DNA of 64,000 bases from Epithemia pelagica (lineage: Eukaryota > Protista > Bacillariophyta). The position numbers were made by a program, and so were the translations under genes. Below, in pieces: positions 1 through 64,000 of this stretch (position 1 is its first letter; each line of letters opens with the position of its first letter). Where the stretch lies: NCBI GenBank assembly GCA_946965045.2, contig OX337228.1:3348001-3412000 (forward strand), given 5' to 3'. The notes beneath the pieces were generated by a model that did not search any database, had not been told where the DNA came from, and was given only the letters and a program-made list of their open reading frames with translations.

Positions 1-690
1 GTCGCTCCACTTTCCTTCACCTGTTCCTCAGCAATCCGACGCTGGAAAGCATGCTTCTGGGAGGGGGTCAGTGCGAAAGCTCGAGACGCCACCTTCGGGG
101 AAGAAGTTACTTTCTTCGGGGTCACATAAGACTCTGGAGTCTTGTTCTCGACGTCGTCCTCCTTCTTGATCTCCTTCTCGGGCTTGCTGTCGGGCTTGTT
201 GTCGGGCTTGCTGTTGGGTTTGGTGTCTGTGGCAGCAGAGGGCGCGTCGTGAGAAAGGGAGACTCAAAACCAACAATGAACAATCAAACTTACCTTCTTT
301 GCCGACAGCCTCGATCGCAAGGAGCTCTGCCGCGATATCCGACAGGTTAGCGCATTCGACGTCCTTGTTGCTGACGAAGAACACTGGGATACCATCTTCA
401 TCCCCAATGGTGAGTTGCCACTGTTTTGCGCGCTCGTGCCACGACGAAGGACCCTCAAGGTTGAAGGTCACATGCTTCTTTGTCGAAGCGGGAGACTTCG
501 TCGTCGTCGTCTTCTTCTTCTTCGACGTTTTGTTGTCCACGGCCGTCTTTGTCTTCATTTTCTTGTTTGCCTTGTTTCCCTTGTTTCCCTTGTCGGAGGG
601 AAATGCGGTTGTGGAGGGAGCTGCGGCGGAGTCCTCCTGCTCCTTCTTCGCAGACTCAGCTCGTTTGGTAGCACTACGCGTCTGGCGCAT
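1..690 (-). CDS. Partial uncharacterised K/T/E-rich protein; exons 690-294 and 226-<1, running off the window edge
   Basis: ATG at 690 (MRQTRSATKR...). GTAAGT...CACAG intron at 293-227 restores an open frame (EG|DTKPNSKPDSKPDNKPEKEIKKE...) to position 1. No recognisable domain. Confidence 0.55.
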
Positions 691-861
691 CGTTGGAAAG
701 TGAGAACACAATAGGGATTCGTTCGTTTGATTGTTGTGTTTGTTTGTTTGATTGTTGCCCGCTCTCCGTTCTTGTGTCATCTAGGGAATCCCCCCGCGCT
801 CATTCGTGAACAATATCGGCGCGCGCCACAAAATCAACTTGCAGCATGAAGCAACTTCCGA

Positions 862-1434
862 ATGACCCGCCGTGCAATGGAACAATCAAACAGAGACGAC
901 AGGAAGAGGCAAGGAAGAAGAAACAAGATGACCAACATGAGGACGAAGTTCGAGTTCAACGAAGAGGATGGCCGTGAGGGTGGTGCTGGTCTCCCGTTCA
1001 AGTCGTGCTTTTATGCCAGCGATGTTTGCGCGCTCATCGGGCCCATGTCGAGAAACAAGGACACTGGCCACAACATCGTCGACCGTGGCCATCTGCTTGT
1101 GCAGCGGGAGCTTGCGACCGACTACCTACGGATTGCAGTCTTTGACCGGGATGCAACAAGCGAGCATGAGGAACCAGCGTTGGTTGTTCCAGTTGGGTTC
1201 ATTGCTCTGTCGCACCTGGACCAGGTCTCTGGAAAGACGAGCAAGAACGGACCTCCCATGGGATGCATCCGCCTCTACACACGCTGCTCCATCAACCCTA
1301 AAGCCTGCATGGAACCCCAGGTCGTTACAATCTACATGGGAAGCAAGGATATGGATCGCTTCAACATTTCGCTTGGTGCGATGATGCTCAAGCACCCGCT
1401 TCAAAATCTCTTCTTTAATCATCAACAAGCCTAG
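862..1434 (+). CDS. Uncharacterised 190-aa protein, divergent from the previous gene
   Basis: ATG-started ORF with globular-looking composition; no motif recognised. Confidence 0.5.
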   Translation: MTRRAMEQSNRDDRKRQGRRNKMTNMRTKFEFNEEDGREGGAGLPFKSCFYASDVCALIGPMSRNKDTGHNIVDRGHLLVQRELATDYLRIAVFDRDATSEHEEPALVVPVGFIALSHLDQVSGKTSKNGPPMGCIRLYTRCSINPKACMEPQVVTIYMGSKDMDRFNISLGAMMLKHPLQNLFFNHQQA

Positions 1435-2459
1435 ATAGTGAACAATGTAGCAGCGTTTTATGATTATCATTTGAGTAGGATCTTCATTCTCTATGAATAC
1501 GATCTAATTCTATAGTTGTGTTACGTTTACCGTACAATACATTGCGTTCAGGTACGGCTGTGTGAGTCACAACAAAGAAAAGAACATCAATCTTTGTTGT
1601 GAACGACGCAACTTCTAGTCTAAGTTCCATATATCTAACGAGAAGAATATCAATTTTTGACGTGAACAACGCTACAAGTGTTCATAGTCTTTGTTCTATC
1701 TTCTATCATTCGATTCTACAATAGAGGTGCATTGGTTGCACCAAGTTTTGCCGTGAGTCGCCGTAGTAAATCGCGCGGCGACCACCTTCAACTAGATAAA
1801 ACGACACCTACAAAACGAATGCAGCGCCGACATCGTTCTCCATGCTCAACCCATGAATGGAGAAGAGGTTCAGAGCATGGGATCATGGAGCCGTCTCCTA
1901 TTTGGCAAGAGATCGGTCAAAAGGACCGTTCACCATGGTCAATTTTTGGTAGAACGGTAGAGGCATAAATAGAAGGGCTATATTAAGGGGATGGCTCGCG
2001 CGGATTACGTAGATTTCCTACTGGAGCGCTACGTCAGGAACATTCTGTCTGAACTCAGCTTGTAGGGCCAAGCCAGTTATTACAGTTGGCTTGGACGTTA
2101 TACTAATGTGCTAAATCAAAAGAAATTTGAAAGAAATAATTTTTACATTTTTAGGAAAATTTGGGAATAACCGTATGGACAGCAGACGGGAGGTACCCCC
2201 GCATTGTGTGGTCGTCGGAGAGAAAAACGAGAACCTCCTCGAGACACACCCTATCTGCTATTCATGTCAACTCCATGAAAGCGATCTATGACTATTAACG
2301 TATCACCGATGAGGAGTCCAGGTCGTGACTCAACCTCAAACCCAAATTTTACACACGCCCCAGCGCAGAACATTGAAAGAACACAAATAAGATGGCAAGA
2401 GATCGATAAAGGATAAAGGGCAAGGACGTGAATGCCGTTGGTGCACTGAGAACTGGGAA

Positions 2460-4040
2460 ATGACTACGACATCATGCAAGGAATCTGATACACCTTCGAC
2501 GGATATGAGATCGGTTGGAGCCGCCATGGTGTCGTTGGCGAACCAGCCGATGCTTCGACAAAATGAGCTGAACAGTCCTCGTTCCACCGAGCCTCGTACG
2601 AATGCCAGTGTTGGTACCGGTGAGGGAAGAAAGAGGCACCACGAACCTGTTGAGTCGTCGTCGAATCCAGGTAAAGCAGGACAACTATCCTATGAAAAGT
2701 CAGACAATGGGCGCGACATGGCGGACGATTCGTCAGATGATTCAGATGACAATAGTTCGGATGAAGCGGCTGATGTTCCTTCATGGAAGACTAGTGATCA
2801 CCGAGCCTTCATTGAGGCTGTATTTCATGTGGGTATTCGCCAGGCCTCTCCTTCAGTGATTCTGGAACTGATGCAGAACGAAGACAACCAACCTCTCACC
2901 ACTGAACGTGTCAAGTCGCGGCTTCAGAAATATCGCAACAATTTTAGGCGATCACATGCCGAATTCATGCACGAGTATGATCTTTGGATGGCCAAAGCGA
3001 TGGCAGTCGGTCGGTCAGGCTGTGCCTCGAACTATGCGGAACCTAGTGCTATCTTGGAAATGATGGGCATTGAAAAGTTGATGGGTGGTGATGTTGCTGC
3101 ATACTTGACTTACAGCTGCATGGCAGAGGACTCGAAAGAAACCGAGTCGAAAGGGGAATCTGACCCACTTCTTATGGCACAGCAGTATGATCAGTTGGTT
3201 GGAAGTGGAGAAAATCTAGACGGTCTCACACCCCAGCAACTCTGGAATGGCTCGCAAGAGTACACAAAAATTTTTACCGGCTCAAAGATATCTTTGCCAA
3301 CGCTCACCGACAAGGAACGTGCGTCAGCTCTGGGTATCTCCTTAAACCATGTTATATCACTTTTCTACTCCATGACACAGCATGTCATGCAAAAGAGAGC
3401 AAATGGGGAATCAGCTTCTCTAGAGAAAACAATGAACCAACAGGAAGAGGAAGACGAGAACCAAGAAGAGCCCAAGAAGAAGAAACGAAAGCCACCACCA
3501 CAACCGAAATCTCCATCGCCAGAGCGACCAGAAGAAGCAAGGCCGGAGCAGAAATGCCCCCCAGAGTTACCACGTCAAGAACAGGCAGCGCAGGCCTTGT
3601 ACACGATGGCCGATGTGGCCGCAGGGTCATCAATATCACATGGTTTATCGAACGCTTCTACATCTACAGATGCCGTTCCTTTGTCATCCGCAGCCAGTTC
3701 CTCTGTGCATCACCCTTTGCTGTTACAGCGGCACAGCAGAAGCGCTGGATTGGACGATTACCATTTTATGCAGCAGCAGTTGCCTCGGGCGCATCGTAGT
3801 GAGGCTGCAGCGATGGCTCCTTTGATGCATCACCAACTCAACATTGGCAATGGAGGTACCCACTATCCGGGGGGAACACTTCATCTTCAATCTCCGGCAT
3901 CTTTGCCATTGGCTTCAGGGTCGTACTCCCTGGCTTCATCACTTCCTAGTATAGGGGCCCTACCTCATGCAGCCCCAGGGCAGCAGTGCATTGTCTATGT
4001 GCAGGTCCCCGAGAACAGTCGCGTATCTCGTCAAAGCTAA
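2460..4040 (+). CDS. Myb-like SHAQKYF/GARP-class transcription factor
   Basis: W..DHRAFIEAVFHVGIRQASPSVILELMQ...LTTERVKSRLQKYR matches the GARP/SHAQKYF helix-turn-helix pattern. Confidence 0.8.
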   Translation: MTTTSCKESDTPSTDMRSVGAAMVSLANQPMLRQNELNSPRSTEPRTNASVGTGEGRKRHHEPVESSSNPGKAGQLSYEKSDNGRDMADDSSDDSDDNSSDEAADVPSWKTSDHRAFIEAVFHVGIRQASPSVILELMQNEDNQPLTTERVKSRLQKYRNNFRRSHAEFMHEYDLWMAKAMAVGRSGCASNYAEPSAILEMMGIEKLMGGDVAAYLTYSCMAEDSKETESKGESDPLLMAQQYDQLVGSGENLDGLTPQQLWNGSQEYTKIFTGSKISLPTLTDKERASALGISLNHVISLFYSMTQHVMQKRANGESASLEKTMNQQEEEDENQEEPKKKKRKPPPQPKSPSPERPEEARPEQKCPPELPRQEQAAQALYTMADVAAGSSISHGLSNASTSTDAVPLSSAASSSVHHPLLLQRHSRSAGLDDYHFMQQQLPRAHRSEAAAMAPLMHHQLNIGNGGTHYPGGTLHLQSPASLPLASGSYSLASSLPSIGALPHAAPGQQCIVYVQVPENSRVSRQS

Positions 4041-4193
4041 ATCTTTCATCGATAGAGAACCTCTTATAATCTAGAACTGTCATATTCATGATAAACAGAA
4101 TGCTGTACTTATTGCTCAGTCGTCGACAAAGTTGTAAATTGTGACGTTAAAGAAGCATTGCTCGAGGAGAAAATAGAACGCCAGCACGAGATT

Positions 4194-6452
4194 CTAAATG
4201 AACAGCGATGTAGCACTTGCATCCAGTGAATGTCCTTCCGCAGCAGACACCAGTAAAGCTCTGCACATTGCTTTAATGGAAGCACCGTTCATGCCTTGTG
4301 TTTGAGATGACAACCGCTGAACAAAAGAATCGAAGTTTTCGTTTATCTGGTCCTGTTCTAAAACTTTAAGTTCACGCGTAATCATTTCATGTCGGGCATC
4401 AATGCCAGGCAATCCCAACATGGCCGATTTTGACAACCGGCCCGACCTGACTAAAGCAGGATCGATCCACTTCTCACTGCGTGTTGTTCCAATCACAGCG
4501 ATGCCCCCTTTATGATCACTGTGGATCTCAACCCCATCCAACTCCACCAGGAGGGTCGAAAGGACTCGATCTAGTGATCCTTCGGTGGTCGCATCATTCC
4601 CCCGAACAGCAGCAATGTTTTCGATCCCGTCCAACAGAAGTATACACGGCGAGGCATCACGGGCAACTGAAAATAGACTCCGAAGTGCCTTTTCTGAGCC
4701 ACCCACTTCTTTGTGAATAAGAGAAGTACATGCCACGTCGATAAAAGTAATATTTGGCAAGATTGTCGATGCATATTGTGCGGCAGCAAATGCGAGCGAG
4801 GTCTTGCCCGTACCAGACTCTCCACAGAGCAATATACCACCGCAAAATGCCTTCTCGCTCCCTCGTTGGTCATGGCTCACAAGTTTTGACAATTCTTCTC
4901 TCTGACAAAGAGGAACCAACACATATCTTTGGATCTGGTTCCACACAGTCTGTACGTCAGCTCCATAAAGTCCTAACTCGAATGATTTTGAGGTATTCGT
5001 CTGTCTGTAAAGATCCTCCCCCGAGTAAACGCTCATGTCAAGAACGTCTTTAAGAACCCCGTTGCGCAGGGAGTTGGGTTTCTTTCTCACGATGGCTGTG
5101 TGAAGTACATCAAAAAGAGAGTCTTTGGGATCAAGATCGTTGGAACCAAGGTCTCGAACTGCCTCTCCACATAACTGCGAGAGCTCCAAGTAGGAGCGGC
5201 CAACAAGACAATCAACAATGGACGAATTCCCCGCTTGATACAGGTACTTTCCATAAGGGCCAAAGCATGATGAGACAAAGTCCTTCCTTTCCTTGTGGCC
5301 CGGTGGATCTAGATGAAACAAGTGGCCCAGCCTGGAACATAAACACTCAACGAAAGACGAAGATGTACATATCAAGAGCGTACATGAGTTGCATAGCGGC
5401 ATGCTGTCAATGAGGCACATGAGGGAGTTCCGTATCCTGGTAGTTGCGTGATCGGGAGAGTCAGACATACTGATTCCCCAGCCGTTTGGAGAAAGAAGAA
5501 CGTCCACATTATCAAGTATAATAATTGATCTCTGTCCGGGTTGACTTGCGGCATGGAATAGTGAGAACAAACGATCTTCTGAATCACCTACAGTTGCTCC
5601 CAACAAGTCTCGAGGTAACCCAGGTCGAAATACATTTACGGGAGGAGACTGGCCCACTGCAAGGTCGACAACACCATCACATGCATAAGATTTGCCACTG
5701 CCCTGAGGGCCCTGAACAAGTGCCGAAATGAACTGCTGATCCACTGTCCTGCTTTCAGTCGTTGAAAGAAAAGACATAGCAAGATCCAAAACAGATTTAG
5801 GAGAGTCCTCTGACTTGTATCCTGGAAATAATTGTGAAGAAGGCTGCGTCTCGACACTCTCCGTGATTGTAGATTTAACCACCCTTAGATTCTCGGGAGG
5901 CATCGATGAAGACATACAGCGATTCACTTGACGAATTACGTGTCCGTTCCGAAGAATGTCTCGTCCTAAACATGCTTCAAGGCATGCCATTTTATGAACC
6001 AAAACAGAGGTATCTGCACGGGTGAAGTGATTCATTTGTTTGGTCTCATTGTAGAAAGAATCCAACAACACTACAAGGTCACTTGTTGTCCTTTTCTCTT
6101 CTAAGAGCTGATTTCGAAAATCGACTGAAAGAAGATCGATCAATGATTTCCAACCATCTTGATTTTGGCGTGGCAATCTAATCGTTGCCTCGTTACTTGC
6201 GTCATTAACGGATGCCTCCTCGCGGGACATATTGGAAAGAAAAAGATCCGCAGCTTGTCTTGTATTCTGCAATGCCGTCTCTGTTTTCAGCAGATTATCG
6301 GACACATCGTTATCTTGGTCCAATACACTGCGAAGGTGCGACACCCAATTCAAAAAGGAAACCCGATGTTTCGTGGAACCGCGCAAGTCGTCGCATCCAA
6401 TAAGATCAACCACGTGATATAGTTCAGCCACCGCCCTGGTCTCGGCTTGCAT
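4194..6452 (-). CDS. Double-domain AAA+ ATPase (CDC48/AFG2/PEX-like family)
   Basis: Two Walker A motifs (GPQGSGKS, GESGTGKT), Walker B-like IIILDNVD and ILLLDGIE, and an SRH region TTRSEKWIDPALVRSGRL. Confidence 0.85.
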   Translation of the reverse strand: MQAETRAVAELYHVVDLIGCDDLRGSTKHRVSFLNWVSHLRSVLDQDNDVSDNLLKTETALQNTRQAADLFLSNMSREEASVNDASNEATIRLPRQNQDGWKSLIDLLSVDFRNQLLEEKRTTSDLVVLLDSFYNETKQMNHFTRADTSVLVHKMACLEACLGRDILRNGHVIRQVNRCMSSSMPPENLRVVKSTITESVETQPSSQLFPGYKSEDSPKSVLDLAMSFLSTTESRTVDQQFISALVQGPQGSGKSYACDGVVDLAVGQSPPVNVFRPGLPRDLLGATVGDSEDRLFSLFHAASQPGQRSIIILDNVDVLLSPNGWGISMSDSPDHATTRIRNSLMCLIDSMPLCNSCTLLICTSSSFVECLCSRLGHLFHLDPPGHKERKDFVSSCFGPYGKYLYQAGNSSIVDCLVGRSYLELSQLCGEAVRDLGSNDLDPKDSLFDVLHTAIVRKKPNSLRNGVLKDVLDMSVYSGEDLYRQTNTSKSFELGLYGADVQTVWNQIQRYVLVPLCQREELSKLVSHDQRGSEKAFCGGILLCGESGTGKTSLAFAAAQYASTILPNITFIDVACTSLIHKEVGGSEKALRSLFSVARDASPCILLLDGIENIAAVRGNDATTEGSLDRVLSTLLVELDGVEIHSDHKGGIAVIGTTRSEKWIDPALVRSGRLSKSAMLGLPGIDARHEMITRELKVLEQDQINENFDSFVQRLSSQTQGMNGASIKAMCRALLVSAAEGHSLDASATSLFI

Positions 6453-6565
6453 CTTCGTGTTGTTCGATCATTCGCAATTTGTGCGTCCACATTCCACTTC
6501 CACAGAGTTACTGCCACCGCCGTCGCCATGGCCCCTAGAATCCGTGGTGCGCGTGCAGTCCCCTG

Positions 6566-7039
6566 ATGAACAAAACAGATCCTCAAATATCTTGCACGTC
6601 AGCAAATTACATCATCATGACGTCATATATCCGGGTAGTTATCAGGAATCAGGATGGTAAGGTTACTCAGCTTACTCCTCCTACAAGGAAAAACAACCAT
6701 GGCACTCCTAAGAAATTGCCTACAAGGAAAAACAACCATGGCACTCCTAAGAAATTGAGCTACTCCTATGTGCCTAATACCTTTACCCAACTACGTTCTA
6801 AGGCTGAACTCAGTCGAACATCATATCTCGCTTTTAGTGATGAGACGTCTAGCAAGGGACCAGTATACCGCCTCAATGTATTTGTCCAGAACAACAACCA
6901 TGATAAGAAATTACACTCTGTGCTTACTTTCGTCAAGTCTTGGCTCCCTTTCACACTTTCCCCACGCCCGCCGATTTGGGCAACCGGGTCCATGCGGAAT
7001 CCGAAACAGTGGTTTCTAATCCACCTCCCTACCGAGTAA
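6566..7039 (+). CDS. Possible small uncharacterised protein containing a 13-aa duplication
   Basis: 157-aa ORF filling the gap between the AAA gene and Nup155; no domain recognised. Confidence 0.3.
   Translation: MNKTDPQISCTSANYIIMTSYIRVVIRNQDGKVTQLTPPTRKNNHGTPKKLPTRKNNHGTPKKLSYSYVPNTFTQLRSKAELSRTSYLAFSDETSSKGPVYRLNVFVQNNNHDKKLHSVLTFVKSWLPFTLSPRPPIWATGSMRNPKQWFLIHLPTE
6680..6757. repeat. Perfect 39-bp tandem duplication
   Basis: CCTACAAGGAAAAACAACCATGGCACTCCTAAGAAATTG at 6680-6718 and 6719-6757. Confidence 0.95.
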
Positions 7040-7081
7040 ATATAGTCGCCGCCCAACACTCCAGCTGCTTCGACCTTCCCA

Positions 7082-10000
7082 TCAAATAGAAACAAGAAGT
7101 GAAATCGACTCTTCCACATCCTCAATGGCCTTGATTAGATAGTCAGTCCCTTGAATTTGCTCGACATCTAAGCGCAATGAGTTTAGTTTGGGCATCAAGT
7201 CACCAGTTGACATCGCACGAGACAACTCAACATGTGCAGCACTGTGCTGCCCGGCTCTCTGACCAGCAGATCGACTCGCAGAGACCCACACCTGAAAAAG
7301 TTCTACCAAGGCAGATGCCCGGACAAGAGTCCTACTTCCATCCGCTCCACCAAGCTTCTCATAGCAGGCAAGAATAGCAAGGTAAGGAACGCCTGCTTCG
7401 CATAGAGTTATCAAAGGCCACCCAAACGATAGATTTGGATTATGCTCACGTAGGACTTCCAGTTGTTCCAAAATAAAAATGACCGGAAAAGTGAAGTCTG
7501 CCCCGTTGCCGTATAACTGATGACCTCGTTCGACTACCATATCGTGCACCGGAGCCACCCATGTCCCGTCCTCGAAGAGAGGCAAGTCAGAAGTCTCAGC
7601 TGTCTCCGAAAGATGTATGACGCGGTCAGCAAGGTCCACCTCTCCTGCAAACTCTTCAAGGAATTGAAATACATGGAGATCTCTTGAGCAACAAGGAAGT
7701 ATCTTCTCACAAAACGAGTTCTTCCAAACCGTTCGGATGACATCTTCATCCCCGTACCGGCACAAGTGAAACATGACCAAGCAGAGATCAAAAAATGGAA
7801 CTCGTGCAATAAAACTGTACAATGGGGTTGCTTCACACAGACTTGTTTTCAAACGTTCGAATTCTGACCCATCGACGTCTTGAGGAAACTCCGGTAATGA
7901 GTCGATCCTTCTGACAACCTGGTCTTGTAGAGCAGCGAGTCTCAAACAATCTTCTGACTCCGCAGAGTATTTGGTCAACTCTTGATCAGCTGTTCTTGAG
8001 TATGCGCTACCACTACTTTGCGCCGAGCGAAACGATTGAACTGCCCTCGTGAGCCATTCAATTCGTGTTCCAAGCTGAATCATATCATTTGAGCGAGCGT
8101 GATCAAAAGCAACTCGCCCTGCTTCTATATATTTTTCGAGTACGCTGTAATGGCGCCACAGGAGGCTAGGGTCATTCTTTTCGACGAGAAAGCTTTCAGA
8201 CTCTGGCGAATCAATGGCAAGAAGCGTATCAACGTGTGAGTTATCGAGTAGGTATGAGAAAAAGCTCGCCAAGAATGATTTGTCAGTCACCGCGCAGCAC
8301 GCAGAAACCATTTGATGGGCAAGCGGTCGGTCTGACTGAAGAAGCTCTTCTAGGTGGACAAACACGAGTGCGTAGCATGTTTCGATGGCATCCTTAGCGG
8401 CAACTGAAGTTCCGTAGACTGCCGAGGACGTGACAATTTCTTTATCCACGAAAGTCTGCCGTTCAATGGTGCTTTGTTGCTTGTGATAGAGATCAGATTC
8501 CCAGGGTAGCATTCCATCATATTTGGTTTGATCCATGGAGCTGACAGGCATCTTCAATGACTTGAAATTTTGAGAAGTCGTCAAACATATTTCAACCACA
8601 CTAGTGACATCTCCAAGTTTAACCAGCAAATCAACTGCTCTCGCCAGGGGGCTGCTGTATCTGACAGCGCGCTCGGCAATCTGCCGAAACGTTTCCCCTT
8701 CACTGCCTCTAACGACTCTTCCAGAGATCAATGAGGCACCATGCCAATAGAGAGCTGCTTGTATCAGACGTGAAGAAGCTTGCTCTCCCATCTCTTTTCG
8801 TTGGAATGATCCTGGTGGGTGTGATAGAGCTTGATTTGCAAGTCGAAGTCCTTGGTATGTGAAACGAGAAACCGGCGGAAAGAAGAGGTAACAACCCTGA
8901 GCCAAATCCTCTGCAAGACGATCCGTCTGACTCGTCAAGAACGTGTGTGAGGGTTCTGAAGCCGTGGCAACTACCAGCTCATTTAGAAGCGTTTCCAACC
9001 TTTCATGACCCTCAGAAGTCTGAACAAGGTCAGCAACGGTGACACCATGAAGAAGCCCCCAATCAGCTCCAGGGAGCCCCCCTGTGCTCTCTGCTTTCCT
9101 CAGCAACGATAGCACGTCGAGAAGCTGTACCACCAGGGTAACTAGTCGATATATGCAGTGAATGTTCCTTTCTTCAAGCACATGCGCAAGATTGTCACAC
9201 TCTTTGGGTGTGAGCGGAGTAGCCGAGTCGCCAGTTGAGCTTCGAAACTGACTATGATACTGCAGAGCTTGCGTAAAATAATGTTGCTCTTGAGAATCTG
9301 TCTCAATCCCGAAAAGCTGTTGACCCAGAGTTCCCGGCACTACATCAATCGCTCTTGTAAATACAGTTTTCATGAGCGAGAGCAAAGCCTGACAAGGCGC
9401 AGCGATTTCTTCCAGAGACGACTCGTCTAGAAGTAGCTCCACTTTGGACGATGTCAGTGTTTTCTTCATTCCCCACCGCATCTTTATTGAGCGACCCTCT
9501 GTAACCACAACCAGTGGCTTGTGCCACAATGGGCGTAGCAGTCGGGAAGCCAATGAAAAGAGACCTTCACTCAGAGCCGACGGACGGAATACATATCCAA
9601 TTGGAACACAGTTATCCGTAGCGTTTGAAAATATGTACGATGATACCACGGTGTTCATTTGATCTTCTCGTACAAGCTTCGGTTTGTATGCTCGAGCTAA
9701 AGCAGCGGCAGAAGCTCTTCGACGAAGTAGCTGGCTCTGTGCGACAGATGCCTGAGCTGGACCGCAACCAATAGCAAGTGCAAGACACATAGCACATCCC
9801 TCTTTGTACCCATACGATGTGAAGAAACTCGTTACTTTTGAATCATTTCCAACATTCTCTCCAGCGTCCATGAGTGCGTCCGAAAGCGATGATATTACCG
9901 TTTCGAACTCGAATTTGTGAAGCCCCTGAACATTTATTGCAGTAATACATTTGTTCATTTTGTATAAGTGTTGTTTTGTCCACTGGTTGAGAGACTGAAT

Positions 10001-12498
10001 GGGAGGTTGCAGGAGCCAACGGCGAAGTCTGGCAGCTCTCGTGTGAGAAACGCTCTGGGTGTGTTTCGTACTAGCTTTTGAACTCTGTGGCTGCGTTCGT
10101 CTGTTTTCGGCGGCACTTAAGCTAAAGCCATTTATGCCTGTTCGTTTTGAAAGTCTATAAACACTCTGGTCCTCATTTGAACTTGAACTTCGCCCATGAT
10201 TCAATCCGTGATCTATCGGGAGCCCGACGAATCTATTCACAATGACATTCATCATTACTGATCGAAGAGATGAGGAACTCGGGACCATGGCCACATTTGT
10301 TATTTTTGAGCGAATGTCCGCATCCGTTGATCGTTGACGAATCTGGGACGGTGGATAGAAGATAGGTGGAAGGCCAACCTCCAATTCGGCATTTGATGGT
10401 GTGGGAGACTTCAAAACAAGATTCATTGTGGGTGAATTCTCTGTGTGATCGGAATCAATATCCCACACAAGTCCTCCGTGAAGCACACGGGACGCTGCAG
10501 CCTGCCCTTGAGCGTTCACAATAGGAAACGATACGCTTTCGTTCAAACCCCCAGCAATTTCTAACGTCGTGCCATTGTGTCTACTATCGCGGGGCCTAGC
10601 AACCGTGTCCGGCGCCACAGCGACTATGGTATCGCATCCCGTAGATGCTGTGGAACCTTGGAGTGCCACAACCCACTGTCCTTCTCTATAGAACGAGGCA
10701 TCGACGCCTGAAGTCTTGGTTCTCAAAACTCGTGGAACCATTCCACCCAAAAGATCAGCGGACCACGATGAAGGAGCTACAGGGTCAACCGAATTGGATT
10801 CAAGCACTGGAGGAGGTGACCGGATGTGGCAGAGCGTGAGCTTGTTTCCAAAAGAGCGAGATCGACTGCCATTGGTCAGTGATATGGATCCACTACTTAA
10901 AGCCGATGAAGATAGAGCAGAGAAGTAAAGGCGAAGGCCGCCCCCAGTGACCACCATGAGTGTCAAACGAGCAGATTCTTCCAGCGGAATCACGTGCAAT
11001 CCAACAGGGGTAACCATGGGATGGGCGTCCGAACGTTTCTGACCATTTTGTCGACCAGAACTGTTTCGTTGCCAATCCGCTTGCTTCAGAATGTCGCGAG
11101 CTCCTTCCATGCCCCCAACACCAGCCTGTGCCCCTGATCCACCTCCGGGGAAATGAATAAAGCCGATAGTCGAAGAGCTACTGTTTGGTGGAAACATTTG
11201 ACCTCTTGAAACCGCTTCAAGGTAAACTCGTGCAGTTCTAGGAACATCGCAAACCGCGACACAAGATGCAGTGTTCGGCTGGCCGACGTCAAAAACTGAC
11301 ACCCAACCCTTCTCGCTAAGTGTGTAGAGAATACGTCGCTGGTTATCAACTTTCAATTGAACAAGGCGACCTCCATTCTGGGAGGTAGGGCCACCAAAAA
11401 CCATGGAAGACACGCGACGAACCACGTTGGGGACAAGAGATGTCACAACAGATGACGCCTGCGTTGTTCTGTTCAGTTTACGGCATTTTCGAGGACCAAG
11501 GTCAGAGGACATGGTCGCAGAATCTAGTGAGCGCTTTCCCAATTTCCAAAAGACTTCAGAAACACTGGGCAAAGCAGAGGGATCAACAACAACATCAGGT
11601 ATGTTTTTTGTTCCGTCATAAAACTGATCAAGCTGAGACTCTATGGACTTTCCATTTGTGAAGCCACTAAAATAATCACCATCCAAGGAAAGGTCTTCAT
11701 AGACCATCTCGTGCACACAGCCGTCATCGCCACCCAGAAAAACTCGTCCATCTTCGGTGCCCACGACACATGTCATGCGGATAAGGTCCGTCGGCGATAA
11801 GAAGGACGTAGGAATCATGGTCAAATAACCGTCAATGCGAGCCAAAGCCAACAACATCACTTCCTCAGGCGTGGTCAACACCAAACACCACTCCACGATG
11901 TCCTTGAACACTCCTATGAGCAGCCAACGTAAAATATGGAAAACGATTTGAGGAAGTGATAATTTGCATCTTCGTGGATCTTGTCACAGAAAAACTGGAA
12001 ATCCTTACCTTGTTTCGGTTTGACCAGAGCGACTGTTAGAATTGGTTGTTTGCGAGGATTCTCAAAGCACTGAATTTTCCCCTGAGAGGGGTCTTCGGAG
12101 GAGAACAAGAAGAGCCTCTCGTCAACCGTCATCCATGCCATTGAAACAGGAAGCAACAGCCCCATGAAAGAACATGTCTTTACCTGGTTCAATGCATCTG
12201 TCAGCATTGGCGGCAGTGGGAGTGACTGCCGATGTTTCAAGGATATCGTTGGTAGCGACAAAGCATGCTCTGATACAGAGGATGGTGATACAATAGTTGC
12301 AGCAGAACTTCGATCACGTGGCAACGACATATTTGATTTGAAGTATAGATGCGAATTTTCGCTCGATTGTGTCAGGCGTCGGTAAAGATCGGCATCTGGT
12401 GCATTCTCATCGTCGCGCAACGCTTGAAGGATTGCCTTCCCTGCCCATTGCAAAGGTCGATAATCGTCTTTCCAGAAGTCCTCCATACTTTGTGCCAT
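7082..12498 (-). CDS. NUP155: Nucleoporin Nup155/Nup170; exons 12498-12009 and 11913-7082
   Basis: AWMTVDERLFL, PILTVALVKPKQG|VFKDIVEWCLVLTTPEEV, GRVFLGGDDGCVHEMVY and LCHIRSPP are Nup155 N-terminal motifs. A 95-bp GTAAGG...TAG intron (12008-11914) joins the two ORFs in frame. Confidence 0.9.
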
Positions 12499-13170
12499 GA
12501 ACACAACAGAGATTGTTTAATTTTCAACTCGAGTTGAGATCGCAGCAACTGCCAATATCCCAAGTCCCAAGCTCGTCCCACAACAGCTTCCGCTGCTGCA
12601 CCTCGACCCTCGACCTGTCGCCGCTCTGTCTCTCAGTCGCCAAAGAGTCACGATTGCTCAAATCCCGAAGAACGCGAGCCATGCCAGCGCGATGTAGAGG
12701 ACCGTCCGTACTTCATCTCTCCCTAGCGCTCCAAATTCGTGAATGAGAGCAGATTTACATTCCTATTACCATAGAATAAAGAAAAAGAGGCGAGTCACGA
12801 AAGATCATGACTCACTGTCCGCCTGGGATTTCAAGCTAGCTAGCTTGCTAGAGGGAGAGAAGCTACCGTAGTAGCTCAGTCCGTTGGAAGTCCGAACCCA
12901 AGCGAGATCTACTCCGTAAAATCAACCTTTTCCTATCTCAAATCCAACTCACAATAGATCGAGTTTGTGACCGAGCAATTGTGGGGGAATGACCGTAGCC
13001 GCAGCACCCATTGGCCAACCCGAAACCCGACACATAACAACTTTGGACCGCAATCATTATAAGATTGGCACTGAGAAGGAGATTGGTGAATTCGAGTTCC
13101 CGTTGCATTCTGCAGGACAATTTATCTCACGTGTTCACCATCGAAGTGTCTTTAAGCGCACCAAACAATC

Positions 13171-14714
13171 ATGAGTGGGTTCAAGATCCGCACATCGAAG
13201 TACCGTCACGTTTTCTGTGATCAACCGAAGCCCGAGGTGAGATGTATTCTTGTATCCCGTCTGATGCGCTTGGGGAAGGACCCAGTGTGTTGCATTCGAA
13301 TCTAGATGTTGTGAAAGGTCGAATCATAGAGAAACAACTAGACTCTACCACCTTTTGCTATCCTCAGTTTTCATAAAACGTTCTCAGCCTCACGTTTTCT
13401 CACTTGCTGTCTCGATAGGAAACATGGACCGAATTCCGACTTTCGACTGTAACAGGTGACCAACAATACATCAAGGCATCGGCCAAGTATTTCACAATCG
13501 GTCTCCAGGGTGGAGGTGGTCCAATAATGGTTGGTCGTTTGGATCGTCCTGGTCGATTTGAAGCGGGTAACTCTCCCTTTGTTTCCGGTCACGCTGGAGT
13601 TATTATCGATGTCGATTGGAATCCTTTCAATGACAGCATGTTTGCGAGTGCATCGGAAGACACAAGAATTAAAATCTGGCAAGTTCCCGATGACTGGGAG
13701 CCCACTGATGAAAAGGGTAATGCGAAGAAGGGAGAAGAACTCAAGGAATCTCTTGCCGACCTGGAGGGTCACCGGAAGAAGGTCACGCTCCTGCGTTACA
13801 ACCCCACGGCTGCCAATACACTGATGAGTACTTCGGGTGACTACACAGTTAAGATTTGGGATGTTGAGAGTACTACCCCAGTGGTATCTTATGGTGATAT
13901 TCCAAATCTTGTTCATGACATTGTGTGGGATTTCAAAGGTGACCAATGTGCTTTTAGTTGCAAGGATAAAAAGCTTCGTTTGGTGGATCCTAGAACAGGC
14001 GGACTTACGTCCTCCATCGATTCTGTACATGATGGCGCGAAATCTGTCAAGATGGTGTACATCACCGACACAAAAATGGTGACATTCGGTGCCTCGAAAC
14101 AGTCAAGCAGAGAACTTAAGGTTTGGGATTTGAAGAACACATCCAAGTCTCTTCACACGGAGACTATCGATACGGCTGCGGGAGCGTTGATTCCCCTGTA
14201 CGACTCAGATACATCCGTTCTTTACTTGTGTGGGAAGGGAGATGGAGTTGTACGACTCTATGAGTACGAAGACAAGTCTCCCTTTATCTTTAAGCTCAAT
14301 GACGGATTCCGTAGTAACATTCCCGGAAAAGGTTATTGCATGGTCCCCAAACGCGGCCTAAATATCATGCAACATGAAACCGCTCGGATTCTTAAGGTCA
14401 CAAATGGCCAGGGTATTCACCCTCTGACGTTCTCCGTTCCCCGAAAATCTGATGCATTCCAGGATGACATTTTCCCCGACACGGCTGCCCCCATCCCTGC
14501 TCACAGTCACTCAGAATGGATGGGTGGAAGCTCGAAGCCTCCTGTCACGATGTCGCTTGATCCCAAGAAGGGAGGTGCGGCGGCGGGTGCGTCGAAGGCA
14601 TCTTCCAAGACTTCGTTCAAGACGGTTGCTTCAGTCTCCAGAGAGCTTGAACAAGCCAAAGCTCGCATCAAAAAATTGGAAGGCTTGTTGAAATCCAACG
14701 GGATTGCGTATTAA
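13171..14714 (+). CDS. CORO: Coronin; exons 13171-13236 and 13419-14714
   Basis: MSGFKIRTSKYRHVF N-terminal signature, WD40 repeats (GHAGVIIDVDWNPF, GHRKKVTLLRYNP), VPRKSDAFQDDIFP and a C-terminal coiled coil. GTGAG...TAG intron at 13237-13418. Confidence 0.93.
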
Positions 14715-15522
14715 TCGAATGCAGAGGGATTTGTCGTGTCGGAATGCCGATTGTATCTGTGCCTCTCAATCGGCAGAAATAAAAAAGTTGAAAGAATTAC
14801 CGTAAAACAAAGATATAGCTTGATTGCTTCGTATTCAACCAATGTCGAAAAGGGAGAAAGAAGACATTTGTACGGACTTACTCCTAGGAGTAGTTTCATT
14901 TGTTAAATTGAACTATAGACTCCCTTAACTAACTGGCCAAAAAAGTCGGTTTGTTAATAGCGCAGCTCACGAAATAACCTGTTCAACGAAGCCCGAGAGC
15001 AAGAGGTGAATGAATAGGCAAGCAAGAGGTGAAAGAGCCTCATTCTTCGATGTGGTCCGTCGGCCTAATCAACATCTCTGGATTCGACGACTTGTCAAGT
15101 TCGTGACGTGAGATGGCTAGCTAGCCACCTCTGTTGCGTCCGTCCTTAGCTTGTCTGATAGAATTTGCTCGAGACTCAAGGACTCGGAAAGATCAGGCCG
15201 ACGTCGCAAGGAACCGCCTAACGTGTAGATACAACAAAAGCTGTAAAGGATATGCTTAAAATGACACTCACCGGGATGGGTACGACAAGAGGTCTCAGTA
15301 CTCAACGTCTAAGATGACGATCTACCACCTCGACTACTACTCCTACAATTGGTAGCATCCCCACTATTGTACAACGAGCCAAGTCAACAGCTGCAGCACG
15401 CACGACGTACCAACCACCAACCTTTTTCGGTCGCTGGAAACACGTCCTTCATTTTTTTTCTCACACTTTTCTCTATCTGCCCTATGAAACAACTGCAAAA
15501 AGCTCAAAGTTAATCCACCGTC

Positions 15523-16620
15523 ATGTCGATTCTGTTTCTCTTGTCATTGCTAATCTTCAGAGCGACAGCATTACTCCAATCGAGACCGAGTGGTCGATCA
15601 AGGTTTATAGCCGCAGTATCACGGTTGCGTCGCTTCTCTCAATCCACTTCCTCCGTTCCTGTCGCCGATTTCACTCCAACCACCGCTTCGAAGCCTGCAA
15701 CGAAGCAGCGTGTTGTGTTGTTGGTATGCCCTGCACAATTCTGCGTCCCCAACGATTACAATGTTCTCTTCGAGAACCTTCAAGAGATAAGCGATTCTTT
15801 ATCAGTTCAAGTGCAAGGGAGTTCTAGAACTGTACCGCTCAGTCGGACTGATTGGATAAAGGTCGCCCGACAGCTTCCAACACAAGCCTTCTTGGAAGCG
15901 CGGTTGGACGTCAAAGAAACTTTGGATTGGTATTTCGAGGCAATCGAAGAAGGTTTGTCACAGATATTTGCGGAGGAAGGAGAGGATGTGAACGTGTGTT
16001 TTGTTGGTCATTCCATTGGCGGATGGGTCGCAAGGGCCTACTTGGGTGGGCTGAGTCAGTCATCCTCTGCAGTTCACCAATTGGCGCTGGAAAGATGCTC
16101 TTCACTGATCACTTTGGGCACGCCTCACTTGTCTCCGGAAACTGCCTTGGTCGACCAAACACGAGGTCTTCTTCGTGCCGTTGGTGAAGCGCCCTCTTGT
16201 AGTCCTCAAGCTTTGAAGGACGACTTCGGAATTTTAACAACCTGTGTATGCAGCAATGGAATTCGAGGTGTTTTGTCCTCCGACAGGAATGCTGGTCGAT
16301 TTAATGTTCTGGAGCCTCTTATTGCTACTAGTTCTTATTTGCCCCTCACTGGGAAATGGGGTCTATCCGGAAAAGAGGAAGAGTCCGTTTCGGGGGATGG
16401 AATTGTTCCATCTTCGTTGTCTTTCTTGGAGTTCCCAGCCCATCGAGTTCTTTTAGAAAAATGTCTCAAAACAGGAGAAGCGATTCGTCATTCTCATGTG
16501 GTTCCAACGCCATGGAATCTTTTGGACGGGACATCACCATCGATTAAACTGCCGGAAGACGAGTTCCCGTCGTATGTTTCATCCGGTGTTGTTGAGCAGT
16601 GGGCAACCAGCATTCGATGA
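15523..16620 (+). CDS. Alpha/beta hydrolase (PGAP1/lipase-like) with an N-terminal targeting-like peptide
   Basis: Nucleophile elbow FVGHSIGG, LITLGTPH and GDGIVP. Confidence 0.8.
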   Translation: MSILFLLSLLIFRATALLQSRPSGRSRFIAAVSRLRRFSQSTSSVPVADFTPTTASKPATKQRVVLLVCPAQFCVPNDYNVLFENLQEISDSLSVQVQGSSRTVPLSRTDWIKVARQLPTQAFLEARLDVKETLDWYFEAIEEGLSQIFAEEGEDVNVCFVGHSIGGWVARAYLGGLSQSSSAVHQLALERCSSLITLGTPHLSPETALVDQTRGLLRAVGEAPSCSPQALKDDFGILTTCVCSNGIRGVLSSDRNAGRFNVLEPLIATSSYLPLTGKWGLSGKEEESVSGDGIVPSSLSFLEFPAHRVLLEKCLKTGEAIRHSHVVPTPWNLLDGTSPSIKLPEDEFPSYVSSGVVEQWATSIR

Positions 16621-16764
16621 TTCTGGTGCATGAAAACTAGAGATCTCACACCCCGAGTGATACGTGGACTCAAGGAAAGTCTAAGGTACGACTAAGCACT
16701 AGCAGATTTATTTTCATCAACACTTGAACGTTCACATCACAGCTGCGGGTTTACGAAAGTAAAC

Positions 16765-18156
16765 CTAGCCTTCAAATCGCAATAGTTCAACGTCCCGAGT
16801 TTGAAGGTTCAACAAAACCGCCTCGCCTGAATCGGAAAACATCGGCAAACAAACAAGCCTACAAAATTGATTAGAAGAACCAACCTGAACCTTTTGGGTC
16901 TCAAAGACGGAGCAGTTTCCTGCGACGAAAACATGAGGACACTTCATAAGGACCATCGGATCGGAGAGTGCGTGAGGAACAGTAGGCACAGAGGCTGGGC
17001 CAGTGGGACAGATATGTGCGAATTCAAGATGGCGTCGCAATAGTTCCAGTTCAGTCAACTGGGCATACCGTTCATCATTTTCATGGTCTTGGTGGCGCAT
17101 GAGAATGTGCTTTTGCATATCTCTTACATTCAGTCCATCGGTGGCGATGACTTGGCAGCTTTGGTGACTCGAGTCATACGGATTGGGTGATCTATTGACC
17201 ATACCAAAGTTGGTCGATTGTAGAATAAGACTTGAATGGATTGGTCGCTGAGGCCAGTTTGCCGTCGTCGGGTCATGATCTCCTGGCAGCATGTCAACTG
17301 CAACGCCGGCTCCAGCCGTGGCCTGGAAAAGAAATGCATCCAAGTCCAGCAGGGCATTCGTCTTGGACGAGGGATCGTTGTTCTCGTTCTGGGCAATCAA
17401 ACCACCACATATGACCATGCCAGAGACATGACGGGCGGCATGGTGCGACAAGCGTCCTTCAAGAAAATTGAGCAACATATCTCGCTTCAAATCGGGTTGG
17501 GATGAGGTCCCAAACTGGAGACCAGAAACAAGAAGAAGAAAAGAAGGCCTCTCGTCCTGATTGGTCTGGGGAGGCGATACTAGTAGATCAGGCGGACGAA
17601 GAGATGGAAGAATGACTCGTTCGACCAGTAACACACCACCCCTTGATACTTGTCCTAGTACTCCGACGACGACACCCGTACAGTAAGAATGAGTGTCTTC
17701 TTTCGATGATTTTGAAAACTGAAGCGCCACTCGGCCGCTCTCATCTTCGAGATACAACACATCAGAAGCTCGACATTCTGTTCCCTTAACAAGCGGCTCA
17801 CCAGGAGTTTTGCTGTTGGGAGAGGGCTCCTTTACAAGCGTTCCAACCACAAAGGATCTGACTTCATCGTTGAGTTCCAAAAGTCGTTCCACTTCCTTGA
17901 CTTCGCCCATATCCCCTTGTTTACAAACTTCTTTAAATGCATTTTGGCAGTGTGGGGCCAGTTGCACGAGACGTTGGTGATAAACATGAGAGTACTGGCG
18001 CTGGTACGGATGTACTTCTGTTTTTCGATCGGCCGATCCCGCTTGATTCGAGGGCGGTATCAAAGCTGTTTGAAACCTTTGCCACTGTGGGCTAGACGCT
18101 CTTGGAGGGCGTCGCCAGACAATGCTATCGGAGTATCTTGTAACAGAAACCGTCAT
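16765..18156 (-). CDS. POLD2: DNA polymerase delta small (B) subunit
   Basis: YQRQYSHVYHQRL, LYLEDESGRVAL, CTGVVVGVLG, MLPGDHDPTTANWPQRPIH, HICPTGP and PHVFVAGN. Likely start is the ATG at 18156 (MTVSVTR), not 18423. Confidence 0.9.
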   Translation of the reverse strand: MTVSVTRYSDSIVWRRPPRASSPQWQRFQTALIPPSNQAGSADRKTEVHPYQRQYSHVYHQRLVQLAPHCQNAFKEVCKQGDMGEVKEVERLLELNDEVRSFVVGTLVKEPSPNSKTPGEPLVKGTECRASDVLYLEDESGRVALQFSKSSKEDTHSYCTGVVVGVLGQVSRGGVLLVERVILPSLRPPDLLVSPPQTNQDERPSFLLLVSGLQFGTSSQPDLKRDMLLNFLEGRLSHHAARHVSGMVICGGLIAQNENNDPSSKTNALLDLDAFLFQATAGAGVAVDMLPGDHDPTTANWPQRPIHSSLILQSTNFGMVNRSPNPYDSSHQSCQVIATDGLNVRDMQKHILMRHQDHENDERYAQLTELELLRRHLEFAHICPTGPASVPTVPHALSDPMVLMKCPHVFVAGNCSVFETQKVQVGSSNQFCRLVCLPMFSDSGEAVLLNLQTRDVELLRFEG

Positions 18157-18578
18157 TTTCAATGCATCATTGATCTGCCGTCGCTCTTGGTGGACTTTGA
18201 CCTTGACTGATTGGAGAGAAAGGAAATACCAATTCCAACGAGCAATGAGATTGTTGTCGTAGACTTGCGACTTGCGCCACGCGCATGGCGGACAATCAAC
18301 ACGAGGCCTGCGCGTGGGGGAAATCTCCCGCCAAGAAGCTGATGCGCGCATTGTCGAATCCCGAATCCCCACATCGCTGACGACTGAAGACTGACTGTGA
18401 TGACTCACACAAGACGCACACAAAAATGAACAAGGCGTTCGCTACATCGAGATCAATCGCGAGTTGACTGACAAACAACAAAGGAAAACCAAACGACCTT
18501 ACCATCGCAAGTCCAAAGTCAAGAGGACGCATAACTTTACAGCAGCTACTCATCAAATCTCAATCGGACAACCTGGCC

Positions 18579-20330
18579 ATGGCAGAGACATCAAATAATG
18601 ACGATTTCACGGATGAACGCAAAACGACGGAGTCGGAGGGTACGGTGCGTCCATCTATTGCCGTGAAACTTATTCGACACGCCGAATCGGCAAACAATAC
18701 GTAAGTTCGTTCGATCAACAGGGAGTGTCTCCGTCAAGAGTTGTTACGTGTTACATTGGATCTTTACCAGAAACACTTACTTAAGCTCCAAGGTGTGTCG
18801 TGCGTGAACTGTTCTATCGCATCTTTTGCTGACTTTCTTGTTGACTTTGAATAATGATCTTCTTTCTGCTTTTCTCGTTTTCACCTGACCTGAAACAGAA
18901 TGTACAGGGACGCGAGGTATATATATAGAGGGGGAACACCTGAGTTTGATGAAGCTGGATGGAATGAATATGTGGACAAACACCGTTCTGCTGATCCTCA
19001 TATATCTGATGTTGGTAGGGAACAGGCGGAGAACTTGGCAAACCTGTTGGTGCCTCACCTTTCCAATCAAGCATCACAACCCGTGCGAGTGGTCGTTTCA
19101 CCCATGTGTCGCACACTTGAAACCATTCGACCGACATTGCATGGGTTGGCAAAAGCGGGTGCACCAGCGTCAGTCCTTGTCAATGCTTTTTACCACGAAT
19201 CAGAGGGTTGCCATACAAAGGACAAGTCTGAGGAAGGTATGAACCCAGCACGGATACGGACTGTTTTGGATAGTTCTTATCAGGATGGAGATTCGAAGAT
19301 TGGTTCCTCGAACCTGTCTTCCTCTGTTGACTTCGTCGGATTTCCAAGCGACGGTGACCGTGGATGGTATTATGGTTCTGAAGGGGCGGAAACGCGTGTA
19401 GCCTCGGAAGAGCGAGCGGCCAAGTTTTACCTGTGGCTTCTGGAATATCTGGATGAACAATTGCGATCTCGAGGAGATGATGTTCATCAAGACGTCTTTG
19501 ATGCTGGAGTTTCTGTTCCCGGTGAGGAGGATGAGGATGAACACGACAAATTAGCTCATCGAAAGCGGAAACGAAGAACATGTCTCCTCATAGGACACGG
19601 TGACTTCATGTCGCTGGTTCTGAAGAGGATCGTTTCAGGATTTGGTCACTTTGTCGAGCAAAAGGGGTACCCACATAGATCCGCTTTCGTTCACTTCAAC
19701 ACAGGTATAACCGAACTGGAATACTTTGGTGCTGGTCGATTTCTTCTCATGGGGCAAAATCTTACTCCTCATCTCAGAGAGTCTGATCACTCGTCGTTGC
19801 GTACAGGCGGGAGTCTGAAAGATGGCTGGTCGTACCTCATACCAACTGAACCCCTGAGCTCAGAAGTAAAGGTAGCGTTTGATGATGAGCTTGACGAACA
19901 CGTTCTCGAACAGACGCAAGCCTTGAAAGCCTTGTATCTAAGAAGCGAATCCTTCCCTCCAGGAACTGGTGATTTGTCATTAGAAGTTGAAGAACAGAAA
20001 TCAAAGAACGTTGACGCAACTTCCTCTGGTGGCGTGAAACACTTCATTGTTCACCGCGGCCTTCGCGTTGTTGGTTGTGCAACTTATGTTGAAGAATCAG
20101 GGCTTCTGACAGATGTAGCGATTCGACCTTCAGCTGGCCCCAATGTATTGGAGACTCTTCTTCAATCTGTTAAGGCCCATACACAGTCAACGGGCAGGTC
20201 CGGCAGTTTTCTGGTCGTTCCTCGACCAGGAGAGAGCAATAAGGTGCTTTTTGAACGATTGGGATTCAAAATGGTTGACGAGGACGGTGGGAAAGCAGAT
20301 ACTAGCCCTATGATGGAAATGAAGCACTAG
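18579..20330 (+). CDS. Histidine phosphatase (phosphoglycerate-mutase-like) with a C-terminal GNAT-like domain; exons 18579-18700 and 18899-20330
   Basis: Exon 1 supplies LIRHAESANN. SPMCRTLET and LIGHGDFM are the second Arg and His motifs. The GTAAG...CAG intron (18701-18898) is phase-compatible. The C-terminus LTDVAIRP...LFERLGF is GNAT-like. Confidence 0.82.
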
Positions 20331-20448
20331 AACCCATATTACAACAATTAGAGAATACATGTTTGATGGAAATGTTCACTACATCTGTCTTGATTTTTCG
20401 TATCATTCGACGATCAAGATCAGTGATTATTGGTTACCTGCAAATCAA

Positions 20449-23059
20449 TCACATCGTCTCGTGGCCCGGATCACGACCGGCCCACATTTCAGCTGCTGGA
20501 GGAGACGAAAGATCATCTTCATTCTGCACGGTGATAGTCCCGTCTTCGTCAGGACACGTGTGAGCTCGAATACATTTCAACCTGGGTAGGTCGCTTTGCA
20601 AATTCGAAAATCCACCAGGGCTATCCACACCATCACAGCCGTACAATCCCAAACTACGAAGATAGGGCAGTCCACCAAAAAAGCGAATCGCTGATGAGTT
20701 CACTCTTGTGTTGCTCAAATTCAGAATCTTGAGGTTGGTAAGCGCTGCTAGAGCAGCGGCTCCCCGATTGGATATTCTCTCGTTTTGGGACAAGTTTAAA
20801 GCTTTTAAGTTTTCAAGTGTTGCCAGCATTGTACATCCAAGGTCTCCGACACCTCCACCGCAGAGCTCCAATGATTCTAGCGAAGTGATCTTCGAAATGT
20901 GCCCGCAACCAGTATCTGTTATTCTCCCCGAGAAAATATCGAGCTCTTTTAAGTGTTTTGGAAGATGGCGGAGCCCCTCGTCAGAAATATCACGGCTATC
21001 AAGATTGAGGCTCCTGAGACAACTCAGAGCAGAAAGGTGCCTCAGTCCACTGTTAGTAATGTTGCAATAAAACAAAGACAAGTACTCAAGCTTCGCGAAT
21101 TTTGCAATATGAGACATCCCTATATCAGTCAAGTCAGTATCGGCCAGATCCAACAGCGTAAGATTGGGAACGGCGTTATTTTCCGCCAGGTGTCCAATTG
21201 CCAAATCTGACACCAGACAGGAGTCCAAGAAAAGCTCTTCCAGAGCTGGTAACTGGGTGAGCCGGAATATATGGGTGTCCCGGACACCAGAGAAGCTGAG
21301 TTCAAGTGAACGCAAACTATTGATTTTCCCTTGCCAGCTGCTACGTCTGGAACAGCCTCCGACATGTGAGATATTGAAGCCACTCTGTTGTGACGATAAT
21401 TTGAGCGAAAACTTACAGAATACCCGGACAGTACGACACATTCAACCTGGAGAGCTTATCTAATCGCTCAACAGCATTACCGAGCGTTGAACTTGAAATG
21501 CGAGAACATCCTGATATATCCAATTCCTGGAGTGCACCAAGGTGAGAGAGTTCTAATATACCTTCATCTGTGATGTTGCATCTCGCCAGTCGTAAAATCC
21601 GTAAGTTTGATGAACACTGAGCTTGCTTGGCGAGAGTTTTCAAAGCACGGTCTGACAACTGTCGACACCAACCTAGGCTAATCTCCTCGAGATCCTCCAG
21701 ACTTTCCAACATCTCGATACCTTCATCAGTTACTAGGTCGCACTGGCTGATGTCCAATATACAGAGGTTGTAAAGACAACTGAGCGCGGCCAAACCCTGA
21801 TCGGTCAGACACCGGCATCCATTTAGTGACAGGGCACTGATAGATATGAGATGTGAGATGTTGATCACTGCTTCATCGGTTAGCCGTCTACAATTCGACA
21901 AAGATAATGTATGCAGACGATGAGATGAGGCAAATGCCAACAGGCCACGGCCTTTGATAGAGTGACAATTGTCAAGCCTCGCAACTTCCAGGCTGTTTAA
22001 GTCGGTGAGATGCATCAAGCCATCATCAGTGAGTCTCAGCGAACCTCGCAAATCCAAGTGTGTCAAATTTGAAGTTGCTCTAGATGACAAAGAGTCCAAT
22101 GAGATGTTCGGACATGGTTTGACATTGTGCATCAACCCTCCAGCATTTCCGTCGATGAGGATACTTTTGCCAGGAAACCGATCAAACATTGAGTCATTTT
22201 CTCCGATCGACGTCTCTGGTCCACATGACTGTCCCATACAGACTGGGTTGCTCAATGACTCTGGAGCAAAAGACGACGCGACAAGTACTGACTTTTTATC
22301 ACACTGTTGTGATTGAAATGTCATGCCCTTCGGGCCATTGACGTGGTCAACAAATTCTCGGTGTTCATTTTCGAGCGACATCTCGGAGCAAACATGTCCT
22401 GCTGCATTCGCGAGTGGCGCTAGCCATGAGTCGCTAACACCACGGCTGTTTGCTAAAGAAAGCACTGAGAGCTCACAGTTACCCAGTGTACGAAGCGTCG
22501 CGGCACTGATTGCTGAGTGCTTCATCAAAGATCGTAGGATACAATCGACTACGTCTTGGGGCAATCGACGAGGGAGTTCACCATCCAGGAAAGGAAGGGA
22601 ACGGCATACCTCTTCAGTTGCTAGTTCAGCGAGGGTTTTAGGAGATCTTGTCGAATTTTCATTGAGTTCATAGTTGTCTTCTTTTGGATACAAGACGGCA
22701 ATTGACGTATCAGAGAACTGATGGGAACAAAAAAGATATAGAATGAGAGGATTCGTTTGTAACGACAATCACCAGCAACCATAGAGCGGGGATTACAAAA
22801 CTCACAGATGTAACTACAGAGTGGCGAAGAGAAGACTGAAGACCCCCTGACCCATCTGACGTCCAACTCTCGCATGAACCCTGGATTTGTAGGGGAAGGG
22901 GAAAAGGATGCAGAATTTAAGAATATCAAGAATTATAAAACTCCGTTGAGAAACCGAAATATGCGCTTTGACCCTTACACTGCTACCCTTTCTTTTGCGG
23001 GCTGTTGGTGAGCACCATTGTCTTTGATTCCGCTGATGAGATGAACAGGTTGTTCCCAT
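20449..23059 (-). CDS. Leucine-rich repeat protein (FBXL/AMN1-like), multi-exon
   Basis: Many LxxLxLxxC repeats in ORFs 22768-21413 and 21441-20449, joined by intron 21416-21347 (PGIL|RSSWQGK). The 5' exons are uncertain; a candidate start is MGTTCS at 23059 (myristoylation-like). Confidence 0.78.
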
Positions 23060-23127
23060 CGTCTTCATTTGAGCAGTGTGTCGATTTTGGATGTCAAGAA
23101 ACATGCGAAGACACCGAGACGCTGGAA

Positions 23128-23292
23128 GCCCTAGCGGGGGGAACGAGGGTATATCTTATTATGTGTAAGGACCGCCATCTCTCTCTGACAACTTCCCATG
23201 CTCTTGCAGCGCACAGGACACGCCCTAGCGGGGGTGTTTCTGAGGTTGTAACTTCTAGCCAACATAAACACTCTTAGCCACCCCCGCTAGGG
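23128..23292. promoter_or_regulatory. Three copies of CCCTAGCGGGGG upstream of the LRR gene; two form a 14-bp inverted repeat
   Basis: Direct copies at 23129-23140 and 23223-23234. CCCTAGCGGGGGTG (23223-23236) is the exact reverse complement of 23279-23292. Regulatory role is inferred only. Confidence 0.35.
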
Positions 23293-23551
23293 AGTGACCA
23301 TCTGACTCTATCAAGTTCATCAGAACCTTTTATTCCCCGTCTACAGTTGCGGCTGTGCCTCAATCTTAGTACCACGCTGGGGAAGAGCTACCTTGGATCA
23401 AACAAACAATTAACACCCTAGGTAGTCGAGGAAAATACTATCCGTACTAATGTCCTTGACAGGAGTAAGAGGGACATCCCAGATCCCAGATCAAACCTAG
23501 AGCCCGCCACATCGTTCTACTCCTACCTACTTCCAGATGAAGCAGAATGAC

Positions 23552-24264
23552 CTACCTTGCACCACCATAACGATCGCCGCTGCTGTAATGACTGGGTCCT
23601 CCACTTCCTGGATGGAATCCACTTCCTTCCCCTCGTCCAAATGCTCCTGCCCGTCCCGGAGGAGGGCCGCGTCCTCCACTTCCCATGGAACCCCGTCCAC
23701 CTGGCCCTCCATGGGAAGTACCTCGTCCACCGAAACCGCCTCGACGCTTCCGTTCTTCAGCCTTTCTGAGAATTGCAGCCGCCTGACCAACCGCTTGACC
23801 TACGCCTTCCGGTGGAGCCCCACCATGTTTTCTCCAGTGCTTAATACTGCATAGCGTCATAGAAATCCTGTTGGTGAGAACATATTCAGAGATTCTAGAA
23901 AGCATGTGACAGCACTCACCTGAAGAAGAAGGATCTCATTCCACACAAGATTTACGGCTACCATTACGTCGCGGTGGGATAATAAAACTTACCGTTTGAA
24001 CATGGGAGCACGTTGCAACATTTCAGGTAGAACAATAAATACAATTTCACATCCACGTACATATACCTGGCTGGATTTTCTTTTCACACCATTGCCATCC
24101 ACAATGACAGCATTTTTTATGTACAAATTCATCATGTCCTCCGCCTCAAAAAGAATACCTCGTATTAATTCGCCCTTTCTCGTTTCCACCTCAATAACAG
24201 CTCCTTCCGCATCATGCAATACTACGATCGGTATACCAACGCGATTATTCCCAACGACGGACAT
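23552..24264 (-). CDS. SNRPD3: Small nuclear ribonucleoprotein Sm D3; exons 24264-23993 and 23846-23552
   Basis: GIPIVVLHDAEG...VETRKGELIRG...EAEDMMN...VYVRG...FIVLPEMLQRAPMFKR, an in-frame intron at 23992-23847, and a G/R-rich tail. Confidence 0.9.
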
Positions 24265-24534
24265 AATTTCAAAAAGCTCCAAGGAAAGAGAGAAGATAGC
24301 GACGTCTTCGATGCAACGGTGAAGAATGTTTTTTCTGTGTAACCTGCGACCTCCGACCCTACCTGAAGCGCTAGAATCTACCCTTCGTCGATCTTAGCTA
24401 CCCCTACTCGGTAGGGAGAGGGCAGAAGAGGGCATACCTTGGAAATAGGCAAGAGGGGAGTGATCATATCCATCTCTTTTTACTACCTAGGAGTACTAAA
24501 CAAGTGAAGAAAGTAACTTTTCACTATGAGATAT

Positions 24535-25680
24535 CTACGTGATCTTTCTGGGGTCCGATTTCACTAACGCAATTCTCTTTTTTTGAGGCGACCAACGACG
24601 AATATAAGCCTTCACTAGCGATCTCGCCCGAACTGGAAGACTCGATTCACGTCGTTCTTTTTTAGGGCCGGCCTCATGCGGAGGTTGCTTGGTGGGAGCG
24701 GTTGTTGGTGTCGGCGACAGGCTTCCTGTTGCACACGAATACTTGCTTGGGGAACGTCCAGTCGAGGTTACCATTGAAACGCGATCCCATCCAAGACTGG
24801 AAATGTCATCACCAACCGAGCTTCCATTTGATCTGGGAATGTTCCGAGATCCAGGATGCGCCAAGCCAGATACTCTTGCATCGATTTCCAGTGGAACTTC
24901 GGATCGGGAGGGCATCGATGCCTGTTCATTAAGCTCGATTACCGCACGAGGAGAAGACGAATGTCCTTTATCTTTCTTTTTCTGGAGACCAACCTTCTGC
25001 TCCCTCTGTCGTGCTGAGACCTTTTGTAGTAGGTCAGTGATACGCCTGTCCAGCATGTGGTGATGCAAAGCATAATCGAGTGGCGTACAACCATTCGCAT
25101 CAGCCATGTCCACTGCTTGAGGGTATGCGTCAAGAAGAAGAATGATAGTATCAAACTTATTCTCTGACTCCGCTCTCCCAGGCATGAACGTATGGCAACA
25201 AGCCCAGTGGAGTGGAAGGCGATCCATGTCGTCTCGTGTTAATGCAGGGACAACCAGCGAGACACCAGAGAGAAGTCTCCGAATTATTTGAAAGGAACAG
25301 TTGAAAGCAGCAGCGATGTGAAGAGGAGTTCGTCCTTTCGAATCAAGGGCCTCTTCTGGGACATGGCTAAAATCTGCCGTGCATAGGAGGATGCTTTCCA
25401 CCAACGAGAGGGGCGGTCGATATGGAAGGACAAAATGTAGTGGACCTTGCTCGTACATATCCTTGTAAAGCCATCTTACTTTGCTCTGGCTGTATGACGG
25501 CCCAGACTCAAGACGAAACTGAATTTGGTTGAAGGCATTCGCTTGCACCAGAGCACGGAAACTTTCGTCGGGGATGCCTCGGAAAAAACGGTGCAAAAAG
25601 CGAATGATTCCGCGCCTGCGTGGCACAGGCAAGCAACAAACGGTTGACATATCGATAGCTGAAGCTGGTACGCTCCGCAA
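24535..25680 (-). CDS. Ankyrin-repeat protein
   Basis: DSKGRTPLHIAA, DDMDRLPLHWAC and DANGCTPLDYAL. Confidence 0.75.
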   Translation of the reverse strand: MRSVPASAIDMSTVCCLPVPRRRGIIRFLHRFFRGIPDESFRALVQANAFNQIQFRLESGPSYSQSKVRWLYKDMYEQGPLHFVLPYRPPLSLVESILLCTADFSHVPEEALDSKGRTPLHIAAAFNCSFQIIRRLLSGVSLVVPALTRDDMDRLPLHWACCHTFMPGRAESENKFDTIILLLDAYPQAVDMADANGCTPLDYALHHHMLDRRITDLLQKVSARQREQKVGLQKKKDKGHSSSPRAVIELNEQASMPSRSEVPLEIDARVSGLAHPGSRNIPRSNGSSVGDDISSLGWDRVSMVTSTGRSPSKYSCATGSLSPTPTTAPTKQPPHEAGPKKERRESSLPVRARSLVKAYIRRWSPQKKRIALVKSDPRKIT

Positions 25681-26145
25681 TGAAGCGGATGCAAAGCATC
25701 AACTTGATCAGGTTGCGCGAATTCTTTGAGGGCAGCCCGTTGTTGACAGAAGATTGGACCCTACGATCGCAGGTGCTGTGTGGTTGTCGGTTCCTCTAAA
25801 ATGCCTTGTCGAGAAAAACTGAGAGGGAGACAAGGAACGATGGGTTCGTGCATACGCTTCTTTTGGGTGTTTTTCATCCTACTTTTTTACCCCATTACAC
25901 TCCATCAGAACTTACTTCTTACTACTGAACACTGAGCGTACTAAGTCTTTCCATACGAGTATATATGATAGGATAGTGCATACTTCATAGGGAGTAAGAT
26001 TTTCGATTTTATTTACCAAGAAATTCCGTTAAAAATCCTGGGCTTGGAATTTTTTTCAACCGTACTGAGAGCAGACAGGCTACCTGCGTGGAAAAACGTA
26101 AGAGGTTAACACATCACAACTCAACGATCAATCGAAACGACGACA

Positions 26146-26544
26146 ATGAGACCAGCAATATGGACAATGAACTTTACAAGCAACGTGAAAAGATCATTAC
26201 CCCTAACCCCTAGAATTAGAGCATTGTCTTCAAGCCACAGCGGAGGGCACAGCGGAGGATCAAAATGGTCAATCGGAACGGAATGGAGAAAAATGCAGCT
26301 CGATCGGATTGAGGGCAGATTCACCAAACGTGATACCCAAGTAATCTACCCTGCTCCTCCAAAAATAACTGATGAGGAGAACCTCCAGCCGCACTGGAAG
26401 AATATGGAATCACGAGTGACTAATCGAAAACCGTCATCCCATGAAGGAAAAGCATCAGGACGCAAGAATTTGAAGAAAACAGACGAGGAAATGTGGTTAC
26501 AGGAGGGACTGTATGATCATCCCATCGATGATTCTAAATCATGA
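26146..26544 (+). CDS. Small uncharacterised protein, possibly with a mitochondrial-type presequence
   Basis: 132-aa ATG ORF with an R/S-rich N-terminus; fills the gap between neighbouring genes. Confidence 0.55.
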   Translation: MRPAIWTMNFTSNVKRSLPLTPRIRALSSSHSGGHSGGSKWSIGTEWRKMQLDRIEGRFTKRDTQVIYPAPPKITDEENLQPHWKNMESRVTNRKPSSHEGKASGRKNLKKTDEEMWLQEGLYDHPIDDSKS

Positions 26545-26595
26545 ATGTAGACAATCAAGCAGACATGAGTGATCGGCGTGGCAGATTATGTACTT

Positions 26596-27168
26596 CTAGA
26601 CTAGTCCTTCCGCGTCTGCCCTTTGACTGCATGTCTTAGTTGTCGGGCGATCTTGTCGTCTGTGACGTGCTGCCTTCCTCAAGCTGTGTTCGAGTCGTCG
26701 AAGACTTCGTCGAGCACTTTCATACCCTGGATCATCCCATGGAGTTCCGATTCTACCATAGATCTTGTCTCCCCTGGAATAACAAGACCAAGCATTCTCT
26801 AAGTCACCTTTCACCTCGCGAACCATGCCGATATTGCACAAGCTGTTCGCTACTTCCTCGTGGTCGTCGCCATACAATTTTTGGTAGATCTGCAGGCTAC
26901 CCTTAAAGCTGACCACCGCTGATTTTATGTGCGCTGTTGAAAACTGAACAAACCCAAGTAGATCCAACGCCTGTGCAACGAAAGCATGAGTCTCGCCAAA
27001 CGCGTCTCTCGCGGATCGCCACGCTTCACTTAAAACGCTCATGGCAGCATCCCATTTCTTCAACTGAACCTCGACACGTCCAATGTTAAACAAACAGTTG
27101 GCGTAGAGCGCCATGTTCTTAAGGAGACCATTATGCTCACACAAATTCTCCAGAGCATGTTTGTAGTA
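26596..27168 (-). pseudogene. 3' half of a TPR (kinesin-light-chain-like) gene interrupted by the YR element
   Basis: TPR helices (ANCLFNIGRV, VAQALDLLGFV, VANSLCNIGMV). The frame YYKHALENLCEHNG continues the 5' half once 27169-31307 and one TAGTA are removed. Confidence 0.85.
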
Positions 27169-27348
27169 TTAAGAACTCCCTATGTCTAGTCCCTTTTGAG
27201 GAGGGTCGCCCGGCGCGGAGGGTAGAATGACGAGGAGGGAACACGTCGAGGAGGGCGCATGCCCGTCGAGAAGTGTTCCCGACGAGGAATTCTCCCGACA
27301 AGTAGGGCGCCCGACGAGAAGGGACGGCCAGGCATAGGGAGTTCATAA
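27169..27348. repeat. Left-end module: 21-bp imperfect IR enclosing an array of GAG(G/A)AGG / CCCGACGAG repeats
   Basis: 27169-27189 vs the reverse complement of 27328-27348 is 18/21. CCCG(A/T)C(G/A)AG units start at 27262, 27278, 27294 and 27310 (16-nt period). Confidence 0.8.
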
Positions 27349-27609
27349 ACTTACTCCCTATCAGACTATGAAAGTAGTGAGTCTCACCCGGGTCCATTTA
27401 ACAAACTAGACATTACCAGAAATGTCGCTGAGACAGCCTACGACAGGGGCACTAGTAGCAAGATTTCAAACCATCCGTTGTGACTATTACTTAGGCCCCC
27501 CGATCTCGTCGACGTTCCTTCCCTCTCGTTCTCGAAAATCAGGAAGGAAGGAAGACCATGAGATTGTGCTTTCGACGGCTCCATCCTACCTAAACCAGTG
27601 TTTTGAACC

Positions 27610-27990
27610 ATGAATGTTATAGACTTAGTAACTAGTAGTGAGGAGAATGACTCATCCAGCTCGTCGGATTCCTCCACCTCGATGATGTTCCTCTTCGAGG
27701 ATGACAACATGTGGAACTGGAACCACGAGTACGTTCCGAGGGTCCTCGAGTGCACTGGAGAGTCTGAGGAGCACAGTCTCTCCAGTGACCCTTGGATCCT
27801 CGAAAAGGGCTATCGATGGTAAGTTTTTTGTTTGATTGTTGCATTGTTGAGGCTGTTTGATGGCCGGGAAGATGATTTTTGGCCATGGTGGTCTTCCTTT
27901 TCCGTCGATTTCTTCCTGGTCGCACTTAGCGTTTCCAGGCTCAACGGATTTGAATCCTTCTCTCACTTGTCACTTTTCCTCGGATTATGA
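27610..27990 (+). CDS. Small acidic 86-aa ORF inside the YR element; exons 27610-27818 and 27939-27990
   Basis: ATG start, GTAAGT...CCAG intron at 27819-27938, and a stop overlapping the next ATG (ATGA at 27987-27990). Confidence 0.45.
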
Positions 27991-30873
27991 AATTGAAAAG
28001 CACCACTGTGAGGAAGACCATGATGAAGACTCGACAGACGACCCGCCGAGCCGCAGCGGCGGCAACCACTACCACATCGGAGAAGGAGAACATCACACCT
28101 CCGCCGACGACGACGATTGCGGGCAACAAACGGCCCTCGTGTGCAACGGAAGGTGTGGATGACCCTTCCACCTCCATTCCTCTCTCGATCAGCATTGCTC
28201 GACCAGAACAAGGGTAAGTCTGTTGATTGTTGCTTGGTGGCTTCTTGATTGTTGCATCGATTTCGTTCTTTGCTAACTCGTTGATTGTTTTGTTGTTCAC
28301 AGGGGACGCCGCCCTCCGTTGGAGCCACGACCTGGTGTTCATCCCAACCTTCCCGAAGCTGCCGCGGCTTCCACCAACACAACCGGAACCCAACAACCCA
28401 ACTCGTTGGCCACCAGGTATGTTGATTGTCGCGTTCATCATTGTTGGTTTGCTCGTTGTTTGTTGCGTGTCATGTTGCATTCGTTCTGCTCTAACCGGTT
28501 GATTGTTTTGTGTCAGGAACGAAGAGCCTACCACCGTTGTTGTGGATTCTCTTCCTGACATGGTGAGCTCTCCCATGCGTCAGGTCATGGAGCTCCGACT
28601 GTCCTCCCACCTGATTCCTCCATCGTTGGACGTCATCGCCGCTGCTTTTTCGTCGCGGACCGATCTGGTCGTCGACGAGGCGACCAACAAGATCATGATG
28701 GTGCACCAGACCTCCAATACCGTGCCCAGTCTCCACGACCGCCCGAACGACCTTGCCGCTCTTTCGCGCTATGCCTTGTTGTCCAAGGATGCGCTCGGCC
28801 CGAACACTGGGACTCTTCGCAACTCGTCGCTGAACACCAAGAGCTACGAACGGGAAAAGAAGCAGAACTTCAAACGCTTCCTTCAGACTCTTCAGCAACA
28901 CCACGAACTGGACATCCTGGTCCACCTCTTGCCCGATCCGACGAACCCCAAGAAGTTTACTCTTCGTTTCTTCCTCTTGCTCCGAGGAACGAAGATTCCC
29001 GAGAAGGAAAATACCCTGAACCTGGCAATGTCGCTTTTTGTGAGTACTTTGAAAACGAAAAAAGGCAAGGTGTACCAACCTGCTGTGATCAAGAAGTTTG
29101 TTGATCAATGCTTTGCCGTCTTTCGAAGCAACGGTATTGAGTACTCTGTACCTGATTTGCGTTCGACGAAAGGATCTTTTTTGGCACAGTGCGCGGACAT
29201 CTTTCGGGTGGAAGCCGAAAAAGATCCAGACTATGGACGTCGTCCGAACAAGGCGATGGTTTGTATGAACGACGAAGAACTTTTCCGAACGCAAGCCGAT
29301 CCTCCGATTGACTGGATCAACATCCCCGAAGACTGTCTACGTTGTGTGGTCTACAAGGTTTCTCGCCTGACTGGAACGCGTGGTGGGGAGGTCAGTCGCT
29401 ACTTGTTGTCGTTGATTGTTATTGAAACGTCTCTCACTCATTCGTGTTTTATTTGTAGACCTACTTATTGAAAGCGGACGAAGTGATTCACATTCCGGCC
29501 CTGCCGGATTCCTACGGTGAAGAATTGGCTGGGTTGCCGGCATTCCAACTGAAGGAATGCGACCGAGAGAAGACGTCGGGTCTGACTTTGGCGAAGCCGA
29601 CTCTTCGTGATGACGAAGATCTCGTAGTAAATCTTATTGTAGACGATCCGAACGACGAGTGGAGTACCTACAAACTCCTGAAGCACTGGATTGATCGCGG
29701 ATTGCCGAGAGGATGGAGAGGCCCGCTCTTTCTCAATATTGCTTCGCAGAAAGAGCGCGAGTCTCGTCCTCGCGGGGACGACTGGTGGGCTGGTACAAAG
29801 ATGGTTCCGGACACAAGCAAGGCTGCCAAAGAAGAATACGAGAAAGCCCGAAAGTTAGGTCACAACGTCACTCCCCCCATGCGTCCGTCTGGTCAGTTGG
29901 GCAAGAACTGGGCCAATCAAAACGCGAAGATCTTGTTCCGGAGGTGCGGCCACGAACAGTGGCAGAAGGCCACTTCCCGCACTGGTCGTCGTACTGGTAT
30001 CTCAAACGTGGCAGAATCCGGAGTTCCTCAATTTTTGGTGAACAAGTTCGGACGGCACAAAACGGATCGTGCCAGCTTCAAGTACCAGGAGTTTACGTCG
30101 TCGACGTTCTCCAAGGCCGTCAAGGCCAACTGGTACAAAGGGTCTTCCACCTTGCCCACATCTCCAACTGGTAAGTACTTTTGTTTGATTGTTGCTTGTT
30201 GCGATTTGTGTCTAACTCGTTCTTCTTTGTTTCTTCAGTTGCCAAGAAACAGAATTCTGTCGATGCAACAGAATCTGCCGTTGCAACCCCCGCCACCAAC
30301 GCCATCGAGCCACACAAATCAACGCCGCCACCGAATTGTGATACATTGAATGCAACTGGTTTGGAGGCCGATTCGAAACCGACTGCTAAAGCGATTCCGC
30401 CTCTGCTGGAAAATTCACCGTTCTCTTCATCGGCTTTGCCATCTTCGTCTGTGTCTCCCAAACCGAAGGTACAGCCACAGGCTGTCAATGGCGCTCCTTC
30501 GTATGGTTTTGTTACGCAACAACCCGGTCAGGTGATTTTACAACAACCTCAGCCAATGATGATGCAGCCTCAGCAGCCGTACATGATGCAACAACAATTT
30601 TGCCAACCCCCCTTTCCGATGCAACAGCAACCCATGATGGCCCAATCCATTTTCCCTTATGGCATGAATGGTATGATGCCCATGAATACCATGCCCATGA
30701 ACACCATGCCCATGAACAGCACGCCCATGAATAACATGCCCATGAATGGCTTGGTTGCCCCTATGACCATGACGATGCAACCCAACATGGCTCATCAACA
30801 GCCTTTCCAGTTCATGGGCCAATCTCCCATGGATGCTTCTTCATCCAACCATGAAAAGAAGAAGAAGGATTGA
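27987..30873 (+). CDS. Tyrosine recombinase, predicted 853 aa; exons 27987-28213, 28303-28416, 28517-29390, 29459-30170, 30239-30873
   Basis: Four GT-AG introns are all phase-compatible and the exons sum to 2562 nt. Motifs: TGTRGGE|TYLLKADE (Arg at 29379), RTGRRTG (29978-29998), GRHK (His at 30056), FKYQE (Tyr at 30083). Q/M/P-rich tail. Confidence 0.82.
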
Positions 30874-31307
30874 TCAATGAAAGAAACCTGAGTAGTGGTT
30901 TGATTGGTGAGTCTCATCCTGTTTTTGTTTGTTTGTGTTACGTTTTCCTCAACTTTGTGCTTCTGTTCCACAGGCAGTCTTCCATTCGTCCACGGTAGTC
31001 ACTACTACTGTAAGTAGCTGCTACACACTCTTCTCTGATTGATTGTTGCATTTCCCATTCTCACACAATCTTTCTTCTTCTTCATTTTCCTTTGCCTCTG
31101 CTTTGGTCGTTCTGTTTCCTTTCTCGTTCCGTTGGTTTCGTCGTGTCGGTTTTTCATGGTGCCCTTTTCTTCCTTGGTTGGCTCGCCCCGCTCGTTTTCG
31201 CGCGATTCGCACGAATTTTTGGTAATTACTACTTCCCGCTCCTACAATAATATCGTACTCTAGTATAAAAATGTGAGACGAACTACTTTCATAGTCTGAT
31301 ATGGGGT

Positions 31308-32257
31308 TAGTAGTCTAATGACTCTTCATGAAGTCCCATTAAATTGGCGCAATTCCCGAGGTTGTTTAAGATATCCGCCACCATCAATCCTGGCGCGAGT
31401 TTTCTTTTCAAAGCCAACGCGTCAACAAAGGCTTGACGGGCTTCTACCAACCGTCCTTGTTTTAGGCACAACACTCCGTGGCTTGCTAGTGAGAGCGCCA
31501 CAGGGACTTCGTCACGTTGGATTTCGGATGAAGTCATGTCCTTTTCACCTATCGTAGTCGGCATCTTTTCATATGTCGTTTGGTTCATTCGACTTTTCCC
31601 CGCAGATGAGTCAATGAGGCATGATCTCCAGTGTTTCTTACTTGCAATATCTGAAAGTGACCGACGCAGTGATATCATTTCAGACCGAGAAACTTGCTGA
31701 GACGGCGTTCTCGATCGCGGTCTACTGTCGGGCTGACTACGTTCAGGTGGAGGAATCCGTTGTTGCTTCGAATCTGCCTTGAGTGCGGTAGGAAAATCTT
31801 GATAATCTTTAGGAAAATCGTAATGGTCAGAATCGTTGGCATCTTTCTCTTGACGTGTTTCGGACACGCTTAGGCCAAGCGCTGGTTTTCGATACGTTTC
31901 CATAGAAGGTGCTTGCGTTGAGATAGGACAGTTAGATGATGATTTGGCTGTACCTGTTGTTTCTACGACATGTGGTGGCTTCTGAGTCAGTTGCTGCTTT
32001 TCCAATCGAGGTTGTACGAAGACATTGTTATCATTTCCAATTCGCCTAGTTGATCTGTTGGTATCAGGACGTACAGAGTCTCCACCTCCGTTTTCCGGTG
32101 AGGCGAGATCTGTCCCAGGGTCACTATACTTCAGGTTCATAGGCGTTGTGCTTTCAAAAGACGGCGATTTCCTTCGTATCATTTCTCGAGTTTCGAAGGC
32201 GAGTCGTTGAGATTGAGATGATGCCACGATCATCGTAAGAGATACAACGCAACTCAA
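31308..32257 (-). pseudogene. 5' half of the same TPR gene; its stop codon is created by the insertion junction
   Basis: Ends ...VADILNNLGNCANLMGLHEESLDY*, with the TAA (31309-31307) formed at the junction. The true start is uncertain. Confidence 0.8.
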
Positions 32258-33129
32258 TGATCAGGCTGAAAATTGCAAACTTCGTGCATATCCCTGGGCC
32301 CAACCGCCAGTTCTTAGCCTCCTCATTGTGCACCTTTCAGAGAAATCCGTTGGAATTTTCGGGTGCGCCATCAAACAGTCCCCCAAAGCGCTGGCCAGCT
32401 TAGTCGTAATCGTATCCGTAGAGTATTGTAGATTGTAGAGTAGTTAGTGTAGGCGCTTTGAGTTTTGAGGGATATGGGACTGGAATTGGACCGGGGTGTA
32501 CAGTGAATTTGCAACGCGCACTCCAACTCCAACTCGAAAACTTAAAAAAAAAAAAAAGATCACATCACGGCGGTGCTTACTTCTTACGTCGTAAGTCGAG
32601 GCTAAGAGGAAGTAACAGTGCGCAAGCAAACTCACCATTTCGTAGGTCCAGAACGTCCAACACATTTGAGCTTGGAGAAGCTCCGATCTTGGATCTTGCT
32701 TGTCGTAGAGTCATGCACAAGCGGAAGGGGACCTTATTGAAGTCCAACCTTGGAGACGACGATCCCAGTATTCGACCTATATGGTATGAGTTACGATGTA
32801 ATTTCTCCTACTCCGGAACACAGCGCGAATCGAGGTAATGGTGAGTAATTGCGACCAAGAAAATGAGATCCGGAATCGATGCCACTTAAAGCACTTGAAG
32901 GCAACGCTTTTAAAGGGTTGAAAGATTCCTAGATTAGGGGTCACTACCCCGATGCTTTTGATATTACCGAGACTAGATAGAGCTTTCATCTCCCGGACAG
33001 TTACAAAGCAGAAAGCTTACTCATTTCTCTTTCTACATAAATAGGAAATAACGTCAAAACATGAAGAACGTCCTCGTCTGGCCTCTTAATACCACTTCGT
33101 TTTATGATATCTAAAAAATACCTTACATT

Positions 33130-33498
33130 TCATCCTTGGCGCTTCACCGACCTGCTTGCTCCTTCTCCCGCAGAACCTGCCGAATAAGCAGTATTATCTC
33201 TGTATCCAAGTCGATTTTTCAGCTCTACGCGCTGTATGCAAATGAAGAAAGATGGGTTAAATACATTATCACATCCCATGAAGCAGTACGCGGGCAAAAG
33301 AATGGAACAAACCTTCATGTTCAGAGAGCGTCTTAGCCTTGCAACAAGGCGATTGTCGCTCACCGACAGCCAACGTGTCAGAACTATTGTAACAACGATA
33401 ATGAGAGGCCACCAAGAGCCTGAAGAGTTTACTGAGCCGTCATCGTTTCTCATTTTCAAGTGTGGCGCCTCTTTCATCGAAACTCGCCGAACCCCCAA
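33130..33498 (-). CDS. Possible small single-pass membrane protein
   Basis: Hydrophobic stretch WWPLIIVVTIVL and a possible in-frame intron; no family recognised. Confidence 0.3.
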   Translation of the reverse strand: MGVRRVSMKEAPHLKMRNDDGSVNSSGSWWPLIIVVTIVLTRWLSVSDNRLVARLRRSLNMKVCSILLPAYCFMGCDNVFNPSFFICIQRVELKNRLGYRDNTAYSAGSAGEGASRSVKRQG

Positions 33499-33596
33499 AG
33501 GACCCCCACCCGCGCCCCCCCCAAATACCTAGAAATTATTAAAAAAATGCGCCGTTAGAGCGCACATCATGATTCATCAATGATAGTGGGATCGAG

Positions 33597-35747
33597 ATGT
33601 ACAGACTTCTTCGTCACTCAACTATTTCATTCATCCTCATTTGTTCAAACCATCAAGGTGCTTCACGAGAACTGACGCAGACCAAGACTCCCATCAAGAT
33701 CGAAAGGTTCAACATACTTACAAGTGAACAAATCGAAGGACAGTTGTCGCAATGGGCATTGGATTACCCCCATCTGACTAGACTAACGACATCACAAGAC
33801 GAGTACAAGTTGCCTCGAGCTGGAGGACCACACGACTGTCCCTTTGTTGAGGGCGACGGATGCCCCAACTCCATATTGACCGTTCAGGATTTTGTTGCCC
33901 ATCCGGAGGGATCTGACTCATCCAATCGGCTCCCAGAAGTCTTTTGGTCAGGAGAAGTTCATGGCAATGAACGCGTCGGTCCGACCTCAGTTATGAAAGC
34001 CGTTGATCTTTTACTTCGAGCCACGTCTTGTCTTGCTTTACCACGTCTGTCTGTTCGGCAACAACAACCTTGGACATGGGAGGCCGAAGTGGAACAGGCA
34101 CGAAAATGTAGACAAGATTTCGAAGATTTTGGAATCGCTGAACAGGATTTGTGGTGGTTGGGTCGACTGGTATCGACTAGGCGTATCGTTGTTGTCCCGA
34201 CAGCCAATTCTCTTGGTTATTTCAGATCATCGAGAGAAGAAGCTGGAATTGACCCTAACCGGGACTTTCCGTACGACTATCTCCAGAGCTCTGAAAACCC
34301 TGAGTTCAACACTCAGTGTATGCAGACCATTGCTGGGAGGACTTTGAATGAAGTATTTCGTGAGCACATGTTTCAGCTCAGCCTTACGTTTCACGGAGGC
34401 ATGGAAGCGATCGGCTATGAATGGGGCGCTCCAACTTACAACAAACTGAACATCAGCCCGGATGACATTGTCCAGAATCAAGTTGCTGCTGCCTACTCTC
34501 GATTTGGTGGGTCATGGTCAGGGAAACGACCGTATGAGTATGGGCCAATGAACACTCTTGTTTATCCTGTACGTGGTGGAATGGAGGACTGGGCGTATGC
34601 GGGTAGCTGGGATCCAGCCCGTGTGATTCCGTGCAAACCAAACACATATACTGAGTATGATGTCGATCGAACAAAGTATAATAATGCTACTTTGAGGGTC
34701 CTCAACATGTTGGTGGAGACAAGTGATCACAAGATACCAAATCAGCATGAATTGGGCTCGTCAGCCGATCTGTTGAAGGGATTTTCTACAGTTGGCAATG
34801 GTCATGTTTCTCGCAATATCCGTTTGGCTCTGTTGTCGGCAGAGCTCGTAGAACCGTGGCTTGCAATACGAGAGGTCAATGAGCTTCATCTGTCCGATGA
34901 TATAATTCCTTTGATGAACCGAACAGGGCGCTCGTGCCAACGATTTAAACTTGTTTCAGTACCAGGGCATAGTCGTCGAGTCGTTATTGAATGGAGCGTT
35001 GGTGGCTCGCTTCATATTAATGAGTCGAAGCTGTGGTATGCAAGATGGTCTGATGTTCCTAATCTTGACTGTATGAACCAACCACATCTTAATATTGAAG
35101 AATTATTGAAGGAGGGCACATCAATGTCCTCTACAAGTGGCAAGACAAAGTTTGCGACCACCAGTAGCGCGCGAATGGCTCATTTCTCCGCCTCAATGGA
35201 TGTAACTGGATTCGCTCCGAATGAGAAAATTGTTGTGATGGCATCGGCTCAGGTTGACCAAGACTGGGGAACACAGCCTGACCCATACGAGCCTACAGGT
35301 TTACGACCTCAGTCACACCTGGCGAATGTCCGGACTAACAGTAACTGGTACCATAAATCAGGCGACAAGATTATCAAGGGACGATTAGACTGGTTCAGTA
35401 GTCCAGTAACTATCGAGTTGAGAGAGCTGGATGACTCTGTTGAAACAATCGAGGTCTCAGTCCGCTTACCTCTTGAAAGCTCGGTACTTGCACCTTGGAA
35501 TGAACGGTCGTCCAAGCTTATCTCAGTATTGACGACTGGACTGCTCGTTCTTGTTTTTCTATTGCTTGTTTGGCGCTTCGGTATTCGAAATCCCATCCGT
35601 CGTGGGCACAGAAGACGAATGCTGCGCTGGTTCGTAGACGGAAGAGATCATCGTAGGAGTTACATACAGACATACCAAACTGAATATCAAGATGAGCCCT
35701 CCGTAACCCAAGAACAGAGTGGTGTGGAGATGGAAAGATATGACTAG
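33597..35747 (+). CDS. M14 zinc carboxypeptidase, copy 1, with a C-terminal TM helix
   Basis: GEVHGNE (HxxE), GIDPNRDFPY, LTFHGG and GGMEDWAY; hydrophobic C-terminal segment. Confidence 0.85.
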   Translation: MYRLLRHSTISFILICSNHQGASRELTQTKTPIKIERFNILTSEQIEGQLSQWALDYPHLTRLTTSQDEYKLPRAGGPHDCPFVEGDGCPNSILTVQDFVAHPEGSDSSNRLPEVFWSGEVHGNERVGPTSVMKAVDLLLRATSCLALPRLSVRQQQPWTWEAEVEQARKCRQDFEDFGIAEQDLWWLGRLVSTRRIVVVPTANSLGYFRSSREEAGIDPNRDFPYDYLQSSENPEFNTQCMQTIAGRTLNEVFREHMFQLSLTFHGGMEAIGYEWGAPTYNKLNISPDDIVQNQVAAAYSRFGGSWSGKRPYEYGPMNTLVYPVRGGMEDWAYAGSWDPARVIPCKPNTYTEYDVDRTKYNNATLRVLNMLVETSDHKIPNQHELGSSADLLKGFSTVGNGHVSRNIRLALLSAELVEPWLAIREVNELHLSDDIIPLMNRTGRSCQRFKLVSVPGHSRRVVIEWSVGGSLHINESKLWYARWSDVPNLDCMNQPHLNIEELLKEGTSMSSTSGKTKFATTSSARMAHFSASMDVTGFAPNEKIVVMASAQVDQDWGTQPDPYEPTGLRPQSHLANVRTNSNWYHKSGDKIIKGRLDWFSSPVTIELRELDDSVETIEVSVRLPLESSVLAPWNERSSKLISVLTTGLLVLVFLLLVWRFGIRNPIRRGHRRRMLRWFVDGRDHRRSYIQTYQTEYQDEPSVTQEQSGVEMERYD

Positions 35748-35985
35748 CGACAAGGAGCCCATACCATGTGTTTTCTCTTAATGTATCCGTAGCCCTATTG
35801 ATTAATGAGTGCTCAATCATTTACTGAACGAGCCTGAAGGCTCCAGCATCTTGAGCAGATACAAAGAAGTCTCTAGCTAGCTAGGTAGGTAGGCAAAAGC
35901 GAGAGACCTAGCCCTCCCTAAAGACCTAAATTCACTTTGATTCTGTGATCGAGATGATTGATGACCTGCGACTGCGACATACACC

Positions 35986-38283
35986 ATGAATCTCTTTGGT
36001 CACAACTCACAACAGCCAATTTCCAGAATGATAAACGCAGCAATATTCAGATTAACCTATTTCATTACATTCGGCAGTGTATTCGTTACGTCTGTAACCC
36101 CTAAACTGACCAACTCAGCATTATCGCGTTCATTAACAATACCAAAAAAAGTTGAAGACTATGTTATTTTGACAAGTGAACAAATCGAAGGACAGTTGTC
36201 GCAATGGGCATTGGATTACCCCCATCTGACTAGACTAACGACATCGCAAGACAAGTACAAGCTGCCTCGAGCTGGAGGACCACACGACTGTCCCTTTGTT
36301 GAGGGCGACGGATGCCCCAACTCCATATTGACCGTTCAGGATTTTGTTGCCCACCCGGAGGGATCTGACTCATCCAATCGGCTCCCAGAAGTCTTTTGGT
36401 CAGGAGAAGTTCATGGCAATGAACGCGTCGGTCCGACCTCAGTTATGAAAGCCGTTGATCTTTTACTTCGAGCCACGTCTTGTCTTGCTTTACCACGTCT
36501 GTCTGTTCGGCAACAACAACCTTGGACATGGGAGGCCGAAGTGGAACAGGCACGAAAATGTAGACAAGATTTCGAAGATTTTGGAATCGCTGAACAGGAT
36601 TTGTGGTGGTTGGGTCGACTGGTATCGACTAGGCGTATCGTTGTTGTCCCGACAGCCAATTCTCTTGGTTATTTCAGATCATCGAGAGAAGAAGCTGGAA
36701 TTGACCCTAACCGGGACTTTCCGTACGACTATCTCCAGAGCTCTGAAAACCCTGAGTTCAACACTCAGTGTATGCAGACCATTGCTGGGAGGACTTTGAA
36801 TGAAGTATTTCGTGAGCACATGTTTCAGCTCAGCCTTACGTTTCACGGAGGCATGGAAGCGATCGGCTATGAATGGGGCGCTCCAACTTACAACAAACTG
36901 AACATCAGCCCGGATGACATTGTCCAGAATCAAGTTGCTGCTGCCTACTCTCGATTTGGTGGGTCATGGTCAGGGAAACGACCGTATGAGTATGGGCCAA
37001 TGAACACTCTTGTTTATCCTGTACGTGGTGGAATGGAGGACTGGGCGTATGCGGGTAGCTGGGATCCAGCCCGTGTGATTCCGTGCAAACCAAACACATA
37101 TACTGAGTATGATGTCGATCGAACAAAGTATAATAATGCTACTTTGAGGGTCCTCAACATGTTGGTGGAGACAAGTGATCACAAGATACCAAATCCGAAT
37201 GAATTGGGCTCGTCAGCCGATCTGTTGAAGGGATTTTCTACAGTTGGCAATGGTCATGTTTCTCGTAATATCCGTTTGGCTCTGTTGTCGGCAGAGCTCG
37301 TAGAACCGTGGCTTTCCATCCGAAGAGTCAACGGTGTTCCCTTGTTGGATGATACAATTCCTCTGATGGACCGGTCAGGTCGCTCGTCGTGTCAAAATTT
37401 CAAAGAAATTGCTGTGCCATGTTTTAGCACGGTGGTTATTGAGTGGAGCGTTGGTGGCTCGCTTCATATTAATGAGTCGAAGCTGTGGTATGCAAGATGG
37501 TCGGATGTTCCTGATCTGGACTGCTTGAACCAGCCAAATTTCAATGCCAGAGAATTAATGATGGAGGGAGTTCCCATTTCGAGCACAATGGGCAAAACAC
37601 GTTTCTCGACATCTGGGCTGGAGCAAACGAAATCGAATCATTTCTCAGCTTCACTCGATTTGGCCTCTTTTCACCCCGACGACAAGATTGTTGTGATGGC
37701 ATCAGCTCGGGTGGACCAGGATTGGGGTACCCAACCGGAACCCTACGAGCCTACAGGTTTACGCCCTCAATCACACATGGCGAACGTTCGAACGAATCCT
37801 AACTGGTTTTATCAATCAGGAGATAAGGTTGTTCAGGGTCGAGTAGATTGGTTTAGTTCCCCTCTCACCATCGTAATGGGGAACCTCAACAATACAGCTG
37901 ACGCTGTCGAACTGTCTTTACGATTGCCCCTTCATACGGGGAGACCATGGTCATCATCCGCGACAAATATTTCGGAAGGAAACGTAACAAGTATGGGTGT
38001 ATGCATACGTACATCTAGATCATCGTGGGCTTCGCTGCAATGGGCAGAAATGTTGTTGCTCGTCGTCACATTTTTTGCTTTGGTAGCAATTGTGATGAGA
38101 TGCTTGCTTAACGAACGCATTCGTTATGGACAGCGCAAACGTGTGCGTCGTTTCATTGCTGACGAAAGTGCCCCTCCCCCTGGATCACATCAGTTCTCCG
38201 ATGCGGAAGATTTTGAAGAGCCCGAACAATATCATGATGAAGTGGAGGATAGAAACGGTGTGGAAATGGAGCGCTATGGGTAA
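35986..38283 (+). CDS. M14 zinc carboxypeptidase, copy 2 (tandem paralog)
   Basis: Same motifs as copy 1; 36172-37314 is nearly identical to 33720-34862. Confidence 0.85.
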   Translation: MNLFGHNSQQPISRMINAAIFRLTYFITFGSVFVTSVTPKLTNSALSRSLTIPKKVEDYVILTSEQIEGQLSQWALDYPHLTRLTTSQDKYKLPRAGGPHDCPFVEGDGCPNSILTVQDFVAHPEGSDSSNRLPEVFWSGEVHGNERVGPTSVMKAVDLLLRATSCLALPRLSVRQQQPWTWEAEVEQARKCRQDFEDFGIAEQDLWWLGRLVSTRRIVVVPTANSLGYFRSSREEAGIDPNRDFPYDYLQSSENPEFNTQCMQTIAGRTLNEVFREHMFQLSLTFHGGMEAIGYEWGAPTYNKLNISPDDIVQNQVAAAYSRFGGSWSGKRPYEYGPMNTLVYPVRGGMEDWAYAGSWDPARVIPCKPNTYTEYDVDRTKYNNATLRVLNMLVETSDHKIPNPNELGSSADLLKGFSTVGNGHVSRNIRLALLSAELVEPWLSIRRVNGVPLLDDTIPLMDRSGRSSCQNFKEIAVPCFSTVVIEWSVGGSLHINESKLWYARWSDVPDLDCLNQPNFNARELMMEGVPISSTMGKTRFSTSGLEQTKSNHFSASLDLASFHPDDKIVVMASARVDQDWGTQPEPYEPTGLRPQSHMANVRTNPNWFYQSGDKVVQGRVDWFSSPLTIVMGNLNNTADAVELSLRLPLHTGRPWSSSATNISEGNVTSMGVCIRTSRSSWASLQWAEMLLLVVTFFALVAIVMRCLLNERIRYGQRKRVRRFIADESAPPPGSHQFSDAEDFEEPEQYHDEVEDRNGVEMERYG

Positions 38284-38344
38284 CCTGCTTCGTATCATAG
38301 TTCATCGAGGAGTAGATGACGTATCCTTTCTGGATTTATCACTA

Positions 38345-39043
38345 TTATTTGCGCATAACCTTGCCTTTCCGTTTCCTTTGAGTATTACTCTGCTCGGAGC
38401 GATTCATCCTTGACTTCGCTTCTGTCGTTCTAGAAGCACTGCGGGTGCCTTTGGCGATATTTAAGTGTTTTCTCTTCGATGGCATATTTCCTTTTAGTTC
38501 GTCTAGATATCTCTCCACTTTCCCAGCATATTCCTGTGCAGCATCCGTTCTTCTACGCCTTTCTAGTCCCTCATCTTTCGGTCCACCACCGTCCTCATCG
38601 TCATCCGGGATTGAGGTTGACGTAGTTACCACGACATGGCCGCCCCATTGATCCTCTGTAATCTGGTCTCGATATTCAGTAATTCGACGTGGAACGGAGT
38701 TTATTGTCACAGGGTTGTTGGGAGGTAGATTAACAGTCTCGTAGTCGTCCATAATTTTCTCGTCAACGATAGGCTCCTTTTGTTGCTCCGAACATAAAAC
38801 TTGCTGCTTCGAAGCATTGTTTCTGTCCCTTCTTGCTTCAAGCTTCCCGTTTCTGTCTTTAACCTTTTGCATGGCCAGACCAAAGGCCCGTCTCTGTCGT
38901 TTCCTCTCTGAAAACCCTCGGAGGTGTTCACGTCGCGCTTCTGGGTCAAACACAAGCTCCTTTACACGGTCCTTCTTCGGCCCATCACGTGACCTGGCAT
39001 GATTCTTTCGGCTCTTTGTTGGTCTTGCTTTCGTCATGCCCAT
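38345..39043 (-). CDS. RRP17: Nucleolar protein RRP17/NOL12 (Nop25) family
   Basis: ELVFDPEARREHLRGFSERKRQRR matches the family motif FDxxxRxxYLTGFHKRKxxRR. ATG at 39043 or 39037. Confidence 0.7.
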   Translation of the reverse strand: MGMTKARPTKSRKNHARSRDGPKKDRVKELVFDPEARREHLRGFSERKRQRRAFGLAMQKVKDRNGKLEARRDRNNASKQQVLCSEQQKEPIVDEKIMDDYETVNLPPNNPVTINSVPRRITEYRDQITEDQWGGHVVVTTSTSIPDDDEDGGGPKDEGLERRRRTDAAQEYAGKVERYLDELKGNMPSKRKHLNIAKGTRSASRTTEAKSRMNRSEQSNTQRKRKGKVMRK

Positions 39044-39147
39044 TGTCGAAATGAAAAAATTGTGTGGGGTTGAACGACTGGACACTGGACGTGGACGTCG
39101 TGCGCAGGTTTTTGGCTCGAGTCCTAGTGCCTCGTCCCTGGGTGTAC

Positions 39148-39307
39148 TGTCTTATTCGGGTCGTGGGAACAAAACCCGGATATGGGAAATCTTTGGGGGT
39201 TTTACCGTTTACATGGTTACTATTTTGGGGATCCTTACATTAGTGGTTTAGCCTTATAATATCTTTTAGATTTGCACGTTGAATAAGGTATCGACTGGAA
39301 CAAGACA
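39148..39307 (+). repeat. 5' LTR
   Basis: TGTCTT...AAGACA; no differences from the 3' LTR seen by eye. Confidence 0.97.
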
Positions 39308-39363
39308 GTTTATCAGACCCACTGCGGTATTGAGAGGAAGTAAACGAAGTGAACTACAGGAAT

Positions 39364-41280
39364 ATGGTAACGAATACTAGAGCTACGACGAAGAATCCAC
39401 CGGAAACAAGCCCCGAAGGGCAAGGAACGGGAACCGCTGTCCCAGCGGGGGGAGCCAGTACGGATACGGGTAGTAGAAAGATGCCCGCGAGGAAAACAGG
39501 GACGGAACGGAACCCCAGTGGTGGTGGCACTGGTGGAAGTACTGGCGGCTCTAGTAATAGAGCCGGGAGTTCAAGTAGTGGAACGAGAGGAACAAGAAGC
39601 GCGTCGACACGGGGCGAAACCGCTGGAGGTGCACCCGCTGGCGGCGGAGACGGCGGCGCTGGAGGAGACGGCGGCGCTGGAGGAGGCGGTGGTGGTGGTG
39701 GACACGGCGATGATGGCGATGGTGGTGCACCACCTCCCCCGATACCGCACCCGCCTGCAGGACCACCACCCGCGCTTTCGCAAGTCGGGCTGGTATTGAC
39801 CGTGTGCGGGGCAAACGCAAACGAAATTCAAGTACTAGAAAACATAGAACGTCTTAATTCGTTACACGCCTTCGGACGAATGAGTAAGGATGATGTCACG
39901 TCCTTAGCTTCAAGGTTGGAGAAACGCCCTGGACCGAATAATATAAGCCTTCCAACAAGCGTCGTAAAGAATCTTCAAGGGCTGTGTTTTTGGGCTTCCA
40001 AGGCCCGTAGACAGAGGCGTGACATCACTGCTGCCGACTTCGACCAAGTGGTACTCTCGGATGCCCTCGACGAGATGGAAATTAAAGCAGAAACTGACAA
40101 GGCACCGGAAATTAAGCCCGAAATCCTCAAGGAAGAGATATGGGAAGATTGGTCTCGCGAATTCCCTACCTATTTGTCCCACATAATTGGGAAGCAACAA
40201 GCCCCACTCGACTATGTAATTAGGCCTGAAATTCAACCTGGACACGTCTTTCAAACTCTCCGAGAGCAAGAATTGTACACTTACCCTCTGACTGGACCAT
40301 TCTTTCACGAAGACAACAAGGCAGTGTACCGGTTGCTTAGTGACCGTGTACGCGACCAACCCGCAACGTGGATTCAACCCTACCAGGCATCCCAGAACGG
40401 TCGAGCGGCATGGTTAGCCTTGGTGGCACACTACGATGGCGGCGGCCAGAAAGAGAAACGTATCAACAAGGCTGAAGCTATCCTTAGTTCCGTATTTTAT
40501 CATAACGAGAGAGCGTTTAGCTTCGACGCCTATTCTACCAAGCTTCTACGTGCATTCCGCACGCTCGAAGAGACACCTAATCGACGATCGAATGCAAATC
40601 AGGTCAAGATCTTGCTGGACAACATCCGAATTGCAACGGCCGAGTTTGCCGTCATAAAAAGCACCGTGCGAAGCAACTACAGGTCTAACTTAGATGACGC
40701 CATCGCCTATATCTCGCGTGAAGTCTCGGAACTGTACCCGAATGTCATCGGAGGCAGTGGCACACGTCCTGGCACTCGGCACCGGTTTATCTCGGAGACA
40801 CACACGGGCGAACAGTCACCCGCTTCCCGTCCACGGAATTTTGCGGGTCTCCAACAGCACAACGGTATTTTCACCTTCTACGGCGTTGACGTCACGGACG
40901 TCAGCCGCCGATTCACTTCCCAGGAGATGGCCACTCTTGGGCCCGCCGGACAGGCGTACATCCATCAGGAACGAGCTCGGCTCCGCAGCTCAGGTGATCG
41001 TGGCGGCCGTGGTGGTGGCCGCGGCCGTGGCTACGGGCGGGGACGTGGTGATTGGGGGCGCGGTGGTGATTGGGGGCGCGGTTCTGCTGCCAGTGGACGC
41101 GGCATCGGCAATGTCGACGTGAATGAGAATAATGAGCCACCATCGGTCATCACAGACCCGTCTGTCGGCGGAGGTACCAATGGACATGCCGCTGGTAGTG
41201 CGGCGAGAACCGAGAATCCCGGTAGCAACGACCGTGGCAGCACCAACGGACGCAGATTCGGAGCCGGCGCATATGAGTGA
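39364..41280 (+). CDS. gag: Copia Gag
   Basis: ATG at 39364; WEDWSREF...PLDYVIRP core; RGG-rich C-terminal part; ends in TGA in frame with pol. Confidence 0.88.
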   Translation: MVTNTRATTKNPPETSPEGQGTGTAVPAGGASTDTGSRKMPARKTGTERNPSGGGTGGSTGGSSNRAGSSSSGTRGTRSASTRGETAGGAPAGGGDGGAGGDGGAGGGGGGGGHGDDGDGGAPPPPIPHPPAGPPPALSQVGLVLTVCGANANEIQVLENIERLNSLHAFGRMSKDDVTSLASRLEKRPGPNNISLPTSVVKNLQGLCFWASKARRQRRDITAADFDQVVLSDALDEMEIKAETDKAPEIKPEILKEEIWEDWSREFPTYLSHIIGKQQAPLDYVIRPEIQPGHVFQTLREQELYTYPLTGPFFHEDNKAVYRLLSDRVRDQPATWIQPYQASQNGRAAWLALVAHYDGGGQKEKRINKAEAILSSVFYHNERAFSFDAYSTKLLRAFRTLEETPNRRSNANQVKILLDNIRIATAEFAVIKSTVRSNYRSNLDDAIAYISREVSELYPNVIGGSGTRPGTRHRFISETHTGEQSPASRPRNFAGLQQHNGIFTFYGVDVTDVSRRFTSQEMATLGPAGQAYIHQERARLRSSGDRGGRGGGRGRGYGRGRGDWGRGGDWGRGSAASGRGIGNVDVNENNEPPSVITDPSVGGGTNGHAAGSAARTENPGSNDRGSTNGRRFGAGAYE

Positions 41281-44200
41281 CGCCAGGCATCAGTGGTCAC
41301 TTGTGGGGCCAGGCGTGAGGTGACCACTGACAAGACGGTGGATTGTAGCATAGGAAACATGGGAATCAGCACTGGGAATGGGAATGATGTTGCATGCAAC
41401 GAAATGGATACGATGGCAGACACCTCCTGCGCTGGTGTCAATTGGACACTCATGGAAACAACAGGAATGGAATGCAAGGTTAGTGACTTTATGGGACAAC
41501 AGGTAGGAGGTCAATACGTACCGATAGCGACATGTGCCACATGCATCCGAGAGAAAAGTACAGGAGTAGAATACATCTTAATCGGCCACCAAATGTTGTG
41601 GTTTGGTAGCGCACTAAAGAAGACTCTCTTGAATCAAAATCAAATTCGGTATTGTGGGCATGTGGTTCGCGATGACCCCACAAGGAAGGAGGACGAAGGA
41701 TTTGGCATCACGGCCGACGGGTTATATATTCCCTTCGAGATACAGGGGACGACTATTTACTTTGAGTCCCGCGCGCCTACCAAGCATGAAATTGAGACTT
41801 TACCTGCGGTGACTTTGACGCGTCAAGAGTTATGGGACCCAAAAAGTGTGGATTTGAGCTTACACAATCGTAGCCCGCTAGATGATGCACGTGAAGAGAT
41901 CTCACTCGAAATTGGCGCGGTCTCTAGCGCATGCGATCCTGTGGCCGTGGGGCAGCGACTCGACAGTCTCAGATCGGTCGGCGGTCTCGGCTCGGACCGT
42001 CACTCGACCGTTTCACCGGAAAATCTCAGCAAGAAATGGAAGATTGGGTTGGAAACCGCGCGGAAAACCCTCCGCGTCACCACCCAACAGGGTATCCGGA
42101 CAGCTGTCACGCCTATAACGCGACGATATCGTGTTGACAACTTGGCATTGCATCGGAATAGATTGAACAGTCGGTTCTATACGGATACGCTTTTCGCTCG
42201 GACGACATCACTTTCGGGACACAAATGTGCGCAAGTATTCACGGACGGACAGTACACGGCCGTTTACCCACTCGCTTCCAAGGCACATGTCGGCCAAGCA
42301 TTGGCCTGTTTTATTGATGAAGTTGGGGTTCCGGATGGTCTGACGGCGGATTTGGCCGGCGAGCAAACGGGGGCCGCCACGCAGTTCACGAAATTAAGCC
42401 GCTTCCATCGAATTGACCTCAAATGGGCCGAAAAGGGCACGAGCAAGCAGAACCATCGTGCCGAGCGAGAGATCGGGCTTCTCAAACAACGATGGCATCG
42501 CCGCATGGTTGATTGTCGGGTTCCTCGTCGTCTGTGGGATTATGGGTTGGTTCATGAGTCGGGTGTACTTAGTCGCGTCGCCCGGGGACATGACAGCCGC
42601 AGCGGCATAGAACGACTTACAGGCGAGACACCCGACATCTCGGAGTGGATCGATTTCCAGTTTTTCGATATTGTCTGGTATCATGACAACACCAAAGCCG
42701 ATACGTCGGATGAACATCGTCACCTTGGGTTCTGGCTGGGGATAGCGCATCGAATTGGCAGCGACCTTTGTTATTGGATTCTCACTAAAGCAGGAAAAGT
42801 GTTGGCAAGGACAACCGTGCAACATGTGACGGAGCAGGAACAGGCGGAACCAGCCATCACGGCAAAGATTCAAGAGTTCCGGTTGATTGTTGAGCAGCGC
42901 CTCGACGATACGAATTTTGTGGATTGGGAGAGCAAGGGACCAGGATTTTTGGAGGACGTAGAGGAACCGGTCGAGGACGACACTCAAGTAAAAGGTGTAA
43001 TTCCGACGGATGAAGAATACGGGAAGATGATCCAGGAACCGAAGCCAGAAGCGGACGACCTTGGCGAGGAGTATGACAACTACTTGGGGGCGCAAATCCA
43101 GTTAGACGTTGGCGGTGAAACGTTGCTCGGGACGGTAGTGAAGAGGAAGAAAGGGTTAGATGGCAAACCAATCGGAACGAGGCACAAGAATCCACTCTTT
43201 GACAGCAGAGCTTACGATGTGAGTTTCCCTGGAGGTGTCATCCAGGAATACACCGCCAATGTCATTGCGGAGTCGCTGTATTCGCAGCTGGATGATCAAG
43301 GTCGACAGTTCGCAATCATGAGCGAGATCATTGGGCATAGGAAAAACGGGGACGCCGTTGGGAAGGACGACGGTTTCATAGTGTCCAAGAATGGGAACAA
43401 GGTACCAAGAAGAACGACGAAAGGGTGGGAAATTGCGATTGAATGGAAGGATGGGAGTCAGTCATGGATACCGCTTCGGGAAGCAAAGGACGGATACCCC
43501 ATAGAGCTAGCAGAATATATAGTCGCACAAGGGTTAGAGCAGGAACCGGCATTCCACTGGTGGGTGCCACGTGTCATGAATCACAAACGAAGGATCATAA
43601 ACAAGGTCGTTGGGAAAAAGAAGAAGCAGAAAAAGTATTGGAAACTGACACACAAGTATGGGGTGCGACTGCCACATTCCGTGGAAGAGGCGTTACAGTT
43701 TGACAAAGAGACGGGGACGACGTTCTGGCGGGACGCGATCGCGAAGGAACTAGGAGTCGTGAAGGTGGCCTGGGAGGCTCGCGACGATCTCGTGCTTGCG
43801 GAGGTGCGAGCAGGGCGACAGCTAATAGGGTACACGGAAATCAAGTGCCACATGGTTTTCGATGTGAAGATGGACCTGACGAGAAAAGCCAGATTGGTGG
43901 CTGGTGGGCACATGACAGATGCCCCATCAAGTCTCACTTATTCGAGCGTTGTGAGTCGCGATTCAATTCGGATAGCGTTTCTAATCGCAGCCTTGAATGA
44001 CCTAGACGTACTGGCTTGTGACATTGGAAATGCCTACCTTAATGCGCCATGTCGCGAGAAGATTTGGTTCCTAGGTGGAGCGGAAGTGGGTTCAGAGTTT
44101 CAAGGGAAGGTGTGCGTGATGACAAGAGCGCTTTACGGGCTAAAATCCTCGGGAGCCAGTTGGCGAGCGACGCTGGTGAGCACTCTCTATGACATGGGAT

Positions 44201-45435
44201 ATGTTGATACCAAGGCGGATCCATGTGTCCTACGACGGGAACGAAAGCGTGACAATGGGGAACCGTACTATGAGCTGATTTTAGTTTACGTTGATGACAT
44301 CTTGCTTGTCAGCCACAAGCCTGAACCAGTGTTTGAGGAGATAGACCGCCATTACAAGATAAAGAAAGGGAGTATCGGACCACCGACCACGTACCTGGGG
44401 GCGCAGGTGTACCAACACAACCTGCCCACAGGGGGAACGGCATGGGGTATGTCCAGTGAGAAGTACGTAAATAACGCGATCAAAGTGGTGGAGCAATTGT
44501 TGCTGGAAGACGGGGACGGAAAACATCTCAAAACAACTGCGCGGGTACCAATCGAAACTTCGTACAAGCCCGAGCTTGATACTTCTGAGGAGCTGGATGA
44601 TAAGATGAGAGCTCGGTACCAACAGCTGATTGGTGTGTTGAGATGGGCGGTCGAGATTGGCCGCGTGGATATCTACTTGGAAGTTTCGATCATGTCACAG
44701 TATCTAGCAAATCCGCGGAAGGGACATCTTGAAGCTGTGTATTGCGTGTTTTCATTCCTCAAATCTCACCCGAAGCTCAAGATGGTATTCGACCCTGTCA
44801 CAGTGAAGCTCGACGAGAGTTGTTTCGCGCAGACACCGATCGAAGAGTGGAAAGAGTTTTACGGGGACGTAGCGGAAGAAGTACCAGCAGACATGCCGAC
44901 ACCACTTGGGAATCCGGTGGAAATCACGTGCTTCGTGGACGCAGATCACGCTGGGAATGTCGTCACGCGTCGATCCCACACAGGCATATTGGTGTTCTTG
45001 CAGAACGCTCCGATCCTTTGGTTCTCAAAACGCCAAAATACCGTGGAAACATCCAGTTTCGGGAGCGAATTCGTGGCGATGAGAATCGCCAAAGAGTTGA
45101 TTGTTGGGATGCGGTATAAGTTGCGAATGTTCGGTGTTCCGGTTGTCGGTCCGGCCAATATTCTCTGTGACAATCGAGGCGTTGTCAAAAATACCAGCAT
45201 ACCTTCATCCATCCTGAGCAAGCGACACAACGCCATCAACTATCATTCGGTCCGTGAAGCGGCAGCCGCAGGAATCGTCAGAGTCGGCAAGGAAGACACG
45301 GAGACCAACATTGCTGACTTGTTTACCAAGATGCTTCCCCAGAGTCGAAGAAATAACTTGATCTCACAGTTCACATATTCATCGGCATTTGGGGACCGGG
45401 GACCTCCCTCACAACCGCGGGGGACAACAAAGTGA
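41281..45435 (+). CDS. pol: Copia Pol (protease, integrase, chromo-like domain, RT, RNase H), in frame with gag
   Basis: PR: EMDTMADT. INT: FYTDT/LTADL/AEREIG. RT: KARLVAGGH, DIGNAYL, LYGLKSSG, YVDDIL. RH: FVDADHAG, SEFVA, CDN, ADLFTK. Confidence 0.95.
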   Translation, partial: RQASVVTCGARREVTTDKTVDCSIGNMGISTGNGNDVACNEMDTMADTSCAGVNWTLMETTGMECKVSDFMGQQVGGQYVPIATCATCIREKSTGVEYILIGHQMLWFGSALKKTLLNQNQIRYCGHVVRDDPTRKEDEGFGITADGLYIPFEIQGTTIYFESRAPTKHEIETLPAVTLTRQELWDPKSVDLSLHNRSPLDDAREEISLEIGAVSSACDPVAVGQRLDSLRSVGGLGSDRHSTVSPENLSKKWKIGLETARKTLRVTTQQGIRTAVTPITRRYRVDNLALHRNRLNSRFYTDTLFARTTSLSGHKCAQVFTDGQYTAVYPLASKAHVGQALACFIDEVGVPDGLTADLAGEQTGAATQFTKLSRFHRIDLKWAEKGTSKQNHRAEREIGLLKQRWHRRMVDCRVPRRLWDYGLVHESGVLSRVARGHDSRSGIERLTGETPDISEWIDFQFFDIVWYHDNTKADTSDEHRHLGFWLGIAHRIGSDLCYWILTKAGKVLARTTVQHVTEQEQAEPAITAKIQEFRLIVEQRLDDTNFVDWESKGPGFLEDVEEPVEDDTQVKGVIPTDEEYGKMIQEPKPEADDLGEEYDNYLGAQIQLDVGGETLLGTVVKRKKGLDGKPIGTRHKNPLFDSRAYDVSFPGGVIQEYTANVIAESLYSQLDDQGRQFAIMSEIIGHRKNGDAVGKDDGFIVSKNGNKVPRRTTKGWEIAIEWKDGSQSWIPLREAKDGYPIELAEYIVAQGLEQEPAFHWWVPRVMNHKRRIINKVVGKKKKQKKYWKLTHKYGVRLPHSVEEALQFDKETGTTFWRDAIAKELGVVKVAWEARDDLVLAEVRAGRQLIGYTEIKCHMVFDVKMDLTRKARLVAGGHMTDAPSSLTYSSVVSRDSIRIAFLIAALNDLDVLACDIGNAYLNAPCREKIWFLGGAEVGSEFQGKVCVMTRALYGLKSSGASWRATLVSTLYDMGYVDTKADPCVLRRERKRDNGEPYYELILVYVDDILLVSHKPEPVFEEIDRHYKIKKGSIGPPTTYLGAQVYQHNLPTGGTAWGMSSEKYVNNAIKVVEQLLLEDGDGKHLKTTARVPIETSYKPELDTSEELDDKMRARYQQLIGVLRWAVEIGRVDIYLEVSIMSQYLANPRKGHLEAVYCVFSFLKSHPKLKMVFDPVTVKLDESCFAQTPIEEWKEFYGDVAEEVPADMPTPLGNPVEITCFVDADHAGNVVTRRSHTGILVFLQNAPILWFSKRQNTVETSSFGSEFVAMRIAKELIVGMRYKLRMFGVPVVGPANILCDNRGVVKNTSIPSSILSKRHNAINYHSVREAAAAGIVRVGKEDTETNIADLFTKMLPQSRRNNLISQFTYSSAFGDRGPPSQPRGTTK

Positions 45436-45466
45436 ATTCTCGGGGTGAGCTACACTTTGCGGGGAC

Positions 45467-45626
45467 TGTCTTATTCGGGTCGTGGGAACAAAACCCGGAT
45501 ATGGGAAATCTTTGGGGGTTTTACCGTTTACATGGTTACTATTTTGGGGATCCTTACATTAGTGGTTTAGCCTTATAATATCTTTTAGATTTGCACGTTG
45601 AATAAGGTATCGACTGGAACAAGACA
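45467..45626 (+). repeat. 3' LTR
   Basis: Matches 39148-39307. Confidence 0.97.
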
Positions 45627-45834
45627 GTACCCATTATAGAAAATATGGGGGGAAAAGGCCGGGGAGAGGAGGGAAAGGGGAAAGGGAAGGAGGAAGAAGA
45701 GAGAAGGGAAGGGAAGGATTCGTAAGTGTAAGATTCCATTGATTTCAAGATGCGACCAAACCAATTCTCACTCACATGTCGTTGCTTCTGAACGAATGTC
45801 ATGCTTTCGAGGCATCCTTCTTCTTTGTTCTTGA

Positions 45835-47213
45835 ACCCTCGGTATCAGTGTCCACTGCTTAGCTGTTTTTTGTCTGTGCCACCTTCATAGGTTCCCAAGT
45901 GGACACAGACAGGAAATTTCCCTTTTGACTCAAATGGAAATGGCTAAAAAGCAAATTGGCGCGCATACCCAGCTGGAGTTTTCACAGTTCATGAAACAGA
46001 CGCAAGCCCAGCAAGCGGCCCTGCGTGGATGACGGTTGGTTGGTCTTCGCAGAATGCGCCATCCAAATCCGCCATAAAATCACACAGAGGCCATCACAGT
46101 TCACAATGGCATGGCATGAATTGTCGCCTTTCATGCAATTGAGGTAAGTTTGAACGCACAACATGTTTCCATGACAACAGCTCTTGTACTGTCATTCTAA
46201 CTTCTCCCTCACTCTTGTATTCGTTTTTCTCTTCTGATATTCTCCATTCGCCAAGTGTCTCTCTCCACTTCTTTGAGAGCGAAAGTTTTGTGCCTATGGA
46301 ATGCCTATTCTCCATTCGAGCCTCGGCTTAAAATTGGAAACCACAACATAAAGCTTCTTTTCTTTGAATTTTGGAGGAGTTTTTATCTGTAGTTTAGTTC
46401 TCATCTTTCATAGGTTTTGTAAGATCGTTGCAGCGTGTTATTTCCTTGTTTTCAACAACCATGACACTCTGAAGCAGGTAAGAAGCCATCTTCCAGCATA
46501 TCCGATAGACTCTATGATCCATGACGAAGACTCCTCTAGTTATAGTAGGACTAGTGACAACAAGATGCTGCAGTTGTCGTCATCTAGATCTACCACTCAA
46601 CGAAAGGTTCTGTGGTCCACACGGATGATGGATGGGCGAAACACAATGATGAGTGTAAAAAAACATGCTACAAAGATATGAAGACAACCAACCAACAATC
46701 AAACAGCACTACGAATAAAGCAAAGGAAAAGTTGTGGCAAATAGCCTACAATGACTTGTCCTCCGTTTCATTGCGACGAAATCAAAGGACAACAAACCAT
46801 CAACTTTAACATGGACAAAGATAAATGAGATAACGTGTGAGAAAACTATGCAGGGCATGAAAGAAGCTAAGAGACAAACAACAAGTAACAAGAGAGAAAA
46901 CCAACCAAAATACTGCTTCAGGTCACAAGGATTCGTAAAGAGCTCGCTTCATGGTCAATGTCGATGTTTTTGACACCGCGTGAAATTTTTTGTGACGAGT
47001 ATGAAAGGATTCCAAATTTGAATCGTGGTCACGGTCACAGGAAGGTGCCAACCGCCAACGGCTACTTGCACGCCGGCATTTCCACCAGCACGAGGAATCA
47101 TATTGGTGAAAAGGACAGACGAAAAGTGAAATTTCCTGTCTGTGTCCACTTGGGAACCTATGAAGGTGGCACAGACAAAAAACAGCTAAGCAGTGGACAC
47201 TGATACCGAGGGT
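45835..47213. mobile_element. Non-coding foldback / MITE-like element with 86-bp inverted repeats
   Basis: 45835-45920 is the reverse complement of 47128-47213. The interior has no credible ORF and no TSD was found. Confidence 0.7.
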
Positions 47214-47690
47214 ATCAGAGGGGAAGAGGCGCGTACATGTTTTCCTTATAACCTACTGGCACTCACATTCGCTCTTTTTGCCCTCCTTACATTTAACTTT
47301 TCAGACAGTCGGACGAGAATCAGACTCATTATTGCAAGGTACGTGTGTGCTTCACGCATTTGCACGGATCATTGCGCGAAGATTTCACGCGTCACTCCTC
47401 TGCGCGCGAAGATCGCTTCCAGAACTTGCTACCTGCTACGAACAAAAGGATTCGCTCATAATTTTTTTATTTCATTTTTCTAAATCAAATCTTTTCTCGT
47501 TGTTGTTGTTGTCCTTTTAGATCATGACAGTGGTTTTGTCATTCAGTTCTTGCAATATTTTGGTGCTTTTTCTTTTAAGAATTCATTTGGTGGTATTGTG
47601 TGGATGTGGTGGTGGTTTGTATGTCATGTTGGTCGTGGTTTGGTTTTGGCAGTGGATCCAAGATGAAGTGGATGACAGTCTCCATCGGAC

Positions 47691-50600
47691 TCATCCACCC
47701 CTTTCCTTCCTTTTCTTTGTGTTGGTGTTCTGCTTCTTCTTGGGACAATCATCATCATGAGGAGGCCGGCCTCTCCTTCCACCAGTATCACAATATGCAA
47801 AATATTTGGCACAACAGAACTCTGTTTGGTGCCATGGTGATGTTGTCCTTGGTGGGTTCATTGAGTGGCCCAGCATGTTCCATGGCCTATGGAGGTTCCA
47901 AAAATGGGCTACTGCAGTGCATGGATGGAACAAACCTGTCTGTGCTGGTCCAAATAACTGCGCTGCTGTTTGTGGCACCATGACAGGTCGTTGTGGCAGT
48001 GGTGGTGCTGGCACATGAATTGTTGTTTGGTGAGGATGCTGTGGTATGTTTTGGATATTGGAATGGGCAACAACTTCCTTTGTTTTCTTCTTTTCTGACT
48101 CTTTGTCATTGCCCATCTCTTGCCCGCTGTCTTTTGTTTCATTCCTCTTGTCCTTGTCTTGACTGTTTTCGCCTGTGTTCTCGGTTGTTGTTCGAATGAC
48201 TGACTCCTCTGCTGGTTGTTGTTGTGTTTGTTCGTGTTGCAATGTTGCTTCCACCCCAATATCTGTTTGCTGGACTGTTGTTGTGGTTTGGTGCTGTTGT
48301 TGCATTGCTTGTTGCCCACTGGACGTCTTTGCTTTCTTGTACGGGTTCAACCGTACCATGACAACGTCGCCTGCTGTTGTTGTTGTGGTTGTCATTGGAA
48401 TCGATGCATCATGTGGCAATCTCACCGGATTGCGCCCACATTGAAAACACTGGCACCGATCATTCAATGGATGTTTCGGCACTCTTGCAACCTCGGCTCG
48501 TACAGCGAGGTATTCCGAAAAAAATCGTTCGCCTGTGTCCTGAGGTAAGTTTTCGAGGTCCTGAAATGGTGGCGATGCTCCAGCACCAATCGCCAACTTG
48601 TTGATGTGAGCAAGTGCACTATGATTGTAGTGACTCACCACAAACTCCCATCCTGCTGGGATTTTTGCTCTTTCTTCTTCAGACTTGTTTCGGACTTGGA
48701 TCCTGTGACGGATCTGAAGATTGTATTGCGCGGTTCCTGCGAGCTTCAGATTGTCGGCAAGTGATTCTCTCATGCCTGTGTTTGCAAAGTTGGACAGGTT
48801 GTCATGGAAGGACTCAAGCATTGACTCACCCCGGCAAGTATCCCATTCAGACAACCCATGTTTAGAGTTTGCATTTGCCTTCAACTCACTATACATTTCG
48901 TTCAGGGGCAAGGGATCCGCAAGATATTGTGCCTTCTTCTTGCAATTTTCAATTGCATCGTGGGTTTCGTGGGTGAACAAGGTTTGGTTGGTCTTGGGGT
49001 CTAGTCTACCTTGGCCTGGAGGCTTCCCGGGTGATGCGCCAACTTTGAACAGCACCTTCCATCGCTCAAGGTTGCTTGCAATCACCTCTGGACCGTGTAT
49101 CTTCTTGCGTAAGTACTTTCCGTATCGCTGTCGGAAAACCTTTGTGTTCATCATATCTTGTATCTCATCTTCAGTATAACAACACCCAACACTTGAAAGA
49201 GTTCCTGTTTTCAAAGCATCCAACAATTTTTCTAGATCCTCTGTTTCGTACTCATAAACACAAAGGATCAATTCGCGAATTGCCTTGCCATGGTCGATGT
49301 GGCGATTGCGCAAGGTCTTGGATATCCGTTGTAGAAAGTGAAACAGTCCAAGGCAAAGTTTTGCTCCAGGAACCAACAATCCCCAAAAATCTTCTCCATG
49401 TGGGCATGTATCAGTATACATTGCCTTCGGCTCAAAGCAGGTACGTCGAAGAAGCTGCTCTGCTGCATGTGCCACATCCTTTGTTTTAGTAGTCGGGACT
49501 AACACTGCTGCTGCTATTTCACCTCTCTCATTTGAGGAATCCCATAATGCAACAGCCTTGATCCTGGAAGGGTAATTTTTCACGACTTCATGAGTATGGT
49601 CGTGAGCCATTACTTTTGTGCATTTTACACCTTGAATCTCACGTGTGTTTCTGTCATGATCTGATATTTTGTACCAGGTCCAATCTGAACTTGCAGCATC
49701 GTCATAGAGTTGGCGGATTGTTTCTCCCAAAGGTGGGTAACGTACTAACCACTCACCATCCTTGACAGGGTAGTCTTCACCCTTTTTGTTCGTTTCCTTA
49801 CAGAATGAGTAGTAGGAGGCAGTTCTCTCCTCATAGTCCTTGTTAATCCCATCTAGCAACATCCTAGAGCACTTATCTCCATTTCCGTAGGTTAGCATCA
49901 ATCCTTCAAAGTGTCGTGTTGCCGTCTTAGTGATATGCTGGTTACCTCTTGCATACTTCGGCTCGACCGGGTAGCAATTTGCCATGTAGATCGGCAATGT
50001 GGCAAGAAGCTCTCCATCGTTGGACTGGAAGCTCGCCCGGCAGCAGGGGCACTTATACCCCATCAGGATGGCGTACATTGGGGGACCATTCATCCCAAAC
50101 AACGGAAACAGAGTCTTGTTTTTTGAAAAATTAGACCGAGTACGCTGGAGAGTACCGTCGCATCGTGGACAACGAAGGGAGTGATCGGGGAAGAACATTT
50201 CCCAATCCACTACCAAGATTTCCTGGTTCACGACTGAATCATACAGAGCACACGTGTTACCTCGGATGGGGGGTACACAAAATGCCATACCACGGAAGAA
50301 CGACTGCAATTTCTGTGTACTGCGCGTGTGACCAAAACACGAGTCCGCAATATAGCCCGCAAGCGCGTGCACCATTTTTGGCACAGTCACATCATCTGTC
50401 ACATCTGCCCAACGACTCAGAATTTGTTGTTTAAACACTTCAAGAGGTGCGTGCGCTGGTTCTGTCACGTCTTTCGTAGTTTTCGAATTTTTTTTGGAAT
50501 ACTTACGGTAGGGGGCTTAACAGTTTCCATAGTATTGTTGAGTTCCGTTGAGGGAGTGAATAGGGCCGGACGCATGCTAACGTTTTTCTTCTCTCGCTCT

Positions 50601-51088
50601 TCTGCTTTTCTTCGTGCAGCGTACTCACGATCCCAATCCACTGACAGTGCGAAAGGTTTGGGCAAACCTTGTGCACAGTTGTTGCGAGGAGCCATGAAGC
50701 TCTCCAAGGCTTCTTGGTTGTTGTTGGATGGGTGGCAAGTCTCTGGCCCAGCAATAGGCCTTGCCATTTCCTGAGCCAACAGTTTGTTCACCCTCTCTGT
50801 GTCAACACAGATTTCCCCTGCCCAAGTGTCATTCGATCCCAGCCCCTTTGTCTTCCTGTTGTGTGGGCAGCGTTGGTGGTGGCTTTTGTGGGGTTTGGTA
50901 AGTCCCAGTGCCTTTGCCTTGCAGATTGGGCATTCCTTCTCTGGAATAAACTTTTCCTCACCAAAGACTGACCTTTGGGAGAGCTTTTTGGGTGGTGGGT
51001 CTTTCCTTGGCGCTCGTTTCATCAGGTTGCGACGGCACTGAGACTGGCGACCCATGGAGAAGCCAACCAGAGTTGTTTGGGAAACCAT
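47691..51088 (-). CDS. MULE-like DDE transposase in two overlapping frames (51088-50465 and about 50490-47691)
   Basis: N-terminal CPIC...H...C finger, CPRC/CPCC zinc motifs, AHDHT (D), MYTDTCP (D), LGLFHFLQRI, RGESMLESFH (E), and a C-terminal RRGRPP AT-hook. Element ends were not found and the superfamily call is tentative. Confidence 0.7.
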
Positions 51089-51471
51089 TATGACTGCTTC
51101 TAACACTCTCTCTTATGTTTTTACTCTATTTTTGTTGTTGAGATGCCCAGAAACTTATTGATGGAATGGACTTGTCCCATTGTCGTCGCTCGGAAGCTCA
51201 AAAAAGCGCGAGCGACCGACCGGATCGGCAGAGGGAATTTCGTCTTTGCGTTTTTTCGAAGTGCCTGTGCGTGATTGGGGAAGTTGGTGGGATTCGTTTT
51301 TTGAACGGTAAGACAGTTTATTTTTGTTGTTTACTTATGTGTTAATGTGTCTGAGTGACTCGTCTAACCCAATCACATGTCTGCCTTGGAAAACTAACAC
51401 CCCTTAGGCCCCGGGAGCGCTCTTTGGGTACACCATTTCCACTAGATAGGACATGACCAATATTAGGCCTA

Positions 51472-51619
51472 CGGCAACATGTGGATGCTCAAAGTTAATC
51501 TTTAAGACATCCTCTAACAACATTTGATAGCCCATTAGACCTATATATGACATACCTAGGTCATATGAGCGCCTCCATTAGAGACATGCGTATTAACTTT
51601 GAGCATCCACATGTTGCCG
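51472..51619. repeat. 148-bp hairpin / MITE-like unit with a perfect 28-bp inverted repeat
   Basis: CGGCAACATGTGGATGCTCAAAGTTAAT (51472-51499) and its reverse complement at 51592-51619. Confidence 0.85.
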
Positions 51620-51888
51620 ATTGTTTGTACTGGGTGGAGTGACGTGGCCGATGCTGGCCAGACTCCACGACCGACAACAGAGGTGCGACTGCTCCGCCTC
51701 CTCGACGCGAGGCGAGCATCCGATTTGATTCCCACAATCGGAAGTTTTAGGATGACCCTGATGCAGAGTCGTTGGAGCGTGAGAAGAGCTCACTCTTCTT
51801 GGGTTCAGCATCTTTGCAACGACTACGAGACGAGTTCGAGATCGCAACAATTCTAGTTAGCTAATCTTCTGAGTTTACCTTGTTCATC

Positions 51889-54050
51889 ATGACTTTCTCT
51901 GGTTCTAATCCGTTCCTCGAAGATCTCCTTCCGAAGAAATCGTCGTCGTCGAAAGGATCTGATCCCCCTGCTCCTTTCTCGTCTACTCCCGTGGCAGCCA
52001 TCGTCTCCCAACCTGACGATTCGAAGGATGATAAGAAACCTCCCGCTTCCAGCAACAAGTCCTCCCTCAAGGCTCACGCTCCCAAGGAAGATGATGATGC
52101 TTACTCGGTCGAGTCCGATTCCGAAGCCCAAGAGAAACTCTTTGCTGAAGCCAAGACCATCTCTGTCCTCAACGATAAGATCAAGAAACTCCAGGCTCCG
52201 CCTCCCTCTGCTCCCAAGCGCTCTGACTCTCTCCTTGAAGACTCCGACGCAGCTGATGGTGACGATGAGTTTATCCTCGCCGAAGGAACGATCGGTACTG
52301 ATCCTGCCAAAGGAACTTCCCCCTCTCCTTTTCGTGCAGGCGCCTACCGCCACGAGTTTTACTTTACCCAGGACTTCCACACCCTTGAAGACAAGTCCCT
52401 TGACTTTATCTTCTCCGAACTCGCGAAGACCGAAGCGATCGACTGGTGCGACTCTTTTTTCCAACCTTTTCACGTTACATTGACTCGTGATCCATCCCTT
52501 TGGTCGGAAGTTCGCTCCAGCTTTAATCGTCTCACCTCCGCTGACGATCTTCATGTTTGGCTGACCTCCAAGACGAAGAATCATCCATTTGCATTGTTGG
52601 GTTTGTCTCGCAACGGAAATCCCCTTCTCTTCCACAATCTTTGTTGCCCAGCGGATTGTGGTTCATTCTTCGACCCCCAGATTCCATTTTATGGCCTCAA
52701 TCGCATTTCTTTTGAGACCATCCCGTTCCAACTTGACACTGATGACATCCCTCTACTTTTGAGCGACCATGTTTTCTCCCAAGTCCCCACTTTTGCGGAG
52801 ATCCTCGAGCATTGCGTTGTGGAGGTTGACGACTTCTCCCCGTCGTCTTCTGTCCCTCACCTGACCTTCGACTCATCCAAGCTCAAGAATCTTTCAGTGG
52901 CTTCCGCCTCCTCCTCTTCATTGAAGAAAGATCGCGAATTTGTTTGCTCAAGCCTATGCCTCGTGCCGCCTTGCCTCTCAGGACTCATGCTCCACAACAC
53001 CGACGCCTCGAATCATAACGTCAACATCCCATTTGAAGACTTGGCCAGTGGACTTTATAAGGTTGCCCTCCACCATTGGTGGACAGCCTCTTTGGATAGC
53101 TCTATGGAAACCAAGAAAAAGGGAATGCCGATAGATTACCCCCTCCTCATGATCCAGGAACCCATTATCCATTTTCTCTGGGTCGTCCTCCATCGTCGCG
53201 ATAACCCCAAGTTGCAGATTGTCTTTCCATCGATCCCCAAGGACCCCTTGAAAGCGAAATCCACATTGTTGAGTCATCGCTCCCGCCTTTTTCCCAAGCC
53301 TCCCTCCCAGCCCCACAGGACTCCACCATCATCTCGACGCCCTTCCTTGCGTCGTTCCTCGTCCAGCAACAGCGTTCGTTTCCAATCACAACCGCCGGTT
53401 GATTGTTCGATTCCCCAAGATGGATCTCCCCCGACCAATCTTCAGACCTCGAATAGTGGTGGTGTGCGAATGCTCGATGACGAAGGCAACGTTCATTTCG
53501 TTTCACCAGAAATGTTCCTGCTTTCGAAGTGCATCAAGGAGATGTCCTCAAAGAAAAATGGCAACGAAGATGACATCACTGCCCCAGAGTCAAAGAGCAT
53601 GTTTCGAGACATGCCTTTGAATGCTCAAAAACAACTCCGTCTCGGTTCGATCTCCCCCTCAGCCTCTTCACTCCCAGAAGACCTTTTACCAGCCATCAAG
53701 ATCGTGTGGAAATAGAAGAACTCCGCTACATTTTTCGAGTCCTTCCTAGCCAAAGTCTTTGACCCATCCGACAATGCCTGTACCATCCTTTTCGGACAAT
53801 GTACAGTGATCCAACGTCTTGGGTTACGTTGGAAATCGGAAGCGTGCCCTGGAGGCTTTAGCCCCTTTTCTTTCGATCCGTATGCCATTCCAGGCTTGGA
53901 TTCCAACCAAACACTTGACAAAAACATTCGGCAACAAATCCACGATGCTTCGCTATGCAATACGAGCGGTTCTCGTAACACTTCGCGCGCACGCTTCTCC
54001 AAGACCACGACCAGATACTTTCAGAAACTAGTGACGTCACTATGAAGCAA
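51889..54050 (+). pseudogene. gag: DIRS-type gag, 5' part
   Basis: ATG at 51889. An in-frame TAG at 53713-53715 is followed by an open frame (KNSATFFESFL...). A probable frameshift near 53975 leads into ...QILSETSDVTMKQ. Confidence 0.6.
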
Positions 54051-54522
54051 ACTGTGAGAAGCCTAATTTGTTAAATATAAGCTCGTCACATGATCGACCA
54101 TGGCCTTTTCCGACCGTCTTGCTATTGAATGCCAATTTTGGCCCCAAAACGGATGCTCTACTGCTGTTGTAAGCCTAAGAAACCTTTCTACATAGAGCAT
54201 AGAAGTCGTATCAACCGTTACAACAGAAGCAGATGCCAAGAAATCGGATGTAAACGACCCAATATTGTCGAGACTCCACTGTTCGCCAAAATATGAGCAA
54301 ATTTTCATTTTCCACAACTCGTCCACCTCGCCAGGAACATTCAAACTCTACAGATGTGAATAGAGCATAAACCTTGGTCGCATTTCAATCATCCGTTCCA
54401 AAGTGTTTTTTATATTCACAACGTCTCTCTTCTTGGTAATTGATGTCAATGGATGAGGTGCTATTTGTCTCGTAAACACTCTCCATTACAAACCATGTCG
54501 AGAGTTGAACACCCAAGAGACA

Positions 54523-57500
54523 ATGGCTGGTACGAGACAGCGTAAGAAGACGGAGAAAGGCTCTCAAGCCGCTCCAAAGAATCGAAAAGGACAACGTGGT
54601 ACGAAGACGCCACCGCTCGTAAACTCCCCCTCTCCGAACAAGAAGAAACAGAAGGTACACCGTGCGAGAAGATGCAACATGAAGCAACCGTCCCCAAATC
54701 TCCAAACCCGTAGTAAACGCAAGGAGTCAGGTGTCACCTGTGCGAACAACACAGTTGAATCGGATCGCTTAACCAAAGTGATTGCGGACTTTAAAGACAG
54801 CAAGAAGAAGCCTTGTTCAGTCTTTGGTCTTGATAGGAGACAGCGATACCGAGATTACTTCCTCTGTTTTGAATGTCACGAGGCCGATACCCGCGAGCAA
54901 CTCTATCCTAATCTCGTCACCAACAGAAAAGCAGAACGTGGGGCGTACACTTGTACTGCCAACCATAAGAACATGATCCATCCAACTGATAAGGTCAAGG
55001 TGATTGTCAAAAGGAAACATCTTCGAGCAACCACCAAAACAATCAAGGAGAATATAGTTGCCAAACTCGAAGATCGATCTTCCAAGAAACATGATGACGA
55101 CACAAAGTCTCCCCCAGCCCAGTCTTCAAATGGCGACGACCCTGAGGAATCCTCCAAACCAATGTCCCCAAGGGCACGAAAGTGCCTCAAAAAATACTTA
55201 CACAAGACGAGCAAGTCCAAAACCATTGGCTTCACGAGCACCATCCAAGACAAAACCAAGGACCCACCCAAGGAATCGACCTCTGTCAATGAGATTACCA
55301 CCATGCAGGCAGTTCCTTCAACACCACCCCGACTTGAGAATCATCGAGTCGTCCAAGAACCCATACTTCAAGTCGACGACTCATTGGACCTCAACAAAAT
55401 GGACAAGGCATATTCCAAGAATGAAAAGGATGGAAAAGACTTTCCTCTTCATGAAAAGGACAATGATCAGGGATTGATGACTAGCAATGCAGACAATGAC
55501 TCTCCGAATGACTTACTGTTGGACGCAGCTAACGATTCTGATGGACCAGAGCTCAGCAATACCAGGGAACAAGGGTCTGAGTCAGCTCGCACGACGGACA
55601 AAGGCTCAGAGCCCGATCCCAATGAACAAGGCTCAGAGCCCGCTCCCAATGAACAAGTCTCAGAGCCCGCTACCGATGAACAAGACTCAGAGTCCGCTCC
55701 CAAAGACCACGGCTTTGTGATTATCTCACGTCTGAAAGCAGAACTTGAAAAGGCACGTAATGAGAGCAACAAGATGAGACAGAATTTGAAGGATTCTAAA
55801 AGGGAAGTCAAGAAGCTTACAAACAAGGCGAAGTACTGGAAAGACTTATACAAGGCGAAAGGCGTGCCCATCAAGTTACCCAAGTCTGTTGGAAGGAAGG
55901 ACAATGCTCACAAGGTGGCAGAGCATATTCGAATGTTAGTCGAGACTTCTGTGGATCCCCTTCAAGAAGACAGTTTGGGAGCACAAACCTTTTTCACAGA
56001 TCTGACGACAATGCTCTTGGACCCTTCACTCCACAGTGGACAAAGTAGACGCTGCGCATACGATGTGTTTTGCCAACATGTTAGGAAGCACATCTACACT
56101 CCTCACAATGTGTTGCGACAGATGGACTTACAGGGGGGTGCCTTAAACTTTCGTAACATAGAACTACTACGAGACATTGAAACCAAGGGTAAGCCCTGGC
56201 AGCGAACACTCTTACCAAGTACGTCTGTACTACAGGATTATGCCAAACAAGTCGAGAAGTTTGGGGAAAACTTCTGTCCCTTTAGAATGTTCAAGAATAA
56301 AAAAGATGGGAGCGAAGGGTTTGCATTCAGGGCTGCAGATGTCATTGTAGGAATACTCATGGCCGGAGATGTACTCCAGACAGAAGCATTGTTACGCTCC
56401 ATCAAACTGGCCCAATCAATGGATGGAGCACTCTTCACTAAAAACTTGGGCCATACGCTGGGTGGTCTAAAGTTCAATGATGAATCCAGTGAACTACGTC
56501 AATCCAGAAACGGTGTATTTCCAGTACTATGTGTTTGTACAAGAGAGTCGAAGGGAATTATCCGAGGCATTTTCTACAGGATGATTAAAGAAATACAAGA
56601 GGCAGCTGACTTTGTGGTTCCTCGTCACTTTGGTGTTGAGGCTATTGTAGTTAGTACCAATTGCGACATGAGTTGCGAGTGGAAGCTGGCTGCCCGCGGT
56701 GGTGCAGCAAGGCAAGTCACTTACCCGTGTGCCAAATGCGCAGTGAAAAGCGGGGCCCTCCACTTGCAAAGCCAGCCAACTCACTCCTGTTCTTGGTGTC
56801 AACAGCTTGGACACTTGGCACGGCCTAATTGGATATGCCGGCATCACCGAATCTGTACAAAGGAGGTAATTTCCCAGCTTCGGGAAGAAGTAGACCTTAT
56901 GGAGAAGAATATGCCAAAGAAAGTAGGAAGTTTGGAGGAAGTTTGGATGAGCTCGAACCTAACACATCAGGAAGACCCCAGGAATACACCTACGCCCCAG
57001 AACCTAACCTCAACAAACTCAATTCACTTCAAGATAGAGACTGCATCGCCTGATGACAGAAGAGTGTACAGTGAGAACTTGACCCATGACCTTGTGCTTC
57101 GCGACATGGATTACACAGGGTCCCTACAAGAGCGACAGTGTCGATTAATGGCACAACACATAAAGGAGTGGCATTATTTCCGAGCGTGTCAGAGTCTCTC
57201 CCAATTCGAGGACAGTCAGATAGATAGTGCATTGGTACTCGTCATGGATGTGGTTCCGTGCATCTTGCACATGGAGAATCGCATGGGGATTCTCATCCTG
57301 TCGCTTCTAGCCAAGGTTGGCCTTAGCAATGCCAAGGCAAAGAAGCTACGATGGATGACTGCAACGGACAAGAGATCACAGGAAACTCGAATCAAGGCTT
57401 TCGTCGACATGATGAACAAGATCATGAACACTAAAATTCTTGGCACCGAGGAGCAACCAAGGCAATGGATCTTGCCTTATGATTCGAAGTCGAAGTCCAT

Positions 57501-58305
57501 TGCAATAATTTGCATGGATAATGTAAGAGTACGCAAGGTTGTTGAGAAAGTTGAGGAACTGATCAATATCTGCGTAGCGACTAAGAGTGACCGGACACTT
57601 TGGAAATCTTGTTTGTCCTACTACAGGCAGGGTTATTCGATTCTTCTGCGTAAGGAAGATCTGGACAACACTACAATTTATCAATTCCAGGAGAAAATTG
57701 ATCTCTTCTTCGACAAGTGGATAACCCTGCATGGAGAATCCGGTGTGACAAACTACGCCCATATGTTGGGAAGTGGGCACATCATGGAGTTTTTGTTGCA
57801 CTACAAGAACTTATCCGCCCACTCCCAACAAGGGTGGGAAGGTAAGTGTGGACGAGCAGTCCATTTGTTTCTTTGTGGATTGTTGGCTCACATGATTCTT
57901 CTATCAGCTTTCAACTCGCTTTTCAAGCGTTTCTATTTTACTAGGACGCAGAGGGGTGGGTCGACGAATCGTGGTTTGGGACAGCAAACAAGATTGGAAC
58001 CTATTGCAAAATGGTTGCAGAGACGACTCGTATTCATGGCAGGACATGAATACGAGTACATTCAGGAAACAAACAAAACAATGACGGCGGAAGAGAAAGC
58101 GGCGTTCCAAAATTGGGTACAAAAAGAGAAAGGGACGATGGAGTTTTGTATGCCAATTGACAAGCAGTCAACTGGGACGAGGTTTGATAGTGACGATGAC
58201 TGGGACGTGGGGGTTGGTACAACTGGTGTTTCTGGAGTTCGTGCGAGTGGAGAAGCAGAATTGGATGATGAGTTTTGGTACGATTCTTCTGACGAGAGTC
58301 AATAA
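54523..58305 (+). CDS. RAG1/Transib(CMC)-like DDE transposase; 66-bp intron at 57842-57907
   Basis: SMDG (D at 56422), TNCDM (D at 56665), YPCAKC, CILH, TNYAHMLGSGH, and spliced SQQGWE|AFNSLFKRF (E at 57838). First ATG at 54523. Confidence 0.75.
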   Translation: MAGTRQRKKTEKGSQAAPKNRKGQRGTKTPPLVNSPSPNKKKQKVHRARRCNMKQPSPNLQTRSKRKESGVTCANNTVESDRLTKVIADFKDSKKKPCSVFGLDRRQRYRDYFLCFECHEADTREQLYPNLVTNRKAERGAYTCTANHKNMIHPTDKVKVIVKRKHLRATTKTIKENIVAKLEDRSSKKHDDDTKSPPAQSSNGDDPEESSKPMSPRARKCLKKYLHKTSKSKTIGFTSTIQDKTKDPPKESTSVNEITTMQAVPSTPPRLENHRVVQEPILQVDDSLDLNKMDKAYSKNEKDGKDFPLHEKDNDQGLMTSNADNDSPNDLLLDAANDSDGPELSNTREQGSESARTTDKGSEPDPNEQGSEPAPNEQVSEPATDEQDSESAPKDHGFVIISRLKAELEKARNESNKMRQNLKDSKREVKKLTNKAKYWKDLYKAKGVPIKLPKSVGRKDNAHKVAEHIRMLVETSVDPLQEDSLGAQTFFTDLTTMLLDPSLHSGQSRRCAYDVFCQHVRKHIYTPHNVLRQMDLQGGALNFRNIELLRDIETKGKPWQRTLLPSTSVLQDYAKQVEKFGENFCPFRMFKNKKDGSEGFAFRAADVIVGILMAGDVLQTEALLRSIKLAQSMDGALFTKNLGHTLGGLKFNDESSELRQSRNGVFPVLCVCTRESKGIIRGIFYRMIKEIQEAADFVVPRHFGVEAIVVSTNCDMSCEWKLAARGGAARQVTYPCAKCAVKSGALHLQSQPTHSCSWCQQLGHLARPNWICRHHRICTKEVISQLREEVDLMEKNMPKKVGSLEEVWMSSNLTHQEDPRNTPTPQNLTSTNSIHFKIETASPDDRRVYSENLTHDLVLRDMDYTGSLQERQCRLMAQHIKEWHYFRACQSLSQFEDSQIDSALVLVMDVVPCILHMENRMGILILSLLAKVGLSNAKAKKLRWMTATDKRSQETRIKAFVDMMNKIMNTKILGTEEQPRQWILPYDSKSKSIAIICMDNVRVRKVVEKVEELINICVATKSDRTLWKSCLSYYRQGYSILLRKEDLDNTTIYQFQEKIDLFFDKWITLHGESGVTNYAHMLGSGHIMEFLLHYKNLSAHSQQGWEGKCGRAVHLFLCGLLAHMILLSAFNSLFKRFYFTRTQRGGSTNRGLGQQTRLEPIAKWLQRRLVFMAGHEYEYIQETNKTMTAEEKAAFQNWVQKEKGTMEFCMPIDKQSTGTRFDSDDDWDVGVGTTGVSGVRASGEAELDDEFWYDSSDESQ
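55567..55704 (+). repeat. 27-bp coding minisatellite, about 5 units (EQGSEPAPN)
   Basis: GAACAAG at 55624, 55651 and 55678, with degenerate units at 55567 and 55597. Confidence 0.85.
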
Positions 58306-58388
58306 GGGAGGACGGGAGAACGAAATGCATAGTGAGAATACTACTACAGGAGTAATGAATACATATAAGAATCGATCGAGTCAAACTA

Positions 58389-59858
58389 CTAGTTATAGGC
58401 ATTGATGAGTTCGAGTATGTCTTCATGTGAGAGAGTCTTATCCACACTCTGATGTTTAGGGGGGTTGTCATTGTCGTACAGTTTCCCTGCAATAACCCGA
58501 GACGTGATTTCATGGAGCTCGGTCTCTTGGTGACGAGATATCTGGATTACCTTGTAAATGGTTCCCTCCTTGTCATAGATGTCTCCAATCGAGATGCCTA
58601 TGTCCAAAGGTGCATTCGGGTCGGGGGTTGGTGGTTGCTTATGAGACATAGTGTTCTCATAATTCTCCTTCACTCTACCTTCAACTATGTTCTTCAGATG
58701 GACAGTCGGTGGATCGTGCATGAGAGAACCATCTCTCTTAGTTTGGTAGCAGTACTTGTTGTACCCAACAGTGACTCGGGTATTCAGTGGGGAGAAAGCA
58801 ATGTCCACTCCGTTCCCACGGAAAAGACGTTTGAATGGAGGTTCTTCGGGAAGTTCATCGCTCTGGGAATCACGGCCACGAACCAATGTCACACAGTGTC
58901 CAGAGGACAAGACAACTCCTTTCGGACCATCAGCTAGGCGTGGACGATGCTCGGTAGAGCCATATGTACAGCTGATTCCAAGAGTCTGACGGAGAATCTC
59001 GACGTCACTTGAAGTTTCAAAGCGAAGAACGCCCAGTTTGAAAGAAAACTTGAGTTTCTTGCGGGTCAGTAGATAATCACTGTCTTGGAAAGATTCGGAT
59101 TGGTAAAAAAACTGGCATTTCGAATGGAGGGATTCTTTTGTTACAATAGCCAAGTAGTTGAACGTTTCCATAGGTATATGGCCGATGGATAAGGACGATA
59201 ATTCTTCCGACTCTGCTAGGCTGGTTCGTCTATTCAATGTCTTCGTGATGGCCTTGCGGATCAGATACAGGCCGCGCCAAACAGATTCATGGTAACAGCG
59301 TTTACCTCCCACGAGATGATCCATGGCCAATCTTCCAGTAACATCATTTGGGAAACAAACACTTTCATCTTCGGGCAAGTTGGAAAGGAAAGTTGAGCTG
59401 TCACGAAAGTGATCATTCTTTTGCTCAAGAAATCGTAGAACAAAAACATTGGTGAGACCGTGTGCCCACGAATTCTTTGGATCGGCAATCTCTGTTACCG
59501 AAAATACAAAGGCAGGATAGAGAATGTTGCAGGTTTCTCCAGGGGTCACAGAAAGGAAATCAGTCGATTGATACAGTTCTGTATTGAGACTGCCAGGAGA
59601 GCCAAAGGGAATCGGGCGATGATGATGCTTGGGTAAGTCAGGGAGTCTTTCATTCTTTTTCAATGGAAATAACGGGTAGAATAGCCGGAGATGAAATCCA
59701 TTTTGCGTGCGGCGTTCGATCCGACAAATAGTTGTAGTACCCGGCTCTTGTTTCCAAAGTTTGGCATGAACAAAACTCCCAACACGAAGACAGTCGTCAA
59801 GATGATTTACGTAGAGAGGAGGTTGGTTGATGTGAGCACGAAAGATGTTGGGCGACAT
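58389..59858 (-). CDS. Uncharacterised 489-aa partner protein, convergent with the transposase
   Basis: Intact ORF from the ATG at 59858; its stop lies 83 bp from the transposase stop. No kelch or other family recognised. Confidence 0.75.
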   Translation of the reverse strand: MSPNIFRAHINQPPLYVNHLDDCLRVGSFVHAKLWKQEPGTTTICRIERRTQNGFHLRLFYPLFPLKKNERLPDLPKHHHRPIPFGSPGSLNTELYQSTDFLSVTPGETCNILYPAFVFSVTEIADPKNSWAHGLTNVFVLRFLEQKNDHFRDSSTFLSNLPEDESVCFPNDVTGRLAMDHLVGGKRCYHESVWRGLYLIRKAITKTLNRRTSLAESEELSSLSIGHIPMETFNYLAIVTKESLHSKCQFFYQSESFQDSDYLLTRKKLKFSFKLGVLRFETSSDVEILRQTLGISCTYGSTEHRPRLADGPKGVVLSSGHCVTLVRGRDSQSDELPEEPPFKRLFRGNGVDIAFSPLNTRVTVGYNKYCYQTKRDGSLMHDPPTVHLKNIVEGRVKENYENTMSHKQPPTPDPNAPLDIGISIGDIYDKEGTIYKVIQISRHQETELHEITSRVIAGKLYDNDNPPKHQSVDKTLSHEDILELINAYN

Positions 59859-60213
59859 GGTTGCGATGTATGATATGATAATCAATTCGGTGATCGTCTT
59901 TTAGGCATGATCGTTTGGTTGTTGCATTACATGCCGATCCGGTTGGAGGGTGTTGCATGCAGGGGATGTTGAGCGGTTGAGTCCTCCAATGAATGAGGAT
60001 GATCCATCCGAGATGGTCAATGCCAGTGAGACAAAAAGAATCATGGATGGACATCGTTGAGTTTTTATATATAAGAGAGTGTGGTGAGGCCAAAGACTTT
60101 GTTTAAGCGCGCCGGGTGATATTTTTAAGAGCGAGCCTACCATTTTGGTCAGGAATGCACGTGTGGGTAGAAAAAAGGTTACGACAACCGGTCGTATTGG
60201 TCATCTTAATGAC

Positions 60214-60962
60214 ATGAAGCAATCGAAGGAAATGCAACAACTTTACTCGGATCACAATCTCTTCTTTCCGAGGAGGGCAGACGAGTTTGAAACCCAACTT
60301 CGATCCTTTTGGGCCTGTGCCAAAGGCCTTTGTGGCGCTTCATCCATGATTGCCAACCAAATTTTGAAAGTCTTGAACTTCTACCACCAATTCAGGACCG
60401 CCAATTCTTATTCGCCATCGACGAGGCCGTCCAAGAGTTCGTTTCCACCCTTTCCAGTGCTTCATCGCTTGCTGACGTGGGTTTCAAGGACTTTGAAGAG
60501 CGTGTAAATTGGATCTTGTTCACAGTCAAGACCGGTTCGACTTTAGTCTCCCTCCCACCGGCTCTCCAAGCTAAGTTTCAAGCGAATCAATTGAAGAACT
60601 CTCAGAGGAAACGTTCTGGAGGTTCTGACGACGGTTCCCCAAGCTCCAAACGTCAACAAAGCTCCTCCTCCTCCAATTCCGATCCACAGAAGACCGCAGC
60701 GACTTTCGACTCTCCATCAAACTGGCGTCTCCCGGCTGATTCGAACTTTATGCAAGTCTTTCCCCCCACGGTCCTCACCAACATTCCCTTCATCGAGAAA
60801 AATGGTAAAAAGAAACACTTCTGCAACGTTCTTTTCTCCAAAGGAACCTGCAAGAAAGGCAAGAAATGCAAGTTTCTTCACGATGACCCAAGCAAACACA
60901 ACAAGAAGGATGCCATGGACGAGTTTTATCGGTCGGCATACGCCAATGTCAATCGCAATTGA
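60214..60962 (+). pseudogene. gag: DIRS-type gag, 3' part
   Basis: MKQSKEMQQLYSDHNLFFPRRADEFETQLRSF, a frameshift near 60400, FLFAIDEAVQEF, and the CCCH finger FCNVLFSKGTCKKGKKCKFLH. Confidence 0.72.
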
Positions 60963-63900
60963 CGCCGGGACGGGTTGATTGCTGCCTCATCCTCAATTCC
61001 TTCTTCCTTGTTGCGAGACGACTCTCAACCCACCTTTAATAATAATACTATAGTTGCGGAGTCTTCTTTTCCTTCGAAGCCTCTTGCTCCATCCCCACCA
61101 CCCTCACCCAACATCATCCCATCCTTTCTCCCACCTTTGGCGACACCTTCATCCGACCACAAACCTAAGATCCCGAGCACTGCGAACCCTTTTCTGGTGC
61201 ATCATATCACTCAAGATTATTCAAGACACCCCGAGACCCGTCAACGAGAACTCTCCGACTTGATCTCATCCGTTCAGAATCAATGTGTCATCACGTCTGA
61301 TTCCATTCCCAAGATCTCGTCGTCCGTTGATACACCGTCCTCTATTCCCACGACTGCCGCCAGTCACCCCCGGCCAACTTCCAAGGATCTCCCAAGAGAA
61401 TCTCTTACCGTTGGCACCTCTACAAGACCCCCAAGTCCCCCAAGTTCTCATTCCGAAACTCTATCCTCACAAATTGAGAAGACTCTCCCAGGAAGCTCTT
61501 CAGCGATAATTGGATCCGATTTCTCGGGTAAGCCCCTAGCGCGGAACGTCAAAAGATTGGAACAAGCACGACAAGCGGATATAAAATTACTAGGTGAGTC
61601 TATATATGATGTCGACACGGAATCCGTTCTCCCAAGTTCCCAGCACTGCTATCTCCCCAACAAGATCTCCATGATTTTCCCATCAAGACTCGCTCCTCCC
61701 CCACTCCAAGATGTGTGCCACCCTTTGGACCTTTCCACCATCCTCAAGATTGCCAATCACAAACCGCCGACACCCAAGCCCTCCCCCTTTCGTCACTCCA
61801 TTGACGATGACGTTGTCCTATCAAACGCGACTTTCAACTCACAGCTGATTGAAAGATTCGACTTTGATCTGCAACGACTGATTGACAGCCACCCCGGTTC
61901 CGTCATCACCCCAGGATCCGAATTCCGCACAGCGGAAATCTTGGAACCGCTCCTAGCCGGCCACCCATACTGGTCACGGTTCCACCATAACCTCACGCAA
62001 GGTGTCTCATACCCTCTCACAGCTGAGGAAGAAGAGCCAGCCAGACGCGCTGAGAATGAGGCAATCCTCGAATATGGCAACCATGCCTCTGGTAAGAAAA
62101 ACCCCGACGCTCTTTCCAAAGTCCTCCGAAAAGACGCGTCCAAGGGTTTTTCCCTCCCCATCATGTTTCTCTGCGCAACCGAGATCAAACATAACCGGAT
62201 CAGTCCAATGGGAGTAGCCCACCAAATGGGCATCGATGCCAATGGCGATCTTGTTCCCAAAGACCGTCTGACCCACGATCAATCATTTTCCCTTGGATTC
62301 TGCCCCTCGACAAACGACTTGATCGATCAAAGCAAATTGATTGACCTGGTGATGGGCCACTGTTTAGATCGAGTGATCCACCAAATTGTCGCATTGCGCT
62401 GGCACTTCCCAAATGATCGTATCGTCATAAGCAAATTCGATTGGTCTTCTGCTTATCGTCGCGTTCACGGAGACGGCGATGTTGCAGCAAGGAATATAAC
62501 CATTGATCCATCCAATTCCTTTGCCCACCTAAATCTCCGCTTGACTTTCGGAGCTTCAGCCAATCCAGCCGAATTTTCCATCGTCTCCAAAATTGGAACT
62601 GACCTCTGCAACGATCTCGCCGATTTCGACGATTGGCAACCAACCGATTGCCAATCACCACTCCAAGAAGGCATTGGGGGACCCAAGTACCTACCAGAAG
62701 AATTCCCCGTAGCTCCAGCATGCGAATTGGCTGTTTCTGTCCCAACTCGTCCTCATGGATTTCATGATTCATACCTGGATGACATGATTCAAGTCTTCCT
62801 CGCCACCAACCCACATCTCGCCCGATGTCCCAGTATTGTCCCACTCGTTGTCCATCTCATGACAAGGCCCGTAGCCGACAACGAACCGATCCCAAGAAAA
62901 GACATGTTGGAAGCAGACAAACTCGCAGCCGAAGGCGCTCCTGCCGAAGAGCAACGAGTTCTCGGGTGGATTGTTGACACAAGGTGACTTCTCCTTCGCC
63001 TCCCAAAAGACAAGTTGATTGGTTGGACACGCGAAGTGAATCAAATGTTATCCAGTCGACGGACAACCTTCCAAAACCTTCGCAGTCTCATCGGGAAATT
63101 GCTCCATGCCACCAAAGGCATTCCACACGCGTCCTTCTGGTTGTCACGGCTACGCGAATACCAAACATTCATCGAACAAGCGTTTCGGCAAAAACAGCAA
63201 TCGAAACCACCCGACACCAACAAGGATCCAAAACAACCAAAACAAAACAGAGATGTACCACCTTCATTCTATCGGTACTCCATCCCTGAGTCCATCGCCA
63301 ACGACCTCCAAGTGTGGCCGTCCCTCCTCCAACACTCCCACGACGGCATCTCACTTAACCGACTAGTTTGTCGCGTACCCACACATCTCTTCCATGCAGA
63401 CTCATGCCCTGAAGGAATGGGCGGTTACTCTGTTCGATCCGGCAGAGCATGGCGATTCCAAATCGACCAATCAAGACTCGAAGCTCTTGCCCAACTCGAC
63501 CCATCATCTACCAACACACGCGCCAACAATCTTTTTGAGTACATCGCAATTGTTGTGTCAATGTGGGTTGATTGTTGGTACGATGACATCGATGAAAACT
63601 CGGCCGTACTGAGTCTCTCCGACAACTCATCCGCCGTCGGCTGGATGTACAAATCGTCCTTCGGCTCCGACAAGCCGCTACAGGTCCAAGTCTCGAAGAA
63701 ACTGACCGACTTGATTCTCCACCACAAGTTTGCCCTTCAAGCGGAACACATCCCTGGGAGCAAGAACGACGTGTCAGACATCCTGTCAAGATACTGGTCT
63801 CTTAACGATAACGATCTTACCCTTTTTCTTCATGAAAATTTTATGTTGCAGATTCCAGAGAATTTTCACATCAGTCCCTTGCCCAACGAAATACTATGTT

Positions 63901-64000
63901 GGATCTCCTCGATCGTGCCAGCGTGTCCCGCATCTTCTTCGGCAAAACCGAAGGATCGCACCAAAAGCGCGACAAATGCTGGGAACGATGGACAGAACAT
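60963..64000 (+). pseudogene. pol: DIRS-type RT-RNase H with one premature TGA (62985-62987); the frame stays open to the window end
   Basis: RT: SKFDWSSAYRR, LRLTFGASANP, SYLDD. After the stop (not in the ORF track): LRSLIGKL, ADSCPEGMGG, NNLFEYIA, SDNSSAVGW, HIPGSKNDVSDILSR (RNase H D-E-D-D). Confidence 0.88.

Follow-up and report, generated by a model that had tools for sequence, protein, structure and literature searches.

A probable Crypton-type transposon in Epithemia pelagica and the palindrome formed by its joined ends

An insert in a TPR gene and its copies

In the genome of the diatom Epithemia pelagica, a TPR gene on the minus strand is split by an insert, raising the question of what kind of element this is and how it moves. 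The gene lies in the window examined here, which is a stretch of 64,000 nucleotides (GCA_946965045.2 OX337228.1:3348001-3412000). A first-pass annotation had reported a 4139 bp insert between two copies of TAGTA, and when the coordinates were checked on the window sequence this proved exact, the insert occupying 27169–31307 with TAGTA at 27164–27168 and 31308–31312 on the plus strand. The empty site was also recoverable as claimed, since joining the flanks with one TAGTA gave a single stop-free frame of 505 codons on the minus strand. Both halves of the host gene match TPR families. The downstream half (26596–27168, minus strand) matches TPR_12 (E 1.5e-12) and, without the insert, continues the frame of the upstream half. 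In the upstream half (31308–32257, minus strand), the matches to TPR_12 and TPR_1 reach the last residue and are cut mid-repeat, the TPR_1 match breaking off precisely at the junction, after 23 of 34 profile positions. The frame of the interrupted allele ends one codon inside the element. An empty allele or second haplotype was sought in the assembly and not found, the flank being present once only. An introner was considered and rejected, as the element boundaries show no GT...AG when read on the host strand, and the element runs antisense to the gene that it interrupts.

The C3 copy of the element differs from the window copy at two internal sites, both copies being intact, and the C16 copy is 99.2% identical. 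As the flanks of C3 and C16 are different and begin at the same bases, the boundaries are not due to chance. The same precise ends are common to these three copies, to sister families and to many short derivatives, and near-identical copies with the same ends bear out the earlier description of a complete and recently active element. Three copies of a cut-and-paste element need an extra explanation, for example transposition after replication. At least 45 short non-autonomous derivatives (~400 bp) begin at the same left end as the full-length copies and lack all internal sequence, retaining just 220 bp on the left and 85 bp on the right. Seven head-to-tail arrays were also found, in which neighbouring units overlap by exactly 5 bp and share exactly one TAGTA.

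The TAGTA pair had been taken for direct repeats, which could not be maintained, as the pair is not fixed and only TAG is common to both ends across the copies. All 36 left junctions consist of TAG followed by element-specific bases, and within a family the pentamer does not change with the flank (TAGTA in families A and N, TAGTG in family B). TAG is likewise constant at the 33 right junctions, where positions 4–5 are TA (18), TG (6), AA (4), TT (2) or, in one case each, TC, AG and GG. The pentamers are TAGTA/TAGTG in C3 and TAGTA/TAGGG in C16. TAGTA is not a target-site duplication. Because the bases that follow TAG are element-specific on the left and target-variable on the right, TAG can be identified as the shared crossover core, with a target of approximately G-TAG-TA; in the window copy, the next TA belongs to the element at the left junction and to the target at the right junction. 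Beside the overlap region of classical tyrosine recombinases, which is 6–8 bp, the shared core of 3 nt is short. A conserved TATGG is located 9–13 nt inside the right end and is not the boundary.

The gene and its predicted recombinase

The gene, on the plus strand, fills 27610–30873 of the 4139 bp element. It had been described as a five-exon ORF of 853 aa, in which a first exon (27610–27818; ATG at 27610, GT donor at 27819) was probably missed. As this upstream exon is conserved, its ORF being kept in family B (79–83% aa, dN/dS 0.39) and partly in family C, a six-exon model (918 aa) is more likely than the five-exon model, which uses an alternative start codon at 27987. The only in-frame acceptor for the exon 1 donor that could be read from the sequence is at 28001. 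Exons 2 (28001–28213) and 3 (28303–28416) were placed by frame and splice sites (GT/AG for exon 2), with matches in family C of 51% and 57% aa, respectively. Exon 4 (28517–29390), judged from its AF2 model, encodes the N-terminal core-binding domain, with the putative first catalytic arginine (in TRGGE) at its very end, and exon 5 (29459–30170) the catalytic domain, with K38, R174-x-x-R177, H200 and Y209 in exon numbering. Exon 6 (30239–30873, stop TGA at 30871–30873) translates into the low-complexity Q/M/P-rich tail that the earlier annotation had noticed; Q/P-rich tails are also found in homologues from Entomoneis, Cylindrotheca and two other assemblies. The presumed promoter and 5' untranslated region (27388–27609) were assigned by position, and the putative 3' untranslated region (30874–31272), which has intron-like stretches, from sequence only; a scan for bacterial (sigma-70) promoters and terminators is uninformative for a eukaryotic host. 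The site of the intron between exons 4 and 5 is conserved in all families, and the intron is absent from a transcript-derived Entomoneis homologue. The dN/dS values of 0.19 for exon 4 (against family B) and 0.12 for exon 5 (against family C) indicate that both exons are under purifying selection.

The exons were searched and folded one by one, as separate sequences. None matched Pfam at E up to 1, and a PDB sequence search with exon 5 gave no match at E up to 10. As a word-based protein search with exon 5 recovered only six matches (five from ENA assemblies and the protein of the window itself), an exhaustive profile search was used, which gave 119 matches; the taxa named among them were only Entomoneis and Cylindrotheca, with no named oomycete Crypton. 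Pfam Phage_integrase was matched by 11 of 74 homologues (best E 9.5e-11), and the nearest Atlas clusters are also Phage_integrase. The AF2 model of exon 5 (pLDDT 91.5) found only recombinases and type IB topoisomerases at ranks 1–18 of an exhaustive VIA structural search, including XerA (Z 8.5; 143 aligned, rmsd 3.2), Cre (7.7), IntI (7.0) and XerH (6.8). Exon 4 matched residues 26–131 of Cre (Z 9.9), ALOG (8.1), QRICH1 (7.8) and IntI (6.6). Foldseek against PDB placed the right families on top with E of only about 0.1, and because these values are weak the fold call is based on the VIA ranking and on transitive homology. On these models, exon 4 has the core-binding fold and exon 5 the catalytic fold of a tyrosine recombinase.

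The R...(R)xxR...H...Y motifs of the earlier annotation are present. Residues R177, R199, H200 and Y209 are nearly invariant in the 74 homologues, and the histidine of the usual H-x-x-R is replaced by R174 throughout the family. The candidate catalytic residues are the arginine of TRGGE, K38, R177, H200 and Y209, and the spacings from R177 to H200 to Y209 (23 and 9) match those between R292, W315 and Y324 in Cre. The predicted protein thus combines the two recombinase domains with a candidate for every catalytic residue. As no other ORF in the element matches Pfam, the reported absence of an RT or DDE gene also stands.

A palindrome split between the two ends

A 25/27 inverted repeat had been reported 192 bp inside the left end and 8 bp inside the right end. 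It is present at these positions (27361–27387 and 31273–31299) and does not stand alone. A repeat search extended it to 39 nt with 87% complementarity (27349–27387 and 31273–31311), and since the extension reaches 31311 the right arm proves to be terminal. The repeat forms the outer part, or stem, of a palindrome of ~250 nt that is whole only once the ends are joined. The internal arm (27349–27387, plus strand) co-varies with the right end across five lineages (families A, B, C and N and a divergent N copy), and the right terminal arm (31273–31307, plus strand) is kept in all short derivatives as part of their last 85 bp. The inner part of the palindrome, at 27169–27348 on the plus strand, has its own 19-nt inverted termini (27169–27187 and 27330–27348) and would fold into a rod hairpin (DNA fold −44.1 kcal/mol, z −3.7) with regular purine-rich internal loops and compensatory changes at 14 pairs. 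The motif G(A/T)CGAG / GAGGAG recurs about every 16 nt, with nine occurrences on the top strand and none on the bottom strand.

The natural junction between tandem units gave a predicted fold of −69.2 kcal/mol (z −8.8). The 82 consensus pairs of the palindrome are 95% paired, against 39–46% when the partner is slid, and 19 pairs have compensatory changes, against 2–6 with the partner slid, indicating that the palindrome is maintained across the five lineages by compensatory changes. The same layout of the ends is found in a family whose catalytic exon is only 42% identical, so that the palindrome and its one-strand periodic motif are common to families down to this level of protein identity. 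Among the papers searched, none dealt with palindromes, hairpins or cruciforms in Cryptons, and published Crypton descriptions are not known to mention a long palindrome around the cut-and-join site.

Mechanism, alternatives and known systems

Of all classes of eukaryotic DNA transposons, Cryptons are the one least understood, and their ends have been described as featureless. We know of no transposition assay for a Crypton, and to our knowledge the cis requirements are unknown. We estimate a probability of roughly 0.85 that the insert is a Crypton-type DNA transposon, autonomous and recently active, with a tyrosine recombinase as its sole protein. This recombinase would pair the two TAG cores and excise a circle with the junction ...GGGGT-TAG-TATTAAG..., leaving a donor site of G-TAGTA-G. 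The circle would recombine with another TAG(T/A)(A/G) site. Where this site is the end of a resident copy, as would often be the case, integration would produce a tandem array. The ~250-nt palindrome with its periodic purine motif may be the cis-acting recognition region, acting as a duplex that carries binding-site arrays, or else in the form of an extruded cruciform or a folded single strand; the 400-bp derivatives have spread though keeping only the left 220 bp and right 85 bp. The restorable empty site and the head-to-tail arrays sharing one core are indirect evidence for the circle route; neither a circle junction nor an excision footprint was observed directly.

The minimal derivatives, of which there are at least 45, narrow the cis-acting region down to about 300 bp, and the tandem arrays mimic the circle junction. 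With near-identical copies, a restorable insertion, a 3-nt core, derivatives, arrays and a palindrome, the mechanism is thus open to direct testing, for which one protein and a short synthetic DNA substrate would be enough. The palindrome and the strand-specific periodic motif can also serve as a structural signature in searches of other diatoms for elements of this type.

Other classes of element account for some of these features. The 19-nt inverted termini of the left-end segment and the abundance of 400-bp elements carrying 27169–27360 could suggest that this segment is an unrelated MITE and that the 27-bp inverted repeats are the true ends of a neighbouring Crypton. However, all full-length copies of families A and B share the same first base and no copy begins at 27361, the 85 bp at the right of the Crypton are present in the short elements too, the segment shows covariation with the remainder of the palindrome, and the family with 42% identity has the same layout, making a composite highly improbable. 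Copies ending at the 27-bp repeats, which the first-pass annotation had named as evidence against its own reading, were looked for, and all copies and derivatives include 27169–27360. It is hardly credible that the insert is a TIR/DDE-type transposon of the usual sort, mobilised in trans, flanked by a 5-bp target-site duplication and carrying the recombinase-like gene as cargo or as a host gene, as the flanking pentamers that are identical in the window copy differ in other young copies in the junction tables, and the left pentamer is constant per family. The termini are also not mutual inverted repeats, there is no DDE gene, and the recombinase gene, which is under purifying selection, is the only thing common to all autonomous families. 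Terminal repeats that are split or internally complementary also occur, together with a tyrosine recombinase, in DIRS-like elements, but a DIRS/Ngaro-like retroelement with its reverse transcriptase lost or supplied in trans is very unlikely, as five conserved spliceosomal introns are present in every genomic copy and would be removed by passage through RNA, no RT or RNase H is encoded, and the 400-bp derivatives are without any internal sequence.

For the Crypton-type element itself, recombination through folded DNA (a strand-specific hairpin or a cruciform of the joined ends), with the periodic purine-purine loops as a recognition code, is a rather unlikely alternative to a simple duplex core site. 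In the single-strand form of this route, the plus strand of the joined ends might fold into a rod hairpin that sets TAG opposite its palindromic partner at 27349–27360, which we consider doubtful; a single strand exchange on this folded substrate, resolved by replication as for integron attC and CTX phage attP(+), is likewise rather unlikely. The mismatches of the rod are mostly purine-purine on the plus strand (22–31 against 3–5 pyrimidine-pyrimidine in the five lineages), the purine motif is confined to one strand, the loops are more conserved than the stems, and the partner sites share only 3 nt, as expected from one cleavage point. However, G.T is not favoured over A.C, thus there is no wobble signature of a folded strand, and the in silico folds of the two strands differ little in strength (z −8.8 and −7.8). 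Direct repeats of the motif on duplex DNA would give the same asymmetry, and there is no known source of single-stranded DNA for the element.

As a DNA element encoding only a tyrosine recombinase, the insert is a Crypton in kind, compared here with CryptonS by published ends and active-site signature only. Its recombinase is the sole enzyme, with neither RT nor DDE transposase, and its short end repeats, TAG at both junctions, behave as recombination substrates rather than target-site duplications. Cryptons have been described without terminal inverted or long repeats (PMC3212892), whereas here the right terminus is complementary to 27349–27387, though the termini are not inverted repeats of each other. 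As the lack of repeats is a descriptive and not a defining trait, the element was filed as a variant. CryptonS comprises stramenopile Cryptons, including CryptonS-1_PTri of Phaeodactylum tricornutum (Kojima & Jurka 2011, PMC3212892). Shared with CryptonS are a stramenopile host, a DNA element of 3–5 kb with few autonomous copies, a single intron-containing tyrosine-recombinase gene without a GCR1_C domain (no match in the exons in Pfam at E up to 1) and short terminal direct repeats taken as recombination substrates; non-autonomous derivatives are also known in some Crypton families. However, the published termini are TATGG in most members (oomycetes) and CTGTAAG in P. tricornutum, against TAG(TA) here, and the published alignment has H-S-x-R-R ... 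W ... Y, against R-T-G-R-R ... R-H ... Y. Cryptons are also described without inverted repeats or structured ends, in contrast to the conserved ~250-nt split palindrome. The ends and the active-site signature make it plausible that the element represents a distinct family. No exon matched DUF3504 of the animal Crypton lineage (PF12012); one of the 74 homologues did so below threshold (E 7.5e-4, 20 bits against a cut-off of 29.7), and QRICH1 was a structural match only (Z 5.6 and 7.8).

The Starship captains (DUF3435) also belong to eukaryotic tyrosine-recombinase DNA elements with short direct repeats at their ends, but the element is 4 kb without cargo and in a diatom, not a fungus, and its exons gave no match to DUF3435 at E up to 1. 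In DIRS1-type elements, terminal sequences are complementary to an internal region and the complete site exists only in the circular form. The element resembles these as a eukaryotic tyrosine-recombinase element with a complete site formed only on end joining, and the N-terminal domain resembles ALOG (Z 8.1), but it has no RT/RNase H, keeps its introns, would move as DNA only and has tiny derivatives. ALOG derives from DIRS1-type recombinases (PMC3537659).

Integron attC/IntI and CTX attP(+)/XerCD likewise have an imperfect palindrome, containing conserved unpaired bases, that adjoins or surrounds the crossover, a very short triplet shared between partner sites, and strand asymmetry, and IntI is among the best structural matches of both domains (Z 7.0 and 6.6). 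The element differs in its eukaryotic host, in a palindrome 3–4 times longer, in periodic purine loops that have no counterpart there, in a crossover ~100 nt from the symmetry centre and in a single-stranded intermediate that is hypothetical here. Were recombination through folded DNA to be true of this element, it would be a eukaryotic counterpart of integron attC and CTX attP(+) and a new mode of eukaryotic DNA transposition.

The insert and its relatives in the genome

The sequence carries TAGTA at 27164-27168 and at 31308-31312 with 4139 bp between them, the boundaries set by the first-pass annotation. The exactly recoverable empty site that it described also holds, as the flanks joined by one TAGTA give a minus-strand frame of 505 codons with no interruption. 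Both flanking halves of the interrupted gene were found by Pfam to encode TPR proteins. In the upstream half the TPR_1 match breaks off at the junction itself, after 23 of the 34 profile positions, and the insertion point therefore lies mid-TPR repeat. The host frame is broken because the inserted length is 4144 bp. In a whole-assembly search the flank was present once, leaving no empty allele for inspection. Elsewhere in the window, positions 39000-45000 have a G+C content of 0.51-0.55 and a GC skew of up to +0.24, both higher than in the remainder.

The whole genome (60.5-Mb assembly, 23 contigs) was searched for other copies, as had been suggested, and further copies were found on contig 3 and contig 16, which together with the window copy on contig 1 form family A, as well as sister families (B to E). 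The contig 3 copy has two internal differences from the window copy, at 27388 and 29718. The contig 16 copy is 99.2% identical to the window copy, includes three in-frame stop codons in total across coding exons 4 and 5, and has an 18.4-kb element inserted at its position 323/324 (200543-218931; locus L037 from 843 onward and locus L003, 1-1500). This 18.4-kb insertion has inverted ends (CATCTAAGGAAGG... and ...CCTCCTTAGATG) and an apparent AT duplication.

Family B is present in four copies, with identity of about 80-89% at the ends and about 65% in the coding region. Family C is represented by one copy, and families D and E are more distant; there are 38 exon 5 matches in the genome in all. 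The element of family E measures 5358 bp, and identity in its exon 5 is only 42%. Copies of family E on contigs 7, 10 and 17 (contig 10 copy, locus L068, 1435-6792) are 95-99.5% identical.

A short non-autonomous derivative, N (390-402 bp), was found in at least 45 copies, a lower bound because 40 of 172 candidates were scored. It consists of the left 220 bp and right 85 bp of the Crypton flanking an unrelated core. Between its two Crypton ends N has an 11-nt microsatellite, (CACAAGTGTCA)n, at locus L024 (1501-1902; contig 17, 1615400-1615801) as well as at some 45 further loci. One copy (locus L017) has the left terminus of family A while its body is otherwise of the N type, a sign of exchange between families.

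It had been envisaged that other copies might end at the 27-bp inverted repeats, but one left end is shared by all full-length copies of families A and B and by all N copies. As none of them starts at 27361, a separate MITE at 27169-27360 is ruled out. The lone family C copy has a different left terminus and is possibly truncated.

Junctions and the crossover core

Flank divergence starts at identical bases in all copies. In 32 left junctions, from families A and N, TAG is followed by TA, and in 4, from family B, by TG; the left junction is constant within a family regardless of the flank. GAG or TGG replaces the left TAG in 3 of 36 junctions, which fits decay, as the copies concerned have diverged by about 5%. 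The right junction has TAG in 33/33, followed by two variable bases (TA 18, TG 6, AA 4, TT 2, TC 1, AG 1, GG 1). The base preceding the left TAG is variable (G in 23/33), and that preceding the right TAG is always T. In young copies the pentamers are unequal (TAGTA/TAGTG on contig 3 and TAGTA/TAGGG on contig 16). The TAGTA direct repeat of the first-pass annotation is present at both ends of the window copy, but across copies only TAG is constant at both ends.

A staggered-cut target duplication was rejected as the origin of the TAGTA pair, the junction pattern not being of that kind. Recombination of a circle carrying ...GT-TAG-TA... with a target N-TAG-NN, with exchange within TAG, would predict the observed pattern, and the window element would have TAGTA at both ends because its target happened to be of the commonest type, G-TAGTA. 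Seven head-to-tail arrays of N were found, each with an overlap of exactly 5 bp, and one N adjoins a family B element with the same overlap; such arrays may arise by integration into the half-site left at the end of a resident copy.

On contig 10, a second partial left end (L068, 6784-7098) directly follows the first family E element, forming a head-to-tail array. On contig 8 (1436305-1439996; locus L071), three elements are stacked at one site, where an autonomous element of family D is directly adjoined at its right end by a tandem N dimer.

The split palindrome at the element ends

The 25/27 inverted repeat noted previously was confirmed at 27361-27387 and 31273-31299. A repeat search extended it to 39 nt (87%; 27349-27387 against 31273-31311), and the right arm therefore reaches the very end of the element. 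By itself, 27169-27348 forms a rod (-44.1 kcal/mol, z -3.7), and the adjoining 39-nt arm is complementary to the right terminus and pairs with it. A natural N-N junction (276 nt) folds at -69.2 kcal/mol (z -8.8; opposite strand z -7.8). Computed junctions gave rods of 73-104 pairs, with the core inside the stem, in every case examined (A, B, C, N and an N copy diverged by 75%).

In an alignment of seven sequences, 82 consensus pairs were 95.1% paired, compared with 39-46% when the partner column was slid by 1-3, and two-sided changes occurred in 19 pairs versus 2-6 when slid. The two palindrome arms, which integration places 4 kb from each other, show covariation; one such stretch reads, arm/arm, CTTTCATAG/CTATGAAAG in A, CCTACATAG/CTATGTAGG in B, ACTTTATAG/CTATAAAGT in C and CCTACACAG/CTGTGTAGG in N.

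Palindrome mismatches are non-random and on the plus strand comprise 22-31 purine-purine versus 3-5 pyrimidine-pyrimidine in each of five lineages, with G.T and A.C about equal. The purine-purine excess is due to the motif G(A/T)CGAG or GAGGAG, which occurs 5-13 times on the plus strand and 0 times on the minus strand, recurring about every 16 nt in each arm. In a true palindrome the second arm would show the motif as its reverse complement; within this inverted-repeat scaffold the motif is therefore kept as a direct repeat. In family E the core is similar (GTAGTAAA) and the motif is shared, as is the rod, which spans a natural tandem junction at -85 kcal/mol. The palindrome probably acts in classical duplex recombination (probability about 0.65), via accessory binding sites or a cruciform, and it is unlikely that recombination takes a folded single-strand route through it.

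The recombinase and its relationship to known Cryptons

Exon boundaries were read off the sequence, then checked against the sister families. The earlier 5-exon, 853-aa model begins with ATG 27987, and adding a conserved upstream ORF (27610-27818) with a GT donor at its end gives a predicted, and more likely, model of six exons and 918 aa. This ORF is kept in family B (dN/dS 0.39) and partly in C, and its sole in-frame acceptor is at 28001. The exon 4/5 intron is at an identical position in A, B and C. An Entomoneis transcript-derived protein (P0014, 1027 aa) is continuous across this point with no extra residues, and P0088, which was called as an ORF in a different assembly, continues through an insert at this position. 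Purifying selection is strong on exons 4 and 5 (dN/dS 0.19 and 0.12, with synonymous sites saturated) and weaker on the outer exons (0.38-0.66).

The 10-mer TTGATTGTTG has 11 occurrences across the window, where 0.34 would be expected (727, 748, 27832, 28223, 28245, 30185, 31039, 42883, 45097, 46693 and 63568). Five occurrences are in element introns or the 3' UTR, near 5' splice sites, and the others elsewhere; the 10-mer may be common to introns throughout the Epithemia pelagica genome.

Every protein search and fold was run on single exons. Single exons had no match in Pfam or PDB sequence searches, nor did other ORFs in the element match Pfam. An exon 5 profile built from six sequences found only 119 relatives among 1.84 billion representative proteins, including long diatom proteins of the same layout with Q/P-rich tails; the closest named homologues belong to Entomoneis paludosa and Cylindrotheca fusiformis, both diatoms. 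Pfam Phage_integrase was matched by 11 of 74 aligned relatives (best E 9.5e-11). In an exhaustive structural search with the exon 5 model (predicted catalytic domain; pLDDT 91.5), ranks 1-18 were only tyrosine recombinases and type IB topoisomerases, and matches included XerA (Z 8.5), Cre (7.7), IntI (7.0), XerH (6.8) and QRICH1 (5.6). The exon 4 model (predicted core-binding domain; pLDDT 74, core near 90) matched the Cre N-terminal domain (Z 9.9), ALOG (8.1), QRICH1 (7.8), IntI and Ndc10. R177, R199, H200 and Y209 (exon 5 numbering) are nearly invariant among relatives, the first arginine belongs to the TRGGE with which exon 4 ends, and R174 occupies the histidine position of H-x-x-R.

The element is a Crypton in kind, and the first-pass interpretation is of the right kind with three details corrected. 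Full-text literature searches found no relevant report of palindromes, hairpins or cruciforms in Cryptons. The element is a well-documented member of a diatom Crypton lineage with an end structure absent from the literature searched. CryptonS (Kojima and Jurka), known from oomycetes and one diatom, is without a GCR1_C domain and has terminal direct repeats of 5-6 bp, mostly TATGG, with CTGTAAG in the 4671-bp P. tricornutum element; inverted repeats and long repeats are both absent (PMC3212892). The printed CryptonS alignment reads H-S-x-R-R, then W, then Y (PMC3212892), whereas the Epithemia family has R-T-G-R-R, R-H and Y. The core, signature residues and structured ends of the element all differ from this published description and printed alignment.

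Follow-up and report, generated by a model that had tools for sequence, protein, structure and literature searches.

A Probable Autonomous Transposon of the Diatom Epithemia pelagica with a Predicted RAG1-Type Transposase Fold and a BAH-Like Partner Gene

A long open reading frame in the window (the whole stretch of 64,000 nucleotides of Epithemia pelagica DNA that was analyzed) was assigned in an earlier note to the RAG1/Transib lineage of transposases on the basis of a series of short motifs. This raises the questions of whether the locus is a mobile element and, if so, where its transposase belongs. We consider it probable that positions 53958..60199 of the window are an intact, recently mobile, autonomous cut-and-paste transposon that represents a large lineage without a Pfam family within the CMCT clade of DDE transposons. 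This clade is composed of EnSpm/CACTA, Mirage, Chapaev and Transib along with Plavaka, ESTA and Lanisha, and is characterized by H(3-4)H before the catalytic E, 5'-CA..TG-3' termini and target-site duplications (TSDs) of 2-5 bp (Kojima 2025, PMC12730594). Our placement is based on the predicted fold, the motifs and the termini, because a sequence-level link to a named family was not found. Distant CMCT lineages, such as ESTA, are recognizable only via similarity to RAG1 (PMC12730594).

Extent, Ends and Copies of the Element

The transposase ORF is enclosed by an element of 6,242 bp, at 53958-60199, with 22-bp inverted ends (CAATACG...; Table 1). These terminal inverted repeats (TIRs) were found by comparing copies and were not revealed by a generic repeat finder for long inverted repeats. 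Similarity to copies L001 and L002, whose flanks differ from those of the window, begins no more than 4 bases from 53958, and similarity to copy L004 stops exactly at 60199. Copies L001 and L002/L004 are 98.3-99.6% identical to the window across the element and lie in different flanks. L003 shows no difference from the window along its entire length. Nested insertions are carried by some copies and missing from others. A related element of 5,646 bp in metagenomes is ~100% identical in three samples in which its flanks are different.

In nine of nine elements for which both ends were available, the bases immediately outside the left and right ends are identical, a 1-bp repeat that points to a 1-bp duplication inferred from the flanks only. 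Neither the 5-bp flank repeat of a Transib-type TSD nor a TSD of 2-3 bp was seen in these nine elements, and an empty site for the window insertion was not found among the loci examined. In all five lineages compared the termini are 5'-CA and TG-3'; three diatom subfamilies have CAATACG ends, the metagenome lineage has CAATAGC, and only L014 opens with CACATCC. A CACAGTG-type heptamer resembling a recombination signal was not present at the termini of these five lineages, and the terminal repeat that we found is symmetric and 22 bp only. Read by eye, a GC-alternating hexamer occurs in four lineages at 27-39 bp inward from the left end.

Table 1. Coordinates of the features of the element in the window (amino acids numbered from the TTG where two numbers are given, then in the spliced protein).
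Feature	Position	Strand	Basis or remark
Left flanking base, G	53957..53957	.	Same base at 60200; apparent 1-bp target-site duplication
Left terminal inverted repeat, CAATACGAGCGGTTCTCGTAAC	53958..53979	+	Two matches in window, none in shuffles
Transposase CDS exon 1, ATG to ...QQGWE	54523..57841	+	ORF; matches called protein P0183, 1260 aa
N-terminal Cys/His motif C-x16-CxxC...CxxxH...H, aa 104-159	54814..54981	+	Family consensus
Coiled-coil segment, ~aa 405-450	55717..55854	+	Coiled-coil-type PDB matches only
Catalytic core, predicted RAG1/Transib-type fold, model residues 45-709, intron inside	56074..58068	+	AF2 model, Foldseek, VIA-align
Proposed catalytic Asp 1, D640/D634	56422..56424	+	Invariant in 32 sequences
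Proposed catalytic Asp 2, D721/D715	56665..56667	+	At least 90% conserved
CxxC, C742 and C745, proposed zinc ligands equivalent to RAG1 ZnC2	56728..56739	+	Both Cys invariant
Extra C/H-rich insert CSWC...WICRHH, aa 762-781	56788..56847	+	C765, C778 and H780 invariant
HxxxxxH, H1086 and H1092, proposed zinc ligands equivalent to RAG1 ZnH2	57760..57780	+	Both His invariant
Proposed catalytic Glu, E1112/E1106, last full codon of exon 1	57838..57840	+	At least 90% conserved
In-frame intron, 66 nt, GTAAGT...CAG	57842..57907	+	Sequence; homologues; run X4 contig
Transposase CDS exon 2, AFNSLFKRF... to stop	57908..58305	+	ORF and motif positions
Tudor/SH3-like small barrel at partner C-terminus, residues ~429-498	58392..58601	-	Local pLDDT ~75
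Convergent partner gene, 489 aa from ATG	58389..59858	-	ORF; matches P0202
BAH-like domain of partner, residues ~25-180	59346..59813	-	Local pLDDT ~75; VIA; Foldseek
Right terminal inverted repeat	60178..60199	-	20/22 bases match left repeat
Right flanking base, G	60200..60200	.	Identical to 53957

The Transposase: Gene, Motifs and Predicted Fold

The transposase ORF (54505..58305, +) has 1266 aa counted from a TTG, with the first ATG at 54523. All six of the motifs that the earlier note had listed are present, and in the order claimed, in the ORF at 54523-58305, the last of them on removal of an intron, as QQGWEAFNSLFKRF is contiguous only once the in-frame 66 nt (57842..57907) are taken out. 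This intron is supported because homologues read ...QQGWEA.NS..K..., without the 22 intron-encoded residues, because several paralogue gene calls are broken exactly after GWE, and because a contig from public run X4, a run not on record as RNA, skips 66 nt at this site with GT..AG ends. The spliced transposase has 1238 aa. On the basis of the X4 contig, the element is transcribed and spliced, and the intact window copy with its transcript contig is a candidate for an active transposon of use in diatom genetics.

Numbered from the TTG, the motifs are SMDG (aa 638-641), TNCDM (aa 718-722), YPCAKC (aa 740-745), CILH (aa 919-922), TNYAHMLGSGH (aa 1082-1092), QQGWE (aa 1108-1112) and AFNSLFKRF (aa 1135-1143). 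Among 32 homologues with 28-72% identity to the window protein, no variation is seen in the D of SMDG, the CxxC, the C, L and H of CILH or either His of HxxxxxH, while conservation reaches at least 90% for the D of TNCDM and for the E of QQGWE (E1112 is invariant in a C-terminal sub-alignment). Since they are conserved in homologues of such low identity, the motifs exceed chance. The candidate catalytic residues were assigned from their conservation, their spacing and the secondary structure: in the model, Asp 1 falls within strand 1 of the RNase H-like sheet and Asp 2 comes after strand E236-240. C742-x2-C745 begins 21 residues past D721, which gives the C(2)C of the CMCT clade, and the second His is 20 residues ahead of the candidate Glu. 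The two His themselves are spaced as H-x5-H (HMLGSGH) and not as the H(3-4)H by which the clade is defined, a variant by one residue. In RAG1 the corresponding spacings are D708-19-C727xxC730 and H-20-E, to which the D-21-CxxC and H-20-E of the diatom transposase are close.

The N-terminal Cys/His finger, coiled coil and internal C/H-rich insert that had been read from the letters are likewise there, and the first and last of these are conserved in the family consensus. The N-terminal motif, which may be a DNA-binding zinc finger, had no Pfam or Atlas match and no usable match in a language-model search. The C/H-rich insert is possibly a second metal site. As for the coiled coil, two paralogues carry PF12329.

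The motif match to RAG1 had been called striking, an impression that did not extend to significance as sequence. The RAG1 and CACTA (Transposase_21, Transposase_24) Pfam models matched none of the 32 members at E<=10, and a Pfam search with the whole protein gave nothing relevant. No RAG1/Transib chain was found in the PDB at E<=10 by phmmer and hmmsearch with the whole protein and with full-length and core profiles, nor with sub-domain profiles (114 residues from ZnH2 to Glu, and 218 positions of RNase H/ZnC2), and the matches returned were coiled-coil or chance only. A word-indexed family-profile search returned family members alone, without annotated families, at E<=10. The family itself is large: an exhaustive profile search produced 4,238 protein clusters at E<=1e-3, of which the best 150 are close family throughout, and the diatom Epithemia clementina contributes one member. 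No description of this transposon family turned up in literature searches. These data fill an annotation gap, as over 4,000 protein clusters are without any Pfam family, and such diatom DNA transposons are at most pipeline-labelled.

The AlphaFold (AF2) model of the core had a pLDDT of 82.5 and a pTM of 0.75, and its top 49 Foldseek matches, with E down to 1e-9, were all RAG1, HzTransib or BbRAGL, the group against which the earlier note had proposed to check it. VIA-align Z values were 16.2 for RAG1 (over residues ~459-1008 of that protein), 15.2 for HzTransib (412/480 residues, rmsd 4.3) and 14.8 for BbRAGL, compared with 8.3 for the P element, the next fold beyond the RAG1 group, and 4.8 for Hermes.

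The Convergent Partner Gene

The element has a second gene, which is on the opposite strand, converges on the transposase gene with 83 bp between them and also lies inside the TIRs. A partner ORF is at the same position in each lineage compared and in eight of nine elements outside the subfamily of the window (L005 and L007-L014, with L006 truncated), and is retained even where the transposase of the relatives is only ~30-35% identical. The window and metagenome partners match each other by BLASTP (E=5e-14). Pfam and PDB profile searches with the partner gave nothing, and the language-model search gave no usable match.

The model of the partner is poor overall (pLDDT 52.6), with a middle third of low confidence. 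The domain near its N-terminus resembles BAH domains, which account for 16 of its 17 top VIA matches (Z 6.1-8.6) and for all of its top 50 Foldseek matches, although these are middling (best E=9e-4). The C-terminal barrel gave weak VIA matches (Z 5-6) to Tudor, chromo-barrel, KOW and PWWP domains. No kelch propeller or RAG2 fold was seen in the partner model, the middle third of which is of low confidence. The models suggest that the partner is a BAH-like and Tudor-like protein, similar to chromatin readers and unrelated to RAG2. Kelch genes that lie several kb to the left of the copies L001 and L008 were considered as RAG2-like partners and rejected, as they are outside the TIRs and are paralogues of only 32% identity, and as the window has none.

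Placement Among RAG1-Fold Transposases and Proposed Mechanism

The wider frame of the earlier note, a member of the RAG1/Transib/CMC group that need not belong to a described family, is supported by the evidence above. Its narrower proposal of a RAG1/Transib lineage stood with respect to fold and language-model features, but not with respect to the hallmarks of Transib, the heptamer and the 5-bp repeat. That the family is a separate, ancient RAG1-fold lineage of superfamily level in diatoms and other marine protists, which would have acquired a chromatin-reading helper independently, as a functional counterpart of the RAG1-RAG2 pairing, and would integrate with a 1-bp stagger, is rather less likely than not. 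Two features sit uneasily with the inclusion of the family in the CMCT clade, namely H(5)H in place of H(3-4)H and the flank-inferred 1-bp duplication, which is outside the 2-5 bp of the clade and unreported for it in the literature found.

A deep branch of the Transib/RAG1 lineage, whether as a sister group of Transib and RAG1L or nested among them, and in either case nearer to these than to CACTA, Mirage and Chapaev, seems to us somewhat unlikely. The solved structures matched are all of this type; however, the PDB search gave no CMC chain, which leaves RAG1 as the sole solved fold of its kind in the match list. The spacings near those of RAG1 also favor such a branch, as do the nearest named language-model clusters, which are RAG1_RNase_H (score 0.94, 183/256 features shared) with no Transposase_21 cluster among the matches listed. 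Against these, RAG1 Pfam models match 0/32 members, the flank repeat has 1 bp in place of 5 bp, and the element ends in CAATA where a Transib would have a CAC heptamer. A canonical RAGL does occur in another stramenopile, the pelagophyte Aureococcus, but the 5-bp TSD, CAC ends and RAG2L gene of this AanRAGL are all missing here (PMC9435367).

It is unlikely that the family is a divergent member of CMC proper (EnSpm/CACTA, Mirage, Chapaev), possibly already in Repbase/Dfam as a diatom 'EnSpm', although repeat pipelines do report EnSpm/CACTA elements in diatoms (PMC7466962, PMC11842555). The CACTA Pfam models that matched no member, the absence of a 2-3 bp TSD and language-model neighbors that are chiefly of RAG1 type argue against it, while the 5'-CA..TG-3' termini and the CACATCC of L014 would fit. 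So would the ESM-Atlas search, in which clusters with Transposase_21 (CACTA), DUF1280 and DUF1258 matched the same ~480 residues at TM ~0.5; RAG1 clusters also reached TM ~0.5, but the CACTA and DUF1280 clusters ranked ahead of them. As predicted CACTA and Mirage-type transposases fit the fold about equally well, fold similarity does not separate Transib from CMC. Finally, domestication of the two genes by the host, or an element that is now an inactive relic, as might be read from the intact ORFs with transcript contigs or from the many broken paralogue gene calls, is highly improbable in view of the defined TIRs, the near-identical copies in unrelated flanks, the nested insertions and the metagenome element.

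With Transib and HzTransib (Kapitonov and Jurka 2005; PDB 6pqx, 6pqn) the family has in common the DDE core fold and 5'-CA...TG-3' termini, but sequence similarity is undetectable, the His spacing is H(5)H and not H(4)H, the ends are CAATA and not a CACAGTG-type heptamer, the flank repeat is 1 bp and not 5 bp, and the element adds a second gene, a long N-terminus with the Cys/His finger and coiled coil, and the C/H insert. RAG1/RAG2, ProtoRAG BbRAGL (PDB 6b40) and AanRAGL share the RAG1-type fold (Z 14.8-16.2 for BbRAGL and RAG1), and RAGL elements are also similar in having two convergent genes between inverted ends; the diatom element differs in being without a 5-bp TSD and a RAG1 Pfam match, and no heptamer/nonamer-like or asymmetric ends were seen. 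The fold at TM ~0.5, C(2)C and the termini are shared with CMC/CMCT (Yuan and Wessler 2011; Kojima 2025, PMC12730594), in contrast to the missing CACTA Pfam match, H(5)H, the 1-bp flank repeat versus 2-5 bp and the conserved BAH-like partner gene, which is a feature of the diatom family. The family is RAG1-like in its modeled fold, and its membership of the Transib superfamily is unsupported by sequence, ends or flank repeat.

We propose that the N-terminal finger and the core would recognize the CAATA ends, that D634, D715 and E1106 (spliced numbering) would bind metal ions, and that CxxC and HxxxxxH would hold structural zinc, in both cases as in RAG1. Excision is probably via a nick and a hairpin on the flank, as for RAG, Transib and hAT, and integration with an unusually short stagger would produce the 1-bp duplication. 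If confirmed, this flank repeat would extend the range of target-joining geometries known for RAG1-fold enzymes. The partner probably couples the transposase to chromatin, a role that would parallel the reading of chromatin by RAG2 but with no homology to that protein: the partner, plausibly a reader like the PHD finger of RAG2, is BAH-like and Tudor-like, whereas RAG2 has a six-bladed kelch propeller and a PHD finger.

The usual picture of RAG1 evolution proceeds from Transib to a RAG-like transposon to RAG, with the capture of RAG2 a single event. Here a large, old family with a RAG1-type fold has an unrelated, chromatin-reader-like partner that looks obligate, which suggests that the pairing of such an enzyme with a chromatin-binding helper arose more than once and would offer a second system in which to test why such a partner is useful. 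PIF/Harbinger elements (transposase and Myb-like protein) likewise need, or always carry, a second non-catalytic gene, but the fold family of their transposase and their partner are unrelated to those of the diatom element and their TSD is 3 bp.

The element, its copies and its transposase gene

The limits of the element were read from other loci that carry copies or relatives of it (L001 to L014). A copy on another contig (L001) is 98.3% identical to the window, with the match confined to 53954..60170, while a third copy (L002/L004, 99.3-99.6% identical) shares its left start with L001 and has its right end at exactly 60199. Matches to the terminal inverted repeat (TIR) occur twice in the window and in none of 100 shuffles. 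Both genes are open in the window copy, to which a short contig (L003) is identical; in L002 the transposase gene is interrupted by a reverse-transcriptase element. Based on the copies, the inverted ends and the open genes, we conclude that this is a 6,242-bp element that was recently mobile.

Features of the element, its relatives and its surroundings (window positions unless a locus is named)
Feature	Position	Strand	Details
Element	53958..60199		6,242 bp
Terminal inverted repeat	53958-53979 and 60178-60199		22 bp, CAATACGAGCGGTTCTCGTAAC; 20/22 bases match
Transposase ORF	54505..58305	+	1266 aa from TTG; first ATG 54523
Intron	57842..57907	+	66 in-frame bases, GTAAGT...CAG; homologues, paralogue gene calls, X4 contig
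Partner ORF	58389..59858	-	489 aa; convergent on transposase gene, 83 bp between stops
GC-alternating motif	53984-53990; L008:4484-4490; L012:360-367; L005:5483-5490		inside left end
Foreign insert, L001	L001:15648-22167		6.5 kb; 7 bp inside right TIR
Foreign insert, L009	~11045 onward		near right TIR
Foreign insert, L010	~11013 onward		near right TIR
Kelch-repeat gene, L001	L001:2578-4137	-	outside TIRs
Kelch-repeat gene, L008	L008:1443-2558	-	outside TIRs
Inverted repeat	51472-51619		perfect, 28 nt, 92-nt spacer; upstream of element
CCCH zinc-finger ORF (Torus/zf-CCCH) and 670-aa ORF	60309-62987		directly right of element

The start of the transposase proposed in the earlier note is the first ATG of the ORF, and all of the motifs it listed are present in the same order, with the qualification that the last becomes contiguous (QQGWE followed by AFNSLFKRF) only after 57842..57907 is removed. 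Three independent results identify this segment as an intron. The homologues read QQGWEA.NS..K and lack the 22 extra residues of the window ORF; several paralogue gene calls end abruptly right after GWE; and in a contig of 1,099 nt from the public sequencing run X4, 57839 is followed directly by 57906, so that 66 nt are missing, and the ends are GT..AG when the cut is moved by +2. Coverage by X4 is limited to the 3' part of the transposase gene and to short stretches of the gene next to it, a pattern that looks like transcripts, although the type of run is not on record. After splicing the transposase has 1238 aa.

A word-indexed search returned 41 relatives of the transposase: paralogues from large ENA contigs, with identities of 41-98%, and proteins from metagenomes, at 28-36%. 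An exhaustive profile search gave 4,238 cluster representatives at E<=1e-3, of which 689 reach E<=1e-30. Among the matches listed, no relative carries a relevant Pfam domain and the sole named one comes from the diatom Epithemia clementina, where it is listed as a hypothetical protein. Across 32 sequences no change is seen in the D of SMDG, the C-x2-C, the C, L and H of CILH, the two His of HxxxxxH or three other Cys/His; conservation of at least 90% holds for the D of TNCDM and for the E of QQGWE.

At three loci, in copies of two subfamilies, foreign inserts are found no more than a few bases away from the inner boundary of the right TIR. Two of the three share the starting terminus TGTCTTATT, which resembles an LTR end; this placement may reflect a preferred target or a coincidence. 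Of the two ORFs to the right of the element, the 670-aa one carries a YLDD reverse-transcriptase-like motif and had no match in a Pfam search.

Fold and placement of the transposase

The earlier note considered the resemblance to RAG1 striking for the motifs around the catalytic Glu and the zinc ligands. Tests based on sequence alone did not bear this out, as all were negative against solved structures and Pfam, including sub-domain profiles built on those motifs. An AlphaFold2 model of residues 480-1266, with the family alignment as input, had a mean pLDDT of 82.5 and a pTM of 0.75, and is disordered in the loop that the intron encodes and in the acidic tail. In a Foldseek search of the PDB, the best 49 matches to this model were all RAG1, HzTransib or BbRAGL (the ProtoRAG transposase), in keeping with the RAG1/Transib affinity that had been suggested; no CACTA, Mirage or Chapaev transposase was among the PDB matches.

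Structural matches to the transposase core model
Structure	Foldseek E	VIA-align Z	Aligned residues	rmsd
RAG1	down to 1e-9	16.2	469	5.4
HzTransib	4e-6	15.2	412/480	4.3
BbRAGL	1.5e-4	14.8	456	5.1
P element transposase		8.3	360	6.9
ISCth4		5.8	308	8.2
Hermes	0.02	4.8	298	6.5

The alignment pairs model positions 45-709 with RAG1 459-1008, a stretch that extends from the dimerisation/DNA-binding domain through the C-terminal domain. The modelled RNase H-like sheet has D640 on strand 1 and D721 after strand 4, and E1112 is ahead of the helix AFNSLFKRF (D634, D715 and E1106 in the spliced protein). By residue counts the spacings in the transposase (D721-21-CxxC and H1092-20-E1112) are close to those of RAG1 (D708-19-C727xxC730 and H942-20-E962).

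Among predicted structures in the ESM Atlas, the core model was matched over the same ~480 residues by clusters of three kinds, each at a TM of ~0.5: Transposase_21 clusters (plant CACTA and arthropod families), DUF1280 or DUF1258 clusters, and RAG1 clusters. Since these match about equally, the fold marks the whole CMCT clade (CACTA/EnSpm-Mirage-Chapaev-Transib). Language-model features gave a score of 0.94 to arthropod and vertebrate clusters bearing RAG1_RNase_H. These features lean towards RAG1/Transib, and the Atlas fold ranking leans towards CMC (EnSpm/CACTA, Mirage and Chapaev). Distant CMCT members are recognisable solely via HHpred similarity to RAG1 (PMC12730594). We rate the family as a transposon lineage of the CMCT clade whose partner is new and whose flank signature is unusual.

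The convergent partner gene

Partner homologues, down to 36% identity, are on the same contigs as transposase paralogues, and the metagenome elements have a convergent ORF of 458-507 aa in the same position as in the window element. By BLASTP the partner of L011, a metagenome element, matches those of the window (E=5e-14) and of the most distant lineage, L014 (E=2e-10), whereas window and L014 match each other only at E=0.014. This kept position and the homology across lineages indicate that the partner is an old, co-inherited component.

The partner model is poor overall (pLDDT 52.6), with two parts reaching ~75. For residues ~25-180, 16/17 top matches in an unbiased VIA search were BAH domains (Z 6.1-8.6) and the top 50 Foldseek matches were all BAH (best E=9e-4). 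Residues ~429-498 matched small barrels of the Tudor, chromo-barrel or KOW type in VIA (Z 5-6). No kelch propeller is present in this low-confidence model. Kelch-repeat genes do lie 2-5 kb to the left of two copies (L001 and L008), but they fall outside the TIRs, belong to a host gene family as paralogues at 32% identity, and do not occur in the window; they are unrelated to the element and were rejected as a RAG2-like component.

Ends, flanks and a proposed mechanism

Termini were read in five lineages: the window subfamily (CAATACGAGCGGTTCTCGTAAC; window, L001, L002/L004), subfamily 2 (CAATACGAGCGGTTCTCGTGAC; L005-L007, transposase identity 73%), subfamily 3 (CAATACGAGCACCCCTAGT; L008-L010, 49%), a metagenome element of 5,646 bp (CAATAGCAACCAAGGAGTGGGATGAC, 24/26 match; L011-L013, 35%) and the most distant lineage (CACATCCAGCCT; L014). 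The metagenome element is ~100% identical across three samples, with different flanks.

In 9/9 elements with both ends read, the nucleotide just outside the left terminus is the same as the one just outside the right terminus (G, C, A, T, G, A, T, C, A), an agreement for which chance would account with a probability of ~4e-6, assuming independent bases. No longer direct repeat occurs at the flanks of these nine. The simplest reading, from the flanks alone, is a 1-bp target-site duplication (TSD); no empty site was found among the loci examined. The second base outward (window 53956/60201 and its equivalents in L001, L002/L004, L005, L007, L008, L012, L013 and L014) is identical on both sides in 6/9 elements, in mirror and not direct order (e.g., TG|...|GT); we know of no transposition mechanism that predicts this.

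A 1-bp flank repeat differs from the TSDs of Transib/RAG (5 bp) and CACTA (3 bp), and from the 2-5 bp given for CMCT (PMC12730594). The sole stramenopile RAG-like element that we found in the literature, AanRAGL of Aureococcus, retains a RAG2-like gene, CAC ends and a 5-bp TSD (PMC9435367), all of which are lacking in the present family. We found no published description of this family in the literature; diatom genome papers give pipeline labels only, such as EnSpm or CACTA (PMC7466962, PMC11842555).

The observations establish the architecture with its conservation, the spliced contig, the fold and the copies. Beyond these, we propose that the element would move as a cut-and-paste DDE transposon. 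The transposase would probably dimerise via its coiled coil and the region aligned to the RAG1 dimerisation/DNA-binding domain, and would bind the CAATA ends with the assistance of its N-terminal Cys/His finger. Cleavage would be by D634, D715 and E1106, with the CxxC and HxxxxxH expected to hold structural zinc. On the model of RAG, Transib and hAT, excision would proceed by a nick and then a flank hairpin, and the stagger at integration would be unusually short. The most likely function of the partner is to tether or license the transposase on chromatin by means of its BAH-like and Tudor-like modules, a putative role comparable with chromatin reading by RAG2 and with that of the accessory protein in Harbinger elements.

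In four lineages with otherwise different TIRs, a GC-alternating palindromic motif (GCGCGC or ACGCGT) is situated 27-39 bp inside the left end, and in two subfamilies CACGTG is found ~37-43 bp inside the right end. These internal motifs are candidates for either a further site bound by the transposase or a promoter element.
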